DNA of 64,000 nucleotides, from positions 71,821-135,820 of the forward strand of contig JBMNFY010000004.1 in assembly GCA_050949565.1 (NCBI GenBank). Direction: 5' to 3'. Origin of the DNA: Kiritimatiellia bacterium. GTDB taxonomy: Bacteria > Verrucomicrobiota > Kiritimatiellia > RFP12 > UBA1067. The position numbers and the translations under genes were made by a program. Positions 1 to 64,000 of this stretch are shown here, piece after piece; within the stretch, counting starts at the first letter, position 1, and each line of letters opens with the position of its first letter. The notes beneath the pieces are model-generated. The model did not search any database. It was not told where the DNA came from and worked only from the letters and a program-made list of their open reading frames with translations.

Positions 1-129
1 TTGGAGCACGAGATTGAGCGTCTGATGAACGATGCAGAGGCGCGCCGCGCTCTGGGCGCCCGCGCCACGGAAGCCGTGTTGCGCCGCAAAGGGGTGGTTG
101 ACCGCTGTGCGGAGTTCATTAGTGCATGA
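1..129 (+). CDS. waaA: 3' end of a glycosyltransferase, probably Kdo transferase (partial, runs off window)
   Basis: Frame 1 reads LEHEIERLMNDAEARRALGARATEAVLRRKGVVDRCAEFISA*, resembling the WaaA/GT-B C-terminal helix; only 42 aa visible. Confidence 0.5.
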   Translation: MEHEIERLMNDAEARRALGARATEAVLRRKGVVDRCAEFISA

Positions 130-159
130 GTTCATTAGTGCATGAGTTCATTAGTGCAT
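112..159 (+). repeat. Tandem 16-mer (GAGTTCATTAGTGCAT)x3 overlapping the upstream stop codon
   Basis: Three exact copies; related 8-mer array in inverted form at 31151-31190. Confidence 0.9.
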
Positions 160-265
160 TATTTTGTCGTCGCGCCGCGCACGGCACAACAATCATGTCA
201 ATCGGGTCAGTCATGTCTAAAAAACGGGCGTTTCTTTGCGGCTGTTCTTTGCTAAACTACTTCCC

Positions 266-1453
266 ATGACATCTATCACTCTTCATCCTAATCGGGATTT
301 TTCCGTAGTTCGCCGGCATCCGTGGGTTTTTTCTGGTGCGATATGCAGCGTGGACGGCGCGCCGGAACCTGGCGAAAGCGTGCGGGTCATCGCCGCCGAC
401 GGCAAGCCGCTCGGCACGGGCGCGTTTTCGCCTGCGTCGCAGATCCGCGTGCGCATGTGGTCGTTCGATCCCGAGGTCACGGTGGATGACGCGTTTGTCA
501 GCGACCGCATCGCGCGTGCTGTGGGTGCGCGTGCGGGGTTCTTGGGCGACGGAGCAACAAATGCTTTTCGGCTGATCAATGCGGAAGCGGACGGTGTTCC
601 GGGGTTGATCGCCGACCGCTATGCTGATTGGATCGTCTGCCAGTTCACGACTGTAGGGGCCGAGTACTGGAAGCGTGTGATCGTTGACGCACTCCAGCGC
701 TACTTCCCCTGTCGCGGCATCTACGAGCGCTCGGATATGGAGGCGCGCGCACATGAGGGGCTGCCGCAGGTTTCTGGCGTGCTGGCGGGTGAGCCGCCGC
801 CGGAGCGGATCGAGATCGTGGAGAACGGATGCCGCTATCAGGTGGATGTGCGGGCCGGACACAAGACTGGGTTTTATCTGGATCAGCGCGAAAACCGCGA
901 GCGTATCAAGCGGTACGCTAACGGGGGTGACGTGCTCAACGCCTTTTCCTATACGGGCGGCTTCGGGATCGCGGCGGTCGCGGCCGGTGCGGCCTCGGTC
1001 ACGCATGTCGATCTCTCGGCAGAGGCATTGGCACTCGCTAAATCCAATACCGCGCTCAATACGTGTCACGTCGAGGAGTCATCCTTCATTCAGGGCAATG
1101 TGTTCGAGGTGCTGCGTACGTTTCGCGATCAGGGACGCAGCTTCGACTTGGTGGTGCTGGACCCTCCCAAGTTTGCAGAGTCCAAGGGAAGCCTGATGAA
1201 AGCGTCGCGCGGCTACAAGGATATCAATCTGCTGGGCATCAAGCTGCTGCGTCCCGGCGGCGTGCTGGCCACATTCTCGTGTTCCGGTTTGATGACGCCG
1301 GATCTGTTCCATAAGGTCGTCGCCGACGCGGCGGTGGACGCGAAGCGTGATATTCAAGTGATCGCGCGGTTACAGCAAGCCGAGGATCATCCAGAAGGGC
1401 TCTGCTTCCCAGAAGGGCTCTATCTCAAAGGGCTCCTCTGCCGCGCGTGGTAA
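266..1453 (+). CDS. rlmI: 23S rRNA m5C1962 methyltransferase (RlmI family)
   Basis: PUA-like RRHPWVFSG, GHKTGFYLDQRENR, VLNAFSYTGGF, VLDPPKFA, ATFSCS, EGLYLKG; ATG 266 preferred over TTG 236. Confidence 0.9.
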   Translation: MTSITLHPNRDFSVVRRHPWVFSGAICSVDGAPEPGESVRVIAADGKPLGTGAFSPASQIRVRMWSFDPEVTVDDAFVSDRIARAVGARAGFLGDGATNAFRLINAEADGVPGLIADRYADWIVCQFTTVGAEYWKRVIVDALQRYFPCRGIYERSDMEARAHEGLPQVSGVLAGEPPPERIEIVENGCRYQVDVRAGHKTGFYLDQRENRERIKRYANGGDVLNAFSYTGGFGIAAVAAGAASVTHVDLSAEALALAKSNTALNTCHVEESSFIQGNVFEVLRTFRDQGRSFDLVVLDPPKFAESKGSLMKASRGYKDINLLGIKLLRPGGVLATFSCSGLMTPDLFHKVVADAAVDAKRDIQVIARLQQAEDHPEGLCFPEGLYLKGLLCRAW

Positions 1454-1471
1454 GGGGAGAAGGGGGAATCG

Positions 1472-2227
1472 ATGACGTTGACGTTGGTTATACCGGTTTA
1501 CAAGGAGCATCTCAGGTTCGAGAGTTCGCTGCGGCAGATCGTCGCGTTTATGGCGGAGGAGAAGGCGCAGGGGGTTGAGATCGACGTGGTTTTTGTGGAC
1601 GACGGATCGCCCGAGGCGAGCGCGGCGGTCATCAACGATTTGATTTCCGACCGTAACGATCCCCGCATGCGGTTGCTCCGCTATGCGGTGAATCAAGGTA
1701 AGGGGTATGCGGTTCGCACTGGTATCTTGGCCGCTGGCGGCGAGTTGATATTGATGTCGGACGCGGATTTGTCGACCCCGCTGCAGGACTGGCGCAAGCT
1801 CAAGGATGCGCTGGACGCAGGCGCGGACATTGCTTGCGGTTCGCGCGCGGTGCGCGGTGCGCACATCGGCAAGCCGCCGCCGTTTCATCGGCGTGTGCTG
1901 AGCCGCATCTTCAATTTGCTGGTCCGTTTGGCCGGTGTCCATAACTTCAAAGACACGCAGTGCGGCTTCAAGCTCTTCCGTGCCGAGCCTGCAAAAATCA
2001 TCTTTGAAAGGATGCGTACGCGACGCTTCGCGTTTGATGTCGAGATGATTGCCATGGCGCGGGATCTGGGCTACAACGTGGCAGAGGTGCCGGTGCGCTG
2101 GGACTACAGCGGGCACTCTACGGTGAAGGTGTTTTCGAGTGGCAGTCGCATGTTGATTGACCTGTTGCGCCTGGCCGTGCGGCGATGGATATTCGGGCGG
2201 ACGAAAGCGCGGCGCGCGGAACGCTGA
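1472..2227 (+). CDS. GT2 polyprenyl/dolichyl-phosphate glycosyltransferase
   Basis: VIPVYKE, VDDGS, NQGKGYAVRTG, MSDADLS, DTQCGFKLF, FAFDVE. Confidence 0.9.
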   Translation: MTLTLVIPVYKEHLRFESSLRQIVAFMAEEKAQGVEIDVVFVDDGSPEASAAVINDLISDRNDPRMRLLRYAVNQGKGYAVRTGILAAGGELILMSDADLSTPLQDWRKLKDALDAGADIACGSRAVRGAHIGKPPPFHRRVLSRIFNLLVRLAGVHNFKDTQCGFKLFRAEPAKIIFERMRTRRFAFDVEMIAMARDLGYNVAEVPVRWDYSGHSTVKVFSSGSRMLIDLLRLAVRRWIFGRTKARRAER

Positions 2228-2241
2228 GACGCGCGGGGCGC

Positions 2242-2399
2242 GATTTGGGATTTAGGATTTAGGAGTTAGGAGTTTAACGCAGAGACGCAGAGATTTTTGG
2301 GAGGGTGCTGCTCGGTTGTTTCACGCGATGGAAAACTTTGTGGCCTTCGTGGCCTTTGTGTGAGATTGAATTGGGTTGCGGGCTGCGCCCGCGTTGGTT
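2242..2399. repeat. Intergenic mosaic of TTTAGGA heptamers, ACGCAGAG-type repeats and the GAGATTGAATTGGGTTGCGGGC module
   Basis: 2328-2399 nearly identical to 42952-43022 and similar to the reverse complement of 59490-59548. Confidence 0.85.
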
Positions 2400-2432
2400 G
2401 TCAACACGCAATCGGGAGGGACGAAGAAGAGT

Positions 2433-5400
2433 ATGAAGAAATGCTTGGTGTGGAGTGCTGTTTTTTTGGCCGGGATCGCAAGTGCGGCCGGTATCGTTGA
2501 GGGAGAGAAGTCGCTGCCGCTCGTCCAGGATGTGGATGTGGTGGTGATCGGCGGTTCGTCCGGTGCCGTGGCGGCGGCGCTCAAAGCGGCGGAGGCCGGT
2601 GCCAAGGTTTTTGTGGCCGCGCCGCGGCCCTATCTCGGTGAGGATATGGCGGGTAAGCTCAGGTTGCGGCTCGCCAGTGACGATGACACCCGTTGTGGGC
2701 TGATCACGAAGATGTTCATGCCGGAAAAGCGCCGTCCTGAGTCGTTGCCCTTCACGTACAAGGCCGACAAGGTATCGGCCGCAGCGCACAAGGATATCGA
2801 CGGCAAGATGTTGGCGGACGGCAAGTGGACTGACGCGCCTATCCACAGTGTGCAGTTTGAGGAGGATGTCTCGTTCGAGCTGGATCTAGGGGCTGTGGTT
2901 GAACTGGGTTCATTTGTCGCTGCGGTTTTTCATCGCGAGTGGGGGTCGGGCTTTGCGACCGCCAAAATCCGCGTGTCTGGTAGTCAGGATAAACAAAGCT
3001 GGAAGGTGCTGGGCGAGACAACGGAGCGCGTGAGAGAGTTGGAGCCGGAGTGTGCGACTTTCACCCTGCCGCTGGTCGGCAAACACCGCTACCTTAAGGT
3101 CGATGCGATACTCGACGCCAGCATGAAGCGGCAGTTGCTCGGTGAGTTCTACGTGTATCCGGCCAAGGAGTCGGCGGCCGGCCAAGGAATCGCCGATCAG
3201 ACGTCGCCGTTGAAAGTCAAGAAGACGTTGGATACGGCGCTGCTGAAGGCTGGTGTGCCCTTCCTTACCGGTACGCACGCGACCGAACCGCTGATCGACA
3301 GCGCCGGCAAGCTGTCGGGGGTGGTGATCGCAAACCGCAGCGGACGCCAAGCGATCAAAGCCAAAGTGGTGATCGATGCCACGGAGCGCGGTCTAATGGC
3401 GCGGGCGGCGGGTGGTCAGGCAACGCCTTTCCCAGCCGGCACCTACACCTTCAAGCGCGTTGTGGTGGCGGGCGAGGCCCCGCGTGCCGAGGGTCTGCGC
3501 GTCAAAGAGCTGTTCGGTCTCTACGATGCGCGCATTACCGGCATTAAGCCGCCCAAAGGCTCACCTGAGTCAATTGCGGGCCGAATGTTCGAGTGCGAGA
3601 TTGATCTGCCGATGAAGGATGGTTCTGCTCGTTCGTTTGCCGAGGCGGAGCAGAAGGCGCGTGACCTGACCTTCGTGCCAAGCCAGTTGGAGTCGGCCGA
3701 TACGCTGTCGCTGGTGCACCCCGACCGCATCCAGGGTCAGGCGTCATCGCAGGCGCCTTGGCCTGGTGCCGATGCGATTGACCTGAAGGCCTTTCAGCCG
3801 GCGGGTACGGAGTTCCTGTTTGTGCTGAGTGCCATGGCCGATCTGTCGCGGCAGGCGGCCGAGCAACTGATGAAGCCCGGCAACCTGATGGCCGTGGGTG
3901 AGCGTCTGGGAACGGAAGCCGCCAAGCTGGCGGCGCGCCGCCCGGCTCTGGGCAACGTGCGTGTGGCTGGCGGGAAGCTGTCCGCGCCGCGTACCGCCGT
4001 GAAAGTTGGCGAACACTCTAGAACCCTGCCGCCCTACCTGTCGAACACCTCCGGTTCTGTCACGGCGGAAGCGCGCGAGCTGCCGGTGCTGGCCGAGTGC
4101 GATGTTATGGTGGCCGGTGCCGGCACCGGCGGAGGGCCGGCGGGTATCGCCGCCGCGCGCCACGGTGCACGTACGATCGTGTGCGAATACATCTACCAGA
4201 TGGGTGGCGTGCAGACCGATGGCCTGATCGGCATCTACTACTGGGGCAACCGCGTGGGCTTCACCAGCGTGATTGATCAGGGCGTGAAGGAGACAGGTCT
4301 TGTTTTTTCGCAGAGCAAGTCCGAGTGGTACCGCAGTCAGAACCGCAAGGCCGGCGCCGAAATCTGGTACGGCACGATGGTGACCGGCGTGGTGGTCGAG
4401 AACGGCGCGGTGACCGGCGTGGTGGTGGTGACGCCGGATGGCGAGCGTGGTGTGATCCGCTGCAAGGTGGCGATCGACGGTACCGGCAACGCCGAGTTGG
4501 CCGCGCTGGCGGGCGAGGAGACGGAGTTTATCACGGCCGACGAACTCGTGCTGCAAGGGGTGGGAATGACACCGCGCCTGATGGGCGCCAGTTACACGAA
4601 TACCGACATCGGTTTCGTGGACGACACTGACGCCGCCGACCTCTGCTTCTTTGCGCTGCGCTCTCGTTACAGCATGCGCGAGGGGATCTGGGACCAGGCG
4701 CAGGTCATCAACAGCCGCGAGCGCCGCCGCCTGATCGGCGCGTTCTACATGACGCCGCTCGACGTCGTGAACGAGCGCACCTACCCCGATGTGATCGTGC
4801 AGCCGTACAGTAACTTTGACTCGCACGGCCACACCGTGCACGAGCAGTTTTTCATTGAAGATCCGGGGCACCACGGTATGCGGGTCAACCTGCCCTATCG
4901 CTGTCTGCTGCCGAAGAAACTGGAGGGCCTGCTGGTGACGGGGCTCGGCATCAGCGCCCACCGCGATGCCATGCCGATCCTGCGTATGCAGCCGGACGTG
5001 CAGAATCAGGGTTACGCGGCTGGCACCGCCGCCGCGATGGCCATCAAGGCCGGCGTCACGGTGCGCAAGGTGGATATGAAGGCGCTGCAGCGGCATCTGG
5101 TCGAGATGAAGATCGTGCCGTCGGAGGTGCTGACCATGAAGGACTCTTTCCCGCTGCCGGATTCGCGTTTTGCGGAAGCGGTGAAGAGCCTGCCCGACGC
5201 CTATCAAGGGCTCGGCGTGGTGATGACCGATGCCGCGCGTAGCGTGCCGCTGATGAAGGCGGCCTTCAAACAGGCGAGCAAGCCCGAGGAGCGTTTCGTC
5301 TATGCCCACGTTTTGGCCATGATGGGACATGCGGACGGCGAGCGTGACCTGATCGAAAAGGTGGAGGCGATCGAGTGGGACAAGGGCTGGAACTTCCGCG

Positions 5401-5858
5401 GCATGGGGCAGTTCAACCGTAGCGTGAGCTGGGTGGACAGCTACATTATCGCGCTGGGTCGCGCCCGTTCCAAGCAGGCGGTTGCCGCGATCATTCGGAA
5501 GGCGAATGCGCTCGACGCTTCCCACGAGTTTTCTCACTTCCGTGCCGTGGCTATGGCGCTGGAGGCGATCGGTGACCGTTCGGCGGCGCCTGTGCTGGGT
5601 GCGCTGCTCGCCAAAGAGGGCGTGGGCGGCTACTCATTTACGATGCAGGCCGACCTGCCGGTGATCAAGAACTACTCGAACCGTGAAGGCGACATCGAGC
5701 GCTCCAATTGTCTGCGTGAACTCTCGGTGGCGCGCGCCTTGTACCGTTTGGGTGATCATCAGGGCCTAGGCGAAAAGACGTTGCGCGCCTATGCGCATGA
5801 TCCGCGCGGCGCGTACGCGACGCACGCGACGCTTGTGTTGGAAGAGGGGAGAAAATAG
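2433..5858 (+). CDS. Secreted FAD-dependent oxidoreductase with two FAD_oxidored-like domains, an inserted discoidin/F5-8-like domain and a helical C-terminus
   Basis: Signal peptide MKKCLVWSAVFLAGIASA; VVVIGGSSGAVAAA / VVIDATERG and VMVAGAGTGGGPAGIAAA / AIDGTGNAEL; LPYRCLLPK; QNQGYAAGTAAAMA. Confidence 0.85.
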   Translation: MKKCLVWSAVFLAGIASAAGIVEGEKSLPLVQDVDVVVIGGSSGAVAAALKAAEAGAKVFVAAPRPYLGEDMAGKLRLRLASDDDTRCGLITKMFMPEKRRPESLPFTYKADKVSAAAHKDIDGKMLADGKWTDAPIHSVQFEEDVSFELDLGAVVELGSFVAAVFHREWGSGFATAKIRVSGSQDKQSWKVLGETTERVRELEPECATFTLPLVGKHRYLKVDAILDASMKRQLLGEFYVYPAKESAAGQGIADQTSPLKVKKTLDTALLKAGVPFLTGTHATEPLIDSAGKLSGVVIANRSGRQAIKAKVVIDATERGLMARAAGGQATPFPAGTYTFKRVVVAGEAPRAEGLRVKELFGLYDARITGIKPPKGSPESIAGRMFECEIDLPMKDGSARSFAEAEQKARDLTFVPSQLESADTLSLVHPDRIQGQASSQAPWPGADAIDLKAFQPAGTEFLFVLSAMADLSRQAAEQLMKPGNLMAVGERLGTEAAKLAARRPALGNVRVAGGKLSAPRTAVKVGEHSRTLPPYLSNTSGSVTAEARELPVLAECDVMVAGAGTGGGPAGIAAARHGARTIVCEYIYQMGGVQTDGLIGIYYWGNRVGFTSVIDQGVKETGLVFSQSKSEWYRSQNRKAGAEIWYGTMVTGVVVENGAVTGVVVVTPDGERGVIRCKVAIDGTGNAELAALAGEETEFITADELVLQGVGMTPRLMGASYTNTDIGFVDDTDAADLCFFALRSRYSMREGIWDQAQVINSRERRRLIGAFYMTPLDVVNERTYPDVIVQPYSNFDSHGHTVHEQFFIEDPGHHGMRVNLPYRCLLPKKLEGLLVTGLGISAHRDAMPILRMQPDVQNQGYAAGTAAAMAIKAGVTVRKVDMKALQRHLVEMKIVPSEVLTMKDSFPLPDSRFAEAVKSLPDAYQGLGVVMTDAARSVPLMKAAFKQASKPEERFVYAHVLAMMGHADGERDLIEKVEAIEWDKGWNFRGMGQFNRSVSWVDSYIIALGRARSKQAVAAIIRKANALDASHEFSHFRAVAMALEAIGDRSAAPVLGALLAKEGVGGYSFTMQADLPVIKNYSNREGDIERSNCLRELSVARALYRLGDHQGLGEKTLRAYAHDPRGAYATHATLVLEEGRK

Positions 5859-5868
5859 TGGCGAAACC

Positions 5869-8800
5869 CTATTCGGACTCGACCAGCACGCGGAACCCGA
5901 CATCGTAGACCCGTTGCCACGGAGCATACGGCACGCGCGCCGCGAAGGTGGCGTAGCGCGGGCGTTTCCACCATGAACCGCCGCGAGCGATTGCGCGCCC
6001 ATCCGGCAGCCGGTCTGTGGTCCACTCCCAGACGTTGCCGTGTACGTCGCGCAGGCCCCAGGCGTTGGGAGCGAAGCGGCCAACCGGCGACGAGACGCGG
6101 AAGCCGTCCGACACGTTGGTGATGGCCGGTCGCCATGCCGGGATGGCTGCGCCGGGCATGTTGCCGCGCAGCCGTTCCATCTTGTGGAACACGGCGTCGG
6201 CCAAGTTGGCGTGTGCGCTGAAGTCTGCGTCAACCGCGCCGTATGACATCGGTGTGGCGGCGCCCGCGCGCGCGGCCCACTCCCATTCGTCGCCGCTCGG
6301 CAAGCGCACGCGCAAACCGCTGCGCTGCGCGGCGAAACGACAGAAGGCGGAGGCGGCATCGAACGACACGCGGCAGACTGGCTGCGTCGGTGTGTTGAGC
6401 GGATAGCCGCGCTCTTCCTGCGTGAACTGCATGTATTCGCCCCGCTCCAGGAAGCTGTCGTGATGCGGGTCAAAGCGCGCGTACTGTTCGTTGGTCACTT
6501 CGTCTACACTGATCCAGAATGGTTGCTTGATCGTGACATGGCGTCCGTCGGCGGCGGCGTAGGCGCCGGCCGGGATGCGCGTCAGCGTGAGTGAGACGCC
6601 GTCGCCCAAATCGAGCGTGCGCGTGACCGCGCCAAGCGCTTGTTGCTTGGCGCGAGCGGCGGCCGCGTCGAAGGGCCACCCCGGCACGGCAGGTGCAGGC
6701 GGAGGCGGGGGCGGCGGATCTCCAGGCGGCAACGCCGGAGCGGCCAATTTAGCGACGCCGTACGTGACTTCGTGTGCCTCGTCCAAGTTGGCGTAGCGGC
6801 GCTGCATTTCCGCGCGGCGTTCGGCGACCCGTCCCATGCGCTTGGCACCGACGTTCTCGCTCCATGTGCCGTGATTGGGACGGTTCATGTCGATCCAGGT
6901 GGTCAGCCGGTCCCACGATTCTGCGTCTAGGCGCACGCCGTGGTGATTGGCCTCAAGGATCTGAAACAGTTCGGTCGTTGACACATGGAAGTTGCAGGGC
7001 GTCTGCAAGTGGTTGTCGCCTTCCTGAGTCTGACTGCGGATGTAGGCGCAGAGCGCTAGGTAAGCCGGCGGGAAAAGATTGTTCGCGTTGATGTAGTAGA
7101 CCTCCTTGGTCTTGATGGAGACGCCGGGACGCAACGTGAAATCGGGGCGGCCGGCACGACCGTCGTGGCAACGCACGCAATAGCGGTCCAGCACGGGTTG
7201 CACCTCACGGTTGAAGGCGACGCCGCGTTCGGGGCCGTACCACGGCTGGATCTGCGAGGGCGGCCGCTCCATGGCCTGCATGCGACGCGTCGAGCCGATG
7301 CTGCTGTTTTGCGGCTCGTGGCAGCCGGAGCAGGATTGCAGTTCGCCGGGCATGACCGTCAGCCAACTCCGCATCAGTTGTAGCGCGCGTCCCTGTTCGT
7401 CGAGCGGTTGGAGTGAGATCGGCGTGTTTGCCGGCACCTCGAAATAGGCCGATCCGTCTGACTCGACCGGCACGGTGCCCATGATGCGCACTACATCCCA
7501 CGGACCGTCGAAGCCGACGCGGTCGGTCTCGGAGCCCATGCCGCGGTAGGCGTAGGAGTAGGTCATCAACCGCAGTGATTTGACGGTGCCGCGCGGCACA
7601 CCGGCAAGGCCGGGGCCTTCGTAGATGTCCACGACTTTGACCCGCCCGTGTTTTTCCGCAAGATTCACATGGTCTTGCAACACGACTGGTCGCGGAATCG
7701 GCTGGACTGGAATCGGCTCGAAGAGGGCTTGCCCCGGCTCCTCATGGATGAGCGTGATGTTGTCGAAGGTATCAACGAGATACAAGCCCCACAGCGCATC
7801 GGGCTCCGGTTTGCAAGCGGTGAGGATGTAACCGCCGCCTAACGGCCAAGGGTGCAGAAACTTGGGCCATGAGTCATCGACCAATTCGTCCTTGACTCGG
7901 TTTTCGACCGGCTGACCGCGACCGGGGATGCGCTGAATCACGCCTTGTGTTTCGCGCCGTCCCATTGCGGGGTCGAACATCACCAGTTCGCCCATGCGTG
8001 GCACGCCATGGTGACCCGAAACGATGGCGGTGAAGCGACGAGGGTCTCCGGGAACGGGGCGCGCGTAGAAGAGCGCGTTGGGCCAGTAGCAGTTACTGCC
8101 GTACAGTTCGCGCTGGCCGGTGCCGTCGGGATTTAGGGTGAAGAGCAGACGCGAGACATAATGTACGATGCCGCTGTACTCCCAGCGCAGGTACATGATG
8201 CGCCCGTCCGGCATCTGCGTGGGATACCAGTTGTGGTCTTGGTCGAAGGTCAGCCGACGGATCGAGCCGTCAGCAGGCATCCAGCGGTAGAGCGCAGCAA
8301 CGTACGAGGAGCCGACCACACACGGCACACCGATAAACGTGGCGTTGGAGAGAAAGATCACCGAGTCGTCGGCCAGCCAGCAACCGGCGTAGTTGTCGAC
8401 ATCATCGTCCGGAATGAAGGGGAACATCTTGGGCTGTGCTGGCGCGGCGAGGTCCAACTCATAGACGCGGTGCAGGCGCTTTTCATTTTCGCCGGTGAAC
8501 ATCAAACGGTGCGCGTCCCAGTGGAGTTGCAGATCGCCGATGTAGGTGCCGGGCTCGGCACGATGCAGCGAGGTCACCGTTGGTGTGTCGCGCAGACCGG
8601 TAAGAAATGCGATTTCGTTGGTGAGTCCTCTGCGGTTGACATCGCGTTGCTGCTGCCAATTCTGCGGCAGAGCCAGATTGTTGGCCCCGCGACGTATCAG
8701 CAAGAACCGGTCGGCATCCAGCAACGGATTGGCCAGCAGTGCGGAGCGGACCTGCCGCACCAGTGCGTCGGCTTCTGCAACTGCGGCGGGGTCCTGCTTG

Positions 8801-9063
8801 TCAAGGCGCTCCATGAACGCATCGCGGCGCGTGCCGAGAGTTGCGCACCATGCGCGGTCCGTCTGACCGCAACGTTGCGGCCAGCGAGCAGCCATGTCCT
8901 CCAGCGCCAGCCGTACTGCTTCCGGTTGGATGCGGGCGAGACGGCGACGCACCTCTGCCGGTTGGATGACGGGTTCAGCCGCATGGCACGCGAATGCGGT
9001 CAGCATGACCAAAAGTGGCGGGATGCGTTTCACGAGAGTCCCCTTTTTAAGTGTAGTGTCCAT
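5869..9063 (-). CDS. Exported HzsA-like (beta-propeller plus middle domain) di-heme protein fused to a C-terminal FGE/SUMF1 domain
   Basis: DGRIMYLRWEY, GTVPVESDGSAYFEVPANTPISLQPLD, heme motifs CSGCH and CVRCH, FGE motifs RLPSGDEWEWAARAG and NAWGLRDVHGNVWEW. Confidence 0.85.
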   Translation of the reverse strand: MDTTLKKGTLVKRIPPLLVMLTAFACHAAEPVIQPAEVRRRLARIQPEAVRLALEDMAARWPQRCGQTDRAWCATLGTRRDAFMERLDKQDPAAVAEADALVRQVRSALLANPLLDADRFLLIRRGANNLALPQNWQQQRDVNRRGLTNEIAFLTGLRDTPTVTSLHRAEPGTYIGDLQLHWDAHRLMFTGENEKRLHRVYELDLAAPAQPKMFPFIPDDDVDNYAGCWLADDSVIFLSNATFIGVPCVVGSSYVAALYRWMPADGSIRRLTFDQDHNWYPTQMPDGRIMYLRWEYSGIVHYVSRLLFTLNPDGTGQRELYGSNCYWPNALFYARPVPGDPRRFTAIVSGHHGVPRMGELVMFDPAMGRRETQGVIQRIPGRGQPVENRVKDELVDDSWPKFLHPWPLGGGYILTACKPEPDALWGLYLVDTFDNITLIHEEPGQALFEPIPVQPIPRPVVLQDHVNLAEKHGRVKVVDIYEGPGLAGVPRGTVKSLRLMTYSYAYRGMGSETDRVGFDGPWDVVRIMGTVPVESDGSAYFEVPANTPISLQPLDEQGRALQLMRSWLTVMPGELQSCSGCHEPQNSSIGSTRRMQAMERPPSQIQPWYGPERGVAFNREVQPVLDRYCVRCHDGRAGRPDFTLRPGVSIKTKEVYYINANNLFPPAYLALCAYIRSQTQEGDNHLQTPCNFHVSTTELFQILEANHHGVRLDAESWDRLTTWIDMNRPNHGTWSENVGAKRMGRVAERRAEMQRRYANLDEAHEVTYGVAKLAAPALPPGDPPPPPPPAPAVPGWPFDAAAARAKQQALGAVTRTLDLGDGVSLTLTRIPAGAYAAADGRHVTIKQPFWISVDEVTNEQYARFDPHHDSFLERGEYMQFTQEERGYPLNTPTQPVCRVSFDAASAFCRFAAQRSGLRVRLPSGDEWEWAARAGAATPMSYGAVDADFSAHANLADAVFHKMERLRGNMPGAAIPAWRPAITNVSDGFRVSSPVGRFAPNAWGLRDVHGNVWEWTTDRLPDGRAIARGGSWWKRPRYATFAARVPYAPWQRVYDVGFRVLVESE

Positions 9064-9083
9064 GCTCGTTGAAAGTTAATCAT

Positions 9084-10361
9084 TTAAGCAGGTAAGCCGC
9101 CGAAAAATCCGTCCTCGATCCAGATTGGTTTATAACCGCGGTCCAGCAGGAAGCGGAACGCGGTAGCGTAGCGCTCATAGATGTCCGGGACGAAATTCTT
9201 GTAGAACGGCCACCAGTACTGCTCGTGTCCGGCGATGTTGACAAGATGGCTCTTGGCGGGGATCTCGATGCGTTTCAAGATGTTGGGCACGATCTTGTCC
9301 ACCGGCGTCCAATCACAGCCGCCGACAGAGGCACTGTAAAAGATGAGGCCGCTTTCAAAATGCATCCAGCCTTGGTAATCGTGCAGATATGCGAGAATCT
9401 CGTCCGGCAGATGGAAGTCGCAGATCTTCTTGTCTTTGGCGTCAGGCTTGCGCCCGCGCGTCGGCAGCATTTTGACGCCGCGGTCAGCCAGAACCTTATA
9501 GCAGTCCGGCGGCACATCGGCCCAGTGTATTTGCAAACCGGCGGTGTAGGCGCGGCCGGCGATCCTCTTCAGTTCACCGGCGACCAGATCGAAATCGGCG
9601 GCAAGCTGTTCAGGCGTGGCGTTCAGATACGGGATGTCAGGAAACTCATTCTCGGAGTGAAACGCGAGACGGAGCCAGTCTGCATTGTCCTCGAACTCGG
9701 ACTTGTAGGTGTCGGGAAACATCGACAGACTGAAGTCGCGCTCGGGCGTGGTATTGAAGCAGTTGAGGTTGATCTTGACCCCGAAGTTCCGGTGCAGCTC
9801 GCGGAGCTTGGCAAGGTAGAAACAGTCGAACAGGCTTTTGTATTTGTTGCGGGCGATGTCCCTGAAGAAAAAGCTGTGGTCGTCGATATAGCAGCGGAAT
9901 CGCGGAAATGAGTTTTGAGCCCAGACCGGGCGGGTACGTATTTCTCGGCGTACACCGTTGATGGTCGCACGGCACCGGATCTCGGTGACGCGGTCACGCA
10001 ATAGAGCGACGCCCTGAAACGTATTGTTGCCTTGCCGCACCTGAATCTTTCTGCCGTCGGCAGTGAACAGTTTGAGTTTCGCGGAATCGGGCGCGACGCC
10101 GGAGACTTTAACCTTCAGCATGTGTCCGCCGCCGGTGTTGTTCGGCACGGTTCCGAGTACCGGGAAGCCGCTTTGCTCGTGGATGATGCCGCCGTCAAAG
10201 GGCTCTATGAAGCGGAAGTCCTCCGAAGCTCCCAGCACCCCTGCTTCCGCGCATGCGGGGGCATTTGTGCGCGACGAGCAGCATCCGCCTGCGAACGCCC
10301 CAACCGCCAAACCGCAACACGCCGTTTCAAGAAACTCTCTTCTGGATGTTTTCCGTTTCAT
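9084..10361 (-). CDS. Tat-exported protein with a NodB/polysaccharide-deacetylase-like C-terminal domain
   Basis: SRREFL Tat motif with possible lipobox AGGC; YIDD, LAFHS and GHEQY motifs suggest a NodB-like barrel. Confidence 0.6.
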   Translation of the reverse strand: MKRKTSRREFLETACCGLAVGAFAGGCCSSRTNAPACAEAGVLGASEDFRFIEPFDGGIIHEQSGFPVLGTVPNNTGGGHMLKVKVSGVAPDSAKLKLFTADGRKIQVRQGNNTFQGVALLRDRVTEIRCRATINGVRREIRTRPVWAQNSFPRFRCYIDDHSFFFRDIARNKYKSLFDCFYLAKLRELHRNFGVKINLNCFNTTPERDFSLSMFPDTYKSEFEDNADWLRLAFHSENEFPDIPYLNATPEQLAADFDLVAGELKRIAGRAYTAGLQIHWADVPPDCYKVLADRGVKMLPTRGRKPDAKDKKICDFHLPDEILAYLHDYQGWMHFESGLIFYSASVGGCDWTPVDKIVPNILKRIEIPAKSHLVNIAGHEQYWWPFYKNFVPDIYERYATAFRFLLDRGYKPIWIEDGFFGGLPA

Positions 10362-10419
10362 GGTTGTCTCCCTTTTCGTTCCGCCAGTATAGCAGTTTTG
10401 AAAAAGTGTAGTTGAATTA

Positions 10420-10622
10420 TTGCGACCACCCAGTGGTCGCAATGATGAGTGTAAAAACGGGCGGGAGGATGGGCACCGGGCGCGCACAGGGCATGCAATG
10501 AGGGGTGCGCGCGGGAAGACAGCCCAGGAAAACGCCCGAAATGCTGTGAATGGTCACGGGCGGGGCGGGGCTACGTGGTTCAAGGTTTTAACCTCACCTT
10601 TGTGACCACTGGGTGGTCACAA
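10420..10622. repeat. ~200-bp element bounded by 23-bp palindromes TTGYGACCAC-N3-GTGGTCRCAA
   Basis: Palindromes at 10420-10442 and 10600-10622; related inverted copy at 36517-36696. Confidence 0.75.
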
Positions 10623-10724
10623 AAAGTGGCTCGCAATGACGGGCGTAAAAATGGCGGCGTGAGCATCGTAAAAAATCTCTGCGTCTCCGCGTCTCTGCGT
10701 TAAATAAAACGATTTGTGGCCGGT

Positions 10725-13040
10725 TTAGTAGTGGACTTTAGTGGATTCGCCGGGTTTTACGGTTATGTTTTTGGCCTTGCCTTTGTAGGACAGGCGGAGC
10801 TTTCCGGTGGCGTTGGGGCCTGCGAAAATGTGGGCTTCCGTCAGTGCGCCATTGTTCCAAGCTGCGTTGACGGTGTAATCGCCGCGTGCGCGCAATCCGG
10901 CGAAACTTCCCTGCGGCCAGTTTTTGGGCAGCGCCGGTAGCAACGTGATCTGATCGCCGTGGCTGTGCAGGAGCATTTCGGCAATGGCGGCGGTAGCGCC
11001 GAAATTACCGTCGATCTGGAAAGGCGGATGATTGTCCCAGAGGTTCGGCAGTGTGGACCGCGCCAGTATCGCATGCAGGTTGTCGTAGGCTTGCGCGCTG
11101 TCGGAGAGACGCGCGAAGATGCCGATCGTCCACGCCCTGCTCCAGCCGGTGTGCGCGCCGCCATGCTTCAAACGGAATTCCAGCGTGCGGCGTACCGCAT
11201 CACGCATGGCCGGATCATTGTCGAGATCGATCTGGTTGCCGGGATAAGCTCCCAGTACGTGCGAGATATGCCTGTGTCCGGGTTCAGCCTCCGCAAAGGG
11301 CCGTCTCCACTCCATCAGCCGTCCGTCCTCCCCGACTCGCGGCTTGTAGACCTTGGGCAACGCAGCTTTGATCTTTTTGACCAAAGGCTCGTCTGTGCGG
11401 CCAAGGACATCTGCCGCCTCCAGATAATCGTGGAAGACCTGCAGAACCATGAATTGGTCGAAAGTGTTGCCGGACGATAGCGCGGCATTGGCTGTGGTGC
11501 CGTCGCCCTTGACATAGCGGAATGAGTTCTCGGGCGAACTCGACGGTCGCGCCATCAGTTGGCCGGTGGCGGGATCGGCGATCAGCCACGAATCGACGAA
11601 TGCCGTGGATTCAGTCAGGATGTCCCAGTTGTCTGCGAGAATGCGCTTGTCGCGGTTAAATCGGTAGTGATCGAGGATGTGCATGACCATCCACTGCCCG
11701 CCGAAGAAAGAACCGCCCCAAAAAACGCGCGATGACATGATCTTGGCATTGGCCCAGATGTCGGTGGCGTGTCCCATGCACCAGCCCGCCATACCCAGGC
11801 GCCGCGCCATCTCGCGTCCGGTCGGCAGGCAATACCGGATGAAGTCCAGCAAAGGCTGGTGCATCTCCGGCAGGTTGGTGGTTTCGGCAGGCCAGTAGTT
11901 CATTTGCAGGTTGATGTTCAAATGAAAGTCCGAACCCCAAGGCGCCTGGGGGTGGGGGTTCCAAACGCCTTGCAGGTTGGCGGGAAATGCGCCGGGGCGG
12001 GAGGAGGCGATCAGCAGGTAACGACCGAATTGGAAATACGTTTCAATCAGGTCCGGATCATCATGATTGCCCGCTTTGATATGGTCTAAGCGGGCTTTGG
12101 TCGGCAATGCCAGAATGTCTTCCGCTGTTTTGCCGATATCCAGACTGACCCTGCCGAAGTATTTGCTGTGCTCTTCTATGGCCCGCTGCTGCAATGCGTC
12201 GCCCGAGAGGCCGCTCAATTTGTCGAGAGTTTGCTTTGCTTTGTTTTGCCAGCCGTCAGGGAGCTTCGCGCCGGCATGACGCCGGTCCAAGTCAGTGGCG
12301 ATAGCGACCAGAACAGTGATCTGGCCGGGCTCCGAAATTTCCAGATGTTGCTTGTCGGCACGGACTTTTGCGGCAGGCAGTGCCCGGATGTGTCCGACGT
12401 AGCGGGTAGCGTCCGTGCCGGTCGCGGCGCCCCGCTTGATGATCTCATTGTTCTCGACCGATCCCCCGTCGACGCTCAAGCGGATTTTAGTCTGCTGATC
12501 CGCCGCAATCGTTATGGCGATCACGTCTTCTTGGCCGCAGGCAAAAACACGTTGGGTTATTGACGAACCGTTTTCAAGGGTGTAGATGTTGTTCGCGATG
12601 CCGGTCTTCAGGTCAAGTTCCCGGTAGCACTTGCTGAGGGGCGATGGAGTGACATACTCGATCTCCAGCCAACCGAAGGGCTGATAGCTGTCGGGGTTGA
12701 TGCCTCCTTCCTGCAAGCTTTTCTCGAAAAAACGGTCCGCCCCGGCATAATCGCCAGCGGTTTCAAGTTCGCGCACGGTCTCCAAATGCTTGAAGCTGTC
12801 GGCAGGCATGACTTTGGCGGGGCCGCGGTGCCAGATGGTCTCCTCGTTGAGCAGGATTTTTTCTTTCGGAAAATTGCCGAACGGCATAGCGCCGAGCCGC
12901 CCGTTGCCGACTGGATAAGCGACATCCCATTTGTCGCCCGCTCCCGCGTTATCCCAGATAATCAGGTTATTGCTGTCCGCGATGACGGATAAAGCGGACA
13001 GACACAGGCATAGGCCAATCAGGTGTGTTCTTGTTCTCAT
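10725..13040 (-). CDS. GH95 alpha-L-fucosidase/galactosidase
   Basis: [75 protein letters not shown]; signal peptide. Confidence 0.95.
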
Positions 13041-13169
13041 GGTTTTTTCTCGCTGTTTTTCAATGATGAGGCTCTTGATGACTGATTTGTCCATAATATC
13101 CATCAGCACACTGAAAGATAATTAGCCAATAAATGTCAACATGGTATCAGAAGAGGAGCATGCCTTCAA

Positions 13170-13918
13170 GGTAATCGGTTGACATAAGGGTAATCGGTTA
13201 GTGACAGGGAGGGTGCTCGGTTTTTTTCACACGAAGGCACAAAGGACACGAAGGTTTTTTGGGAGGCAGGGCTCGGGTTTATTTAACCACGGAATACTGA
13301 ACATACGGAAAGGCACAGCTCTGCTGTTTCACGCGAAGGCACGAAGATTAGAGGGCGAGTGTCCCCACGAGCCGCCTTCCGCTGCGCGGAAGGATGGGAG
13401 GGACGAGCGTCGCTCGTCCGCGGGCAAGCAGACGCTTGTCCGGTACTTAGCAAGCCTGACAACTGGACTTGCGGTGACAAGCGGTATTCCGCACGACGCC
13501 GCTTTTTGAGCATGAGTACGGCGGCAGGGCTGTGCGCAAAAGCGGTGCCGCGACCCGCGCACAGCGCGGCTCTTGTCACCGCACTCCAGATTTGGACGAC
13601 AAAGGGACAGGTATTTAGACCATGGAAAGTTGAGCGTTGGGCGTTGGGGTAATCGGTTAGTGACAGGGGGCACGCGAGTTTAGTGCGTGTTTTGTGCGTA
13701 TGCAACTGGAGGCGGGCGTCCCCGCCCGCTCTGTGAAAGGTCGATCGAGATTCCGATGCGCGGTTTGGTTTCCAATGGAAGTGGGCGCATCAATCTTTTG
13801 CAAGACACGTTGTTGCGGGCGAGGACGCCCGGCTCCAGTTCTCTGCTCTCCTTTTCACCAGAAACGCATAATCTTCGCACTCCCTGTCGCTAACCGATTA
13901 CCCGATTACCCGATTACG
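13170..13918. repeat. Large intergenic mosaic repeat cluster (REP hairpins, REPINs, short tandem repeats)
   Basis: REP composite 13351-13441, module 13539-13587, REP pair 13704-13840, GGTAATCG repeats on the left and inverted CCGATTAC repeats on the right. Confidence 0.85.
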
Positions 13919-14009
13919 CTTTTATGTTAGACGAACTGTCGCAACGTAGTGTAAGCTTCCGGTCGCTGTAGTGGATCGTTTGCGTTGGATCGTTTGCTGA
14001 GGTGATGCT

Positions 14010-17000
14010 ATGCGAGTGAATCAGGGAAGGTTGTGGTTGGTGGGCTGCCTGCTGGCGTTGAATGCGGTGGGACAACTTGGGACGGAGCTGATCCCGAATA
14101 ACGAACTGGCGCGTCTCGACGCCAATGGCTGGCCGGAAGGGTGGCCGGCGGGCAGGCGCGCGCGGATTGAGCAGGATGAGGCCGGACGCCGTCTGGTCTG
14201 CTCTGGCGCGGGTGCCGGCGTCAATTTTCGCATTCCGCTAAAGCCGGAGTACGGACGTCTCCGGCTCGCGATGGAGATGAAGGTCACAGATGTCGCGTTG
14301 GGCAAGGAGAGTTGGGAGACCGGCCGTCTCACGATGTCGTTTCACGACGCCCAAGGGAAGCGCATTGCTCCGTGGCCGAATGTTTTCGGTATGATTGGCA
14401 CCACCGACTGGACCGTGTGTGAGCGCGTTTACCCGATTCCGGAAGGTGCCGTCACGCTTGCGTTGTCGCCCTGCAATCTCGGGAAGTCGGGAACCGTTGA
14501 GTTCCGCGGGCTGTCATTGACTGTCTGCCGCTTGCGCGCGATGGTCAAGGCGGATGCGCCGCTGCCACCGGGTGCCGACGCGGAACCCGAATCGATCGCG
14601 GATGCCTGGCGGCAAACCACCGCAACGCGCGAACGTGTCTGTCTCAACGGCCTGTGGCGCTTCCGGCCTGTGCTGCCCGACGAAACAACCACGACCGTGC
14701 CGGCGGCAGGCGATTGCTGGGGATGGTTCAAGGTGCCGGGCATGTGGCCGCACGGCGAATGGAGGCCTGAGAGCGGTGTGCAGCAAGTGTGGATTGCCCC
14801 TTGGTTGGAAGATCGTGTGCGTATCCGTGATGTGGATCAGGCGTGGTACAAGCGGCGCTTCACAGTGCCGGACGCTTGGGCGGGTCGTCGCTTGGAACTC
14901 TCGTTCACGATGCTGCAGACGCATGCGCGGGTGTTCGTGGACGGTCGGCCGTGCGGCGAGTTGTGGTACCCCGGCGGTGAGGTGGACCTGACCGGGCATC
15001 TCGTGCCCGGCCGCGAGCAGGAGTTGGCGCTGCTGGTCACGGCGCGTCCGTTGACCGCCGAGCGAAATGCCTTTATGGCCCCCGACCGGATCGTAACGGA
15101 GAAGGCGGGCGTCAATCACAAAGGAATCACGGGCGATCTCTTTCTCACCGCCATGCCGGCCGCAGCGCGCCTTGAAGATGTGCATGTCATCACCTCGGTG
15201 CGTGAGCGGCGTGTGACCTTCGCGACGGAAACCGCCGGTCTGGACGCAGGACCGTGGCGGCTGCGAGCCGAGGTCAGCGAGCGCGGCGGCGCGGCGGTCG
15301 TGCAGCGTTTTGAGTCAGACGCACTCGCGCCCGACGCAGCCGGCGTGCTGCGTTTCAGCGCGGCGTGGCCCGACGCCAAACTCTGGGACACTGACACGCC
15401 GCAGCACCGCTACACGGCGACGCTTTCCCTGTTGGACAAGGCCGGTGCGGTGGTGGATGTCCTGACACCAGCGCATTTCGGTTTCCGCGAGATCCGCATT
15501 GAGGGCCGTGACTTCTTGCTCAATGGCACGCCGATCCATCTGCGCGCGCTGCACAACACAACCTCCGTCAGTGCGGCCGACAAAGCCAGCCATTCGGCGG
15601 CAATCGAGATGTGCCGCCGAATGTTCGAATACGGCTTCAACGCCATTATCGCCGGCAATTACGATTTTATGCCCGGTTCGGTTAGCTATCTGGACGGCCT
15701 GCTCGATGCGTGCGACGAGACCGGCATGCTGCTGGCCTTCACGTTACCGCACCTCAAAGATTTCGGTTACCGGCTGGACAAGCCCGAGACGGCCGAGCGT
15801 TACCGTGCACAGACCGCTTGGCTGATCCGGCGCGCGCGCAACCATCCGTCGGTCATCTTCTACGCGATGAATCACAACTGCACCGGCTATTACGGTGACC
15901 AGAACCCGCAGAAGATCGATGGGGTCTACGAGATTCCGGAAGATGAGACGTCCAAAAGCGTTTGGTGGGCGCGCAACCGTAGGCAGGCGCGCATCACCGA
16001 TGCCATCGCCAAATCGTTGGATGCCACGCGTCCGGTTTACCACCACCAATCCGGCAACCTCGGCGACATGCACACTGTGAACTGTTATCTGAATTGGGCG
16101 CCGGTACAGGAACGCAGTGACTGGACCGAGCATTGGTCCGCGCATGGGGTCAAGCCGCTCTTTTTCGTGGAGTGGGGGCTGCCGCATATTTCGAGTTGGT
16201 CGAGTTATCGCGGGCCGCAATTCATCTGGCGCTGCGAAGCTTTTCAGAGTCTGTGGGCCGCTGAGTTCGCGGCGCAATTTTGGGGGGACGATGCCTATCT
16301 CGATAACGATGCAGCGGTCCACGCGTTGGATCACGAAGAACGACTGTGGGCCACGGGTAAGCCGTTCCGCTGGAGTACCCTCAATCAGCCGCTGCGATCA
16401 CTTCCGCAGAATTACCACGCCGTACAGACGCTGTTCGCCAATGACAACTGGCGCAGCCACCGTGTCCGGGGCGTGTCAGCCATGTTGCCGTGGGACCAGG
16501 GCACTTTTTGGCGGCGCATCGCACCGACTGCCGAGGTCGCGACCGAGACGCCGCTCAAAGGGCTCAAGTGCCCCGGCATCGTGCCGGACCGCATTCAGCC
16601 CGGCTCGCAATATATTCAGGATCTCGGGCCGCGTGACGCCTTTTTGCCAAGCGAAGTGGGGGTGGCCTTTTTGCGCTGGAACCAGCCGGATTGCGCATTT
16701 ATCGCGGGGCCGGAAGAGGACCTGACCGCCAAAAACCATCTCTTCACGCCGGGCGCGAAGGTGCGTAAAAGCTTGGTGATGCTCAACGACCGCCGCCGCG
16801 AGCAGAACGTGGCTTGGACTTGGCGGCTCTGGCGCAAGGGCGAGAATCTGATGGAGCGGCAGGGAGATGCGCGGGTCGCCGTCGGGGGGCAAGCCGTTAT
16901 TCCGGTGACGTTTGATTTCCCGAAACGTATCCGGGACGGCGAGCGTCTGCGACTGACCGCGATCTTCGAGTTCGCGGACGGCATGACGCAGGTCGATGAA

Positions 17001-18359
17001 ATCGCGTTGCATGCCGTGGCACCGACACAGCCGCCGCGCCTGACCGCGCCGGTTCACCTGATGGACCCGCACGGTCTGACGGCGCGCCTCTTTGATCGGC
17101 TGGGCGTACGCTACGTGTCGTTCGACGGCACGCACGCGCCTGCGACCAACGCGCTGGTCGTGATTGGACGCGAAGCGCTGGACGGCTCGGCTGTACCTTG
17201 GATGACGCGCCTGGGCGAGGGTTTGCGGGTACTGGTCTTTGAACAGCGCGCAGAGACGTTGGAGCGCGGACTCGGTTTCCGCATTACCGAACGCGGTGCG
17301 CGCTGTCTCTTCCCGCGTGCCGAACATCCCGTGACGCGCGGACTGGACGAGGCCGCATTCCGCGACTGGACCGGCTCCGGCACGCTGGTGACGCCGTACC
17401 TGACCGGATTGCCCACCGCGGAGACGCATGATCCGCACGGTACGTGGTGCGGGTTCACCAACACGCGAGTCTGGCGCTGCGGCAACCGCGGCACGGTGGC
17501 GTCAGTACTGATTGAAAAACCGGCGCGCGGCGATTGGCGTGCGTTGTTGGACGGTGAGTTCGATCTGCAATACGCGGCACTGCTGGAGCATGTGCAGGGA
17601 CGCGGCCGCGCGATCTTCTGTCAGTTGGATGTGACCGGGCGGACCGAGAACGATCCGGTGGCGGATCGGCTGGTTGTCAATCTGCTGGAGTATCTGGACC
17701 GCGCACAGACGACGGCTTGCCGCGAGACGGCTGTACTGGGTGCCGAGGCCGAGCGGCTCGCGCAGCAGCTCGGCGTGGTCCGGGGTAGGGCGGCCGGCGC
17801 GGGACGACGCCTGCTCGTGGTCAGCCCCGGCGCATCCGCGCCACCGCCGAATCTTTTCAAGGCGGTTGAAGGCGGACTGAACGTTGTGTGCCTAGGGCTG
17901 GCGGGCGATGAACTGAAGGCGTGGTGTCCGATGCCGGTGACGACGGTGCTGACGAACGCCACGTTTACGCGGATTGAACAGCGGCCGCCCGAGTTGGACG
18001 GACTCTGCAACGCCGACTGGGCGTGGCATGGGCGTATCACGTTCGATGCGCTGGTGGTACCGGAGAGCGAGAAAGACACGTCGAGCCGCGCGTTGCGTGT
18101 GATCCGGCACGGCAAGGGGCGCGTGGTGCTCTGGCAGGTGCCGCCGTGGTTGATTGACGAGCAGACCAAGCCGTATCTGCGCACCAGTAAACGACGTGCG
18201 AACGCCATGGCCGCGCGGCTGTTGGCGAATCTGGGCGCCGCGCTGGACGCGCCGCTCGCGGAACGCTTCGCAAAAGTCGAGGAGCAGGAGTGGCTGAAGA
18301 GCTACTACCTCGACACGCCCGAAGCCGGTGACGATCCGTATCGCTATTATCGCTGGTGA
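14010..18359 (+). CDS. Large secreted GH2-family glycoside hydrolase with N-terminal CBM-like domain
   Basis: CLNGLWRF, AWYKRRFTVP, KLWDTDTPQHRY, HFGFREIRIEGRDFLLNG, ACDETGML, RARNHPSVIFY; signal peptide; SD GAGGTG. Confidence 0.85.
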   Translation: MRVNQGRLWLVGCLLALNAVGQLGTELIPNNELARLDANGWPEGWPAGRRARIEQDEAGRRLVCSGAGAGVNFRIPLKPEYGRLRLAMEMKVTDVALGKESWETGRLTMSFHDAQGKRIAPWPNVFGMIGTTDWTVCERVYPIPEGAVTLALSPCNLGKSGTVEFRGLSLTVCRLRAMVKADAPLPPGADAEPESIADAWRQTTATRERVCLNGLWRFRPVLPDETTTTVPAAGDCWGWFKVPGMWPHGEWRPESGVQQVWIAPWLEDRVRIRDVDQAWYKRRFTVPDAWAGRRLELSFTMLQTHARVFVDGRPCGELWYPGGEVDLTGHLVPGREQELALLVTARPLTAERNAFMAPDRIVTEKAGVNHKGITGDLFLTAMPAAARLEDVHVITSVRERRVTFATETAGLDAGPWRLRAEVSERGGAAVVQRFESDALAPDAAGVLRFSAAWPDAKLWDTDTPQHRYTATLSLLDKAGAVVDVLTPAHFGFREIRIEGRDFLLNGTPIHLRALHNTTSVSAADKASHSAAIEMCRRMFEYGFNAIIAGNYDFMPGSVSYLDGLLDACDETGMLLAFTLPHLKDFGYRLDKPETAERYRAQTAWLIRRARNHPSVIFYAMNHNCTGYYGDQNPQKIDGVYEIPEDETSKSVWWARNRRQARITDAIAKSLDATRPVYHHQSGNLGDMHTVNCYLNWAPVQERSDWTEHWSAHGVKPLFFVEWGLPHISSWSSYRGPQFIWRCEAFQSLWAAEFAAQFWGDDAYLDNDAAVHALDHEERLWATGKPFRWSTLNQPLRSLPQNYHAVQTLFANDNWRSHRVRGVSAMLPWDQGTFWRRIAPTAEVATETPLKGLKCPGIVPDRIQPGSQYIQDLGPRDAFLPSEVGVAFLRWNQPDCAFIAGPEEDLTAKNHLFTPGAKVRKSLVMLNDRRREQNVAWTWRLWRKGENLMERQGDARVAVGGQAVIPVTFDFPKRIRDGERLRLTAIFEFADGMTQVDEIALHAVAPTQPPRLTAPVHLMDPHGLTARLFDRLGVRYVSFDGTHAPATNALVVIGREALDGSAVPWMTRLGEGLRVLVFEQRAETLERGLGFRITERGARCLFPRAEHPVTRGLDEAAFRDWTGSGTLVTPYLTGLPTAETHDPHGTWCGFTNTRVWRCGNRGTVASVLIEKPARGDWRALLDGEFDLQYAALLEHVQGRGRAIFCQLDVTGRTENDPVADRLVVNLLEYLDRAQTTACRETAVLGAEAERLAQQLGVVRGRAAGAGRRLLVVSPGASAPPPNLFKAVEGGLNVVCLGLAGDELKAWCPMPVTTVLTNATFTRIEQRPPELDGLCNADWAWHGRITFDALVVPESEKDTSSRALRVIRHGKGRVVLWQVPPWLIDEQTKPYLRTSKRRANAMAARLLANLGAALDAPLAERFAKVEEQEWLKSYYLDTPEAGDDPYRYYRW

Positions 18360-18426
18360 AACGACTAGGCATCCGTGTCCATTTTCGTTATAGTTCAACC
18401 GAAAACAGTGCCCTAGAAAAGGAGCC

Positions 18427-19647
18427 GTGGTTGTGAAAAACATTCATGTTCAGGCGCAGAAAGACCATATCACCTCGCTATGTACGGCCTCTCCGATTCA
18501 GGCGTTGGCCGAGCTTATCTGGAATGCGCTCGATGCCGACGCCTTTGATGTGAAGGTGGACGTCATCCAAAACGCGCTGGGTGGCATTGATGCGATTCGG
18601 GTGGCGGACGATGGCCAGGGCATCAACGCGCTGGAGGCGGATCAGCATTTCGGTAATCTCGGCGGTTCGTGGAAGCGCGATGTGAACCGGACGCCGCTTT
18701 CGGGACGCGTGCTGCACGGCAACAAGGGCAGGGGGCGTTTCAAGGCGTTCGCACTCGGCAACCGGGTCGAGTGGCGGACCACGCTGGAGGTTGACGGCGG
18801 TCTGCGCTCGTTCGTGCTGGCGGGCTCGGCTCATGATCCCAGTCTGTTCACGCTGACCGCAGCGGCAGCGCCTGGGCCGGCCACAGGCACAGAGGTGATG
18901 ATCACGGACATCCGGCAGGACAAGGGTTCGCTGCTCGACACCGTCTGGGTGGTGCAGCAACTCGCCTCGCATTTCGCACTCTACCTTAAGGCTTATCCCA
19001 ACGTGCGCATCTACTTTCAGGGATTGCTGGTCAGTCCTGTGATCGTGCAGCAAGCCAGCCGCCTTTACCATCTGAAATCCTCAGAGGGCGCCAAGGCCGA
19101 CCTTCAAATCATTGAGTGGAAGACCAAGCAGGGACGCGGTAAAGTGGTCTTCTGCGACAGCGACGGCTTTGCGCTTCACGAAACCGACGCGGCGGTGCGT
19201 CCGGGCGGTGGCTTCAACTTCACCGCCTATCTGATAAGCCCACGGTTCGCCGCCTTGCACAACGAGAATCTGCTGGTGCTGGACGAGATGCATCCGGAGA
19301 CCGTGGCGTTTCTGGACGCCGCGCGCGATATCCTGCGCCGCCATTTCCGCGAGCGGCGCGAGGAGTTGACCTCCGAACTTGTGCAGCAGTGGCACGACGA
19401 TGGTGTCTATCCGTATGACGGTGAACCGGCCGATAAGGCCGACCGCGCTGCACGCAAGCGCTTTGACGGTTGCGCCCTTGCGATCCGCGCCTACTCCGAC
19501 AACTTCGACACCATGACGGTCGTGGAAAAGAAACTACTCTTCCGCCTGCTGCGCGAGACGCTGGAGGCCAATCCCGATGGGACGACGCTGATCGCCGACC
19601 TGCTGGGGGTGCCGCCCAAGCGTCGGCGCGAGCTGCAGAAGCTGTAG
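18427..19647 (+). CDS. GHKL (HATPase_c_3, MORC/MutL-like) ATP-binding protein
   Basis: ALAELIWNALDADA (N box), VADDGQG (G1), GNKGRGRF (G2), TGTEV (G3); SD AAAGGAG. Confidence 0.85.
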   Translation: MVVKNIHVQAQKDHITSLCTASPIQALAELIWNALDADAFDVKVDVIQNALGGIDAIRVADDGQGINALEADQHFGNLGGSWKRDVNRTPLSGRVLHGNKGRGRFKAFALGNRVEWRTTLEVDGGLRSFVLAGSAHDPSLFTLTAAAAPGPATGTEVMITDIRQDKGSLLDTVWVVQQLASHFALYLKAYPNVRIYFQGLLVSPVIVQQASRLYHLKSSEGAKADLQIIEWKTKQGRGKVVFCDSDGFALHETDAAVRPGGGFNFTAYLISPRFAALHNENLLVLDEMHPETVAFLDAARDILRRHFRERREELTSELVQQWHDDGVYPYDGEPADKADRAARKRFDGCALAIRAYSDNFDTMTVVEKKLLFRLLRETLEANPDGTTLIADLLGVPPKRRRELQKL

Positions 19648-19658
19648 TCATCGAAAAC

Positions 19659-19735
19659 TGGTGGGCGGCGAGGGACTCGAACCCCCGACATTCTGGGTGT
19701 AAACCAGACTCTCTAACCAACTGAGATAGCCGCCC
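19659..19735 (-). tRNA. tRNA-Val(TAC)
   Basis: Reverse complement GGGCGGC...TCTGG-TT-TAC-AC-CCAGA...GTTCGAGTC...GCCGCCC-A-CCA. Confidence 0.95.
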
Positions 19736-19748
19736 GGAAAGGACGCCT

Positions 19749-19778
19749 ATTATGCCGGTTAAGTTGCGGTATATGCAA
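19749..19778 (-). promoter_or_regulatory. Putative sigma70 promoter for tRNA-Val
   Basis: TTGCAT-N18-CATAAT on the minus strand just upstream of the tRNA. Confidence 0.5.
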
Positions 19779-19793
19779 GCGTAGAATTGAAAA

Positions 19794-20387
19794 GTGACTT
19801 GCGATTCTGATTCATTGTATGCCCGCGCGGCGGATTTGTTGCGAGCGGGCGGTGTGGTGATTATCCCGACAGACACCGTTTACGGCATTGCGGCGCATCC
19901 GGCGTGCGCCGATGCCGTGGTGCGTATTTGTACGATCAAAGGACGCCCGTCCGGCAAACCGGTCGCGTTGCTCGCAGCCGATCTCGCCGCCGTGCTTGCC
20001 TACGGGGCGGCGTTGCCGCCCGCCGCACGACGTCTGGCGACACGCTTTTGGCCGGGTGCGCTGACGCTGGTGTTGACGTGTGATGACGGTCGCGAGGAGG
20101 GGTTCCGCGTGCCTGATCACGTTGCGACGTGTCGTCTGTTGGCGGCCTGCGGCGGAACGCTCAGGGTGACCAGCGCCAACCTGAGCGGTGCGATGCCCGC
20201 AGTCAGTGCTGTCGAAGCATTGCGGGATGTCGGGCTCGAAGCCGATATGGTCATTGACGGCGGGGTCTGCCCGGGCGGCGTGGCGAGCAGCGTGGTGCGT
20301 GTCCGCCCGGATGGCACGCTGGAGATTCTGCGCGAAGGCGCGATTGATGCTGAGACGATTCAGGGAGAAGTAATAGGTAATAGGTGA
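19794..20387 (+). CDS. tsaC: L-threonylcarbamoyladenylate synthase (Sua5/YrdC)
   Basis: IIPTDTVYGI, IKGRPSGKP, FWPGALTLVL, GFRVPDH, TSANLSG, LREGAI. Confidence 0.92.
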   Translation: MTCDSDSLYARAADLLRAGGVVIIPTDTVYGIAAHPACADAVVRICTIKGRPSGKPVALLAADLAAVLAYGAALPPAARRLATRFWPGALTLVLTCDDGREEGFRVPDHVATCRLLAACGGTLRVTSANLSGAMPAVSAVEALRDVGLEADMVIDGGVCPGGVASSVVRVRPDGTLEILREGAIDAETIQGEVIGNR

Positions 20388-20398
20388 GAGGTTCCTAT

Positions 20399-20422
20399 GG
20401 GAGGGACGAGCGTTGCTCGTCC
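20399..20422 (+). repeat. Single GGAG-footed REP hairpin
   Basis: GGGAG-GGACGAGC-GTT-GCTCGTCC, one mismatch to the first hairpin of the REP doublet found elsewhere. Confidence 0.8.
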
Positions 20423-20511
20423 GCGGCGGCGTTCCACGCCGCCTCACCCGCAGTACCGGCAGTGCCCGCAGCCAGCCCCTCAAAAAATCTGCGTCAATCT
20501 GTGGTTGAAAC

Positions 20512-20547
20512 AAAAAAAGCGCTCCGGAAATTTCCGGAACGCTTTTT
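20512..20547. terminator. Bidirectional intrinsic terminator between convergent tsaC and rpsU
   Basis: AAAAAAAGCGCTCCGGAA-AT-TTCCGGAACGCTTTTT hairpin with A and T tails. Confidence 0.8.
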
Positions 20548-20570
20548 CATTGGGTGACAACCCTGTCCGC

Positions 20571-20777
20571 TTACATCTCGCGCATGGCTCTGCGAGAATT
20601 ATTACGGATGCGGGCGCGTGCCGATTTACGGCGAGCCTTCTCACTCGGTTTCTCGTAATAACGATTATTGCGAAGCTGCTTCAACAGGCCTTCCTTATCC
20701 ATAATCTTCTTCAGGCGCTTGAGAGCACGCTCGACAGACTCGCCCTTCTTCAATCGGAGTTGGATCACGCTTGTCAC
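20571..20777 (-). CDS. rpsU: 30S ribosomal protein bS21
   Basis: GESVERALKRLKK...YYEKPSEKARRK; exact start uncertain. Confidence 0.92.
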   Translation of the reverse strand: MTSVIQLRLKKGESVERALKRLKKIMDKEGLLKQLRNNRYYEKPSEKARRKSARARIRNNSRRAMREM

Positions 20778-20839
20778 CTCCTTTCATCCCCCGTGTCTCG
20801 GCACTAATCTCTCCTACGCCGGACCTCGGGTCAAAAAAA

Positions 20840-20925
20840 TGGTGGTAGGGCTTGGATTCGAACCAAGGAAGGCGTCTGCCAGCAGATTTACAGTCTGCCC
20901 CGGTTGGCCACTTCGGTACCCTACC
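20840..20925 (-). tRNA. tRNA-Tyr(GTA)
   Basis: Reverse complement GGTAGGG...GCAGA-CT-GTA-AA-TCTGC, long variable arm, GTTCGAATC, CCA end. Confidence 0.95.
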
Positions 20926-20941
20926 CGTCAAAAGAGCCGTC

Positions 20942-20970
20942 ACTATCTCAAATCGGCGTGCGTATGTCAA
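20942..20970 (-). promoter_or_regulatory. Putative sigma70 promoter for tRNA-Tyr and rpsU
   Basis: TTGACA-N17-GATAGT on the minus strand. Confidence 0.65.
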
Positions 20971-21125
20971 CGCGGAACGTGATTTTTTTGCGGGGCCGCG
21001 GAGCAGTGTGGCCGCAAAAGCACTGTCCGGTTGTTTCATGCGAAGGCGCGAAAGGCATGGTGGCCTGAAAGGTCATTTCAAAATCGTTTCCGTTTGTTTC
21101 GCGCCGCTTGTGCAGCCCGTTTTCA

Positions 21126-21625
21126 TCATTTGTTGTGTGACAATATCTGTTTTAAGGTTTCGTAGATGTCCTCGGGATTCTCAATATCCCTGACATACAC
21201 ACCCCGGCATTGGGACCTTGCCCGGCTGTTTTCAGAATAATAGTTCCGAGCCCATATTTCTTCTGGATGATCCCTCTGGTCATACTGATTTCTTGGATGT
21301 TGTCGAAACCAATGCTCTTGTTTTCGACATTAAGAAACCCTTCAGCGTATTCCAGCCGGTCGTCGAAGAGCCGATACTCGGTTTGGGAATATGTGTTTTT
21401 CTTTAACACATAAGCAACGAAGGGGATAGCGAAGACAAACAGAATGAAGGCAAGACCAAAGGCAATTTTGATGGGTATTGGGATGCCACCGTTGGTAATG
21501 TGATTCGCAAAGAAACCGAATGCCAGCATGCCGACACCACCAATCACGGAATTGATTGCGATGGGAAAAACAGACATCCAGCCAAGGAACCTAGGCTTCA
21601 ATACGAGTTTTGCTTCAGTCTTCAT
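21126..21625 (-). CDS. AT-rich membrane protein with a bacterial PH (bPH_2) domain; apparent 2-nt frameshift near the 3' end
   Basis: Two TM helices, then YRLFDDRLEYAEGFL...IQEISMTRGIIQKKYGLGTI; removing one TG at ~21198 restores AGVYVRDIENPEDIYETLKQILSHNK*. Confidence 0.75.
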
Positions 21626-21692
21626 TTTCAACCTCGTTCAGCCACCCGCTTCTCGCAATAGGTGTTTTTGGTGCTTCCGCCTGTGATCTTTT

Positions 21693-22679
21693 TCAGTTGG
21701 GAGCTAGCGCCTCGACTTCACGGCGCATGCGCGCGAGATCGTCCGGCTCGATTGTCACTGCGCCCGCACCGGCATTTTCAATTGCGTTGGCGGTTTTGCG
21801 CGCACCGCACAGCACGACCGTGATACCGGGCTGTGCGACGGTCCACGCGATCACGAGTTGGGCCACCGTGCATCCGTATTTCTCGTTGAGCGGTTGCCAG
21901 CCCGCCAGCAGATTCAGCACGCCGCGTCGACGCTCCGGCGCGAACCAGGAGAGTTGGTTGCGGAAGTACTCCGGCGGGAAGACCGTGTCCATCCCGACCT
22001 TGCCGGTGAGCAGGCCCTGCTCCAGCGGCGAGTAGGCCAAGATGGCGATGTCGTGTTCGATGCAGTACGGCAGCAGGTCGTTCTCGATGGTGCGGTCGAG
22101 CATGCTGTAACGCGGCTGGTTGGATACGATCACGCCGGCCGCGCGGTACTCGTCCATTTGTGCCGGTGTACAGTTCGAGACGCCGATCTCGCGGATTTTA
22201 CCTTGCTCACGCAACTCCATCAGACAGGCCATCGTGTCCTCGATCGGAGTCTTGAATGGCTCCAGCGCTTGCGCGTGCGTCTGCATCAAGTCGATGCGGT
22301 CGGTGCCCAACCGGCGCAAGCTGTCTTCGACCTCAATGCGGAGGGTGCGGGGCTCCAGACAGCGGCGCACCGTCTTGCCGTTTTGCTCAAAGTGCAGCGC
22401 GCCGGTGTCGTCGCCCCACCAGAGGCCGCACTTGGTGGCAATCAGAACATCGTCACGCCGGTCTGCGATCGCGCGTCCGACGATCTCTTCGCTATGACCA
22501 AAGCCGTAGACCGGCGCGGTGTCGATCAAGTTGATTCCCGCGTCCAGTGAGGCGTGGATGGCGCGGATCGATTCGGCATCGTCCGATTCTCCCCACCACG
22601 GACCGCCTCCGACCGCCCATGTGCCCAAGGCGACGACCGACGCCTTCAACTCCGATTGACCCAATTGACGATAGTTCAT
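21693..22679 (-). CDS. Aldo/keto reductase
   Basis: LGTWAVGG, IDTAPVYGFGHSEEIVG, IATKCG, SLRRLGTDRIDL, IGVSN, YSPLEQGLL. Confidence 0.93.
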   Translation of the reverse strand: MNYRQLGQSELKASVVALGTWAVGGGPWWGESDDAESIRAIHASLDAGINLIDTAPVYGFGHSEEIVGRAIADRRDDVLIATKCGLWWGDDTGALHFEQNGKTVRRCLEPRTLRIEVEDSLRRLGTDRIDLMQTHAQALEPFKTPIEDTMACLMELREQGKIREIGVSNCTPAQMDEYRAAGVIVSNQPRYSMLDRTIENDLLPYCIEHDIAILAYSPLEQGLLTGKVGMDTVFPPEYFRNQLSWFAPERRRGVLNLLAGWQPLNEKYGCTVAQLVIAWTVAQPGITVVLCGARKTANAIENAGAGAVTIEPDDLARMRREVEALAPN

Positions 22680-22704
22680 GATTTTTCGATCCTTTTTGTT
22701 CTCT

Positions 22705-22805
22705 GAGGGGCTTGCAAAACCCCTTGTGACATGGGCGTCCCGCCCATGAAACACGGGCAAGATGCCCGTGCCACACCTGTAAGCAAGGGGTTTTGCAAGA
22801 GCCTC
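22705..22805. repeat. 101-bp palindromic element: REP doublet inside TTGCAAAACCCC...GGGGTTTTGCAA arms
   Basis: Hairpins CATGGGCG-TCC-CGCCCATG and CACGGGCA-AGA-TGCCCGTG; near-identical copy at 57813-57913. Confidence 0.9.
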
Positions 22806-22812
22806 CTCTGTT

Positions 22813-24204
22813 CTAACGGCTCTTGGTGTACGCTTCCATCAAGGTATGGTACTTGACGATCATGTTCGGCACTTCCCACGCCGGCATGTCGCCGTTTTTG
22901 AGGAAGCCGAGGTATTTCTCCATAACTTGCCCGAAGTGCGCTTCGTGGCCGACCGCGTAGCTTGCCGGAATGTTGATGCGCCAGCCGGTCTCGTGCGCTT
23001 CGAAGCCGACGCCAGGATAGGTTTTGTTCAACGTAGCGATTGCCTCCTTGAGGGCGGCTTCCAGTTCGTCTTTCTTGACGTCCGGCACGCGGCGGGGCTC
23101 GACGTAGAGCACGGGCTTGTATCCTTCGGCCTCGCCCTGCTGGATAATCAGCGAGGAGCGCGTGCCGCGCATCAGCGAGAAGTGCGTGTCGCCCGTGCCC
23201 TCCGGAGCCTGGAAATTCCAGAGCACAGAGGCTTTGGCGTAGACGCCTTTGATCGAATAGGTGAACTCACCGTTTGCCTTGCACTGCAGCACGCCCTTGT
23301 CATCCAGATCTTTCTTCAGGAAGTCCGGCCAGGCGGTGAGCGAAGTGGAGGTCGTGAACTGCTCCAGGGTGATCGGCGTGCTCCAGACGCGCGCCTTCAC
23401 CACGTTGATGTCGGCGGGTGTCAAGGTGACTTCCGGGAACGTTTCCCACTGGATCAGGTCGGTGAGGTGAGTGTTGACGTCGACGATCGCCTCGCCCTGC
23501 TGGGTGGTGTCGTAGTACCACGGCGGGCGCTGCAGCGGCTTGCCGGCCACCAGCTTGCAGAAGTGGTGTACGCTCTCTTTGGTCACCGCCGGATCATCGG
23601 GCGTTCCCTTTTCCTGCTCGCCGTAAACCTTGGGGAAGCGGGAGAGTTCGCGTTGCAGCAGGGTGGTGATCTCGTAGCGCTCGGTCATGATGTCGTAGAG
23701 CATCACGCCCTTCTCGCGCGCCACGTCGAACGCCTGCTTGAGCAGTTCAAAATCTTTGGGTGTGATAGCCATCGGCTTGTCGGCCAGCACGTTGTAGCCG
23801 GCCTGCACACTCTTGAGGATGTACTCGGTTTTGCGCGCATTGTTGCCGGCGAGCACCACGACGTTGCCGGCTTTATCCGCCAGCATCTTTTCAAAGAAAT
23901 CCGCACCGGTGTAGACCTCGCTCTTCCAGGCGGTCGGCTCTTCGGCACGCGTGTTGAAGCCATTGATCCGGTCCATGTGCATCTTGAGGTCGTTGCCTTC
24001 CGGCGCATAAACATGCACGGTGGGCGAGACTCCGGGATACATGCGCTTCTGAACCAGTGCGGCATGGAAATGCCCGGGGTCGAGCGTGATGAGTTTGATG
24101 GTGCCCTCGCAACAAGATTTGCCGCTGCTGGCTTCGGATTTTTTGCCACAACCGGCAAGCAGCACGGCGGCGGCACTGGCACATAGGATGACGTTCGTTT
24201 TCAT
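22813..24204 (-). CDS. Lipoprotein Gfo/Idh/MocA-like oxidoreductase (putative oxidoreductase C-terminal family)
   Basis: Lipobox LLAGC; LDPGHFHAALVQK, VLADKPM, DIMTERYE, ESVHHF, GHEAHF. Confidence 0.85.
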   Translation of the reverse strand: MKTNVILCASAAAVLLAGCGKKSEASSGKSCCEGTIKLITLDPGHFHAALVQKRMYPGVSPTVHVYAPEGNDLKMHMDRINGFNTRAEEPTAWKSEVYTGADFFEKMLADKAGNVVVLAGNNARKTEYILKSVQAGYNVLADKPMAITPKDFELLKQAFDVAREKGVMLYDIMTERYEITTLLQRELSRFPKVYGEQEKGTPDDPAVTKESVHHFCKLVAGKPLQRPPWYYDTTQQGEAIVDVNTHLTDLIQWETFPEVTLTPADINVVKARVWSTPITLEQFTTSTSLTAWPDFLKKDLDDKGVLQCKANGEFTYSIKGVYAKASVLWNFQAPEGTGDTHFSLMRGTRSSLIIQQGEAEGYKPVLYVEPRRVPDVKKDELEAALKEAIATLNKTYPGVGFEAHETGWRINIPASYAVGHEAHFGQVMEKYLGFLKNGDMPAWEVPNMIVKYHTLMEAYTKSR

Positions 24205-24256
24205 GTGTTCCTCGTTTATGGTATGGATTGACGTAACAGGTAAAACAGGATGGCGA

Positions 24257-25666
24257 TTACACCTTGATCTCTAGGTTCGCCGCTTGCAGGGCCTTGGCGA
24301 TGCTGAAAGCACCGCGTTCCTGACAGACCAGCAGGCGGTTAGCCTCCTCGTTGTCGGTGCGTTCGGCTTGCCAGTCCCACTTCAAGCTTTTGCCGGTCTT
24401 CATGCAGAGATGGCCCAAAATGCAGACCGAGGTCGAGCGGTGGCCGATCTCTGCGCTGGTTGCGGCACTGGTGCGGCTGCGGATCGCGTTCAGCCAGTCG
24501 GTGACGTGGTTGTCGCTGACATGCAGCCGCACGGCATTCGAGTCCAGCGGAGCGCTGAGCAACTTTGGGTCGCTCGCGTCGAGCGCCTTGAGGGTCGTGG
24601 CGGGCATCGACGGGTCGCTGGCCGTGACACGCGCGGCACCGCGGCTGACGAAGATCCAGCCCTCGTCGCCGATAAAGCGCACGCCGTTCGGATAGCGGTA
24701 GCAGACGCTGACCTTGATGTCGCCGGGGTAGGTGTAGAGCAGGTCGAACTCACGGTGCGCGTTCCAGAGGCCCTTGTCCATCCACTCGCAGGTGCCCGAC
24801 ACCGCCAGCGGCCCGCGGTCTTCCATGCCGAGGCCCCACTGCACGATGTCCAGATGGTGCGCGCCCCAGTTGGTGATCATGCCCCATCCATACGGCTCCA
24901 TCTGGATCCAGCCGGGGCGGCTGCCGATCTTGGAGGTGTCCTGATTGTGGACGCGGTCTTCGGTGTAGTAGGCGAGCGGGGTCGGGCCGAGCCAGGTGTC
25001 GTAATCCAGATTCTCGGGAACCGGCATCTCTTCCTTGCGGCCGCCGTCCTTGTCCTTGCCGAAGCCGACCTCGACGCGCGTGATGCGGCCGATGCGGCCG
25101 TTGCGCACCAGTTCGCAACCGGTGCGGAACTGTGCGCTGGAGCGCTGCTGCGATCCGACTTGCAAAATGACGCCCTTGCGGCGCACGACCTCAGCCAGAA
25201 TGCGGCCCTCGTGAATCGTCTGTGAAAACGGTTTTTGCAGCCAGATGTCCTTGCCGGCCAGCGCACACTCGACGGCGCAGAGCGCGTGCCAGTGGTCGGG
25301 CACGCAGATCATGACCGCGTCAACATTCCCGTCGCGCAGCATGTCGCGGTAGCAGGCAAAGGTTTTGACCGGTGCGGCGGGGGCTGAACCTTTCGCGTAA
25401 GCGGCATCGACCTTCTGCTGCGCCACGGCGAGGCGCTTTGAGTCCAAGTCGCAGAGCGCGACGATGCGCGCTTGGTCCGGCACTCGCAGAATGCCGGGAA
25501 TCTCCATGCTGGAGGCGATACGTCCGCAACCGATGACGCCGATCTGGATGATGCGGCTGGGTGCCGCTTGCCCCAGAACACGCGCCGGAATGAGGGACGG
25601 CATAGCGAGTGTTGCACCGGCGAGGCTGCCGGCCTGAATGAATTCGCGACGTGTGAGAGATGTCAT
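24257..25666 (-). CDS. Tat-exported Gfo/Idh/MocA oxidoreductase
   Basis: TRREFI, IGVIGCGRI, PDHWHA, LQKP, GSQQRS, NGRIG, WLGPTP, NWGAHHLD. Confidence 0.92.
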   Translation of the reverse strand: MTSLTRREFIQAGSLAGATLAMPSLIPARVLGQAAPSRIIQIGVIGCGRIASSMEIPGILRVPDQARIVALCDLDSKRLAVAQQKVDAAYAKGSAPAAPVKTFACYRDMLRDGNVDAVMICVPDHWHALCAVECALAGKDIWLQKPFSQTIHEGRILAEVVRRKGVILQVGSQQRSSAQFRTGCELVRNGRIGRITRVEVGFGKDKDGGRKEEMPVPENLDYDTWLGPTPLAYYTEDRVHNQDTSKIGSRPGWIQMEPYGWGMITNWGAHHLDIVQWGLGMEDRGPLAVSGTCEWMDKGLWNAHREFDLLYTYPGDIKVSVCYRYPNGVRFIGDEGWIFVSRGAARVTASDPSMPATTLKALDASDPKLLSAPLDSNAVRLHVSDNHVTDWLNAIRSRTSAATSAEIGHRSTSVCILGHLCMKTGKSLKWDWQAERTDNEEANRLLVCQERGAFSIAKALQAANLEIKV

Positions 25667-25680
25667 AACATGCGCTCCAT

Positions 25681-26373
25681 TTATGCGTTTACACTCATCG
25701 ACCACAGTACTCCCTGGATGAGGTGAGTACGGAAGGCCGGATCCTGATAATGCGTTTTCAAATGCCCGAGGGCCGTATAAAAGACTCGCCCGGCACCGTG
25801 ACGGCGGCACCACGCGAGCGGGAAGCTACCGCTTTTGAAGGTGTCGAGTCGTTTGTCGCGCGGCTTTTTTTGCAGACTGGCAACCTCGACCTCGAAGAGA
25901 ACGTGGATGTCAGGCGTGCAGTTGCAGACATAGGCTTCGTCGGTCCACGACCAAGTCGCATCCAGATGCGAGGTAGCCGGATGGCGGCGGTCGTTCACCC
26001 GAATGGTGAAAGGTTGAAGCGGCGGGTGCCACAGAAAGCGTCCTCCCAGCATACGCCGGAACGCCTCTGACTTACGTTCGGAGCCGGTGGCAGAGTGCAG
26101 TCCAACAAAAGCACCGCCACGGTAAACATAGTCGAGTAACGCACCGCGCTGAGCGTCTGCCGAGAACGCCTCATTGTTGGTGTTGGCGAAGATGATCGCC
26201 TTCAGCCCCTTGAGGCGCTCCTCGGTGAACAGCGCGGGGTCATCCGAGGCATCGGCTTTCAGACCGTGCTCCGCGCAAAGCTCGCGTAGCGCGGCCACGC
26301 TGGTCGCGATGTTGTTGTGTACATACCCCTTGCCGTCGGGCGTGTAATTTCGTGTATAGATCAGAATGTCCAT
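25681..26373 (-). CDS. ThuA-like (class I GATase fold) protein
   Basis: GYVHNNI, GGAFVGLHSA, FLWHPP, WTDEAY, GRVFYTALGH. Confidence 0.88.
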   Translation of the reverse strand: MDILIYTRNYTPDGKGYVHNNIATSVAALRELCAEHGLKADASDDPALFTEERLKGLKAIIFANTNNEAFSADAQRGALLDYVYRGGAFVGLHSATGSERKSEAFRRMLGGRFLWHPPLQPFTIRVNDRRHPATSHLDATWSWTDEAYVCNCTPDIHVLFEVEVASLQKKPRDKRLDTFKSGSFPLAWCRRHGAGRVFYTALGHLKTHYQDPAFRTHLIQGVLWSMSVNA

Positions 26374-26374
26374 A

Positions 26375-27812
26375 TCAGAGTTTCATGCCGGCGCGAGCCA
26401 GCGAACGGCGCACGCCGTAAGGCTCGCGTTCGGGGCGCGACAGCGTGGCGTTGGCCTCGGCGTCCCCGACAAACCGTTCGGCTGCCGGATCCCAGATCAG
26501 CGGGCGTTTGAGATTCATCGCGGTATAGGCGAGGATGCAGGCGGTCGTGGTCCGGTGTGCCGTCTCGGGCGAGCACATGGGTCGGGGTGCGCGTGCGGAT
26601 GCCCTCCAGCCAGATGCGGTGGTGGTTCGATGGGTTGCGCGCCAGCGGACGCTCGACCTCGCCTTCGATCAACTCCTTGCGGCTGGCCTCGAGCGGCCGC
26701 CAGCGCCCGTGCTTGCCGCCGGCGCCCGGATCGTTCGCCATGGTTTTGACAGATCCGCGCCCGCAGAAAATCCATCCCTTATCGCCGACGAAGCGCACGC
26801 CGTTGGGGTAGACGCTGTCGTCTGTGACACGTAGCAGCGTGCCGTCCGCATACTCCATGCGGACATCCAGCTTGCCGTGCGCATCCCACAGCCGGCGTTT
26901 AGGGAAATCCGCCCTGCCGCGCACCCTTACCGGCCCCGAGGACTCCATGTCGAGCGCCCACTGAGCAATATCAATATGATGCGCCCCCCAGTTGGCGATC
27001 ATGCCCATGCTGTACGCCTGTATCACCATCCAGCCGGGCCGTCCGAAGTTCGCCTCGCCATCCTTGCCCTGCGGGTGCGTGCGCAACTCGCTGTAGGGTT
27101 CGACCGGCGCGTAGCCCAGCCATTTATCGTAATCCAGCGTGTTGGGCACCGGCTGTATCAGCGGCAGGTCGGCAGGTTCCGGCGGATCCATCGGCAGACC
27201 GATCTCAATGCGCCGCACCGTGCCCAAGCGCCCGTTGCGGACGTATTCGGCCGCCTTGCGGAACTGCGGCCCGAAGGTGCTTTTGCCTTCGGAGCGCTGC
27301 TGCGTGCCGATGTGGAAGATGCGTCCGGTTTTCTGCATGACCGTAGCAATGGCGCGGCTCTCGCTCACCGTCATGGCCAGCGGTTTCTGGACATACACAT
27401 CCTTGCCCGCCAGTGCGGCGTCCACGCACTGTTGCGCGTGCCAGAAGTCGGGCGTGCAAATCATCACGGCGTCGACCGAGCGATCCGCCAGCAGCTCGCG
27501 ATAGTCCTGATACAAGGCGAGTTCGGGCAGGTCGCCGTCAAACAGCTTCACGGTTTTCTTCTGGGTGGTGGTCATCCGCTGCCGATCGCAATCAGAGAGC
27601 GCCACCACCGTTGCGAGATCTTGGTTGAGCCAGACACCGGGAATATCCATACCGCCGGCGATCCGTCCGCACCCGATGATGCCGACCTGGATTTTTTTAG
27701 ATGGCGCCTGCTGTCCCAGCACGCGAGACGGAATGATCGTCGGAAACATCAGCGTTCCGGCAGCCGCGCTTCCTTTCAAAAACTTACGCCGCGAAAACTT
27801 AATCTGCCGCAT
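26375..27812 (-). CDS. Tat-exported Gfo/Idh/MocA oxidoreductase with a 1-nt frameshift at ~26580
   Basis: SRRKFL, IIGCGRI, PDFWHA, YVQKP, GTQQRS, NWGAHHID; the family C-terminus (ETAHRTTTACIL...WDPAAERF..DAEAN) lies in ORF 26375-26578. Confidence 0.85.
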
Positions 27813-27921
27813 AACTCCCCCGTGAATCACTTTACGAAAATACCCAATCGTTGATGCCAATTACTATAACACGGGCGAATGGCGACAACAACCCCGGATT
27901 GTAATCGGTTGCGACCTCCGC

Positions 27922-28268
27922 GGTTAGGGACAAGGGTATGCGAAGGACATGCGTTTCTGATGAAAAGGGGGATACTGGTTTTGGACATGATTTCCCGCTG
28001 CGCGGGCGTATAAAGGTTGTGCCGCGTGTGGCGCGGCGAAAAAATTGGAGTGCGGTGACAAGAGTCGCGCTGTGCGCGGGTCGCGGCACCGCTTTCCCTC
28101 CGCGCACAGCGCGGCTCTTGTCACCGCACAAATTTCGAAAGCAGACACTTGTCCAGTGATAGGCTAAACACCTGTCCTTTAGTTGTAGACCCACGACGTT
28201 CGACTCGCGACTTTCGGCTGGAGCAGCCCCCAAGAAACCTCTGTGTCTCCGTGCCTCCGTGGTGAAAC
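27922..28268. repeat. Intergenic mosaic repeat cluster
   Basis: CTTTTCATCAGAAACGCAT module (inverted, 27922-27970), GGAGTGCGGTGACAAG module 28047-28095 with partial inverted copy 28101-28129, CTCTGTGTCTCCGTGCCTCCGTG repeats. Confidence 0.8.
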
Positions 28269-28387
28269 AACTTTTTTATCGCGCTCATCGAGGGGAGAGC
28301 CTCGACGTTCCGCTTGTTCCGCGCCGGGCGGCGGGCTATAATGCCTCTATTTCCTAACCATTTGTTATTTGTTGAGAAAGTGTCACA

Positions 28388-30175
28388 ATGAGAATACCTG
28401 CGTTTTTGTTGTCTGTTGGATTGTTGCTTCCCACGCTGTGTGCCGGTGCGGCGCCTGCGTATACGCCGCTGCCGCTGGGGACGGGCGCCACCACGGCTTT
28501 TGCCGACCGTGCGCCGGATGATCAGAAGGGCGGCTGGACGGATCAGGGCAACAATGACCTGTCGGTCATCAAGCCGGGGACGCTGAAGATCTCGGACGTT
28601 CCGTTCACCATCCTGAGCGATGCCGCGACGGACGGCAAGTCGTGCATCGTTTTGGGCGGACCGAAGCGTGCATACCTGCCGCAATCTGCAAAGGTACCGG
28701 TCGATAATGTGCGGGGTGCGTATCTGTATCTGCTGCATGGCGCCGCCTGGTGCCCGCCGGCGGGCGAGCAAAAGGTGACGGGGCTGCTGCATATTGACTA
28801 TGTGGACGGTTCGACCGATGAGTTCCGCGTACGGTGCGGACGTGATGTCGCGGACTGGGCCAAGCCGGACGCCTACAAGAATGCGATCCGCGTCTGGACC
28901 GCGTACAACAATAATACGCAGGTCTCGCTGTTCGCCTCGAAGTTCAAGCTCAAGGATCTTGCGGTTAAGGCGATCCGGATGACGGCGCGTGAGAGTGCGT
29001 GGATGGTGGCGGCTATGACGATCGGCAACGACACGCGCCTCGCCGGTATCAAAAAACCGATGACGCTCGACAAGACCTATACAGCACCCGCGCTCGCAAC
29101 GCCTCTCCCGGCGGTACCTGCACAGGCAGTGCCGAAGAATATCATCCTGTTGATCGGCGATGGCATGGGGGGCGGCGCGATTGAACTGACCTCACGTTAC
29201 CAGCACAAGGCCGAAAACCGTTTGGTGATGCAGCAGTTGCCGGTTTTCGGCCGCTGTCATACGGTCTCGCAGGGATCGAATGTGACGGATTCCGCTGCGT
29301 CGGCAACAGCGATGGCAACCGGCAGCAAAACGAAAAACGGCCGTCTCGGGGTTGATCTTGACAAGCGCCGTCTCACGTCGGTTGCCGAACTGGCGCGGCA
29401 ACAGGGACGCGCGGTCGGTATCATCACGTCCGACGCGATTGTCGGTGCCACGCCTGCTGGATTTTACGCGCATGTCAATAGTCGGGGTTATTATTCGCAG
29501 GTCGCGGAGTTTGCCGCCGCGAGTGGGTTCGAAGTCCTGATTGGTAATGCAAACGGCAAGGTGTGGTTCGTCCCGGGGGACAAAGGGGGCAAGCGGAGCG
29601 ATACGCGAAATGTGCTCGCGGAGATGGAAGCGGCGAGGTATGCGGTGATTGAGAATCAGGAGACTTTTGAGCAGGTGCCGACTGATCGGCGTGTACTGGG
29701 TTTCATGGCCAAAGGCACGCTAGACAATGAAACCTGCCTGGGGCGTCTGACGGAGACCGCGCTTACGCGTCTCTCGCGCAATGATAAGGGCTTTTTCATG
29801 ATGGTCGAATGCACCATCACCGACGGCGGCGGTCACGGTAATAATCCCGAACTCACCGTTCGCGGTACGTTGCAGGTAGACTGGGCGGTTCATTCGGCAG
29901 TCGAATATGCGCGGAAGCATGGTGACACACTTGTGGTGGTGACGGCCGACCATGAGACCGGTGCGTTGACCTCAGCCCTGAAGGACGGCAAACTGACCTT
30001 CGATTATGCGACTACCAGCCATACCGACATTCCCGTGTATGTCTTCGCGTACGGTCCGGGCGCGGAACGCTTCGGGGGGACGATCGACAACACCGACATA
30101 GCCCGAAACATCGCGGCTCTCTGGTCGCTCACCCTGCCGCCGCCCGGCGACGTTCAACCCGATCCGGAAAAATAG
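28388..30175 (+). CDS. Secreted PhoA-type alkaline phosphatase with an extra ~230-aa N-terminal beta domain
   Basis: NIILLIGDGMG, VTDSAASATAMATG, ATPAGFYAH, GFFMMVE, DGGGH, VVTADHETG, HTDIPV, IDNTDI. Confidence 0.88.
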   Translation: MRIPAFLLSVGLLLPTLCAGAAPAYTPLPLGTGATTAFADRAPDDQKGGWTDQGNNDLSVIKPGTLKISDVPFTILSDAATDGKSCIVLGGPKRAYLPQSAKVPVDNVRGAYLYLLHGAAWCPPAGEQKVTGLLHIDYVDGSTDEFRVRCGRDVADWAKPDAYKNAIRVWTAYNNNTQVSLFASKFKLKDLAVKAIRMTARESAWMVAAMTIGNDTRLAGIKKPMTLDKTYTAPALATPLPAVPAQAVPKNIILLIGDGMGGGAIELTSRYQHKAENRLVMQQLPVFGRCHTVSQGSNVTDSAASATAMATGSKTKNGRLGVDLDKRRLTSVAELARQQGRAVGIITSDAIVGATPAGFYAHVNSRGYYSQVAEFAAASGFEVLIGNANGKVWFVPGDKGGKRSDTRNVLAEMEAARYAVIENQETFEQVPTDRRVLGFMAKGTLDNETCLGRLTETALTRLSRNDKGFFMMVECTITDGGGHGNNPELTVRGTLQVDWAVHSAVEYARKHGDTLVVVTADHETGALTSALKDGKLTFDYATTSHTDIPVYVFAYGPGAERFGGTIDNTDIARNIAALWSLTLPPPGDVQPDPEK

Positions 30176-30963
30176 ACGAGCAGGCTGACACCGTTAAAGA
30201 GCGTGTGCATGACGATCGGTGTCAGGATGGATCCGGTCGCGGCGTATCCCGCTGAGAAAGCGACGCTCAGGGCGAGCAGCGGCAGGAACGATGGCGCATG
30301 CAGATGCACCAGCGCGAAGTAGGCACCAGAGAGCAGGGCCGCATACGCAAAGCGACGGTGTCGCAGTAGTGCCCGGAACAGGATGCCGCGAAAGATAAGC
30401 TCTTCCACGACCGGCGCGATGAACACCGCCGCCGCAATTAGGCTGAGGCGCATGCCGCAGGGTACGCTGTCGTCCGTGAGCAGCAGGAAGACATCCTGCG
30501 GTGGTTGTTCCATGCCGAGGGCGTCGAGTGCAGCGCTGACCCCCATCGAAATCGCGGCCACCGGCGGCAGAGCGGCCAGTCCGAAGACCAGGCCCTTCAG
30601 ACTCGCGCGCCGTGCGGTGTGACGCGGACCGATGAATGTCGGCACGAACGCGGCGCGTGCGTAAAGCAGTGACGACGCCACGGCGCATCCGCCAAGCAGG
30701 GCGTAAAGCAACGCACCGACCAGTAGCGCATGTGCCTGAACCGGTTCCGTTCGAGGCGTGCTGAGCAGCGGCGGGAGCGCAAAAAAAAGAGTTGCGGCCA
30801 GTACAAACTGGACCGCAACCGTACCAAATGGCCCGCGCCTCAACTCCGGATGCACGGCGGGCTTGAGGCGTCGTGTTTGCACCAGCCCCAGCAGAATCAG
30901 GTCAACGCTGATCCCGAGTAGCAGCGCACCGCCCGACAAGACTGTGCAGAGTAACTGTGTCAA
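30154..30963 (-). CDS. CPBP/Abi family intramembrane metalloprotease (CAAX-like)
   Basis: Multiple TM segments; APVVEELIFRG, FALVH, MHTLFN. Confidence 0.88.
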   Translation of the reverse strand: MTQLLCTVLSGGALLLGISVDLILLGLVQTRRLKPAVHPELRRGPFGTVAVQFVLAATLFFALPPLLSTPRTEPVQAHALLVGALLYALLGGCAVASSLLYARAAFVPTFIGPRHTARRASLKGLVFGLAALPPVAAISMGVSAALDALGMEQPPQDVFLLLTDDSVPCGMRLSLIAAAVFIAPVVEELIFRGILFRALLRHRRFAYAALLSGAYFALVHLHAPSFLPLLALSVAFSAGYAATGSILTPIVMHTLFNGVSLLVYFSGSG

Positions 30964-30984
30964 GAGTCACGACCCAACCAATTC

Positions 30985-31190
30985 TTAACCATGAAACACA
31001 TGAAACTTCATGAAAATCAGGGGCGCTATTGGTGCAATTTTTTCGCCGAACTCGCGGAGCACCGGGAGGGGCAAGCGTCTGCTTGCCCGCGGACGAGCGA
31101 CGCTCGTCCCTCCCATCGCTCCGCACTTGAACGTTGAACACGTTCCATCCGCACTAACGCACTAATGAACTAACGAACTAATGCACTAAC
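30985..31190. repeat. REP doublet (31064-31114) flanked by CATGAAA-type, AACGTTG and GCACTAAC/GAACTAAT tandem repeats
   Basis: Exact reverse-complement copy of the GGGAG...CTCCC doublet; octamer array abuts the pnp stop. Confidence 0.85.
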
Positions 31191-31191
31191 A

Positions 31192-33306
31192 CTAGCCCTG
31201 CTTCTGTGCGTCGAGATCGCGCATGGCTTCGCGGCGGCTGAGCTTGATGCGGCCGCGGTCATCAACACCGATGCACTTGACCGTCATCTTGTCGCCGACC
31301 TTGCAGATGTCCTCGACCGAGCCGATGCGGCGGTCAGCGAGTTCGCTGATGTGGCAGAGGCCATCCTTGCCGGGCAAGATTTCGACGAAGCAACCGAACT
31401 CCTTGATGCCGGTGACGGTGCCCCCGTAAATCTTGCCTTCCTCGGCCTCGGCGGTCAACGAAGCGACCTCGTGCTGGGCGATGGCCAGCGACTCGGCGTT
31501 GTTGGCGAAGATGCTGACCGTGCCGTCGTCCTCGATGTCGATCTGCGCCCCGGAGATTTCGCAGATGCGGCGGATGTTCGCGCCGCCGGGGCCGATCAAC
31601 GCGCCGATCTTGTCCACGGGGATCGTCATGACGGTGATGCGCGGCGCGTGAGCGGCGAGTTCCGCGCGCGGCTCGGGCAGCACTGAGGCCATGAAGTCGA
31701 GGATCTGCAGGCGACCTTTCTTGGCGCGCGCCAGCGCGGCTTCGACGACGTCCCATGTAAGCCCGCGCAGCTTCAGGTCAACCTGGAAACCGGTGATGCC
31801 CTTGCGTGTTCCGGCCACCTTGAAGTCCATGTCGCCGCAGTGGTCTTCGGAACCGAGAATGTCGGTGACCAGAATCTTCTGGCTCTCGTCCTTACTGGTG
31901 AAGAGCCCCACCGAGACACCGGCGACCGGTGCTTTGATCGGGATGCCGGCGTCCATCAGCGCCAGCGAACCGACGCAGATCGAGGCCATGGATGACGAGC
32001 CGTTGGAGCCCATGATGTCCGAGACCACGCGGATGCTGTACGGATAATCCTGCGGCACGACCGGCGCGAGCGAACGCTCAGCAAGAGCGCCGTGGCCGAT
32101 CTCGCGGCGGCCTGTGCTGCCGAGACGGCCGACTTCGCCGACGCAGTAGGGCGGGAAGTTGTAGTGCAACATGAAGGACTTGCTGGGGTCGCCGCCGGTG
32201 ATGGCGTCGAGTTCCTGCGCGTCCTTCTTGGTGCCGAGCGTGACCGACCCCAGGGCTGAGGTTTCGCCGCGATCGAAAATCGCCGAGCCGTGAGCACGGG
32301 GCATGACGCCGATCTGCGCATAGAGCTTGCGGATCTCATCGTTGGCGCGCCCGTCGATGCGCTTGCCGTCCTCGAGGATGTTCCTGCGGACGAGGTCGAT
32401 CTCCATCGTGTCGAAGAACGTGACGAAGGAAGCGGCGTCGATCTCTTCCGGCCACTTCTCCATGGTTTTCGCCAGCAACTCTTCCTTGATCGCTGTGACA
32501 GCGTTCTGCCGTTCCAACTTGTCGGCGATGAGCAAGGCCTTGCGCAAGGCGGATTCACCATTGGCGTAAAGGAACGCCATCTTCTCCGCGTCGGGCGCGA
32601 CTTCCGTGATCACCTTTTCCGGCTTGCCGAGCATCCGGCGCAGCTCGTGCTGGGCGTCGACGATTTTGACGACCTCTGCGTGGCCGAATTTCATGGCGGC
32701 GAGGAAATCCTCTTCAGAAATTTCGTCGGCGGCGCCTTCCATCATCAGGAAGCGCTCGCGCGTGCCGGCATAGATCAGATCAAGGTCGCTCTCTTTGCGC
32801 TGGGTATGCGTGGGGTTGATCACGAATTCGCCGTTGATGCGGCCCACGCGCACACAACCGACCGGTCCCATGAAGGGAATGTCAGAGATATGGAGGGCGG
32901 CCGAGGCGGCGTTGACCGACAGGATGTCGGTTTCATTTTCGCCGTCCGCCGAAAGCACCATGTTGTTGACCTGCACGTCATTCCGGTAGCCTTCGGGGAA
33001 GAGCGGGCGGATGGGGCGGTCAGTGATGCGGGCGGTGAGAATCTCCTTCTCGCTCGGACGTGCCTCGCGTTTGAAGTAACCGCCGGGGAAACGGCCGGCC
33101 GCGTAATACTTCTCGCGGTACTCGACCTGCAACGGGAAAAAGTCGACGCCTTCGCGCGGCTTGTCGGTGCAGGTCACCGCGGAAAACATCAGGGAGTCAC
33201 CCAAACGGCACACCGTGGCGCCAGCGGCCTGACGGGCGAGCAATCCGGTCTCAATAGTCATCGTGGCTCCGCCCACCTGGACGGAAACCGAGGTTGTGTC
33301 TTTCAT
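31192..33306 (-). CDS. pnp: Polyribonucleotide nucleotidyltransferase
   Basis: [55 protein letters not shown] and S1 domains. Confidence 0.98.
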
Positions 33307-33465
33307 CTATGCTTTACCTTTCAGCGAACAAGGACCGGAAAGCTCATGCGCCGGGAAAGACGGCGTGCTCTGAGAATGATGAGGTGTTCGTAAAAAGGTT
33401 CCGCGCATGCGGATACAAGCGCGGCCGCGCGGCGGAGCACGCCTACGCGGCCGATATGCCACAAC

Positions 33466-33729
33466 TTAGCGACGGAGTCCCAGTTCCTTGATGATCTTCT
33501 GGTAAACAGCCTCGTCCTCACGTTTGAGGTAGTCAAGCAGACTGCGGCGGGTGTTTACCTTGCGGATCAGCCCGTAACGGGAGCTGTGATCCTTCTTGTT
33601 GGCTTTCAGGTGCTCAGTCAGCATCTCGATCTCTTTGGTGAGAACGGCGATCTGGACTTCGCTCGAACCGGTGTCGCGCTCGTGGCGCTGGAATTGCTTC
33701 CGAATAGCTGCTCTATCGATCTGGCTCAT
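33466..33729 (-). CDS. rpsO: 30S ribosomal protein uS15
   Basis: [36 protein letters not shown]; canonical rpsO-pnp synteny. Confidence 0.97.
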
Positions 33730-34109
33730 AAGTATGCTTTGCGGTCCTTGCTCCGCGTTGTTCTTTTTTCTGTTAACTTTCCGGCGCACACTATAAAGAA
33801 TGTCCCCGCCACATGTAAAGCGCAAATCAGGCCGGAAAAGCCAGACCACCCGCAGCGGGGAATGTCTCCTTAGACGCACCGCAGGAAAGGCCGTAACGAT
33901 ACGTGAACAGGCCCGGCATGTCAAGCGCACGGTTGCTCGGGTTACGATCCCACAGATGGACAAGATTACGCAGATTTTTTCGGGGGCGCTACCGCGCGGA
34001 GTTAACATTTAGTGCCTTATTGACCGATAAGGCACTAATACCGACCGCCAGGGTTCAACAGATTAAAATCACACCCCGGCAGGCAACCCTAGAAACCCTA
34101 GGAAACCCC

Positions 34110-34137
34110 TTGCGTCTTCGACAAAATTGGATAAAAT
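34110..34137 (+). promoter_or_regulatory. Putative sigma70 promoter for the acyl-CoA dehydrogenase gene
   Basis: TTGCGT-N16-TAAAAT upstream of SD AAAGG and ATG 34175. Confidence 0.45.
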
Positions 34138-34174
34138 GTCGCTCTCAATTTTTTTCAAAGAAAGGTTCGACGCG

Positions 34175-36244
34175 ATGAGTGAGACCCCGCAGACCATGAC
34201 GATGTTGCCCGGTGACGAGATTCGCCAGATTATGTGGCGCTACGCTGACCGGTACGACATTCAAATGGCGGTGATGGGAGCCCGTTCCGTGGCCCGTGGC
34301 CTCGTGGCCCGTTTGGTGGCTGATGGCGAGCGTGCGACGCACGAGTGGACCGAAGCCAAGAACAGCCTCTATCAGGCTTTCGATGAGTCGGGCATCACGG
34401 CGGCAGGCCTCGACATGGAGTACGGCGGCATCATCGAAGGCCCGCGTAATCTGGCGCTGAGCCTGCTCGCCTTTGAACTCTCTTGGGTCGACGGCGGCGC
34501 CTCAACCACCAGCCTGATCAATAACCTCGGTCTCGGGCCGATCGTTGAGAAGGGCACGCCCGAGCAGCGCGAGAAGTACATGCGCGCCTGCGCCCCGGCT
34601 CAGCCCGGCGAGGATCGCAAGCCGTTGCGTGCCGCCTTTGCCCTGACCGAACCGCTGCCCTACGTTGGTGTGGACACTGGCGTGGTCAGCGGCCGCGTGA
34701 CCGTGGCCAAGTGGGAAGAGGGCGAGGAGCCGATCTTGCACGTCGAGAAGCGCGGTCGCTTCCTGACCAACATGGCTGTCGCCAATGTGCTTACCGCTGC
34801 GGTCGATACTGGCGACCCGCGTATTAAATCCTCTTGCATGGTGATTCTCGAAGACACCGATCCGGGCGTCTTTGATCGTGGTGCGCCGACCCTCAAAATG
34901 GTCCACCAGCTTTCCAATACCCACGATCCAATCTTTAGCCTTGATGTCCCCGCCAGCCGTATCGTCGGCGGCTATACCATCAAGGACGGCGTGATCGTGC
35001 CCAACCTGACTCACAGCGAGATCATCGAAGCGGTTTTCTCACGGACGCGCGTGGCGGTCGGTCTGATGACTGCCGCCAAACTGCTCTCCGCTGTCGAGCC
35101 GGTTATCCGCTACCATCGCGAGCGTTATCGCGGCGCGGCCGGCATCGAGGCCGGTACGCCCCGTTACGATCAAGGCATCCAGATGAAAGAGGACGCCACC
35201 CAGCGTCTGACCGATGTCTGGGCCACCGGCGAGGCCGCCGCTTCGCTCGGCTTCGAGACCGCGCGCGCCCTTGACGCCCTCACGCCCGTGGAAAATCAGG
35301 TGCTCGCAGATTTCGCCGCCCAGGGCATCACCGGTCGCGCTCTGATGCGGGCGTTGCGCAAGCCGCAGGCTGATGCCATCGAGTTGCTGGATCAGCTCAG
35401 CAAGCCCGAGGCCGAGCGCGACGCAGCCCGCGTCGCGGCGTTGCAGGCCGACCCGCTCGTGCAGTACGTCTGGCTCAGCGCACTCTGTAACGTGCTCTGT
35501 CCGGCCACCAAGCTGTGGGACACCGGTTATGGTGCCAACATGCTGCGTGAGGCGGTCAGCCTGATGGGCGGCTACGGCATTACCGAGGACTGCCCGGGAT
35601 TCCTCTTCTACAAGTGGACCGATGCTCAGCTCGAAGCCACCTACGAAGGCCCCGAAGTGGTACAGCGCCGCCAAATCAGCGTCACCATGAACAACGAGGT
35701 CTTCTTGGCGCAAGTCGCCCAATGGATGGCGGAACTGCGTCAGCAGAACGCCGCCGCGCCCGGCAACGGCCTCGACACGCTGGCTGAAGGTTTCGCGCTC
35801 TGGCGCTGGACCCGCGATTTCATCCATGCTTCCAAGGATGCCGAAGGCCGTCCGCTCTCGCAGAGCCAGCGTCACGGCGTGCTTTTCCCGATGGCCGACG
35901 CGATTTCGTGGCTGCTGGCCGCGCGTTCACTTGTCGCCGACATTCAGGAACTCGCCGCCAAAGGCCCCGAGCATCCGGTGGTCGGTTCTGAGATCGCGGG
36001 CTACGTCAACACTTTCACCGATCTGGCACACATGCAGATTGCGCGCGCCGTCGGCGAGACGTGCCGCATCTGCGGCGAACTGGTTTACGGCTATGGTGCG
36101 GCCACGGCAGAGCAGTCGGCCGAGTTCCAGGCATTGCGCGCCAAGGCGGATATCGCGATGGCCGGTGCGCGCCTCGCCAAAGACCGCGCCGCCCGCGCAC
36201 TCGTGTACGTCATGATCCCCGAGGCGCTCGATTACCCGCAGTAA
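34175..36244 (+). CDS. Long-form acyl-CoA dehydrogenase family protein
   Basis: GTPEQREKYM, AAFALTEP, KRGRFLTN, EAVSLMGGYG, ATYEGPEVVQ. Confidence 0.88.
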   Translation: MSETPQTMTMLPGDEIRQIMWRYADRYDIQMAVMGARSVARGLVARLVADGERATHEWTEAKNSLYQAFDESGITAAGLDMEYGGIIEGPRNLALSLLAFELSWVDGGASTTSLINNLGLGPIVEKGTPEQREKYMRACAPAQPGEDRKPLRAAFALTEPLPYVGVDTGVVSGRVTVAKWEEGEEPILHVEKRGRFLTNMAVANVLTAAVDTGDPRIKSSCMVILEDTDPGVFDRGAPTLKMVHQLSNTHDPIFSLDVPASRIVGGYTIKDGVIVPNLTHSEIIEAVFSRTRVAVGLMTAAKLLSAVEPVIRYHRERYRGAAGIEAGTPRYDQGIQMKEDATQRLTDVWATGEAAASLGFETARALDALTPVENQVLADFAAQGITGRALMRALRKPQADAIELLDQLSKPEAERDAARVAALQADPLVQYVWLSALCNVLCPATKLWDTGYGANMLREAVSLMGGYGITEDCPGFLFYKWTDAQLEATYEGPEVVQRRQISVTMNNEVFLAQVAQWMAELRQQNAAAPGNGLDTLAEGFALWRWTRDFIHASKDAEGRPLSQSQRHGVLFPMADAISWLLAARSLVADIQELAAKGPEHPVVGSEIAGYVNTFTDLAHMQIARAVGETCRICGELVYGYGAATAEQSAEFQALRAKADIAMAGARLAKDRAARALVYVMIPEALDYPQ

Positions 36245-36257
36245 GCGAAGTGGCGAC

Positions 36258-36491
36258 ATGCCGATTTATGAATATGCCTGTTCGGTCTGCGGCCATGCCT
36301 TCGAGCATCTGGCGCGGACGCTCGATGACAAACCCGTGAAATGCCCCGCTTGCGGCGCAAAGAAACTGGCCAAGCAGTTTTCGACATTTGCGCCCGCCAC
36401 AGCGACCCCCAAAGCGTGCGGCGATTGCGCCGCCGCGCCTTCCTGCCCGGCGTCGCGCATGGGAGGCTGCGGCTACGGAGGTAATAGGTGA
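36258..36491 (+). CDS. FmdB-family zinc-ribbon protein
   Basis: MPIYEYACSVCGHAFE...KCPACG plus a Cys-rich tail. Confidence 0.9.
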   Translation: MPIYEYACSVCGHAFEHLARTLDDKPVKCPACGAKKLAKQFSTFAPATATPKACGDCAAAPSCPASRMGGCGYGGNR

Positions 36492-36516
36492 GAGGTAATA
36501 AGTGGAGAGGCGCTCA

Positions 36517-36728
36517 ACTTTTTGTGACCACCCAGTGATCATAAAGATGAGGTTAAAACCTTGCACCGCGCAGCCGCGCAACCGCGCTGCGCGCGGAGTT
36601 AACATTTAGGAGTTAGGATTTAGGAGTCACCGCGCGCCCCGTATTGCATGCCCTGCACGCGCCCGGCACCCATCTTCCCGCCCGTTTTTACACTCAAAAA
36701 ATCTGCGTAATCTGTGCCCATCTGTGGA
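36517..36728. repeat. Inverted copy of the 10420-10622 element with TTTAGGA heptamers in the middle, followed by ATCTG-type repeats
   Basis: 36630-36696 matches the reverse complement of 10446-10513; 36517-36563 matches the reverse complement of 10581-10627. Confidence 0.8.
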
Positions 36729-36768
36729 TGAGAAAACCCGAGCAGCACCACACCCCCAGAGGGGAAGG

Positions 36769-39700
36769 CTATTCGAAGTCGATGCGGTAGCCGAAGGCCT
36801 GTCCGTCGCATGCGAGCCGGAGCGTGTCGCCCTCTTGCGACCACTCGGCTGCACGCGCTGCCGCATGCCAGGCATCCAGCAGTTCCACGGCCTTGACGCG
36901 CGCGCGGGGCGCGCCCAATGCGCCGAGTTTGATCTCCGCTTTGAAAGACCTGCTGCCGGGTAGCGGGATGAGTGTCCATGCGCCGCGCTCGCCATGCAAC
37001 AACCGGAACGCGCCGTCCGTTGTGATGGGACCGAAGTTAAGCATCTTGCCGGCGATATTCAATTCGCGGTTTTTGTCTGCGGATTCGCTTTCAAGGGTGA
37101 AGCTTCCGCTCGTGAATGCGTTGCCGCTCTTGGCGACGGTTATCACACCGCCGCAGATGCGTCGATTGCCGTCATCCAGCCCGCGGATCGCCATTCGGTT
37201 TCCGGCGTCGGGGCGGAAAAGGCCGTAACGGACGCGGTAGTCGCCGGCCGGCATTGATGGCGGCACGGTAACACGCGCGGTGGCCGTGAATGCGCCCGCC
37301 CGCTTGAATGACGCGGGATCCAGCTTCATCGTCGGCTGGAAGGCGATTTTTTCCGAGCCGCCGTCCTTGGCCTGATCGTTGCAGATGTGCAGGAAGGGCA
37401 CGTATCCCTCAATCGGCGGTGTCAGTACGTTCCAGTGAAACTCCAGATCAAACACACCATTGCCGAGGTGTTTGCCCGATACGGTTGCGGACTCGATCTT
37501 CATGTGGGTGAGCGGATCGTATGGCGGTCGCGCATCGGCGAAGAAGCTCTTCTCGGAACGGGCGAATCCCGCGCGTTGTCCGTCGATCAACACCACACCG
37601 GCCTCGGCGCGGGGCGTCTGCACGTAGAATCCGTAGCGTGGCAGTTTGCGGTCGTTCGCCACCGTCCAAACCTGATTGGAGCCGCGGTTGGCCCAGACCT
37701 TGCCCCCGCCGCTGAAGGTGGTGTGCTGCTGATAGATCGAATCGCCGAATTGGTGCGTTTCGAAAGTTTCCGCCGCAAGCGTGTCGCAGACATCGTGCAG
37801 CAGCCAGTAGGTCATGACCGTGCGGCGCGAAAAGGGGCCGTCGCACATGGGGTTGCGTCCGCCCAGCACGGTGTTGGAGAGATAGTCATCGCTACCGTAG
37901 CCGTGTTCCGGACGGTTCCCCATCCGCCAGCCCAGTTCGCTGTAACGCGGGCCAAGCCCGCCCGCGAGCAGCACCATCTTGCCGTGCGAGGCCATGTCGT
38001 GCCACGGCGTGCGGTCCGCGTCACTGAAATCCTTTATCCAGCGTGAGGCTTCGAAGTGGTCTGCCTGGCCTGCATCAAGCGATCCGATCAGGGCGTCGGT
38101 GCCGGCTTCGCTGATCATCGGTGCGCCGCGCTTGAGGATCGAGCGGCAGGTGTCGAAGGCGTCGCACCACGCCTGCTGCGTGGCGTTCTTGTCGTAAAAG
38201 ACACCGTCGCGGTCGTAGTAATCGAAGGGCGCGATCGCGGTGAAGACGTCGATGAACAAGCTGTCCGGCGCGAAGCCGTCGCGCATCTGCCGCATGTTGT
38301 CGGTCATCCACGGTGCGAAGGCGTGCGGCAACCAGCGGTAGCTCTGGGCACGCCGCCCCTGATTGTACCACGCCCGCATCGGTGCGCCGGACTCAGTGAA
38401 GACGATGTGATCGTAGCTGTAACCCTCCGCGTCGGGATAGAAGTCGATGTAGTTGTCGTGCGGGCAGAAGAGCATGCCGGCCTCTTCGGCAGCCCGGCGC
38501 ATCTCAAGGAACGGTTCCAATCCGCCAGCCGGGGGATAAATCTCGGGAAGCCGGTAGTCGTATCCCCAGCGCTGCCACGCATGCTTCACGAACACTGCGT
38601 CGGTCACGCCGTAGCGCGCTGCCTGGCGCAAGCCCTCCGCCGCTTCTTGATAGTCGCCGCTCCACTGGTCGATGCACATGCGCCCGCCCAGCATGTCGAG
38701 ACCTGGGCCTCTTTCAAATCCGCATAGGTCGCGGTAGGCGCGCGCGGCGGCAAAGGCGCCCTGCGCGGAAGGCACAAAGAAGAAGGCCGCGTCATGATGC
38801 GTCTCGAGGGCGAAGCGCCGCGTCTCGGACACGTGGACCAGACGGTCGGGAAAGATGTCGCACGCCTGCACCAGACTAAGGCCGTTGGTGTAGTCCGCGC
38901 CGACATGGCGCGTGCTCAAACTGAATCCTCCGGCTCCCAGAGTGAACGCGCCGGGGTTCTCGATCACATTGCCGAAACCGGCATACGCGCGCCAGACTGG
39001 CAGTTGCGCCGCGCCCAGACCAAGGCGCGTGAAACGCGGCGTGCCGCGCCGGTCGCGCCGGACGCCCGGCATGTCCCACGCCACGCGCAGGGCGCCGTCC
39101 TCTGTCCAAAGGGTCGCACGCGCCGGCAGCGTGCCGCTCGGCGTTGCGACGCGGTGCGTAACGCGCCACTTGCTCCAGCCGCGCCGCGTCTCGATCGCAA
39201 GCACGGGCATGCCGTTCTCGACACCGCCCGCCGGTGCGCCGTCGATATCGCAGGCAAAGCCTCGGTAGATCAGGTCGCGCGTGCCGTCGGAAAAAGCGAT
39301 CACGCCGTCTGTGAGTCCTTGGCGACCGAGTGCGACCGCCGCGCCGAACCGCTGGCCGTGGACATTGAGCCGGAACGCGCCGGGACCGATGCCGAAGCGC
39401 TTGGTACGCGCATCGCGCGCACGCGCCACCGCTGTCCGCTCAAGCGCCTGCCACGTCTCCTCGTCCGCCAGCGCGGGCAGGGTGCCGACCGTCACCACCG
39501 GATCGCCCCAGTAGCACTGGTCACAAGTCGTGTCGTTCTTCGGTCCCGGTCCGGTCCAGAGGCGCAGCGTGACGCTCTGACCGGCATACGCGCTCAGATC
39601 GACCTCTGCGGGTTCCCATGTCTTGCTGGCGCTGAAGCGCGAGAAGAGTTCGCGCGTCTCGCCGTCCGCACCGATCACAAAGACCTTGTGCTCGGTGCCG

Positions 39701-40494
39701 TCGCTAGGCGGCTCGGTGGGGGAGATGTCGCGGATCGCCGTGAAAAAGTTCAGGACGGCAGGCTTGCCAGCGGGCAGCGCCAGCCGGAAGTCACTCCACG
39801 TTTCACCGGCGCCGCCGCGATAGGGGGGATGGACCGCAAAGCCCGCCCGCTCCACGCCGCCGCGCATCGTGCGGCTGCATCCTACATGGGTGCCACTCGC
39901 CGCATCCGAGCCTGAAAACTGAATGCCGAGTTCACGGGTCTTTTTGCCCTGAGAGATAAAGACCCGGCGGTCCGCACCGACGTCGAGCCGCAGCACGCCG
40001 TCGGCAAGGCGAACCTCGCGCTGCTCGGTCGGGGCTTTGACGGATGCGGGCAGCACCGCGTCAAAAATCGCGATCGGATGCAGGACCGTCTCCCGCCCGT
40101 CGATCGTCAGCACAAGGCGGGCGTGGATCGGGTAGAGCGCATTCAGGACGGAAGGCTTAGCCTGTGCTTTGCAGGAGGCGGAGACGCTCTGGCCCGGCTC
40201 GGCGGTCAACGTAAACGTGTCGTCGCCGACGATCTGCCAGTCGTCATTCAGCCAGACCTTGACACTGCCGCCCACGGGTTCGGTGCGCCCATTGACAAGC
40301 GTGACAGTGAAGGCGAGCGGCTGGTCCGCCGGAACCTTCTCGGCTTGAAAGCGCTCTTGGGTGGACTGCTCGACAAAACCTTCGATGCGGAGCGTCACCC
40401 CCTCCTTTTTATCGGAAGGCGGCAGAAAGGCGAACGCGGCCTGTGCGCACAGCAGTGCGAAGGTCAACAAAGAACGAACGAAAAGACGTGTCAT
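36769..40494 (-). CDS. Large secreted putative glycoside hydrolase (GH101/GH129/DUF5696-like barrel with accessory beta domains)
   Basis: Signal peptide; HAWQRWGYDYRLPEIYPP, FCPHDNYIDFYPDA, LFIDVFTA, MISEAG. Confidence 0.65.
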   Translation of the reverse strand: MTRLFVRSLLTFALLCAQAAFAFLPPSDKKEGVTLRIEGFVEQSTQERFQAEKVPADQPLAFTVTLVNGRTEPVGGSVKVWLNDDWQIVGDDTFTLTAEPGQSVSASCKAQAKPSVLNALYPIHARLVLTIDGRETVLHPIAIFDAVLPASVKAPTEQREVRLADGVLRLDVGADRRVFISQGKKTRELGIQFSGSDAASGTHVGCSRTMRGGVERAGFAVHPPYRGGAGETWSDFRLALPAGKPAVLNFFTAIRDISPTEPPSDGTEHKVFVIGADGETRELFSRFSASKTWEPAEVDLSAYAGQSVTLRLWTGPGPKNDTTCDQCYWGDPVVTVGTLPALADEETWQALERTAVARARDARTKRFGIGPGAFRLNVHGQRFGAAVALGRQGLTDGVIAFSDGTRDLIYRGFACDIDGAPAGGVENGMPVLAIETRRGWSKWRVTHRVATPSGTLPARATLWTEDGALRVAWDMPGVRRDRRGTPRFTRLGLGAAQLPVWRAYAGFGNVIENPGAFTLGAGGFSLSTRHVGADYTNGLSLVQACDIFPDRLVHVSETRRFALETHHDAAFFFVPSAQGAFAAARAYRDLCGFERGPGLDMLGGRMCIDQWSGDYQEAAEGLRQAARYGVTDAVFVKHAWQRWGYDYRLPEIYPPAGGLEPFLEMRRAAEEAGMLFCPHDNYIDFYPDAEGYSYDHIVFTESGAPMRAWYNQGRRAQSYRWLPHAFAPWMTDNMRQMRDGFAPDSLFIDVFTAIAPFDYYDRDGVFYDKNATQQAWCDAFDTCRSILKRGAPMISEAGTDALIGSLDAGQADHFEASRWIKDFSDADRTPWHDMASHGKMVLLAGGLGPRYSELGWRMGNRPEHGYGSDDYLSNTVLGGRNPMCDGPFSRRTVMTYWLLHDVCDTLAAETFETHQFGDSIYQQHTTFSGGGKVWANRGSNQVWTVANDRKLPRYGFYVQTPRAEAGVVLIDGQRAGFARSEKSFFADARPPYDPLTHMKIESATVSGKHLGNGVFDLEFHWNVLTPPIEGYVPFLHICNDQAKDGGSEKIAFQPTMKLDPASFKRAGAFTATARVTVPPSMPAGDYRVRYGLFRPDAGNRMAIRGLDDGNRRICGGVITVAKSGNAFTSGSFTLESESADKNRELNIAGKMLNFGPITTDGAFRLLHGERGAWTLIPLPGSRSFKAEIKLGALGAPRARVKAVELLDAWHAAARAAEWSQEGDTLRLACDGQAFGYRIDFE

Positions 40495-40678
40495 AACGAT
40501 ATCCCCTTGTCAAAGTAAAGTTCCCGTATTGAAACACAACGGCGCGCGCTTTGCACTTAGTTTCTGTTCCAGTCTCTTCCCGCTTGACTTGAAATGACGA
40601 TTCGCGTAAAAGGGTGGCGGATCGTGGGTTGACGGTTTTCTGGTGGCGGAATGAATGGTAACCGTAGGGAAAACAGAC

Positions 40679-41323
40679 ATGGGAATGCAGGAAATAACCA
40701 TACGGTCGTTAATTTTCGGCATGTCTTTGCTCGTGACGGCATGTGCTTCTGTTGTCCGTATGGAAGAAAAACAGAAGGCTGTTCTAATCGATTCCCACAT
40801 GCTGCGGGAGCAAGAGTGTTCCTTATCAGATTGGCGCACGCTTTTCTGGGATTCACCATTGCCGAGTGGCGGCGCTATTCACATCGAGAGTTCTTGTCGC
40901 ATTGGATATGTAACTGAAGTCTATGATCTAACAAGAACAATTAGGATCGAAGTTGCAGTGGGGAAATCATCGGTTCATTACGAGATTTTGATTCTGAATC
41001 GTCGTCAGGGAGAGAGCGGGTGGAATACCTTGAAGAACGACGAAACCACTGAATGTGTCGACAATCATATTCTAGATGAAGTATTGTCAAAGTATTTGAG
41101 CAGGGCTACGACAATAGACCGAAGGGCCATGAAAGATAGCCGTGAATACTTTGAACACGCGAACTTCCAATGGAGTTTTAGAGACAAAGGGCGCTACTAT
41201 CTAGGAGCGTATTTGAAACCGTTCACGTTCGAAGTGGACAGGTTTTTTGCTGAGCTTCAGGAGAGAGAAAAGGGATGCAATTCGGTATTGGACAAAGAGC
41301 CGGGAGCCAATGATGAGAGTTGA
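40679..41323 (+). CDS. Hypothetical lipoprotein (AT-rich)
   Basis: Open frame with lipobox LVTAC; visibly lower GC than the flanks; no family recognised. Confidence 0.65.
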   Translation: MGMQEITIRSLIFGMSLLVTACASVVRMEEKQKAVLIDSHMLREQECSLSDWRTLFWDSPLPSGGAIHIESSCRIGYVTEVYDLTRTIRIEVAVGKSSVHYEILILNRRQGESGWNTLKNDETTECVDNHILDEVLSKYLSRATTIDRRAMKDSREYFEHANFQWSFRDKGRYYLGAYLKPFTFEVDRFFAELQEREKGCNSVLDKEPGANDES

Positions 41324-41543
41324 ATTAGTCAGTCGTGTTGCACTTGTTCTTCTTACAACTGCACTCTGCGTGTTTGGTTCAGAGTCTGGTCGAGCGCGCG
41401 TTCTGCTGGAGGCGACCAGTGATCAACTGGCGAAGATGGTCCGCGTACATAGTGCAAGCCTTTTCAATGTTTCGGAGGCTCATGTATTCAGCCGAATGGA
41501 GAATCAAACCGACAAGCAAGTTAGCGAGAAGCGTTCGCAATGA
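41310..41543 (+). CDS. Small hypothetical exported protein or fragment (AT-rich)
   Basis: ATG overlaps the preceding ORF end; hydrophobic N-terminus VALVLLTTALCVFG. Confidence 0.45.
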   Translation: MMRVELVSRVALVLLTTALCVFGSESGRARVLLEATSDQLAKMVRVHSASLFNVSEAHVFSRMENQTDKQVSEKRSQ

Positions 41544-41884
41544 GGCCCGCTCTATGGATACTGCTTTGCCTAGGCTCAATATGCGTTGTGCCGTTGGTGC
41601 TCTGTTGGCAAAAAAGGTCGAAGCAAAATAAGTGTCAGCCTTATTATTCGGAGAATGCTGAGAATCCGACAGATCGTTATATTGTTGTTGGCGGCAGACT
41701 GTATTCATATGGCAAACTGATCTTCTTGCTGTTATCCCTGCTTGTCTTGGTTGTTTTTGGTCTGTACAAAGGGTGTGTTCTCTTTGACGCGCACGGGTAT
41801 AATAAGTTTAGAGAGAATCCAACGTTGTTGCTAAAGCACACTGCAAAATGTGAAACAGCTTGGCAAGGGAGAATGCGGAAATGA
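41540..41884 (+). CDS. Hypothetical two-TM membrane protein (AT-rich)
   Basis: ATGA overlaps at both ends; two hydrophobic segments. Confidence 0.5.
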   Translation: MRPALWILLCLGSICVVPLVLCWQKRSKQNKCQPYYSENAENPTDRYIVVGGRLYSYGKLIFLLLSLLVLVVFGLYKGCVLFDAHGYNKFRENPTLLLKHTAKCETAWQGRMRK

Positions 41885-42549
41885 CACGCTCAGATTTTCG
41901 TAACACCATTGACGATGGCTTCGCCTGTGCGCCGGAAGGTTGTACGACACTCGCGCAGGCGCGTGAAATGGGCCTGAGCAAAGGCGCGCGGGCGGAGAAG
42001 TCGAAGGTGACTACCACGGCGCGGTTCGGCACTTCGGTCGGCTACCTCAAAGACGTGCAGCCCGTGCTGGACCGGTACTGCGGCAAGTGCCATCAGGGCG
42101 AAGGCAGTGCGCGGAAGAAACTGGATCTCACCTTGCGCGGTTACGAGCCCTACCTCACGCTTGTCGGACGCCCCGGCTGGGGGCGGACGAACGCCGTTCC
42201 AGAAAAGTTACCGCCGGGATATGATCTGGCCGGAACCCTGCAGGTCGAAGCCTACAGCACGGTCGATCCGGCCGCCTATGTGACGCCTGAACCCATGACA
42301 CGCCTCTCGTACACCAGCAGGCTGGTTGCGCTCGCCGCGAGCGGCAAGCACCATAACGTGAAAGTCGATCCCTACAGCTTGCTGCGGCTCATACTTTGGG
42401 TGGACACAATGTGCCCGTATCTTACGGACGTGGAGATCCGCGCCGATGATGATCCAGAGTTCCAAGGCTCCGACTGGCTGGCCATCCGGCCGCGTTTGAA
42501 AACAGCACCGATCGTGATCCGGCCGGGGCCCTTTAGCGCGGACGAGTGA
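41881..42549 (+). pseudogene. C-terminal remnant of an HzsA-like heme protein fused to an unrelated ~50-aa N-terminus
   Basis: VGYLKDVQPVLDRYCGKCH matches VAFNREVQPVLDRYCVRCH of 5869-9063; no signal peptide, propeller or middle domain. Confidence 0.65.
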
Positions 42550-42661
42550 ACGCCGAACGCCGACGTGGTGAGTGTTCAAATAAACCTAACGCGGGCGGAG
42601 CTCGCAATCCAAGTTCATTAGTGCCTTACGGTTCAACAAGCACGATAAAAAACAAGTTGTT

Positions 42662-43181
42662 TCTCACACGAAGGCACAAAGGGCACTAAGGTTTTTTGGG
42701 GGCAGGGCTGGCCGCAAGTCGCAAGTCGCGGGGCGCGAGTCGCGAGTAAAAGCACTGCTCTGTTGTTTCACGCGAAGGCGCGAAGACGCGAAGGTTGGAG
42801 GGCGAGTGTCCCCACGAGCCGCCTTCCGCTGCGCGGAAGGATGGGAGGGACGAGCGTCGCTCGTCCGCGGGCAAGCAGACGCTTGCCCCTCCCTGCGCTT
42901 CGCAAGCCCGATGACAAGAGTTGGAGGGCGGCATCTGAGTGGCGCGCAAAGATGGGAAACTTTGTGTCCTTCGTGCTTTTGTGTGAGATTGAATTGGGTT
43001 GCGGGCTTCGCCCGCGTTGGTTTGTCAGTGCATTAGTTTGTCCGGGAGTGCGCTGTCCCTAAAAAAACTCTGTGCTCTCTGCCTCTGTGAGAGAAAAACC
43101 CGAGTAGCGCCCCCAAAAAACCTTTGTGTCCTTTGTGCCTTTGTGTGTGAAAAAATGCAAAGCTATTTGTGGCCGGATTAG
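42662..43181. repeat. Large intergenic mosaic repeat cluster including the full REP composite 42797-42893
   Basis: 42764-43010 aligns to the reverse complement of 59490-59760; CACGAAGG and GCAAGTC repeats. Confidence 0.88.
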
Positions 43182-43288
43182 TATTCACTCTCTTGCGCCG
43201 TTTTGTTACAGTGTTCTGGTCTTGTGACAATCAATCGGCTGTGCGTTTGTGCATACGTCGTGCTTGCGTAACCATAACGAGGGGATGA

Positions 43289-44671
43289 ATGATGAAGGTG
43301 TCGCGTCGCTGTTTTCTGTCCGGAGCCGGCTCGGTGTTGGCCATGCCGATGATTGTGCCGGCAGGAAGTGTGTCTGCCTGTAAGAGCCGCCGTCCGTTGC
43401 CGTCGGAGCGTGTCCATGTCGGTATGCTGGGCTACGGGACCATGGCGCAGGACAACATCGGGAACTTTTTGCACAACGACCGTGTGCAGGTGATTTCGAT
43501 TTGCGATCCGGTCTCGGAGGGACCGCTGTACGGGTACAAGGCTGAACGCATGGGCGGATACGTGCCGGGACAGCGCAAGGTGAATGCGTTTTATGCGGAA
43601 AAGAACAAACAGCCCGATTATGCCGGATGCAAAACGTTCGTGGACTTCCGCGATATGCTCGACGCCCCTGATCTTGACGTGGTCTGCATCAGCACACCCG
43701 ATCACTGGCATGCGTTGCATACCATCTGGGCGGCCAAGCGCGGCAAGCATATCTACGGCCAGAAGCCGCTCTTTTTGACGATTCAGGAGGGCCGCGCCAT
43801 GGTGCGGGCGGTCGAGCGCAGCGGCATCACGTTCCAGACCGGCGCCCAGTCGCGCTCGAACGATTACTTCCGCATGGCGTGCGAGCTGGTGCGCAACAAC
43901 CGGATCGGCCGCTTGCAGCGCGTCGAGGTCGGGTTGAACCAAGGCCACTCCACGTTCGGCAAGACGCCGGAGCAGTTGAGCGAAACGCCGCTCGCCACGC
44001 CGCCGCCCTATGTCGATTTCGACCTGTGGCTGGGACCCGCGCCGGCAAGAAAATTCACGCCCAAAATCCACCATCCGATGCAGTGGCGCTACAATCTGGA
44101 GTACTCGTGCGGCATGCTGACGGACTTCGCCGCGCATCAGCTCGATATCATGCAGTGGGCGCTGAACAAGGATGGCATCGAGCCGGTCGCGATCGAAAAC
44201 ATCAAGGGACGTTTGCCGCCGTTCACCGACCTCTACAATACGCTGGCGGAGCCGTTCTCGTTTGAGATTGTTTATGGAGACGGTATGCGTGTCTTTGTCT
44301 CGTCGAGCTATGCCTACGGCTGCCGCTTCCACGGCGAGAACGGTAAGCAGATCTACGTGACCAACGGCAAGATCGAAACCAATCCGCCCGAGCTGGTCCG
44401 TGAGAAGATCGGTGAAAACGAGGTCCGGTTGATCCGCAGCGGACAGCAGGAGAAGAACTTCATCGAAGCAGTGTATAGCGGCGAGACGCCGATTTCACCG
44501 ATCCAGACGGGATTCTCGGCGCTGGTGCCCGCCGTGCTGGCGCACATCGGCATGCGGACCGAAAGGGCTTCGCTCAAATGGCAGGCCGAGAAAACGCGCT
44601 TCGAGAATGCTCCCGATGCAGACAAGCTCCTCGCGCCGCACATGCGCGCCCCGTGGCGGCTGGACGTGTGA
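43289..44671 (+). CDS. Tat-exported Gfo/Idh/MocA oxidoreductase
   Basis: SRRCFL, VGMLGYG, STPDHWHA, YGQKP, GAQSRS, WLGPAP, AHQLDI. Confidence 0.92.
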   Translation: MMKVSRRCFLSGAGSVLAMPMIVPAGSVSACKSRRPLPSERVHVGMLGYGTMAQDNIGNFLHNDRVQVISICDPVSEGPLYGYKAERMGGYVPGQRKVNAFYAEKNKQPDYAGCKTFVDFRDMLDAPDLDVVCISTPDHWHALHTIWAAKRGKHIYGQKPLFLTIQEGRAMVRAVERSGITFQTGAQSRSNDYFRMACELVRNNRIGRLQRVEVGLNQGHSTFGKTPEQLSETPLATPPPYVDFDLWLGPAPARKFTPKIHHPMQWRYNLEYSCGMLTDFAAHQLDIMQWALNKDGIEPVAIENIKGRLPPFTDLYNTLAEPFSFEIVYGDGMRVFVSSSYAYGCRFHGENGKQIYVTNGKIETNPPELVREKIGENEVRLIRSGQQEKNFIEAVYSGETPISPIQTGFSALVPAVLAHIGMRTERASLKWQAEKTRFENAPDADKLLAPHMRAPWRLDV

Positions 44672-44675
44672 GAGA

Positions 44676-44746
44676 GTGAATAGTGAATAACGAATAGTGA
44701 ATAGCTGGTCGGTATCGGTATCGGTATCGGTATCGGTATCGGTATC
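44676..44746 (+). repeat. GTGAATA heptamer array followed by a (GGTATC)x6 microsatellite
   Basis: Directly visible; hexamer array spans 44711-44746. Confidence 0.92.
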
Positions 44747-44775
44747 GTCCCTTTTGTTCCTTTGGAACCTGAAAC

Positions 44776-46563
44776 TTGGAACCTCAATTCAAATGGAAGG
44801 AGACCTCTGCTGACGCGGAGACGGTGCGGACGCTGGCCCGCGCACTTGAGCTGCCGCTACCGGTGGCGCGTGTCTTGGTGGCACGCGGCGTGACAGACCC
44901 GGCGGCGGCGCAAAGGTTTTTGAATCCCAATCTGCGCGATCATCTTGGCGCGCCTTTTGACTTCCCGGGGGTCCGGATCACCGCCGAACGTTTGTGGCAG
45001 GCGATCCGCGACGGGCGTGATATCGTGGTCTACGGGGATTTCGACGCGGACGGCGTGGCCGCCGCTGCGTTACTCGTGACCGCGCTGCAACGGCTCGGTG
45101 GCGCGGCCGAAGTCTTTCTCCCCCTGCGCGAGTCCGAAGGCTACGGATTAACGCGCGCGGCGCTGGATCGTTGTCTGCGTGAACGGGGCGGTCCGCCCGG
45201 CGTGCTGGTGACCGTGGACTGCGGCATCAGCTCGCCGCATGAGGTGGCCTATCTCACGAGTCTGGGAGTCGAAGTGATTATCACCGATCACCACGAACTC
45301 AACGGGCCGTTGCCGGAGGCCGCGGCGATCGTCAATCCCAAGCTGGGCGCGTCGCCGGGTGCGGAACACCTCTGTGGCGCGGGTGTCGCGTTCAAGTTGG
45401 CGCACGCCTTGGCGGATCTCGGCAAAGCCAACGGCTGGTACCAAGGCGCGCCGCTGGGCGGCGAATTGCTGGTGCCTGCGGGGCTTGCGACTGTGACCGA
45501 CATCGTGCCGCTGACGGGCGAAAACCGTCTGCTCGTCTGGAGTGCGTTGAAGTATTGGCGGCACTATGCCGGGCCGGGCCTTCAGGCGCTGCTGGCGCGC
45601 GCCGCGCGGCAGACCATGCCGCCCGATGCCTACACGTTCGGGTTTGTCCTCGGTCCGCGCATCAATGCGGCCGGACGCATGGAGTCGGCCATGACGGCTT
45701 TCGAGTTGCTGACGACGCGCGACCGCGACCGCGCGGCAGAATTGGCCGCGCACCTTGAGGGTTGCAACGCACGTCGGCGCGGCGTGGAGGAGCGTATCGT
45801 ACTGGCCGCGCGCAAGCAGTGCGGACTGGACGCCGAAGACGCTGTTTTTGATGCGGCTTCGGTCGTCGTGGGCGGCGAGGGTCCGCACGTCGGCGAAGAA
45901 GAGGGGTGGCATCCGGGCGTGATCGGGATTGTGGCCGCCCGCTTGTGCGATGACACCGGCCGGCCGGCGGCTGTGGTCTCCTTCGATCAAGACGGCGCGG
46001 GACGCGGCTCGGTGCGCGCCGGTGAAGGATACCACGCGCTCGAGGCGTTGGCTGCGGCGGATGAGGCGCTGACCGGTTACGGCGGACACGCGAGTGCGGC
46101 TGGCTTTCATCTCAAGCCCGGAGCGTTCGATAGCTTTAAGCAACTCTTCAATGCAGCATGCGCACGACAGGCGGCGGCGTGTGAGGACGGCTTGCCGCGA
46201 TCGCTGACGGTTGACGGCTGGCTCGAACCTGAAACGTTGACGCTGGAGCTTCACCGTGAGATTCAGCGGCTCGCGCCTTTTGGCAACGGGAATCCGGCAC
46301 CGCGCTGGGGCGTGCGCGGTGTGACGGCGAAGGAGATCCGTCCGCTCGGTGCGTCGGGGGATCATCTGTTGTGCATGTTCGAGCGGGACGGATATCCCTT
46401 GCCGCGCGGCGTGTGGTTCCGCAACGGCGACGCACTCGAAACCCTGCGGTCGGCCAGCGCGCCGCTGGATGTGGTGTTTGAGTTGCGTGAAAACAACTAC
46501 GGCGGCGAGTCGTCGGTAGAATTGCAGATCGTGGACGCTGGGAACAGTGAATTTAGGATTTAG
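44776..46563 (+). CDS. recJ: Single-stranded-DNA-specific exonuclease RecJ
   Basis: YGDFDADG, EGYGL, VTVDCGI, IITDHH, LCGAGVAFKL, GPRINAAGR, GGHASAAG, LAPFGNGNP. Confidence 0.96.
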   Translation: MEPQFKWKETSADAETVRTLARALELPLPVARVLVARGVTDPAAAQRFLNPNLRDHLGAPFDFPGVRITAERLWQAIRDGRDIVVYGDFDADGVAAAALLVTALQRLGGAAEVFLPLRESEGYGLTRAALDRCLRERGGPPGVLVTVDCGISSPHEVAYLTSLGVEVIITDHHELNGPLPEAAAIVNPKLGASPGAEHLCGAGVAFKLAHALADLGKANGWYQGAPLGGELLVPAGLATVTDIVPLTGENRLLVWSALKYWRHYAGPGLQALLARAARQTMPPDAYTFGFVLGPRINAAGRMESAMTAFELLTTRDRDRAAELAAHLEGCNARRRGVEERIVLAARKQCGLDAEDAVFDAASVVVGGEGPHVGEEEGWHPGVIGIVAARLCDDTGRPAAVVSFDQDGAGRGSVRAGEGYHALEALAAADEALTGYGGHASAAGFHLKPGAFDSFKQLFNAACARQAAACEDGLPRSLTVDGWLEPETLTLELHREIQRLAPFGNGNPAPRWGVRGVTAKEIRPLGASGDHLLCMFERDGYPLPRGVWFRNGDALETLRSASAPLDVVFELRENNYGGESSVELQIVDAGNSEFRI

Positions 46564-46748
46564 GATTTAGGAGTTGGATTTGGGATTTAAGATTTGTGAT
46601 TTTTTGTTTGCTTGTCCTTGCGTTACCCTTGGATATAACCCCTGAAACCAATGGTCTGACCCGCAAAAAACGAGGCAAGGCTTGTCAATCTTGTGGCGGC
46701 ATGCTACAGTGATTAGGTTGTTGTTTTCAAACCTAAGGACGGAGAATT

Positions 46749-46970
46749 ATGGCGAGTGATGATGCCATTGAAGTGACCGGTGTCGTAGTCAAAGTGTTGC
46801 CTGCCACCATGTACAGAGTAAGACTGGAAAATGGCCACGAAGTGTTGGCGCATATTTCTGGCAAGATGCGTAAGTTCTTTATCAAGATCGCTGCGGGCGA
46901 CAGGGTGACCCTGGAGATTTCGCCCTACGATCTGACCAAGGGGCGCATCATCTATCGTCACAAGAACTGA
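46749..46970 (+). CDS. infA: Translation initiation factor IF-1
   Basis: [17 protein letters not shown]...[13 protein letters not shown]. Confidence 0.98.
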
Positions 46971-47013
46971 ATCACATGCGGCGGACAGTTCCGCGTGGAG
47001 CGCGTTCGGCCAT

Positions 47014-47046
47014 GGCGCGTGTCCTGTCGAGGGCGCGCCTTTTTTT
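47014..47046 (+). terminator. Intrinsic terminator after infA
   Basis: GGCGCG...CGCGCC stem followed by T7. Confidence 0.7.
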
Positions 47047-47121
47047 GTCGGTTAAGCCGTGTGCTCCCCGTGTGGTGGTGCCCGGGTGCTAAACAACACA
47101 ACACGTTGGAGGCGAGTAGTC

Positions 47122-48216
47122 ATGAATGCTGGTTTGAGGATGGTATTGTGCGGCATCGTTCTGGCGGGGATGTCGTGGGCGGCGCAGGCCGCAGAGTTGC
47201 AGGGACGTGAGGATGCGGCGGGTAAGATGGTCTGGTACGATGGCCAGGCACTGCCGATCGAGGGCCGGGCGTTCACCGACACCGAGTGCTTCTACGACCG
47301 CCTGCCTGCACGCGCCCAAAAAACCGTGCCTTCCAGCGTGTGGGGGTTGAGCCGACATTCGGCCGGCATGGCGTTTCGCTTTGTCACCGATGCGCCGCGA
47401 CTGACTGTGCGCTGGGCTGTGCGTAGCGCCTCGCTGGCTATGCCGCACATGCCCGCCACCGGTGTCAGTGGCGTGGATATCTATCAGCGCACGTCTCAGG
47501 GTTGGCGCTTCGTCAGGAACGGCCGCCCCACGGCGGTGACCAACTCTGTCGATGTCTCGGTCACGCCGAATGCAGAGTGCTTGATCTATCTGCCGCTTTA
47601 CAACGGGACCTCTATGGTCGAGATTGGTATCCCTTCCGGCCATAAGCTCAGCACGCCGCCGCCGCGCGCCAACGGACAAGTCCGCCCGATCGTCTTTTAT
47701 GGAACGTCGATTACGCACGGCGGCTGTGCGTCGCGCCCCGGCATGGCCTTTACGGCGGTTGCGGGTCGTCTGGTGGATGCGCCGGTGGTTAACCTCGGCT
47801 TCTCGGGCAGCGGTAAGATGGAGCCCGCGCTCTGCGATCTGGTAGCCGAGATCGATGCGTCGGTCTACGTGCTCGACTGTCTGTGGAACATGAACGATGC
47901 CTTGGTCAGCGAACGTACTGAACCGTTCATCCGGACTTTGCGCGACAAACGGCCCGATACGCCGATCCTGCTGGCCGAGGACTGCAATGTCTATGGCCGG
48001 GCGCCGACCTCCAAATCGAAAATCCTGCGCACGATTTTTGACAAGCTGAAGGCGGAGGACAGCGCCAAGTGGTCGCGCTTGCACTATCTGGAGGCCAAGG
48101 AGATGCTCGGTCACGATGGCGAGGGAACCGTGGACGGATGCCACCCCAATGACCTTGGCATGATGCGGCAGGGCACGGTTTTCGGCCAAGCGCTGCAGAA
48201 AATCCTCGCGCAGTAA
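47122..48216 (+). CDS. Secreted SGNH/GDSL esterase (GxDLY N-terminal type)
   Basis: SGVDIY, FYGTSITHG, NLGFSGSG, DGCHPNDLG; signal peptide. Confidence 0.9.
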   Translation: MNAGLRMVLCGIVLAGMSWAAQAAELQGREDAAGKMVWYDGQALPIEGRAFTDTECFYDRLPARAQKTVPSSVWGLSRHSAGMAFRFVTDAPRLTVRWAVRSASLAMPHMPATGVSGVDIYQRTSQGWRFVRNGRPTAVTNSVDVSVTPNAECLIYLPLYNGTSMVEIGIPSGHKLSTPPPRANGQVRPIVFYGTSITHGGCASRPGMAFTAVAGRLVDAPVVNLGFSGSGKMEPALCDLVAEIDASVYVLDCLWNMNDALVSERTEPFIRTLRDKRPDTPILLAEDCNVYGRAPTSKSKILRTIFDKLKAEDSAKWSRLHYLEAKEMLGHDGEGTVDGCHPNDLGMMRQGTVFGQALQKILAQ

Positions 48217-48366
48217 ACACGGGGCGTCCACCCCGAAACTTGAAACCGGAAATCCCCGTCGTTGTGAGCCACTGCGTGGTCACAATAATCGATCCCGATA
48301 GCGATCCCGATCCCGATTTGGATGAAACCCAGAAACCTGAAACCTGAACCCCTAAAAGGTACACCT

Positions 48367-49639
48367 ATGGCTATTGATCTGAAAGCCGCCTACAAGACGA
48401 TTATGGATGACCACTTCACGCCGCGCATGGAGATCTCCTTCATCGACGGCGATTCCCGCCAGACGCTTTGCTACGAAAAGGTCTCCTGGGTGATCGACGG
48501 CGAGGAGAAGGGGCTGCGTTATGGCGAAAATCCCGGTCAGGAGGCGGCCCTCTACAAGCTTGTAAATGGCAATCTCGTGCTGGGCGAGGTCACGTCGCTC
48601 GCGCCGGGCCGCTATCTGGCCTCCGATCCCGAGCTGCTGCAATCCGGCAAGCATCCCGGCAAGACCAACCTGACCGATGCCGACAACGCGCTCAACATCC
48701 TGCGCTACTCTGGACGACACCCCGTGCGCCGTGATCGTGAAGCACAATAACCCGTGCGGTGTTGCCCGCAGCGACACGCTGGCGGACGCCTACTACCGCG
48801 CCAACAAGGCCGACCGCCTGGCCGCGTTCGGCGGTTGCATCGCGCTCAACCGCGAGGTCGATCTGGAAACCGCCCGGCTGATCGTTGAGAATTACGCCGA
48901 AGTGGTGGTCGCGCCAGAGTTCGCTTCCGGTGTGATGGATCTGTTCGCGACCAAGAAGAATCTGCGCGTCATGCGCATCAACAACATGGCGCGTCTCTCT
49001 ACCTTTGTGGCGCAGCGCGTGGTTGATTTCAAGTCGCTGATCGACGGCGGGCTGGTGGCGCAGTGGTCATTCGTGCCCGAGGCGCGCACGACGGCGCAGC
49101 TCATGCCGGCCACATGTACCCGGAAGGACGGCACGGAGCATCGCATCAAGCGCCTGCCCACCCCGCAGGAGTACGAGGATCTGATTTTCGGCTGGCTGGT
49201 CGAGGCGGGGGTCACCAGTAACTCCGTGCTCTACGTCAAGGACGGCGCGACGGTCGGCATCGGCACCGGTGAGCAGGATCGCGTGGGCGTCGCCGAGATT
49301 GCGCGCGACAAGGCCTATCGCAAGCTGGCCGATTGGATCGCCTGGGAGAAGCACGCTACGCCTTACAATGACCTCGTCCTGAAATTCGGCGATCAGGGCC
49401 GGAGCTTCATGGCCGAGATCGACGAAGAGGTCAAGGCGTGTAAAGGCGGCTTGCCCGGGTGCAGCATGGTATCGGACGCCTTCTTCCCGTTCCGCGATGG
49501 CGCGGAGGTCGGCATCCGCGAAGGCATCACCGCCATCGTTCAGCCCGGTGGCGCGATCCGCGACTGGGATGTGATCGACTGCTGCAACGACGCCAACGTC
49601 GCCATGGTCTTCACCGGCCAGCGTAGCTTTAAGCACTAA
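48367..49639 (+). CDS. purH: PurH-family AICAR transformylase (lacking the MGS-like domain), split by a 1-nt frameshift at ~48709
   Basis: LRYGENPGQEAA and TNLTDADNAL in one frame; VKHNNPCG, SNSV, GTGEQDRV, SDAFFPFRDG, QPGGAIRD, MVFTGQRSFKH in the other. Confidence 0.88.
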
Positions 49640-49753
49640 ACCGCGCTGTGCGCGGAGTTGGCATTTAAGATTTAGGATTTAGGAGTTTTTTAACGCAGAG
49701 TACGCCAAGAAACCCCTGCTTTTCATGAAGTTTCATGTGTTTCATGGTTTCAC

Positions 49754-50521
49754 TCAGACAAAACTCACGAGATTCTGTTCGCGCAGGCTGATGAAGCCGG
49801 GGGAGGTCGGCGAGGGCTTGCCGATGATCAGGTGGTCGAGCACGCGGATACCGAGGATGCGCGCGGCTTCGATCAGACGGCGCGTGACGGCGATGTCCTC
49901 TTTGGACGGAGTGGGGTCGCCCGAAGGATGGTTGTGGGCGAGGATCACCGAGGCGGCGCTGTAGCGCACGGCTTTTGCGAAGACTTCGCGCGGATGCACG
50001 GGACTGGTATCGAGCAGGCCGCGCGTGGTTTCAATCGGCTGGCCGATCACACGGTTCTTGGTGTTGAGCAGCACCGTCCAGAAGACCTCCTGTTGCAGAC
50101 CGCGCGCGAGGGGCGCGAGCAAACGGTAGATGCTTTCCGGCTCGCGCACGGGAGGTGCGTTTTCGCGGATGCCGTGGCGTTGCTGGTGTGTCAAGGCGCG
50201 TCGGCTGATCTCGAATGCGGCGGCGAGTTCCATGCATTTGACGGGACCAAGCCCTTTGATCTTGAGGTTACGCAGTTCTTCGAATTCGGCCTGGCAAAGG
50301 TTGGCTAGGCCTTTGTAGCGGCGCAGTAGCTCGCGGGCGAGTTCCGTGACATTCTTACCGGGCACGCCAGTGCGTAGCAGGATGGCGAGCAGGATCTCGT
50401 CCGCGACGTTCGCGGCACCACGCTCCATGAACTCTTCGCGCGGTTGCATCGCTCGCGGCAACTCTTTGACGGTCAGCGGTGTATCGAAATTTTCAGGGGA
50501 GTGTGACGGGTGTGGGGCCAT
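49754..50521 (-). CDS. radC: RadC/JAB-domain protein
   Basis: QPREE, LLAILLRTG, IKGLGPVK, VHPREVF, LAHNHPSGDPTPSKED, VLDHLII. Confidence 0.95.
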   Translation of the reverse strand: MAPHPSHSPENFDTPLTVKELPRAMQPREEFMERGAANVADEILLAILLRTGVPGKNVTELARELLRRYKGLANLCQAEFEELRNLKIKGLGPVKCMELAAAFEISRRALTHQQRHGIRENAPPVREPESIYRLLAPLARGLQQEVFWTVLLNTKNRVIGQPIETTRGLLDTSPVHPREVFAKAVRYSAASVILAHNHPSGDPTPSKEDIAVTRRLIEAARILGIRVLDHLIIGKPSPTSPGFISLREQNLVSFV

Positions 50522-51440
50522 GGTTCCTCCAAATTTCGGCGACGCGCCGAGCGACGGCGCCGGGCGGGTCGTCGTCTGTGATGTCGATCCATACGACGTG
50601 CGCCTGATGGCGCAACCAAGTTTCTTGACGTTTGGCGAGTTGGCGCGTGCGTGCCGCGATGCGCTCTGCGGCCTGCGCCTGCGTCAACTCGCCGGTCAGC
50701 AGGGCACGGACTTCGGCGTAGCCGATGGCGTGGCTTGCAGTTTCCGACCAAACAGGGATGTCGTGCAACAGGGCGCGAACTTCGTCGATGAGACCGGCCG
50801 CGAACATAGCGTCGACGCGCCGCGCGATACGGGCATGGAGCTGTTCGCGCGGCATGCGCAGGGCGGGAATTGGCGGGATGTCATCCGTGCGCTGTTGGCG
50901 GACGGGCACAGTGCCATGCGCGTCGAGGTGTTCGAGGGCGCGGATCAGGCGGCGCGGGTTGGCGGGGTCGGCGAGGGTTTCGAGCACGCCGGGGGCGCGG
51001 GCTTCGAGCGCGCGGCGCAGGGCGTCGGTGCCTTCCGCAGCGTGGAGCGCCTGCCAGTGCGCGCGGACTTCCGGATCGCAGGCGCTGCCGTCGAGACCTT
51101 CGGTCAGCGCCTTGAGGTAGAGGCCGGTGCCGCCGACGACGATGAGGCCGGTGCGGGGTGCAGAGCGGAAGGCGCGATGTGCGTCGGCAAGCCAGAGGCC
51201 GGTGCTGAAGGGTTCTGCGGGCGAGACCAGATCAATGCCAAAGTAGGGGACGTCACCGCGTTCGGCGGGTGCGGGCTTCGCTGTGCCGATGTCCATGCTG
51301 CGGTAGACGAGCATGGCGTCGGCCGATAGGATCGTGCGACCGGTTTGCTCGGCGAGCTGCTGGGCAACAGCACTCTTTCCGGTAGCGGTCGCGCCTGCGA
51401 TGAACCAGGCGGCGGGGGAAGCGTTAATGGCGGTGGCCAT
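50493..51440 (-). CDS. miaA: tRNA dimethylallyltransferase
   Basis: GATATGKS, SADAMLVYRSMDIGTAKP, VGGTGLY, RRLIRALE, AIGYAE, LAKRQETW. Confidence 0.96.
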   Translation of the reverse strand: MATAINASPAAWFIAGATATGKSAVAQQLAEQTGRTILSADAMLVYRSMDIGTAKPAPAERGDVPYFGIDLVSPAEPFSTGLWLADAHRAFRSAPRTGLIVVGGTGLYLKALTEGLDGSACDPEVRAHWQALHAAEGTDALRRALEARAPGVLETLADPANPRRLIRALEHLDAHGTVPVRQQRTDDIPPIPALRMPREQLHARIARRVDAMFAAGLIDEVRALLHDIPVWSETASHAIGYAEVRALLTGELTQAQAAERIAARTRQLAKRQETWLRHQAHVVWIDITDDDPPGAVARRVAEIWRNHGPTPVTLP

Positions 51441-51888
51441 GCTTTCTGTCGTGGATCCACTGGGTGAGGATGAAAAGAAAGACGCCGCAACAGATCGCGG
51501 AGTCGGCAACATTAAAGGCCGGGAAGTGGTGGTGTCCCCAGAAGAAGTCGAGGAAGTCGACCACGTAATTGAGACGGATGCGGTCGATCAGGTTGCCGAG
51601 GATGCCGCCCACGAGCAGGGTGAAGGTGACGCGGCCGCCCCATAGGTGATCGAAGAGTTGGCGGCGTCGCCAACACAGGAAGGCGAGCGTAAGGAGCGAG
51701 AAGCCGATGAGGAAGATGTGACGGCCGGCAAGCATGCCCCAGGCGGCCCCCCGATTTTCGACGTAAGTAAGACTGAAAAAACCGGGCACGATCGCCACCG
51801 AGCCGATGGGCTTGAGGTGGACGACGGCCCAGTATTTCGTCAGTTGGTCGACTGCGGTCAGCAGAGCGACAAAGAACAGGACACGCAT
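51424..51888 (-). CDS. lspA: Lipoprotein signal peptidase II
   Basis: DQLTK, NRGAAWG, GNLIDRI, VVDF, FNVADSAI. Confidence 0.96.
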   Translation of the reverse strand: MRVLFFVALLTAVDQLTKYWAVVHLKPIGSVAIVPGFFSLTYVENRGAAWGMLAGRHIFLIGFSLLTLAFLCWRRRQLFDHLWGGRVTFTLLVGGILGNLIDRIRLNYVVDFLDFFWGHHHFPAFNVADSAICCGVFLFILTQWIHDRKHGHRH

Positions 51889-51894
51889 GGTCGC

Positions 51895-53034
51895 CTACCT
51901 GCGACGGCCGCGACGGGGCATGCGCCGTTCCATCTCAGACTGACACTTGACGCAATTGGTGGCGAAGGGCAACACCGCAAGGCGCGGCTTGCTGATCCGC
52001 TCGCCGCACATATCGCAGATGCCGTAGGTGCCTTTTTCAATTGAGCGCAGTGCGTCGTCGATATTGGCGATGTCGCGGTGCTGGGTGCCGACCTGCTCCA
52101 ACGTTTGGAGGCGCATGAAGGCGTCGGTGCCGTCCTCTTCCGGGTTGATCTCGTCGTGACGTTGCAGGGCAGCGTGACGCAGGGCGCCGGACTGACCGGT
52201 AATGCGGTCGCGCATGGCCAGTAGCTCAGCCTTGAACTGTTCGAGGTCGCCTTTGTTGAAGTGCGGCTTTCTGGTGCGAGCGGGGCGCGCTGGTGCCTTG
52301 GGCGTGGCGGCGGGCGTCGCTGGAGCGGACACCGCAGGAGCGGGAACCGCGACTTCTTCAACCGGTTTGGAGGCGGGAAGAATGGCCTTGGGCGCAGGCT
52401 TCTTGGCGGTCTTCTTGGCCGGTGTTTTTGCTTTGGCCGGGGTCTTTACCGCCGTCTTGGCCGGAGCTTTGACTTTCACCGGGGCTTTGGTTTTCGCCAC
52501 AGTCTTGGTCTTGGTCGGCACCTTCGCTTTGGCCGGAGTTTTCGCCGCGACTTTCACCGGTGCTTTTGCTTTCGCCGGTGCTTTTACTTTCACCGGGGTT
52601 TTGGTCTTGGCCGCCGTCTTGGCCTTGGCCGGGGTTTTTGCTCTGACCGGAGTTTTCGCCGCGACTTTGACCGGTGCCTTGGCTTTCGCCGGGGCTTGGG
52701 CTGCGGCTTTAGCTGTGGTCTTTACCGCCGTCTTGGCTTTGGTTACGGTTTTGGCTTTGACCGGTGCCTTGGCTTTCGCCGGGGCCTTTGCTGCAACCTT
52801 CGTCGTAGTCTTAGCTTTCGCCGGGGTCTTGGCTGCGGCCTTAGTCGCAGCCTTCACCGTGGCTTTCACCGCCGTCTTGGCAGTGGTCTTGGTCTTCTCC
52901 TTCGCCGGGGCGGACTTCTTGGCCGCCGACGCTTTCTTGGTCTGTGAACCGGACGCTTTTGACGCCGTCTGTTTTTTGACAGCCGGTTTCCGGGCCGGGG
53001 TGGTTTTAGGTTTGCTCTTTTTGGCTACCGTCAT
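51895..53034 (-). CDS. dksA: DksA/TraR C4 zinc-finger regulator with a ~250-aa histone-H1-like Lys/Ala/Pro/Thr repeat N-terminus
   Basis: EDGTDAF tip, ALRSIEKGTYGICDMCGERI..RLAVLPFATNCVKC; N-terminal AKAKAPVKVAAKTP repeats. Confidence 0.85.
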   Translation of the reverse strand: MTVAKKSKPKTTPARKPAVKKQTASKASGSQTKKASAAKKSAPAKEKTKTTAKTAVKATVKAATKAAAKTPAKAKTTTKVAAKAPAKAKAPVKAKTVTKAKTAVKTTAKAAAQAPAKAKAPVKVAAKTPVRAKTPAKAKTAAKTKTPVKVKAPAKAKAPVKVAAKTPAKAKVPTKTKTVAKTKAPVKVKAPAKTAVKTPAKAKTPAKKTAKKPAPKAILPASKPVEEVAVPAPAVSAPATPAATPKAPARPARTRKPHFNKGDLEQFKAELLAMRDRITGQSGALRHAALQRHDEINPEEDGTDAFMRLQTLEQVGTQHRDIANIDDALRSIEKGTYGICDMCGERISKPRLAVLPFATNCVKCQSEMERRMPRRGRRR

Positions 53035-53173
53035 GTTTCACCTCTTTCTTCCTCTCCCTGGAAAGACTCAGGCATGTAAAGATCGCCGTAGCTTCCGCGA
53101 GTAGTGCTGTAGTATACGAGAATTGTAAAAGATAGCAAGGTGCAAAATGGGCACAACTCCTAACTCCTAAATC

Positions 53174-55315
53174 CTAACTGACAACTTCCTCTGGCGTGCT
53201 GTTGATCCATACGCGGATCGCCTCGTCTAGGGGTAAGATGGCATCGATGCTGGCGGTTTCGTTACCTGTGAGGCTGGGCACCGTGACCGAGTCGCCGACC
53301 GCCTTACCCTTCAGGTTCTGGGCTAGGGGTGCCTTGTTGGAGATGATGTTCAGGTGCTCATCGCGATCCCATTCACCCAGAATGGTGTAGGTCCGTTTCG
53401 AACCGTCTGCCATGCGTAGCACGACGGTGGTGCCGGGGCCGGCTTTGTCACATGGAGCGTTGGAAAAATCACTGCCTTTGACCTGCTTGAGTTCCCGCTG
53501 CATCTCGTCTTGACGCATCAGGAGCTGGCGCTGAAAATCTTTGGCCGCCTGATACTCGAAGTTCTCGCGCAGGTCGCCATAACTGCGGGCCGTCGCGATG
53601 TCCTGACTGTTTTTGGGCAACTCCACTTCGACCAGATGCTTATAGAGGAGCTGGCGTTCTTGGAGGGAACGCCATGAGGTCCGGCGCACGGCATCTTGGG
53701 GCTGTGGCGCGACGACGCGTTTACGATCGGCCAGTGAGGGGTCGAGCTTCAGCATGCGCCCCAGCAGCGTGTGGTGGGTGGCAGGATCCCAAGCCGGCGA
53801 GGCCTGTATGCGTTCGAAGACAAACTGCCGTTGCGGCGTGTCCAGTTCGGCAAAGATTCCCTCCAGCCACTTGCTTTGTTCGAAAAGCGACTTGAGGTTG
53901 TTCTGCATGCGCAAGGCTTCGCCAGAGAGACGTCCTTCCGCCAGGGCGATCGCGTGGTTTAGCAACTCGCTCAGTGGCGGCAGATCCCAAGCGGCGGTCT
54001 CGGTACGGAAACGGAAAACCCAGTTGACCAGCGTGGGCGGGGCTTTGGGTTGGGCCAATAGATTACGGCAGGCCGTAGCGGTTTCAGGAAGCTCCTTGAG
54101 GGAGATCAGCACCTCGTTGAGCAGGCTGAACGGCATGCGGTCGAGGTTGCCGAGCAGGCGCTCTGTGGCATCACCACCCCCAGCCAGCAGGAAGGCGACC
54201 AGTGCCGAAACATCGCGCACGCTGAGATGTTCGGCGGCCTCGATGTAGCGGTCGCGCTCCCACAGGTGAGCGCGCATCTGTTCGACCGGCGGGGTGGCAA
54301 AACCGAACTGGCTGACGGCGACGGCCAGGCGCGCGTAGAGCGCAGCGTCGGTGTTGTGCGCGCCCTTTACGGCGAAGGCGAGCCGCTCCTCAAGCACGTC
54401 GCGCTGCGTCGCGTCAAGGTCGGCGATCGGGCTGGCCGCGTCCAACTCGTTGACGTCGTTCAGGATTTGGGTTGGATCAGTCAGCGCGGCGAAACGCGAG
54501 AACCATGCGTTGCCGTATGATTCCGGTTCGGCAAGCAGGTGCACGGACTCGGAGCGTTTAGTCGGGATAACGACCAGCGGATTGTTCTTGAGCGCCTTGC
54601 GTGCCGCATCCCAAAAGCTTTTCCAGTCGGCGGCGGCGACAAACCCTTGGCGCGTGAGCGTCTCTTCGAGCCGCGCGATGGGCATGTCGCCAAAACTGCG
54701 CAACGCGCATACGACGAGGTCACCGGGCTGTTCGGTTGCCATGCGCGCGACGGCCTGCGGGTCGTTGTGCCGCCGCGTCAACAGATGGTCGTGCGGAGCG
54801 CGGTCGAGCGATTCACTGGCGGCGGCGAAGGACATCGCGTGGTTAGGTTTACCGGCGAAGTCAACGGTGACGCGCTTGTAGAAATCATCGAGCCGCTTGA
54901 CGGTGCCGATCCCCCACGCGGGATCGATCACCAGCGTACCGGGCTTCAGCGCGAGCAGGCGATCCAGACGACGGAAAGACTCATCAAGCGGGATATCGCC
55001 GAACGTCACGCTCTCGATCTGGGCCGAAACCAGACGGTCTTTGCTGGCCCTTTTAAGCAGGTCGCGCAGATCGGTGGGGGTCAAGGACTTGACGAGCTGC
55101 GCAGCGCGGTCCTTTATCGCGAGATAGAGACCGGGGAACTCCGTTCGGTCGGAGAGTTCATCGATCAACACCAGCGTCCATTCCTCGGCCTTGGTTGGGT
55201 TGGCAAGCTCGCAGGCGTGGATCTGCGACAGGAGATCGGCCACAGGCATGGGACGCTGTTCCAGCAGAGCAAGAAAATCACTTTCGTTTGCGGTATTCGT
55301 CACGGGGGTTTCCAT
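53174..55315 (-). CDS. greA: Long-form GreA transcription elongation factor (N-terminally extended type)
   Basis: C-terminal IATARSYGDLRENFEYQAAK, YTILGEWD, IISNKAPLA; ~550-aa extension including WGIGTV. Confidence 0.88.
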   Translation of the reverse strand: METPVTNTANESDFLALLEQRPMPVADLLSQIHACELANPTKAEEWTLVLIDELSDRTEFPGLYLAIKDRAAQLVKSLTPTDLRDLLKRASKDRLVSAQIESVTFGDIPLDESFRRLDRLLALKPGTLVIDPAWGIGTVKRLDDFYKRVTVDFAGKPNHAMSFAAASESLDRAPHDHLLTRRHNDPQAVARMATEQPGDLVVCALRSFGDMPIARLEETLTRQGFVAAADWKSFWDAARKALKNNPLVVIPTKRSESVHLLAEPESYGNAWFSRFAALTDPTQILNDVNELDAASPIADLDATQRDVLEERLAFAVKGAHNTDAALYARLAVAVSQFGFATPPVEQMRAHLWERDRYIEAAEHLSVRDVSALVAFLLAGGGDATERLLGNLDRMPFSLLNEVLISLKELPETATACRNLLAQPKAPPTLVNWVFRFRTETAAWDLPPLSELLNHAIALAEGRLSGEALRMQNNLKSLFEQSKWLEGIFAELDTPQRQFVFERIQASPAWDPATHHTLLGRMLKLDPSLADRKRVVAPQPQDAVRRTSWRSLQERQLLYKHLVEVELPKNSQDIATARSYGDLRENFEYQAAKDFQRQLLMRQDEMQRELKQVKGSDFSNAPCDKAGPGTTVVLRMADGSKRTYTILGEWDRDEHLNIISNKAPLAQNLKGKAVGDSVTVPSLTGNETASIDAILPLDEAIRVWINSTPEEVVS

Positions 55316-55458
55316 CCATCGATCCTCAGTTCCACATGAAAAGGGCGAATAGATTACCAAAGACCGATGCGAAAGGGAAGAACGGCGGTGAGTTTAACGG
55401 TGGAATTATCGTCAGATAATTTCCCAAAGGAAACGCGACGAAGCGTATAATAAGGCGC

Positions 55459-56263
55459 ATGATGAGACGCATAGTGATATTCGTGACCCTCGTGGTGGTA
55501 GCCCTCGCGGGACTTGCCGAGAAACTGCCGCCATTACCGGACGGGGCGTTTACTTACGTGGTGATTCCTGACACACAGCTCTATCGGGGCAGCGGTACGT
55601 ATGAAGAACGCCTGGTATGCGGGCGGGTTCGATGGCTTCGAGGTTCTCGATGGCAAGGAGCAAAAACCGCGAATCTTCTCGGCCGGGAACGCCAACAGTT
55701 GCCAGCTCTTCGCGTCGGGCGGTATGAAGTTCGTGGTGTTACACCTTGAGTGCAATGCCCCGGCCCCCGTCCTTATGTGGGCGGGTGAGATGTTGAAGAA
55801 GCACGCCGACCGCAAGGCCATTATCTGCACGCACATGTATCTCGGTTACAAGACGAAGCAGATCGACCAAATACGCCGCACTGATCCGCGCCGCCCGGAC
55901 GACTGGTTCGGCGTGATGGACTGGACAAAAAGCCATGGCGAGAGGGGCGTTCCAGCCACAACGGCATGGGAGACGTGTTTCTCAAAGCACGCGAATCTGA
56001 TCCTGATTGTGAGCGGCGACCAAAGTTTTGCGATCTGCTGGCGGGAAAAACAGAAAGGCGTGCACGGCAACACGGTTCACGCTACGCTGCAGGACTATCC
56101 TCGCACGGCCGACGATCAGGACTGGCTCCGGCTCTATCGGTTCCGTCCCGCCGAAAAGAAAATCGAGGTGTGGACCTATTCGCCCCAGCAGGACAGGGTT
56201 TGTGACGGTGTGAGCTTCCGCAAGGACCATGCCCATCACCAGTTTACGCTTGATTTGGACTAA
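55459..56263 (+). pseudogene. Secreted calcineurin-like metallophosphoesterase with internal deletion and frameshift at ~55595
   Basis: Signal peptide plus VVIPDTQ in one frame; downstream frame has IICTHMYL and IVSGD; the expected GD and GNHD motifs are absent. Confidence 0.7.
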
Positions 56264-56271
56264 AAATAAAA

Positions 56272-56346
56272 TGGCGCGCCCACGGAGAATCGAACTCCGC
56301 TTCCAAGGATGAAAACCTTGTGTCCTAGCCGATAGACGATGGGCGC
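56272..56346 (-). tRNA. tRNA-Glu(TTC)
   Basis: Reverse complement GCGCCCA...CAAGG-TT-TTC-AT-CCTTG...GTTCGATTC...TGGGCGC-G-CCA. Confidence 0.95.
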
Positions 56347-56359
56347 GAAATAGGCAACC

Positions 56360-56388
56360 AAGTTAGCAAAAGGGGTGCCTCATGGCAA
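56360..56388 (-). promoter_or_regulatory. Putative sigma70 promoter for tRNA-Glu
   Basis: TTGCCA-N17-TAACTT on the minus strand. Confidence 0.55.
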
Positions 56389-56438
56389 GAGCGCAGATAA
56401 CATAAACTACAATCGGTTAGAAACGCAGAGGTTTTGAT

Positions 56439-56659
56439 GGATGCGGCGTGACCGCCGCCGGGAGGGGCAAGCGTCTGCTTGCCCGCGGACGAGCAGACGC
56501 TCGTCCCTCCCGGTGCTCAGCAATGAACCCTGAAACCATCCTTCCGCACAGCGGAAGGCGGCTCGTGGGGACACTCGCCCTCCAGTGCTACCGGTCTGGG
56601 CTCGCGGAGCACTGGGAGGGTCAAGCGTCTGCTTGACCGGCGGCGGTTACGCCGCCATC
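56439..56659. repeat. REP cluster bounded by inverted repeats GCGGCGTGACCGCCGCCG / CGGCGGCGGTTACGCCGC
   Basis: Doublet 56460-56511, hairpin plus REP 56540-56583, single REP 56613-56638 containing the hydrolase stop codon. Confidence 0.85.
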
Positions 56660-58501
56660 TTTACACTCGATCCCGATTGGGATGAACTGTCGAGTCCGCT
56701 CAAAGAGTTCGCGCGTCCAGGCTTCGCCGTAGTAGCTATGACCGGCGTGTGCGATCAGATGCGCCGTGTACGGGATACCGTGTTTACGGCAATACCGCTC
56801 ATACGCGGCGCGCGAACCTGACGCATCGGGGTCGGAGCCGCCGAACACAAAAAGGATTGGCCGCCGGAATGTGCGGAAGCGCTTGAGTACATCATTTTCC
56901 CAAGCGGCTTCGGCCGCGCTGCGCGTCTCCTGCTTCACGAGCGCCTTGGCGACCATGTTCGTCTGGACTTTGCCGCGCAGGATTTTGCGCCACGTTTCAG
57001 GGCGTGTCAGTTTACGCGCATAGGTGAGTAGCATGGCACCGGTCTTGCGGATGCCGGTGGCCGCGCTGCGCAGGTCGCCCATCGATTCGGCGGACCAGAG
57101 CACCAAGCGGTCGATGCCGGGTTCATGCGCCGCCAGCGTGATCGCCACTTTGCAACCGGAACAGATGGCGACGACGCGTATCGGTGCGTCGGCCGGCAAT
57201 CGCGCTCGCAGTTCCGCCAGCGCGGCACGCGCGGCGTCGGCCATGCCGGCGATCGATGCCTGCGACGCTGTGCCGTCGCTCAAACCGCGGCCGATGAAGT
57301 CGAGCCGCAGGCAGAGGTCGCCTTGAGCCGCGAGCTGGCGCGCGAAGCAGGTGAAGAGCCGGTGCGGCCCAGTGCGGTCGCCCGACCAGCCGTGCAGAAA
57401 CAGGGTGCCCGCGCACGGCTCACCCGGCGGCCGGTCTAGAATGGCGCGCACCGCGCCCTCTGCGGTCGGCAGCGTGATCAACTCGGCACCGGCTGTTTGT
57501 GCGTCGAGTGAAAGTGTTGGCGCGGCGACAGGCGGAGCGTTCAGACGGTCGCCCAGCCAGTCGACGCTAGCCGTAATCAATGCGTTAAGGTCCACATGGC
57601 CGACGGTGTTCCAGAACGGCGGGTAGCGCACGTCCAGCGTCGTCACGTCGTCACCAGCGGCCGCACTCACCTCTGCCGCTGTCCGCGCGTCGTGTCCGCC
57701 TGCGCTCACACAGAGCGGGAGTCGAGCGCGTGTTTCGTGCTGTGCTAAGCTCCCGACTCCCCCCCCCTTTTCATCAGAAACGCATGATTCTCGCTCGCTT
57801 CTGTCATCAATCGAGGCTCTTGCAAAACCCCTCGTGGCATGGGCGTCCCGCCCATGAAACACGGGCAAGATGCCCGTGCCACACTTGCAGGCAAGGGGTT
57901 TTGCAAGACCCTCAACCGTTAGCTTGTGCAGCCAATTGTACAACGCGCTGGTTACGGGGTAGCCGTCGAGATCGACGCACTCACCGTTGCGCCAGCGGGC
58001 TTCCAGATCGGCCCGTCCTTCGCGCGCCTTGTCGTAGGCCACCATGTCATTGACCATGCGGCGTTGCAGGAGTTGGCGGATGAAATCAGGTCCGGCGACC
58101 GGTGCCCACAGCAGGCAGGCGGCCATGTCGGGGCGGCGCGCCGCCAGACGCAACGCCAGCAGTGCGCCGCAGCGCAGCCCGAGCGCGGCGCGCGGCACGT
58201 CAGGAAATTGATCCGCCAGCCAACTCCACGCTGCGTCGCAATCGTGCTCGAAGCCCTCCGGGTCTTGTTCTTCGAAGGCGCCGTCGGAGTCGCCGCAGCC
58301 GCGCAGATCAAAGAGCAGCGTGGCGATGCCCCGCGCCGCCAACGCTCGGGCGGTTTGCATAAAAGCCGGCAGGGCGCCCTTGCGCTCTTCGACGAGCGGC
58401 GGGATACATAACACGGTGCCACGCACGGTGTCCGGCACGAAGCAGGTAGCGGACAACGCGCGTCCGTCAACCGTCAGGAAAAAAGCATGTTGCGTACACA
58501 T
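56621..58501 (-). CDS. Fused double alpha/beta hydrolase (resembles exosortase-associated hydrolase 2 plus hydrolase 1) with an in-frame repeat insertion
   Basis: N half PPLVEERK, FDLRGCGDSDG, LGLRCGA; C half LHGWSGDRTGPHRLF, LDFIGRGLSDG, AICSG, AGHSY. Confidence 0.8.
   Translation of the reverse strand: MCTQHAFFLTVDGRALSATCFVPDTVRGTVLCIPPLVEERKGALPAFMQTARALAARGIATLLFDLRGCGDSDGAFEEQDPEGFEHDCDAAWSWLADQFPDVPRAALGLRCGALLALRLAARRPDMAACLLWAPVAGPDFIRQLLQRRMVNDMVAYDKAREGRADLEARWRNGECVDLDGYPVTSALYNWLHKLTVEGLAKPLACKCGTGILPVFHGRDAHATRGFARASIDDRSERESCVSDEKGGGVGSLAQHETRARLPLCVSAGGHDARTAAEVSAAAGDDVTTLDVRYPPFWNTVGHVDLNALITASVDWLGDRLNAPPVAAPTLSLDAQTAGAELITLPTAEGAVRAILDRPPGEPCAGTLFLHGWSGDRTGPHRLFTCFARQLAAQGDLCLRLDFIGRGLSDGTASQASIAGMADAARAALAELRARLPADAPIRVVAICSGCKVAITLAAHEPGIDRLVLWSAESMGDLRSAATGIRKTGAMLLTYARKLTRPETWRKILRGKVQTNMVAKALVKQETRSAAEAAWENDVLKRFRTFRRPILFVFGGSDPDASGSRAAYERYCRKHGIPYTAHLIAHAGHSYYGEAWTRELFERTRQFIPIGIECKDGGVTAAGQADA
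57813..57913. repeat. 101-bp palindromic REPIN-like element located in frame inside the hydrolase CDS
   Basis: Near-identical to intergenic 22705-22805; translates as EGLAKPLACKCGTGILPVFHGRDAHATRGFARA. Confidence 0.9.
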
Positions 58502-58520
58502 ACGCGCGAACTACGGAGGG

Positions 58521-59447
58521 TTACAAGCGGTTGATCATCTCCAGCACGATACGCCCGGTGGTCAGCAGACTATCAACCGAGAGTTTGTCGAGCGTGTCTT
58601 CCGGAGTGTGCCAGTAATCGTTTAATCCGGGGCGGCTGCCGAACTCGAAGTCGATCAGGTTGACCGCCGGGAAGCCGAGGTCGAGAAAGGCTTGGTGGTC
58701 ATCGTAGATGATGCCGTCGAACAGACCGATGCGGGCGCGGTCGCCGGTGGCTTCCGCCGCCTTCAGCGCCAGCAGGCGTAACGCGGCGGTGCTGTTGCGG
58801 GGCACCGTCAGCTTGAGGTCGCGGTCGCCGACCATGTCCATCAGGATCACGGCCTTGACGTCGCGGCCCTCGGCTTTGATCTGCTTGGCAAGGCGTCGGC
58901 TGCCGTGGAAGCCGTCGCGGTCGCTGTAGGCGAGCATGCACTCTTCGCCGTCCATGAAGCCGCAGAGGATGTTGTGCGGGAGCGGACCCGCCGCGCGTAG
59001 GATCGCGGCCAGTTCGATCAGCAGGCCCGTGGAAGAGCCGCTGTCGTTCGCGCCCTGAAAGCCCTTGCCGATGCCGCTCATCGTATCGAAGTGCGAAAGC
59101 AGGATGATCCAACCGTCACCGGTGCCAGGGATGGTCGCGAGCACATTGAAAAACGGTTTCGTTCCGCGCGGCGTAGGATCGGTGAAGCGGTCGATGCGCA
59201 CGTCGACATTGCGTTCAGCCAGACGGTCGTGGATCCAGTGCGCGGCCTTCTCAGCACCGGGCGTGCCTGCGTCACGCGGCGTACAAGTCTCGACGAGTCC
59301 AGTGACGTGTGCGAAGGCATTGCTGGCCTGCGCCGCAGTGAAGGTGAGGGCGGGACGCGGCGGCGCGGTCTCAGTAGCGGGCGGCCTGTCTCCGCATCCT
59401 ACGAGCGTGAACGACAATACACAGCATGCCCACAGTGCCGGTTTCAT
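58521..59447 (-). CDS. M28 family metallopeptidase / glutaminyl-cyclase-like lipoprotein
   Basis: Lipobox LVGC; LLSHFDT, GANDSGSS, MDGEE, LMDMVGD, DDH, YWHTPEDT. Confidence 0.9.
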   Translation of the reverse strand: MKPALWACCVLSFTLVGCGDRPPATETAPPRPALTFTAAQASNAFAHVTGLVETCTPRDAGTPGAEKAAHWIHDRLAERNVDVRIDRFTDPTPRGTKPFFNVLATIPGTGDGWIILLSHFDTMSGIGKGFQGANDSGSSTGLLIELAAILRAAGPLPHNILCGFMDGEECMLAYSDRDGFHGSRRLAKQIKAEGRDVKAVILMDMVGDRDLKLTVPRNSTAALRLLALKAAEATGDRARIGLFDGIIYDDHQAFLDLGFPAVNLIDFEFGSRPGLNDYWHTPEDTLDKLSVDSLLTTGRIVLEMINRL

Positions 59448-59489
59448 TTTTTTCAGATTGCACATTTCAGATCCTACATCACCGTTTTA

Positions 59490-59885
59490 CAAACCCGCAA
59501 CTTAATTCAATATCACACAAAGGCACAAAGGCCACGAAGTTTCCCATTTTGCGCGCCACCCGGCCGCCGCACTCCAGCTCTTGGCATCGGCTTGCGAAGC
59601 ACTGGGAGGGGCAAGCGTCTGCTTGCCCGCGGACGAGCGACGCTCGTCCCTCCCGGTGCTCTGCGAGGGAACCTGAGACCATCCTTCCGCGCAGCGGAAG
59701 GCGGCTCGTGGGGACACTCGCCCTCCAGCCCTCGCGTCTTCGCGCCTTCGCGTGAAAAAACCCGAGCAGTACTCCCAAAAAACTCTGTGCCCTCTGCGTC
59801 TCTGTGAGAGGAAACCCGAGCAACGCAAATCCCAAATCCCAAATCCCAAAACCTTCGTGTCCTTCGTGCCTTCGTGGTGAGAAAC
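59490..59885. repeat. Large intergenic mosaic repeat cluster including REP composite 59604-59726 and AAATCCC heptamers
   Basis: Inverted counterpart of 42764-43010; shares an internal spacer with 56460-56583. Confidence 0.88.
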
Positions 59886-59919
59886 ACCTTTTTTTAGTGG
59901 CTTCCGCCCCGCTTGTGGG

Positions 59920-61041
59920 TCAGTCCAGCGAGACGCCGAGCAAGTGCAGGAGGCGGTCGAGATCGTCGTTGTCGTAGAAGTCGATCTCCAGCACGCCCTT
60001 GGTGTGCTTGCCGTTGGCATGCGTGACACCGGGTGTGAGCCGTATGGCGGTGCCGAAATGTTTGTGCAGGCGGTCGGTCAGGTCGCGCACGTAGCTTTCG
60101 GGCAGGTCGGGCTTGCCGGGGCGGCGCGTCTCCGCGCCTTCGAGACTGGCCTTGCGACGCCGGATCAGCTTTTCCAGACTGCGGACGGTCATCTCTTCGG
60201 TGACGCACTTACGCCCGAGCAGGGTCTGCTCGGTGGCGTCGGTCAATCCCAGCAGCACCTTGGCGTGCCCGGTGGAGAGCAGGCCGCTGCCGACGAGCTG
60301 CTTGACCTCGTCGGGCAGATCAAGCAGACGCAGGGAGTTGGCGACGCTGGCGCGCGCCTTGCCGACGCGGTCGGCGACTTCCTGCTGGGTGAGATTGAAG
60401 GTGTCGGCGAGTGTGCGATAGCCCTCGGCCTCTTCGATGACGTTCAGGTCTTGGCGCTGGATGTTTTCGATGATCGCCATTTCGGCGGCGCGCCGGTCTT
60501 CGGCATCCACGAGGATGATCGGCACTTTGTCGAGGCCGGCTTCGATCGCGGCGCGCAGACGCCGCTCGCCCGCGATCAGTTCGAAACGGTTGTCGCTGTT
60601 CTTGCGGCAGATCAACGGCTGGATCACGCCGTTGGCGCGGATCGATTCCGCAAGTTCGCGCATCGCGTCTTCATCGAAGGTCTGTCGCGGCTGCCAAGGC
60701 GAGCGCATGATCTCGCCGACGGGAATTTCGAGCACCCACTGCTGCGACTGCGCATCGGCGGGCACGGCAGCCGTCGGCGTGGCGGACGCGGTGGCGCCGG
60801 ATGTCGCATGTGCGGGCGGTGTCATCGTCGTTGCGAGCGGGGCCGCAGTCGTTGGGGGCGGGGTCACGGCCGGAATGTGGCTGATCAACGCACCCAGACC
60901 GCGCCCGAGCCCTGGCTTGGGATGCCGGTGGGGAGCGGCGGGCGACGCGGCGGGACGGACCGTCGCGGCAGGCTTGTTTGTTTTGGCCGTTTTGGTTGCT
61001 TTGGCCGCTTTCTTTGAAACCGTTTTTTTCGGTGTGCTCAT
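59920..61041 (-). CDS. parB: Chromosome partitioning protein ParB with a low-complexity N-terminal extension
   Basis: GLGRGLGALI, QPRQTF, GVIQPL, IAGERRLRA, ENIQRQDLN, HTH, GHAKVLL. Confidence 0.95.
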   Translation of the reverse strand: MSTPKKTVSKKAAKATKTAKTNKPAATVRPAASPAAPHRHPKPGLGRGLGALISHIPAVTPPPTTAAPLATTMTPPAHATSGATASATPTAAVPADAQSQQWVLEIPVGEIMRSPWQPRQTFDEDAMRELAESIRANGVIQPLICRKNSDNRFELIAGERRLRAAIEAGLDKVPIILVDAEDRRAAEMAIIENIQRQDLNVIEEAEGYRTLADTFNLTQQEVADRVGKARASVANSLRLLDLPDEVKQLVGSGLLSTGHAKVLLGLTDATEQTLLGRKCVTEEMTVRSLEKLIRRRKASLEGAETRRPGKPDLPESYVRDLTDRLHKHFGTAIRLTPGVTHANGKHTKGVLEIDFYDNDDLDRLLHLLGVSLD

Positions 61042-62093
61042 GGATAGATCCCCGGACGGTTGAGGCCCGCGGTCTCAGGCAGGCCGAACATGAGATTCAT
61101 GTTCTGGAGCGCCGAGCCAGCTTGGCCTTTCATCAGGTTGTCAATGTGGGCGACGATACGCAGGCGGTTGATGCGGCTGTCCACGCTAACCACCAGGTTA
61201 CAGAAATTGGTGCCGCGCACGTGGAGCGTGCCGATGGCGGCTCGGCTGTCGTAGATGCGTATAAAGGGGCTGTCTTTGAAGAAATCACGGTAAAGCGCCA
61301 CCAGATCCGCTTCGCTCATGGGGCGGCAGAGTGTGCCGTAGAGCGTCGAGAGAATGCCGCGACAGGTCGGCACGACCTGGGCGGTGAAGGTGATCTTGAC
61401 CTCGTCCCCGGCGAGCAGGCCCAATTCACGCTCGACCTCGCAGACGTGCTGGTGCCCGGCCAGCTTGTAGGCGTTCATCTGTTCGTAACGCGCCGGAAAA
61501 TGGAAAGTAGGGTTCACCTTTTTGCCGCCACCGGAGACCCCAGTCTTGCAGTCACAGATAATGCTGTTCGGTTCGAGCAGGTCGTGTTTCACGGCCGGCG
61601 CGAGTCCCAGGATGCAACTGCATGCAAAGCAGCCGGGGTTCCCAACGATGTCGGCTTTGCGGATCGCGTCGCGGTGCAACTCGGCCAGACCATAGGCACA
61701 GCGCGTCAGCAGTTCGGGGGCAGCGTGCGTGGGATCCTTGCCGATGCGCGTGGCGTAGTCGGCATAGGCTTCGACGGTCGTGAAGCGGAAATCGCCGCTG
61801 TAGTCGATGACCTTGGCACCGCGCGCCAACTCGTCGGCGGCGGCCGTCATACCGACCTTATCCGGCGTCGCAAAAAAAACGAGATCAGCCGGCTCTGCTG
61901 CACGCTCATCGTCCGCCGCCAGGATCGGCAGGTCGCAGAATCCTTCGAGATGCGGGTAAACGTCGGAGATCGGGTGCCCGACATCTTCACGCGCGACCAA
62001 AGCGACCAGTTCGGCTTCAGGATGCTGAAGCAACAGCTCGGTGATACCCACACCGCCATAGCCCGTTGCGCCCACCACTTTGACTCGAATCAT
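61038..62093 (-). CDS. argC: N-acetyl-gamma-glutamyl-phosphate reductase
   Basis: VGATGYGG, IDYSGDFR, YGLAE, GNPGC, TGVSGGG, DNLMKGQAGSALQNMN. Confidence 0.96.
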   Translation of the reverse strand: MIRVKVVGATGYGGVGITELLLQHPEAELVALVAREDVGHPISDVYPHLEGFCDLPILAADDERAAEPADLVFFATPDKVGMTAAADELARGAKVIDYSGDFRFTTVEAYADYATRIGKDPTHAAPELLTRCAYGLAELHRDAIRKADIVGNPGCFACSCILGLAPAVKHDLLEPNSIICDCKTGVSGGGKKVNPTFHFPARYEQMNAYKLAGHQHVCEVERELGLLAGDEVKITFTAQVVPTCRGILSTLYGTLCRPMSEADLVALYRDFFKDSPFIRIYDSRAAIGTLHVRGTNFCNLVVSVDSRINRLRIVAHIDNLMKGQAGSALQNMNLMFGLPETAGLNRPGIYP

Positions 62094-62178
62094 AGAAAAA
62101 ACCTTTCACCAGTGAAATAGGGGCAAGCATGTTATCAAAAAAGTCAGGCATACAAAAGGTGTCTTTGCCGTGAAAACG

Positions 62179-62335
62179 CTCAACGCTTAACTCTCAACCC
62201 TCAACGCTCAAGTGCGGAGAGAGCATCGGCATCGGGATCGAACGGATCCGATAGCGATTCTAGGAAAAGGCGCACTCACAAAACACGCGCTCGACCGCTC
62301 TCCAGTTATTAACTATTCGTTATTCACTATTCGCT
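62179..62335. repeat. Short tandem repeat mosaic (CTCAACG, ATCGGS and TATTCAC/TATTCGC types) in the argC-nadB spacer
   Basis: Same families as 13629-13648, 44676-44746 and 48290-48350, mostly inverted. Confidence 0.7.
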
Positions 62336-62393
62336 CCCGCAGTGTTACGATACGCATCACTCATGAAAAGCGAGTATGTAGGCGGGGTAAGGT

Positions 62394-63989
62394 ATGCGCA
62401 TAGAATCATGTGATTACTTTGTAGTGGGCAGCGGCATCGCCGGATTGATGACCGCGCTCTATCTCGGGCGCAAGGGGCGCGTGTTGCTGGTGACCAAGAA
62501 ACGGCTCGATGATTGCAACACCAATCGCGCGCAGGGCGGCATCGCCTGCGTGATGGAGGCGGGCGACAGCTTCGAGCAGCATGTGGCGGACACCTTGGAC
62601 GCGGGGGCGGGGCTCTGCCGTGAGGAGGTCGTGCGCGAGGTCGTGTCCGGTGGGCCGGCGCGTATTGCCGATCTAGAGACGCTGGGCGTGCGCTTCAACC
62701 CGCGCACCGATGGTGAGCCCGGTTACGATCTCGGGCGCGAGGGCGGCCACTCGCAACGCCGCGTGTTGCATGCCGGCGACATCACCGGCCAGCGTGTGGA
62801 GTCGGTGCTGGTCGATCAGGTGCGCAGGCACCCCAACATCCAGACGCACGAGTACACGATGGTGATCGACCTGATCACCACGCGCTGGCTCAAGATGTCC
62901 GGCGACAACCGTTGCGTCGGCGCGTATGTGCTCGACCAGCCAACCGGCGAAATCTATGCGGTGCGCTCGCCCCACACGGTTTTGGCGACCGGCGGTTGCG
63001 GCAAGGTCTACCTGTATACCTGCAATCCCGACATCGCCACCGGCGACGGCATGGCGCTCGCTTGGCGCGCGGGCGCCGAAATCGCGAACATGGAATTCAT
63101 CCAGTTCCATCCTACTTGCCTCTACCATCCGCAGGCCAAGCGCTTCCTCATCAGCGAGGCGGTGCGCGGCGAGGGCGCGGAACTGACCGACGCCGAAGGT
63201 CGCCCCTTCATGAAGAAGTACGATCCGCGCGGTGCGCTTGCCCCCCGCGACGTGGTGGCGCGCGCGATCGACGCCGAGATGAAGCGCACCGGTTCGCCCT
63301 ACTGTTGCTTGGACATCCGCCATAAATCAGAGGCCTTCCTCAAGGAGCGTTTCCCCAACATCTACCAGACCTGCCTCGGCTTCGGGATCGACATGGCACG
63401 CGACCTGATTCCGATCGTGCCCTCGGCCCACTATTGCTGCGGCGGCATCCGCGCCTCGGTCAGCGGCGAGACCTCGCTGCCCGGCCTCTATGCGGTCGGC
63501 GAGACCGCCTGTACCGGCCTGCACGGCGCCAACCGCCTGGCCAGTAACTCACTGCTGGAGGCATTGGTGTGCGCCTATCAGACAGCGGGCCGGATTATGG
63601 AACATCCGGAGCGCGTGCCCGATCCGCTGCGCATCCCAGACTGGGAATACGGCACGGCGGTAGCGAGCGACGAGGCGGTGATGGTGGCGCACAACTGGAT
63701 GGAGGTGCGCACCTGCATGTGGGACTACGTGGGCATCGTGCGCACCAACAAGCGGCTGGAGCGCGCGCTGCGCCGCATCCGCAACCTGCGCCGCGAAATC
63801 CGCGAGTACTACTTCGATTATCTGGTCACGGCCGACACGCTGGAGCTGCGCAACCTCGCGCTCGTCGCCGAACTGATCGTGCGCAGCGCGATGCGTCGCA
63901 AAGAGAGCCGCGGCCTGCACTACACGCTCGACTATCCCGAAACGCGCCGCATCGCGCGCGACACGATTTTGCCCGGACGGGCGAAGTAA
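62394..63989 (+). CDS. nadB: L-aspartate oxidase
   Basis: VGSGIAGL, AQGGIA, REGGHSQRRVLH, EFIQFHPT, LISEAVRGEG, GLHGANRLASNSLLE, ESRGLH. Confidence 0.97.
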   Translation: MRIESCDYFVVGSGIAGLMTALYLGRKGRVLLVTKKRLDDCNTNRAQGGIACVMEAGDSFEQHVADTLDAGAGLCREEVVREVVSGGPARIADLETLGVRFNPRTDGEPGYDLGREGGHSQRRVLHAGDITGQRVESVLVDQVRRHPNIQTHEYTMVIDLITTRWLKMSGDNRCVGAYVLDQPTGEIYAVRSPHTVLATGGCGKVYLYTCNPDIATGDGMALAWRAGAEIANMEFIQFHPTCLYHPQAKRFLISEAVRGEGAELTDAEGRPFMKKYDPRGALAPRDVVARAIDAEMKRTGSPYCCLDIRHKSEAFLKERFPNIYQTCLGFGIDMARDLIPIVPSAHYCCGGIRASVSGETSLPGLYAVGETACTGLHGANRLASNSLLEALVCAYQTAGRIMEHPERVPDPLRIPDWEYGTAVASDEAVMVAHNWMEVRTCMWDYVGIVRTNKRLERALRRIRNLRREIREYYFDYLVTADTLELRNLALVAELIVRSAMRRKESRGLHYTLDYPETRRIARDTILPGRAK

Positions 63990-64000
63990 AGTAATAGGTA

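Follow-up and report, generated by a model that had tools for sequence, protein, structure and literature searches.

A gene for a 626-aa alpha/beta hydrolase, located in a 64,000-nucleotide stretch of a Kiritimatiellia genome (GenBank assembly GCA_050949565.1, contig JBMNFY010000004.1; hereafter the window), has very probably been lengthened by two non-autonomous elements that transposed, one nested in the other, into the part of its coding sequence that specifies a variable surface loop. The one to land first would have come from a second family, which resembles a miniature inverted-repeat element (MITE), with the loss of six ancestral codons and the survival of a remnant of about 93 nt. A 101-bp element, here called MITE1, would then have entered this remnant. 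MITE1 derives by internal deletion from an IS5/IS1182-like insertion sequence (IS) of ~1650 bp in the same genome and was presumably moved in trans by the DDE transposase of that IS.

A composite insert in a conserved hydrolase gene

The 626-aa open reading frame (ORF; window positions 56621-58501, minus strand) encodes an alpha/beta hydrolase in which two domains are fused, the N domain akin to hydr2_PEP (NCBIfam accession TIGR03101, 125.4 bits against a curated cut-off of 202.75) and the C domain to hydr1_PEP (TIGR03100, 110.4 bits against 168.45). Since both scores lie below the curated cut-offs, the protein does not qualify as an equivalog of either exosortase A-associated hydrolase, and the Pfam domains Hydrolase_4 and Abhydrolase_1 score above theirs. 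Fused two-domain orthologues of 535-600 aa are widespread across Kiritimatiellia, and the fusion without an insert is the norm among relatives of the 626-aa protein. Between genome G000 and its sister species G004, dN/dS is 0.16 in both domains (gene dS 0.22); the gene stays under purifying selection, also since the insertion. At its 3' end, the ORF is overlapped by a high-copy repeat block (56410-56665, with 100-300 blastn matches per position in the genome) that provides the last ~14 codons and the stop. The resulting C-terminal tail is unlike that of orthologues and has a pLDDT below 50 at residues 617-626.

Insert-free orthologues, aligned as DNA and as protein, delimit the novel segment to 57719-57916 (minus strand), 198 nt or 66 codons that encode residues 196-261. 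This segment stands in place of 18 nt (6 codons, which read PQPCPA or PQAHPV in the ancestral loop), a net change of +60 residues. The original prediction had placed a composite of two repeats at 57725-57913 and estimated a gain of about 60 residues missing from close orthologues. The location and the gain both hold in the alignments, while the exact ends do not. The composite reads without a stop in the ORF and yields the peptide that had been quoted.

MITE1, a 101-bp palindromic non-autonomous transposon, occupies 57813-57913 and encodes residues 197-230. It matches an intergenic copy at 22705-22805, as originally proposed: a 44-nt core is identical and blastn identity is 92% over 101 nt (0 of 100 shuffles gave any match). 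The intergenic copy is flanked by the duplication CTCT/CTCT and has an orthologue in G004 with 0/101 differences. The second-family remnant (57719-57812) encodes residues 231-261 and contains a 19-nt motif at 57767-57785. This motif does recur in the window, at 13851-13869 (plus strand, one mismatch), near family termini at 13190, 13649 and 13901, and at 27949-27967 (minus strand, exact), against a chance expectation of 0.01. The second family has 43 other, more diverged copies (74-96% identity) and 118 termini in the genome, nine of which are paired at about 250-330 nt.

The arrangement of the two modules suggests that MITE1 is nested within the second one. Abutting MITE1 are the copies of a likely 4-bp target duplication, AATC on the left (57809-57812, inside the second module) and AACC on the right (57914-57917), which match imperfectly at 3/4 positions; the sequence beyond AACC continues like a second-family end. 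The left part of the insert has no recognisable second-family left terminus and 18 ancestral nucleotides are missing, so that extra deletion events must be assumed. By these features, the insert is not a clean cut-and-paste product. We also considered the composite as a single mobile unit. Elsewhere in the genome, no locus has an alignment to the 189-nt composite that spans both modules, and the two modules therefore did not travel together; one 101-bp copy on contig C10 aligns ~15 nt into the adjoining spacer (116 nt), short of the second module. At the right junction, 10 nt read as the reverse complement of what the orthologue has there, which we treat as chance or microhomology.

The insert is present in the window genome, in G004 and in P0001, a cluster of 626-aa proteins with 52 members. 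It is absent from G001, G005 and G006, which have frames of 552-557 aa, and from P0002 (551 aa, 92-93% identical). In the tree, the window sequence groups with G004 and P0001 (support 99/97), and P0002 is the sister of this clade. The insert is thus common to three lineages and missing from their sister.

The insert lies in a loop between the lid helix and the strand that precedes a conserved GGHD motif. Of 121 homologues, 79 have this loop in minimal form, and other lineages bear unrelated insertions of 24-67 residues in it. The AlphaFold2 model of the 626-aa protein has a mean pLDDT of 87.6, with the domains flanking the insert above 90. In this model, of a kind that the original prediction had advised as a check for a surface loop, residues 209-250 of the insert fall below 50 without secondary structure, and the insert peptide is predicted to be disordered. 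The peptide, presumably translated as part of the protein, is most likely a tolerated passenger rather than a new functional module. A search of a public protein collection with the insert peptide (residues 197-262), within the 344-1096-aa length band, gave 29 candidates, of which six had E ≤ 0.001, too few to map the range of the family.

MITE1 and its parent insertion sequence

We identified 95 near-full copies of MITE1 in the genome and 323 blastn matches when fragments are included. Among 37 end-to-end copies, 29 are exactly 101 nt long. Their ends read GAGGCTCTTGCAAAACCCC... and ...GGGGTTTTGCAAGA(G/C)CCTC and form 20-nt terminal inverted repeats. Direct repeats of at least 4 nt abut 25 of the 37 copies (0/37 in an offset control). 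At C7:62568-62668 of G000, MITE1 is flanked by GGGG on either side, and the corresponding site in G004 is empty with a single GGGG. The element folds as DNA at -38.4 kcal/mol (z = -7.9); its core consists of two inner 8-bp hairpins within a long outer stem, and this outer stem is the IS terminal repeat.

The ends of MITE1 also bound 11 loci of about 1650-1722 bp in the same genome. One such locus was read from end to end, and its 20-nt terminal repeats are perfect; the left end of the IS includes about 96 nt of MITE1. Flanking direct repeats of at least 4 nt are found at 7 of the 11 copies. The IS ORF matches the Pfam domains DDE_Tnp_1 (36.9 bits against a cut-off of 23) and DUF772 (35.2 against 23.1). 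Because the transposase scores below the NCBIfam family cut-offs (IS1182, 88.4 bits against 270; IS5_4, 68.8 against 140), the IS5/IS1182-like assignment is only approximate. The parent IS resembles the IS5/IS1182 group in its DDE_Tnp_1 and DUF772 transposase, its length of about 1.65 kb and its short terminal inverted repeats. It differs as a diverged relative whose left end holds a complete MITE-like hairpin. IS5-group elements typically make a 4-bp duplication.

MITE1 thus has terminal inverted repeats, target duplications with an empty site, small size, many copies, no transposase and an autonomous relative. Because its terminal repeats are accompanied by 4-bp duplications, an empty site and a parent IS with identical ends, MITE1 is an IS-derived MITE and not a REP doublet mobilised by a RAYT.

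Each insertion of MITE1 adds 101 + 4 = 105 bp, or 35 codons. The consensus is stop-free in five of six frames, and copies have a mean of 4.38 open frames compared with 2.02 in shuffles. This increment and these open frames explain the survival of in-frame insertions. In this genome, MITE1 also lies in frame in at least five other genes, encoding fumarate hydratase, an FtsX/MacB permease, SbcD, a glycosidase-like and a methylase-like protein; three different MITE1 reading frames are used among the genes. Aligned with the 1202-aa glycosidase-like protein, four same-genus orthologues have a clean gap of exactly 35 residues. For the methylase-like 1364-aa ORF, the evidence of an in-frame insertion is limited to the open frame and to domains N-terminal to the insert. 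Only 6 of the 95 near-full copies are found in genes. Most genic insertions therefore neither shift the frame nor truncate the protein, and they persist when the extra residues become part of a disordered loop that tolerates them.

Alternative explanations and the slow divergence of MITE1 copies

The 626-aa ORF could be an artefact, either a repeat misassembly that joins two genes or a dead gene with a chance open frame. The genome is a draft of 21 contigs, MITE1 is a high-copy repeat and short-read contigs break inside it. This explanation is extremely improbable given that identical junctions occur in the independent assembly G004, in P0001 and in contigs of four of four public runs (one DNA, three RNA-library). 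Contigs of each run bridge both junctions. All contigs of the four runs break within the repeat, and none of them crosses the element core (about 57842-57861). No joint that skips the insert was found among contigs of the one DNA and three RNA-library runs. Contigs from the three RNA libraries cover the hydrolase gene and both junctions, and such contigs may contain DNA. The insert-free fusion in relatives, the low dN/dS since insertion and the confidently folded domains beside the insert likewise speak against an artefact. Another possibility, contained in the original prediction, is that the element is a REPIN, that is, a REP hairpin doublet moved by a RAYT (a Y1/HUH transposase), that landed by chance in the gene. 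Its two 8-bp core hairpins within a long outer stem would fit this label. The genome also has seven Y1_Tnp matches, five of them above the Pfam cut-off, and a 351-aa protein that matches REP_Tyr_transpos at 53.7 bits. On contig C10, a Y1 fragment with an HVH motif has 63-bp tandem arrays of the same core hairpins on both sides. However, these arrays consist of the core hairpins and not of the 101-bp unit, and the RAYT-like match falls short of its curated 80-bit cut-off. The nearest full copy of the element lies about 1.2 kb from this best RAYT-like gene, with another ORF between, so no copy abuts the best candidate. Y1 transposases of the IS200/IS605 type are not known to make a target duplication. 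MITE1 instead has 4-bp duplications, a clean empty site and the same terminal inverted repeats as a DDE-transposase IS that has about 11 copies in the genome, and a RAYT route for the 101-bp unit was rejected. We regard a REPIN origin as highly unlikely; RAYT-like genes exist in this genome and are not needed to explain MITE1.

A point that an IS-derived passenger leaves unexplained is the several-fold slower divergence of MITE1 copies relative to their flanks. The hydrolase insert has no differences from G004 in 197 nt, where about 14 are expected, a result that a purely neutral passenger does not predict. Pooled in-gene copies differ at 2/394 nt compared with 360/6739 nt in flanks, and copies outside genes differ at 0/101, 2/101, 0/101, 0/100, 1/99 and 1/84 positions. 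Between these two species, divergence is about tenfold below the flanks in genes and about sixfold below outside them, and under the synonymous rate. The insert might then have arrived by transposition and now be functional, as a protein loop or at the nucleic-acid level, for instance as a hairpin in mRNA or DNA located between lid and N-domain core, with its sequence held by selection. Its retention in three lineages and the fold of the composite RNA (-109.7 kcal/mol, z = -8.1) would agree with such a role. Nevertheless, extragenic copies are about equally conserved, so that the conservation belongs to the element rather than to the hydrolase gene. The predicted disorder of the peptide, the unrelated insertions in the same loop of other lineages and the use of three different MITE1 frames by different genes also count against selection on the loop, and we consider an acquired function improbable. 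Nested transposition into a tolerant loop remains our preferred reading. It is conceivable, if rather doubtful, that MITE1 itself is shaped to spare reading frames, through its 35-codon increment, its five stop-free frames and its disordered peptide, with copies perhaps under nucleotide-level constraint.

Relation to known elements and implications

In-frame intragenic MITEs are already known from Rickettsia palindromic elements (RPEs), Correia elements and ERIC; MITE1 is a new family in a new phylum. RPEs are palindromic and multicopy, and are found between genes and in frame in conserved genes (Ogata et al. 2000, 2002, summarised in PMC10969869 and PMC2229807). The resemblance to RPEs that the original prediction had drawn is borne out for the mode of action: in both cases, as far as those summaries describe it, a peptide is added at a place compatible with the fold and the host gene stays intact. 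The comparison is one of mode of action, not of sequence; by the names of the homologues, the host here belongs to Kiritimatiellota. In addition, MITE1 can be traced to its parent IS, and its 4-bp duplication and 35-codon increment can be recognised. Relative to RPEs as summarised there, MITE1 uses three frames and not one conserved peptide, and the genic share of its copies (6/95) is far below the share reported.

Other bacterial MITEs with open frames fused to genes include the 107-bp form of Correia/NEMIS, the 127-bp form of ERIC and the 168-bp YPAL of Yersinia (Delihas, PMC2229807). In the portions of that account available to us, these share with MITE1 the IS-like terminal inverted repeats, target duplication, hairpin body, stop-free frames and occasional in-frame fusion. 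MITE1 differs in being a new sequence family from a new host lineage. Its increment is an exact multiple of three and five of six frames are open, a combination that those portions do not appear to state. REPINs and their RAYTs, as described in the available parts of Bertels and Rainey (2011, PMC3116915), resemble MITE1 as high-copy, mostly extragenic hairpin doublets in a genome with RAYT-like genes, whereas the 101-bp unit is set apart by its terminal inverted repeats, its target duplications and a parent with a DDE transposase, none of them known as REPIN features. Searches of full-text literature returned no paper on miniature inverted-repeat elements in Kiritimatiell* and none that joins MITE, in-frame and multiple of three. 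For repeats or REPINs in Kiritimatiellota, a literature search found only general REPIN papers.

In the window genome the whole chain can be followed, from the parent IS to its MITE, on to a nested insertion and finally to a lengthened protein that has been retained. With presence and absence dated among close species, this is a clean natural example of mobile DNA lengthening protein loops while genes stay alive. The finding is also a warning for annotation of Kiritimatiellia and related anaerobic-digester genomes, in which stretches of predicted proteins like GTGILPVFHGRDAHAT or GMGVPPMKHGQDARAT stem from repeats. Whether some MITEs evolve to spare their hosts is a question for which the exact 35-codon increment and the unusually slow divergence of copies are testable leads. 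If MITE1 is indeed shaped in this way, the family would continually supply Kiritimatiellia proteins with new surface loops, and its conserved hairpin would serve a separate function in DNA or mRNA.

A repeat-derived insert in a two-domain hydrolase

We identified a 626-codon open reading frame (56621-58501, minus strand) in the G000 draft genome (4.66 Mb, 21 contigs, 60% G+C; the window is C4:71821-135820). The encoded protein contains two alpha/beta-hydrolase domains. Pfam Hydrolase_4 and Abhydrolase_1 match above their cut-offs, and the N domain (residues 6-209) and C domain (residues 353-605) match TIGR03101 (hydr2_PEP, 125 bits) and TIGR03100 (hydr1_PEP, 110 bits), both below the curated cut-offs. 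Hydrolase matches were found in 27 of 41 related genomes, mostly as one frame of ~550-600 aa. A search of a public protein collection gave 203 proteins (E <= 0.001), the best 120 being mostly 530-600 aa; homologues carry the name Kiritimatiellia in their sources. The fused two-domain architecture is the norm among these relatives. The nucleophile elbow of the N domain (residues 108-112, G-L-R-C-G) has an invariant Arg and that of the C domain (residues 445-449, A-I-C-S-G) an invariant Cys, the latter domain also conserving GGSDPD and AGHSYY motifs. Together, the alignment and model suggest that the N domain may lack catalytic activity and that the C domain may be a hydrolase with a Cys nucleophile.

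The ortholog alignment places a novel segment at 57719-57916, where 198 nt replace 18 nt for a net gain of 60 codons. This agrees with the original prediction of a repeat read in frame, and translation through 57725-57913 gives the peptide it quoted; the in-frame repeat insert is confirmed. The 101-bp element at 57813-57913 (hereafter MITE1) recurs at 22705-22805 with an identical 44-nt core (shuffles matching, 0/100), and a 19-nt motif at 57767-57785 has a second copy at 13851-13869 (one mismatch) and an inverted copy at 27949-27967, both as first noted. Insert-free frames occur in the same-genus genomes G005 (557 aa), G001 (552 aa), and G006 (555 aa), with ...WLH.LT-PQPCP.P-LCV..GGHD... at the place taken by 66 different residues in the window. 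The public protein P0002 (551 aa, 92-93% identical) also does not have the insert. The insert is present in the sister species G004 (93% identical) and in P0001 (626 aa, 96% identical, representing a cluster of 52 sequences). In a tree of 530 ungapped columns, the window, G004, and P0001 form a clade (support 99/97) with P0002 as sister, so one insertion history after that split suffices.

The loop is at minimal length in 79 of 121 aligned homologues, and its 71-residue version is found only in the window and P0001. Unrelated expansions of 24-67 residues occupy the same position in other lineages, implying that the site is a tolerant hot spot for recurrent insertion. In the protein alignment A3, loop residues 194-264 (window numbering) include low-complexity expansions in other Kiritimatiellia, with runs like NAQRSTSNVQRSTFNAQ or HPTSNIQHPTSN. 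These expansions appear to derive from other repeats, either simple or interspersed.

An AlphaFold2 model built from 121 sequences reaches a pTM of 0.87 and a mean pLDDT of 87.6, with both domains above 90. Residues 209-250 are predicted with pLDDT below 50 and no secondary structure. The helix before this stretch is 185-193; the strand after it, 263-268, runs into the conserved GGHD. Between G000 and G004, dS is 0.22 and the overall dN/dS 0.16; the N and C domains taken separately give 0.17 and 0.15. Twenty public runs from 14 studies (digesters, sludge, landfill) are listed as holding the stretch, including six RNA libraries. In three RNA-library runs and one DNA run, contigs extend from the gene into the element from both sides (56621-57842 and 57861-58145 in run X15; 57298-57840 and 57834-58501 in run X16). 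No joint skipping the insert was found in the contigs of these four runs, and RNA-library contigs are not proof of transcription.

The 3' end of the gene runs into a further high-copy repeat block (56410-56665), each position of which has 100-300 genome matches. The final ~14 codons and stop are derived from this block; the C-terminal tail is different from that of orthologues and is predicted to be disordered.

Origin of the element and structure of the insert

A blastn search of the genome with the 101-bp element returned 323 matches. Of these, 95 are near-full copies, covering at least 85 of the 101 nt with >=80% identity; 52 lie on the plus and 43 on the minus strand. The single-stranded DNA fold of MITE1 (-38.4 kcal/mol, z = -7.9) is a long outer stem that encloses two 8-bp hairpins. 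Among 37 end-to-end copies, 29 are exactly 101 nt long and 25 abut a direct repeat of at least 4 nt (4 nt in 19 cases, 5 nt in the other 6), as against 0/37 in an offset control. The duplicated tetramers vary between copies, and the flanks are A+T-rich. At C7:62568-62668 (loci L043, L052), MITE1 lies between GGGG/GGGG in G000; contig C60 of G004 has a single GGGG and no element. This is a textbook filled/empty site, and the clean absence in G004 shows that MITE1 moved after the two species split.

We also identified 11 loci of ~1650-1722 bp that are bounded by MITE1 termini, seven with flanking direct repeats of at least 4 nt. The locus analyzed in detail has perfect 20-nt terminal repeats and an ORF matching DDE_Tnp_1 and DUF772 above their Pfam cut-offs; its best NCBIfam matches, IS1182 and IS5 transposases, are well below cut-off. 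The left end of this parent insertion sequence holds ~96 nt of the 101-bp element. The 101-bp element is thus a MITE derived from this DDE-transposase insertion sequence.

The original prediction had interpreted the insert as new peptide supplied by a REPIN-type family. The repeat-derived peptide stands; the element class does not, as derivation from the parent insertion sequence rules out the REPIN label, and the 101-bp unit moves like a DDE-type MITE. The genome does have RAYT-like genes, with seven matches to Y1_Tnp and a REP_Tyr_transpos match of 53.7 bits (cut-off 80). At C10:219031-222219 (L016), an N6-adenine DNA methylase-like gene (GNPPF) is broken by a Y1 transposase-like fragment (HVH motif) with 63-bp tandem arrays of MITE1 core hairpins on both sides (3.8 and 2.9 copies). 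Long in-frame stretches there consist of GTGVSPV.HHGQDAHATN-type repeats. The inner hairpins may thus lead a REP-like existence independent of the 101-bp unit.

Within the insert, 57719-57812 belongs to another repeat family with 43 other matches at 74-96% identity. Genome-wide, this family has 118 termini, nine paired at ~250-330 nt. Ahead of its termini (e.g. window 13190-13901) there is often a GCGGGCG-AGGA-CGCCCGC hairpin and sometimes the CACGGGCAAGATGCCCGTG hairpin, which also occurs in MITE1; hairpin modules are therefore shared among the repeat families of this genome. In the hydrolase, the left flank of MITE1 is AATC and the right flank AACC, and the sequence beyond resembles the terminal part of the second family, so we read MITE1 as nested in the second module. 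That module does not have a recognizable left end and 18 ancestral nt are gone, so at least one deletion must have taken place. In the proposed sequence of events, MITE1 would have inserted into a second-family copy within the hydrolase loop, with further deletion(s). Each piece has a length divisible by three (105 + 93 - 18 = 180). Alignment detected the two-module composite at no other locus in the genome; for one 101-bp copy the alignment extends a further ~15 nt, into the neighbouring spacer (116 nt, C10:345073-345187).

In-frame copies in other genes and slow divergence

The element plus its 4-bp duplication is 105 bp, exactly 35 codons. The MITE1 majority consensus is stop-free in five of six frames, and individual copies average 4.38 open frames versus 2.02 (sd 1.14) in shuffles. 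We screened the 95 copies for a stop-free frame >=250 aa long in which the element is preceded by >=60 aa and followed by >=30 aa. Inspection by eye and Pfam reduced the 23 candidates to six real genes with the element inside, which include the hydrolase. Four of the others have empty sites in relatives: a fumarate hydratase (a single Fumerase match runs across the insert), an FtsX/MacB permease, an SbcD (the insert separates Metallophos from SbcD_C), and a 1202-aa glycosidase-like protein. The last has 35 extra residues in G000 and G004, perfectly aligned on both sides, and is without them in G002, G003, G001, and G006. The sixth, an Eco57I/N6_Mtase-like protein, is a candidate and not among the four with empty sites. 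Three different MITE1 frames are in use across these genes. Six of 95 is far below the bacterial coding share, which argues that genic insertions are mostly avoided or lost. The SbcD and fumarate hydratase insertions lie less than 5 kb apart (C17:1847219-1851961).

Copies of the element diverge slowly between G000 and G004. In the hydrolase, 118 of 1603 flanking positions differ and 0 of 197 in the insert; in four genes pooled, in-gene copies have 2/394 differences and flanks 360/6739. Six non-genic copies differ at 0/101, 2/101, 0/101, 0/100, 1/99, and 1/84 positions, with flanks at 0.8-7.3%. One further copy has ~56 extra nt in G004, and another is absent there. Pooled over orthologous copies (L022-L024, L026, L031, L032, L039, L047, L051, L053), 6 of 980 nt differ versus ~40 expected, several-fold slower than flanks whether genic or not. 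Departures of individual copies from the consensus are common to both genomes, so simple homogenization of copies does not account for the pattern. Selection on the hairpin, recombination, or assembly effects may account for the slow divergence.

Relation to known intragenic elements

Within the literature searched, we found no paper linking Kiritimatiellia with MITEs and none combining MITE, in-frame, and ‘multiple of three’. Intragenic MITEs read in frame have been described for the Correia 107-bp form, ERIC, YPAL, and Rickettsia RPEs (PMC2229807, PMC10969869), and MITE1 is of the same kind. For MITE1 the chain of evidence is unusually complete, and frame neutrality has a neat arithmetic reason. 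The kind of event is already known; what is new is the sequence family and the phylum.
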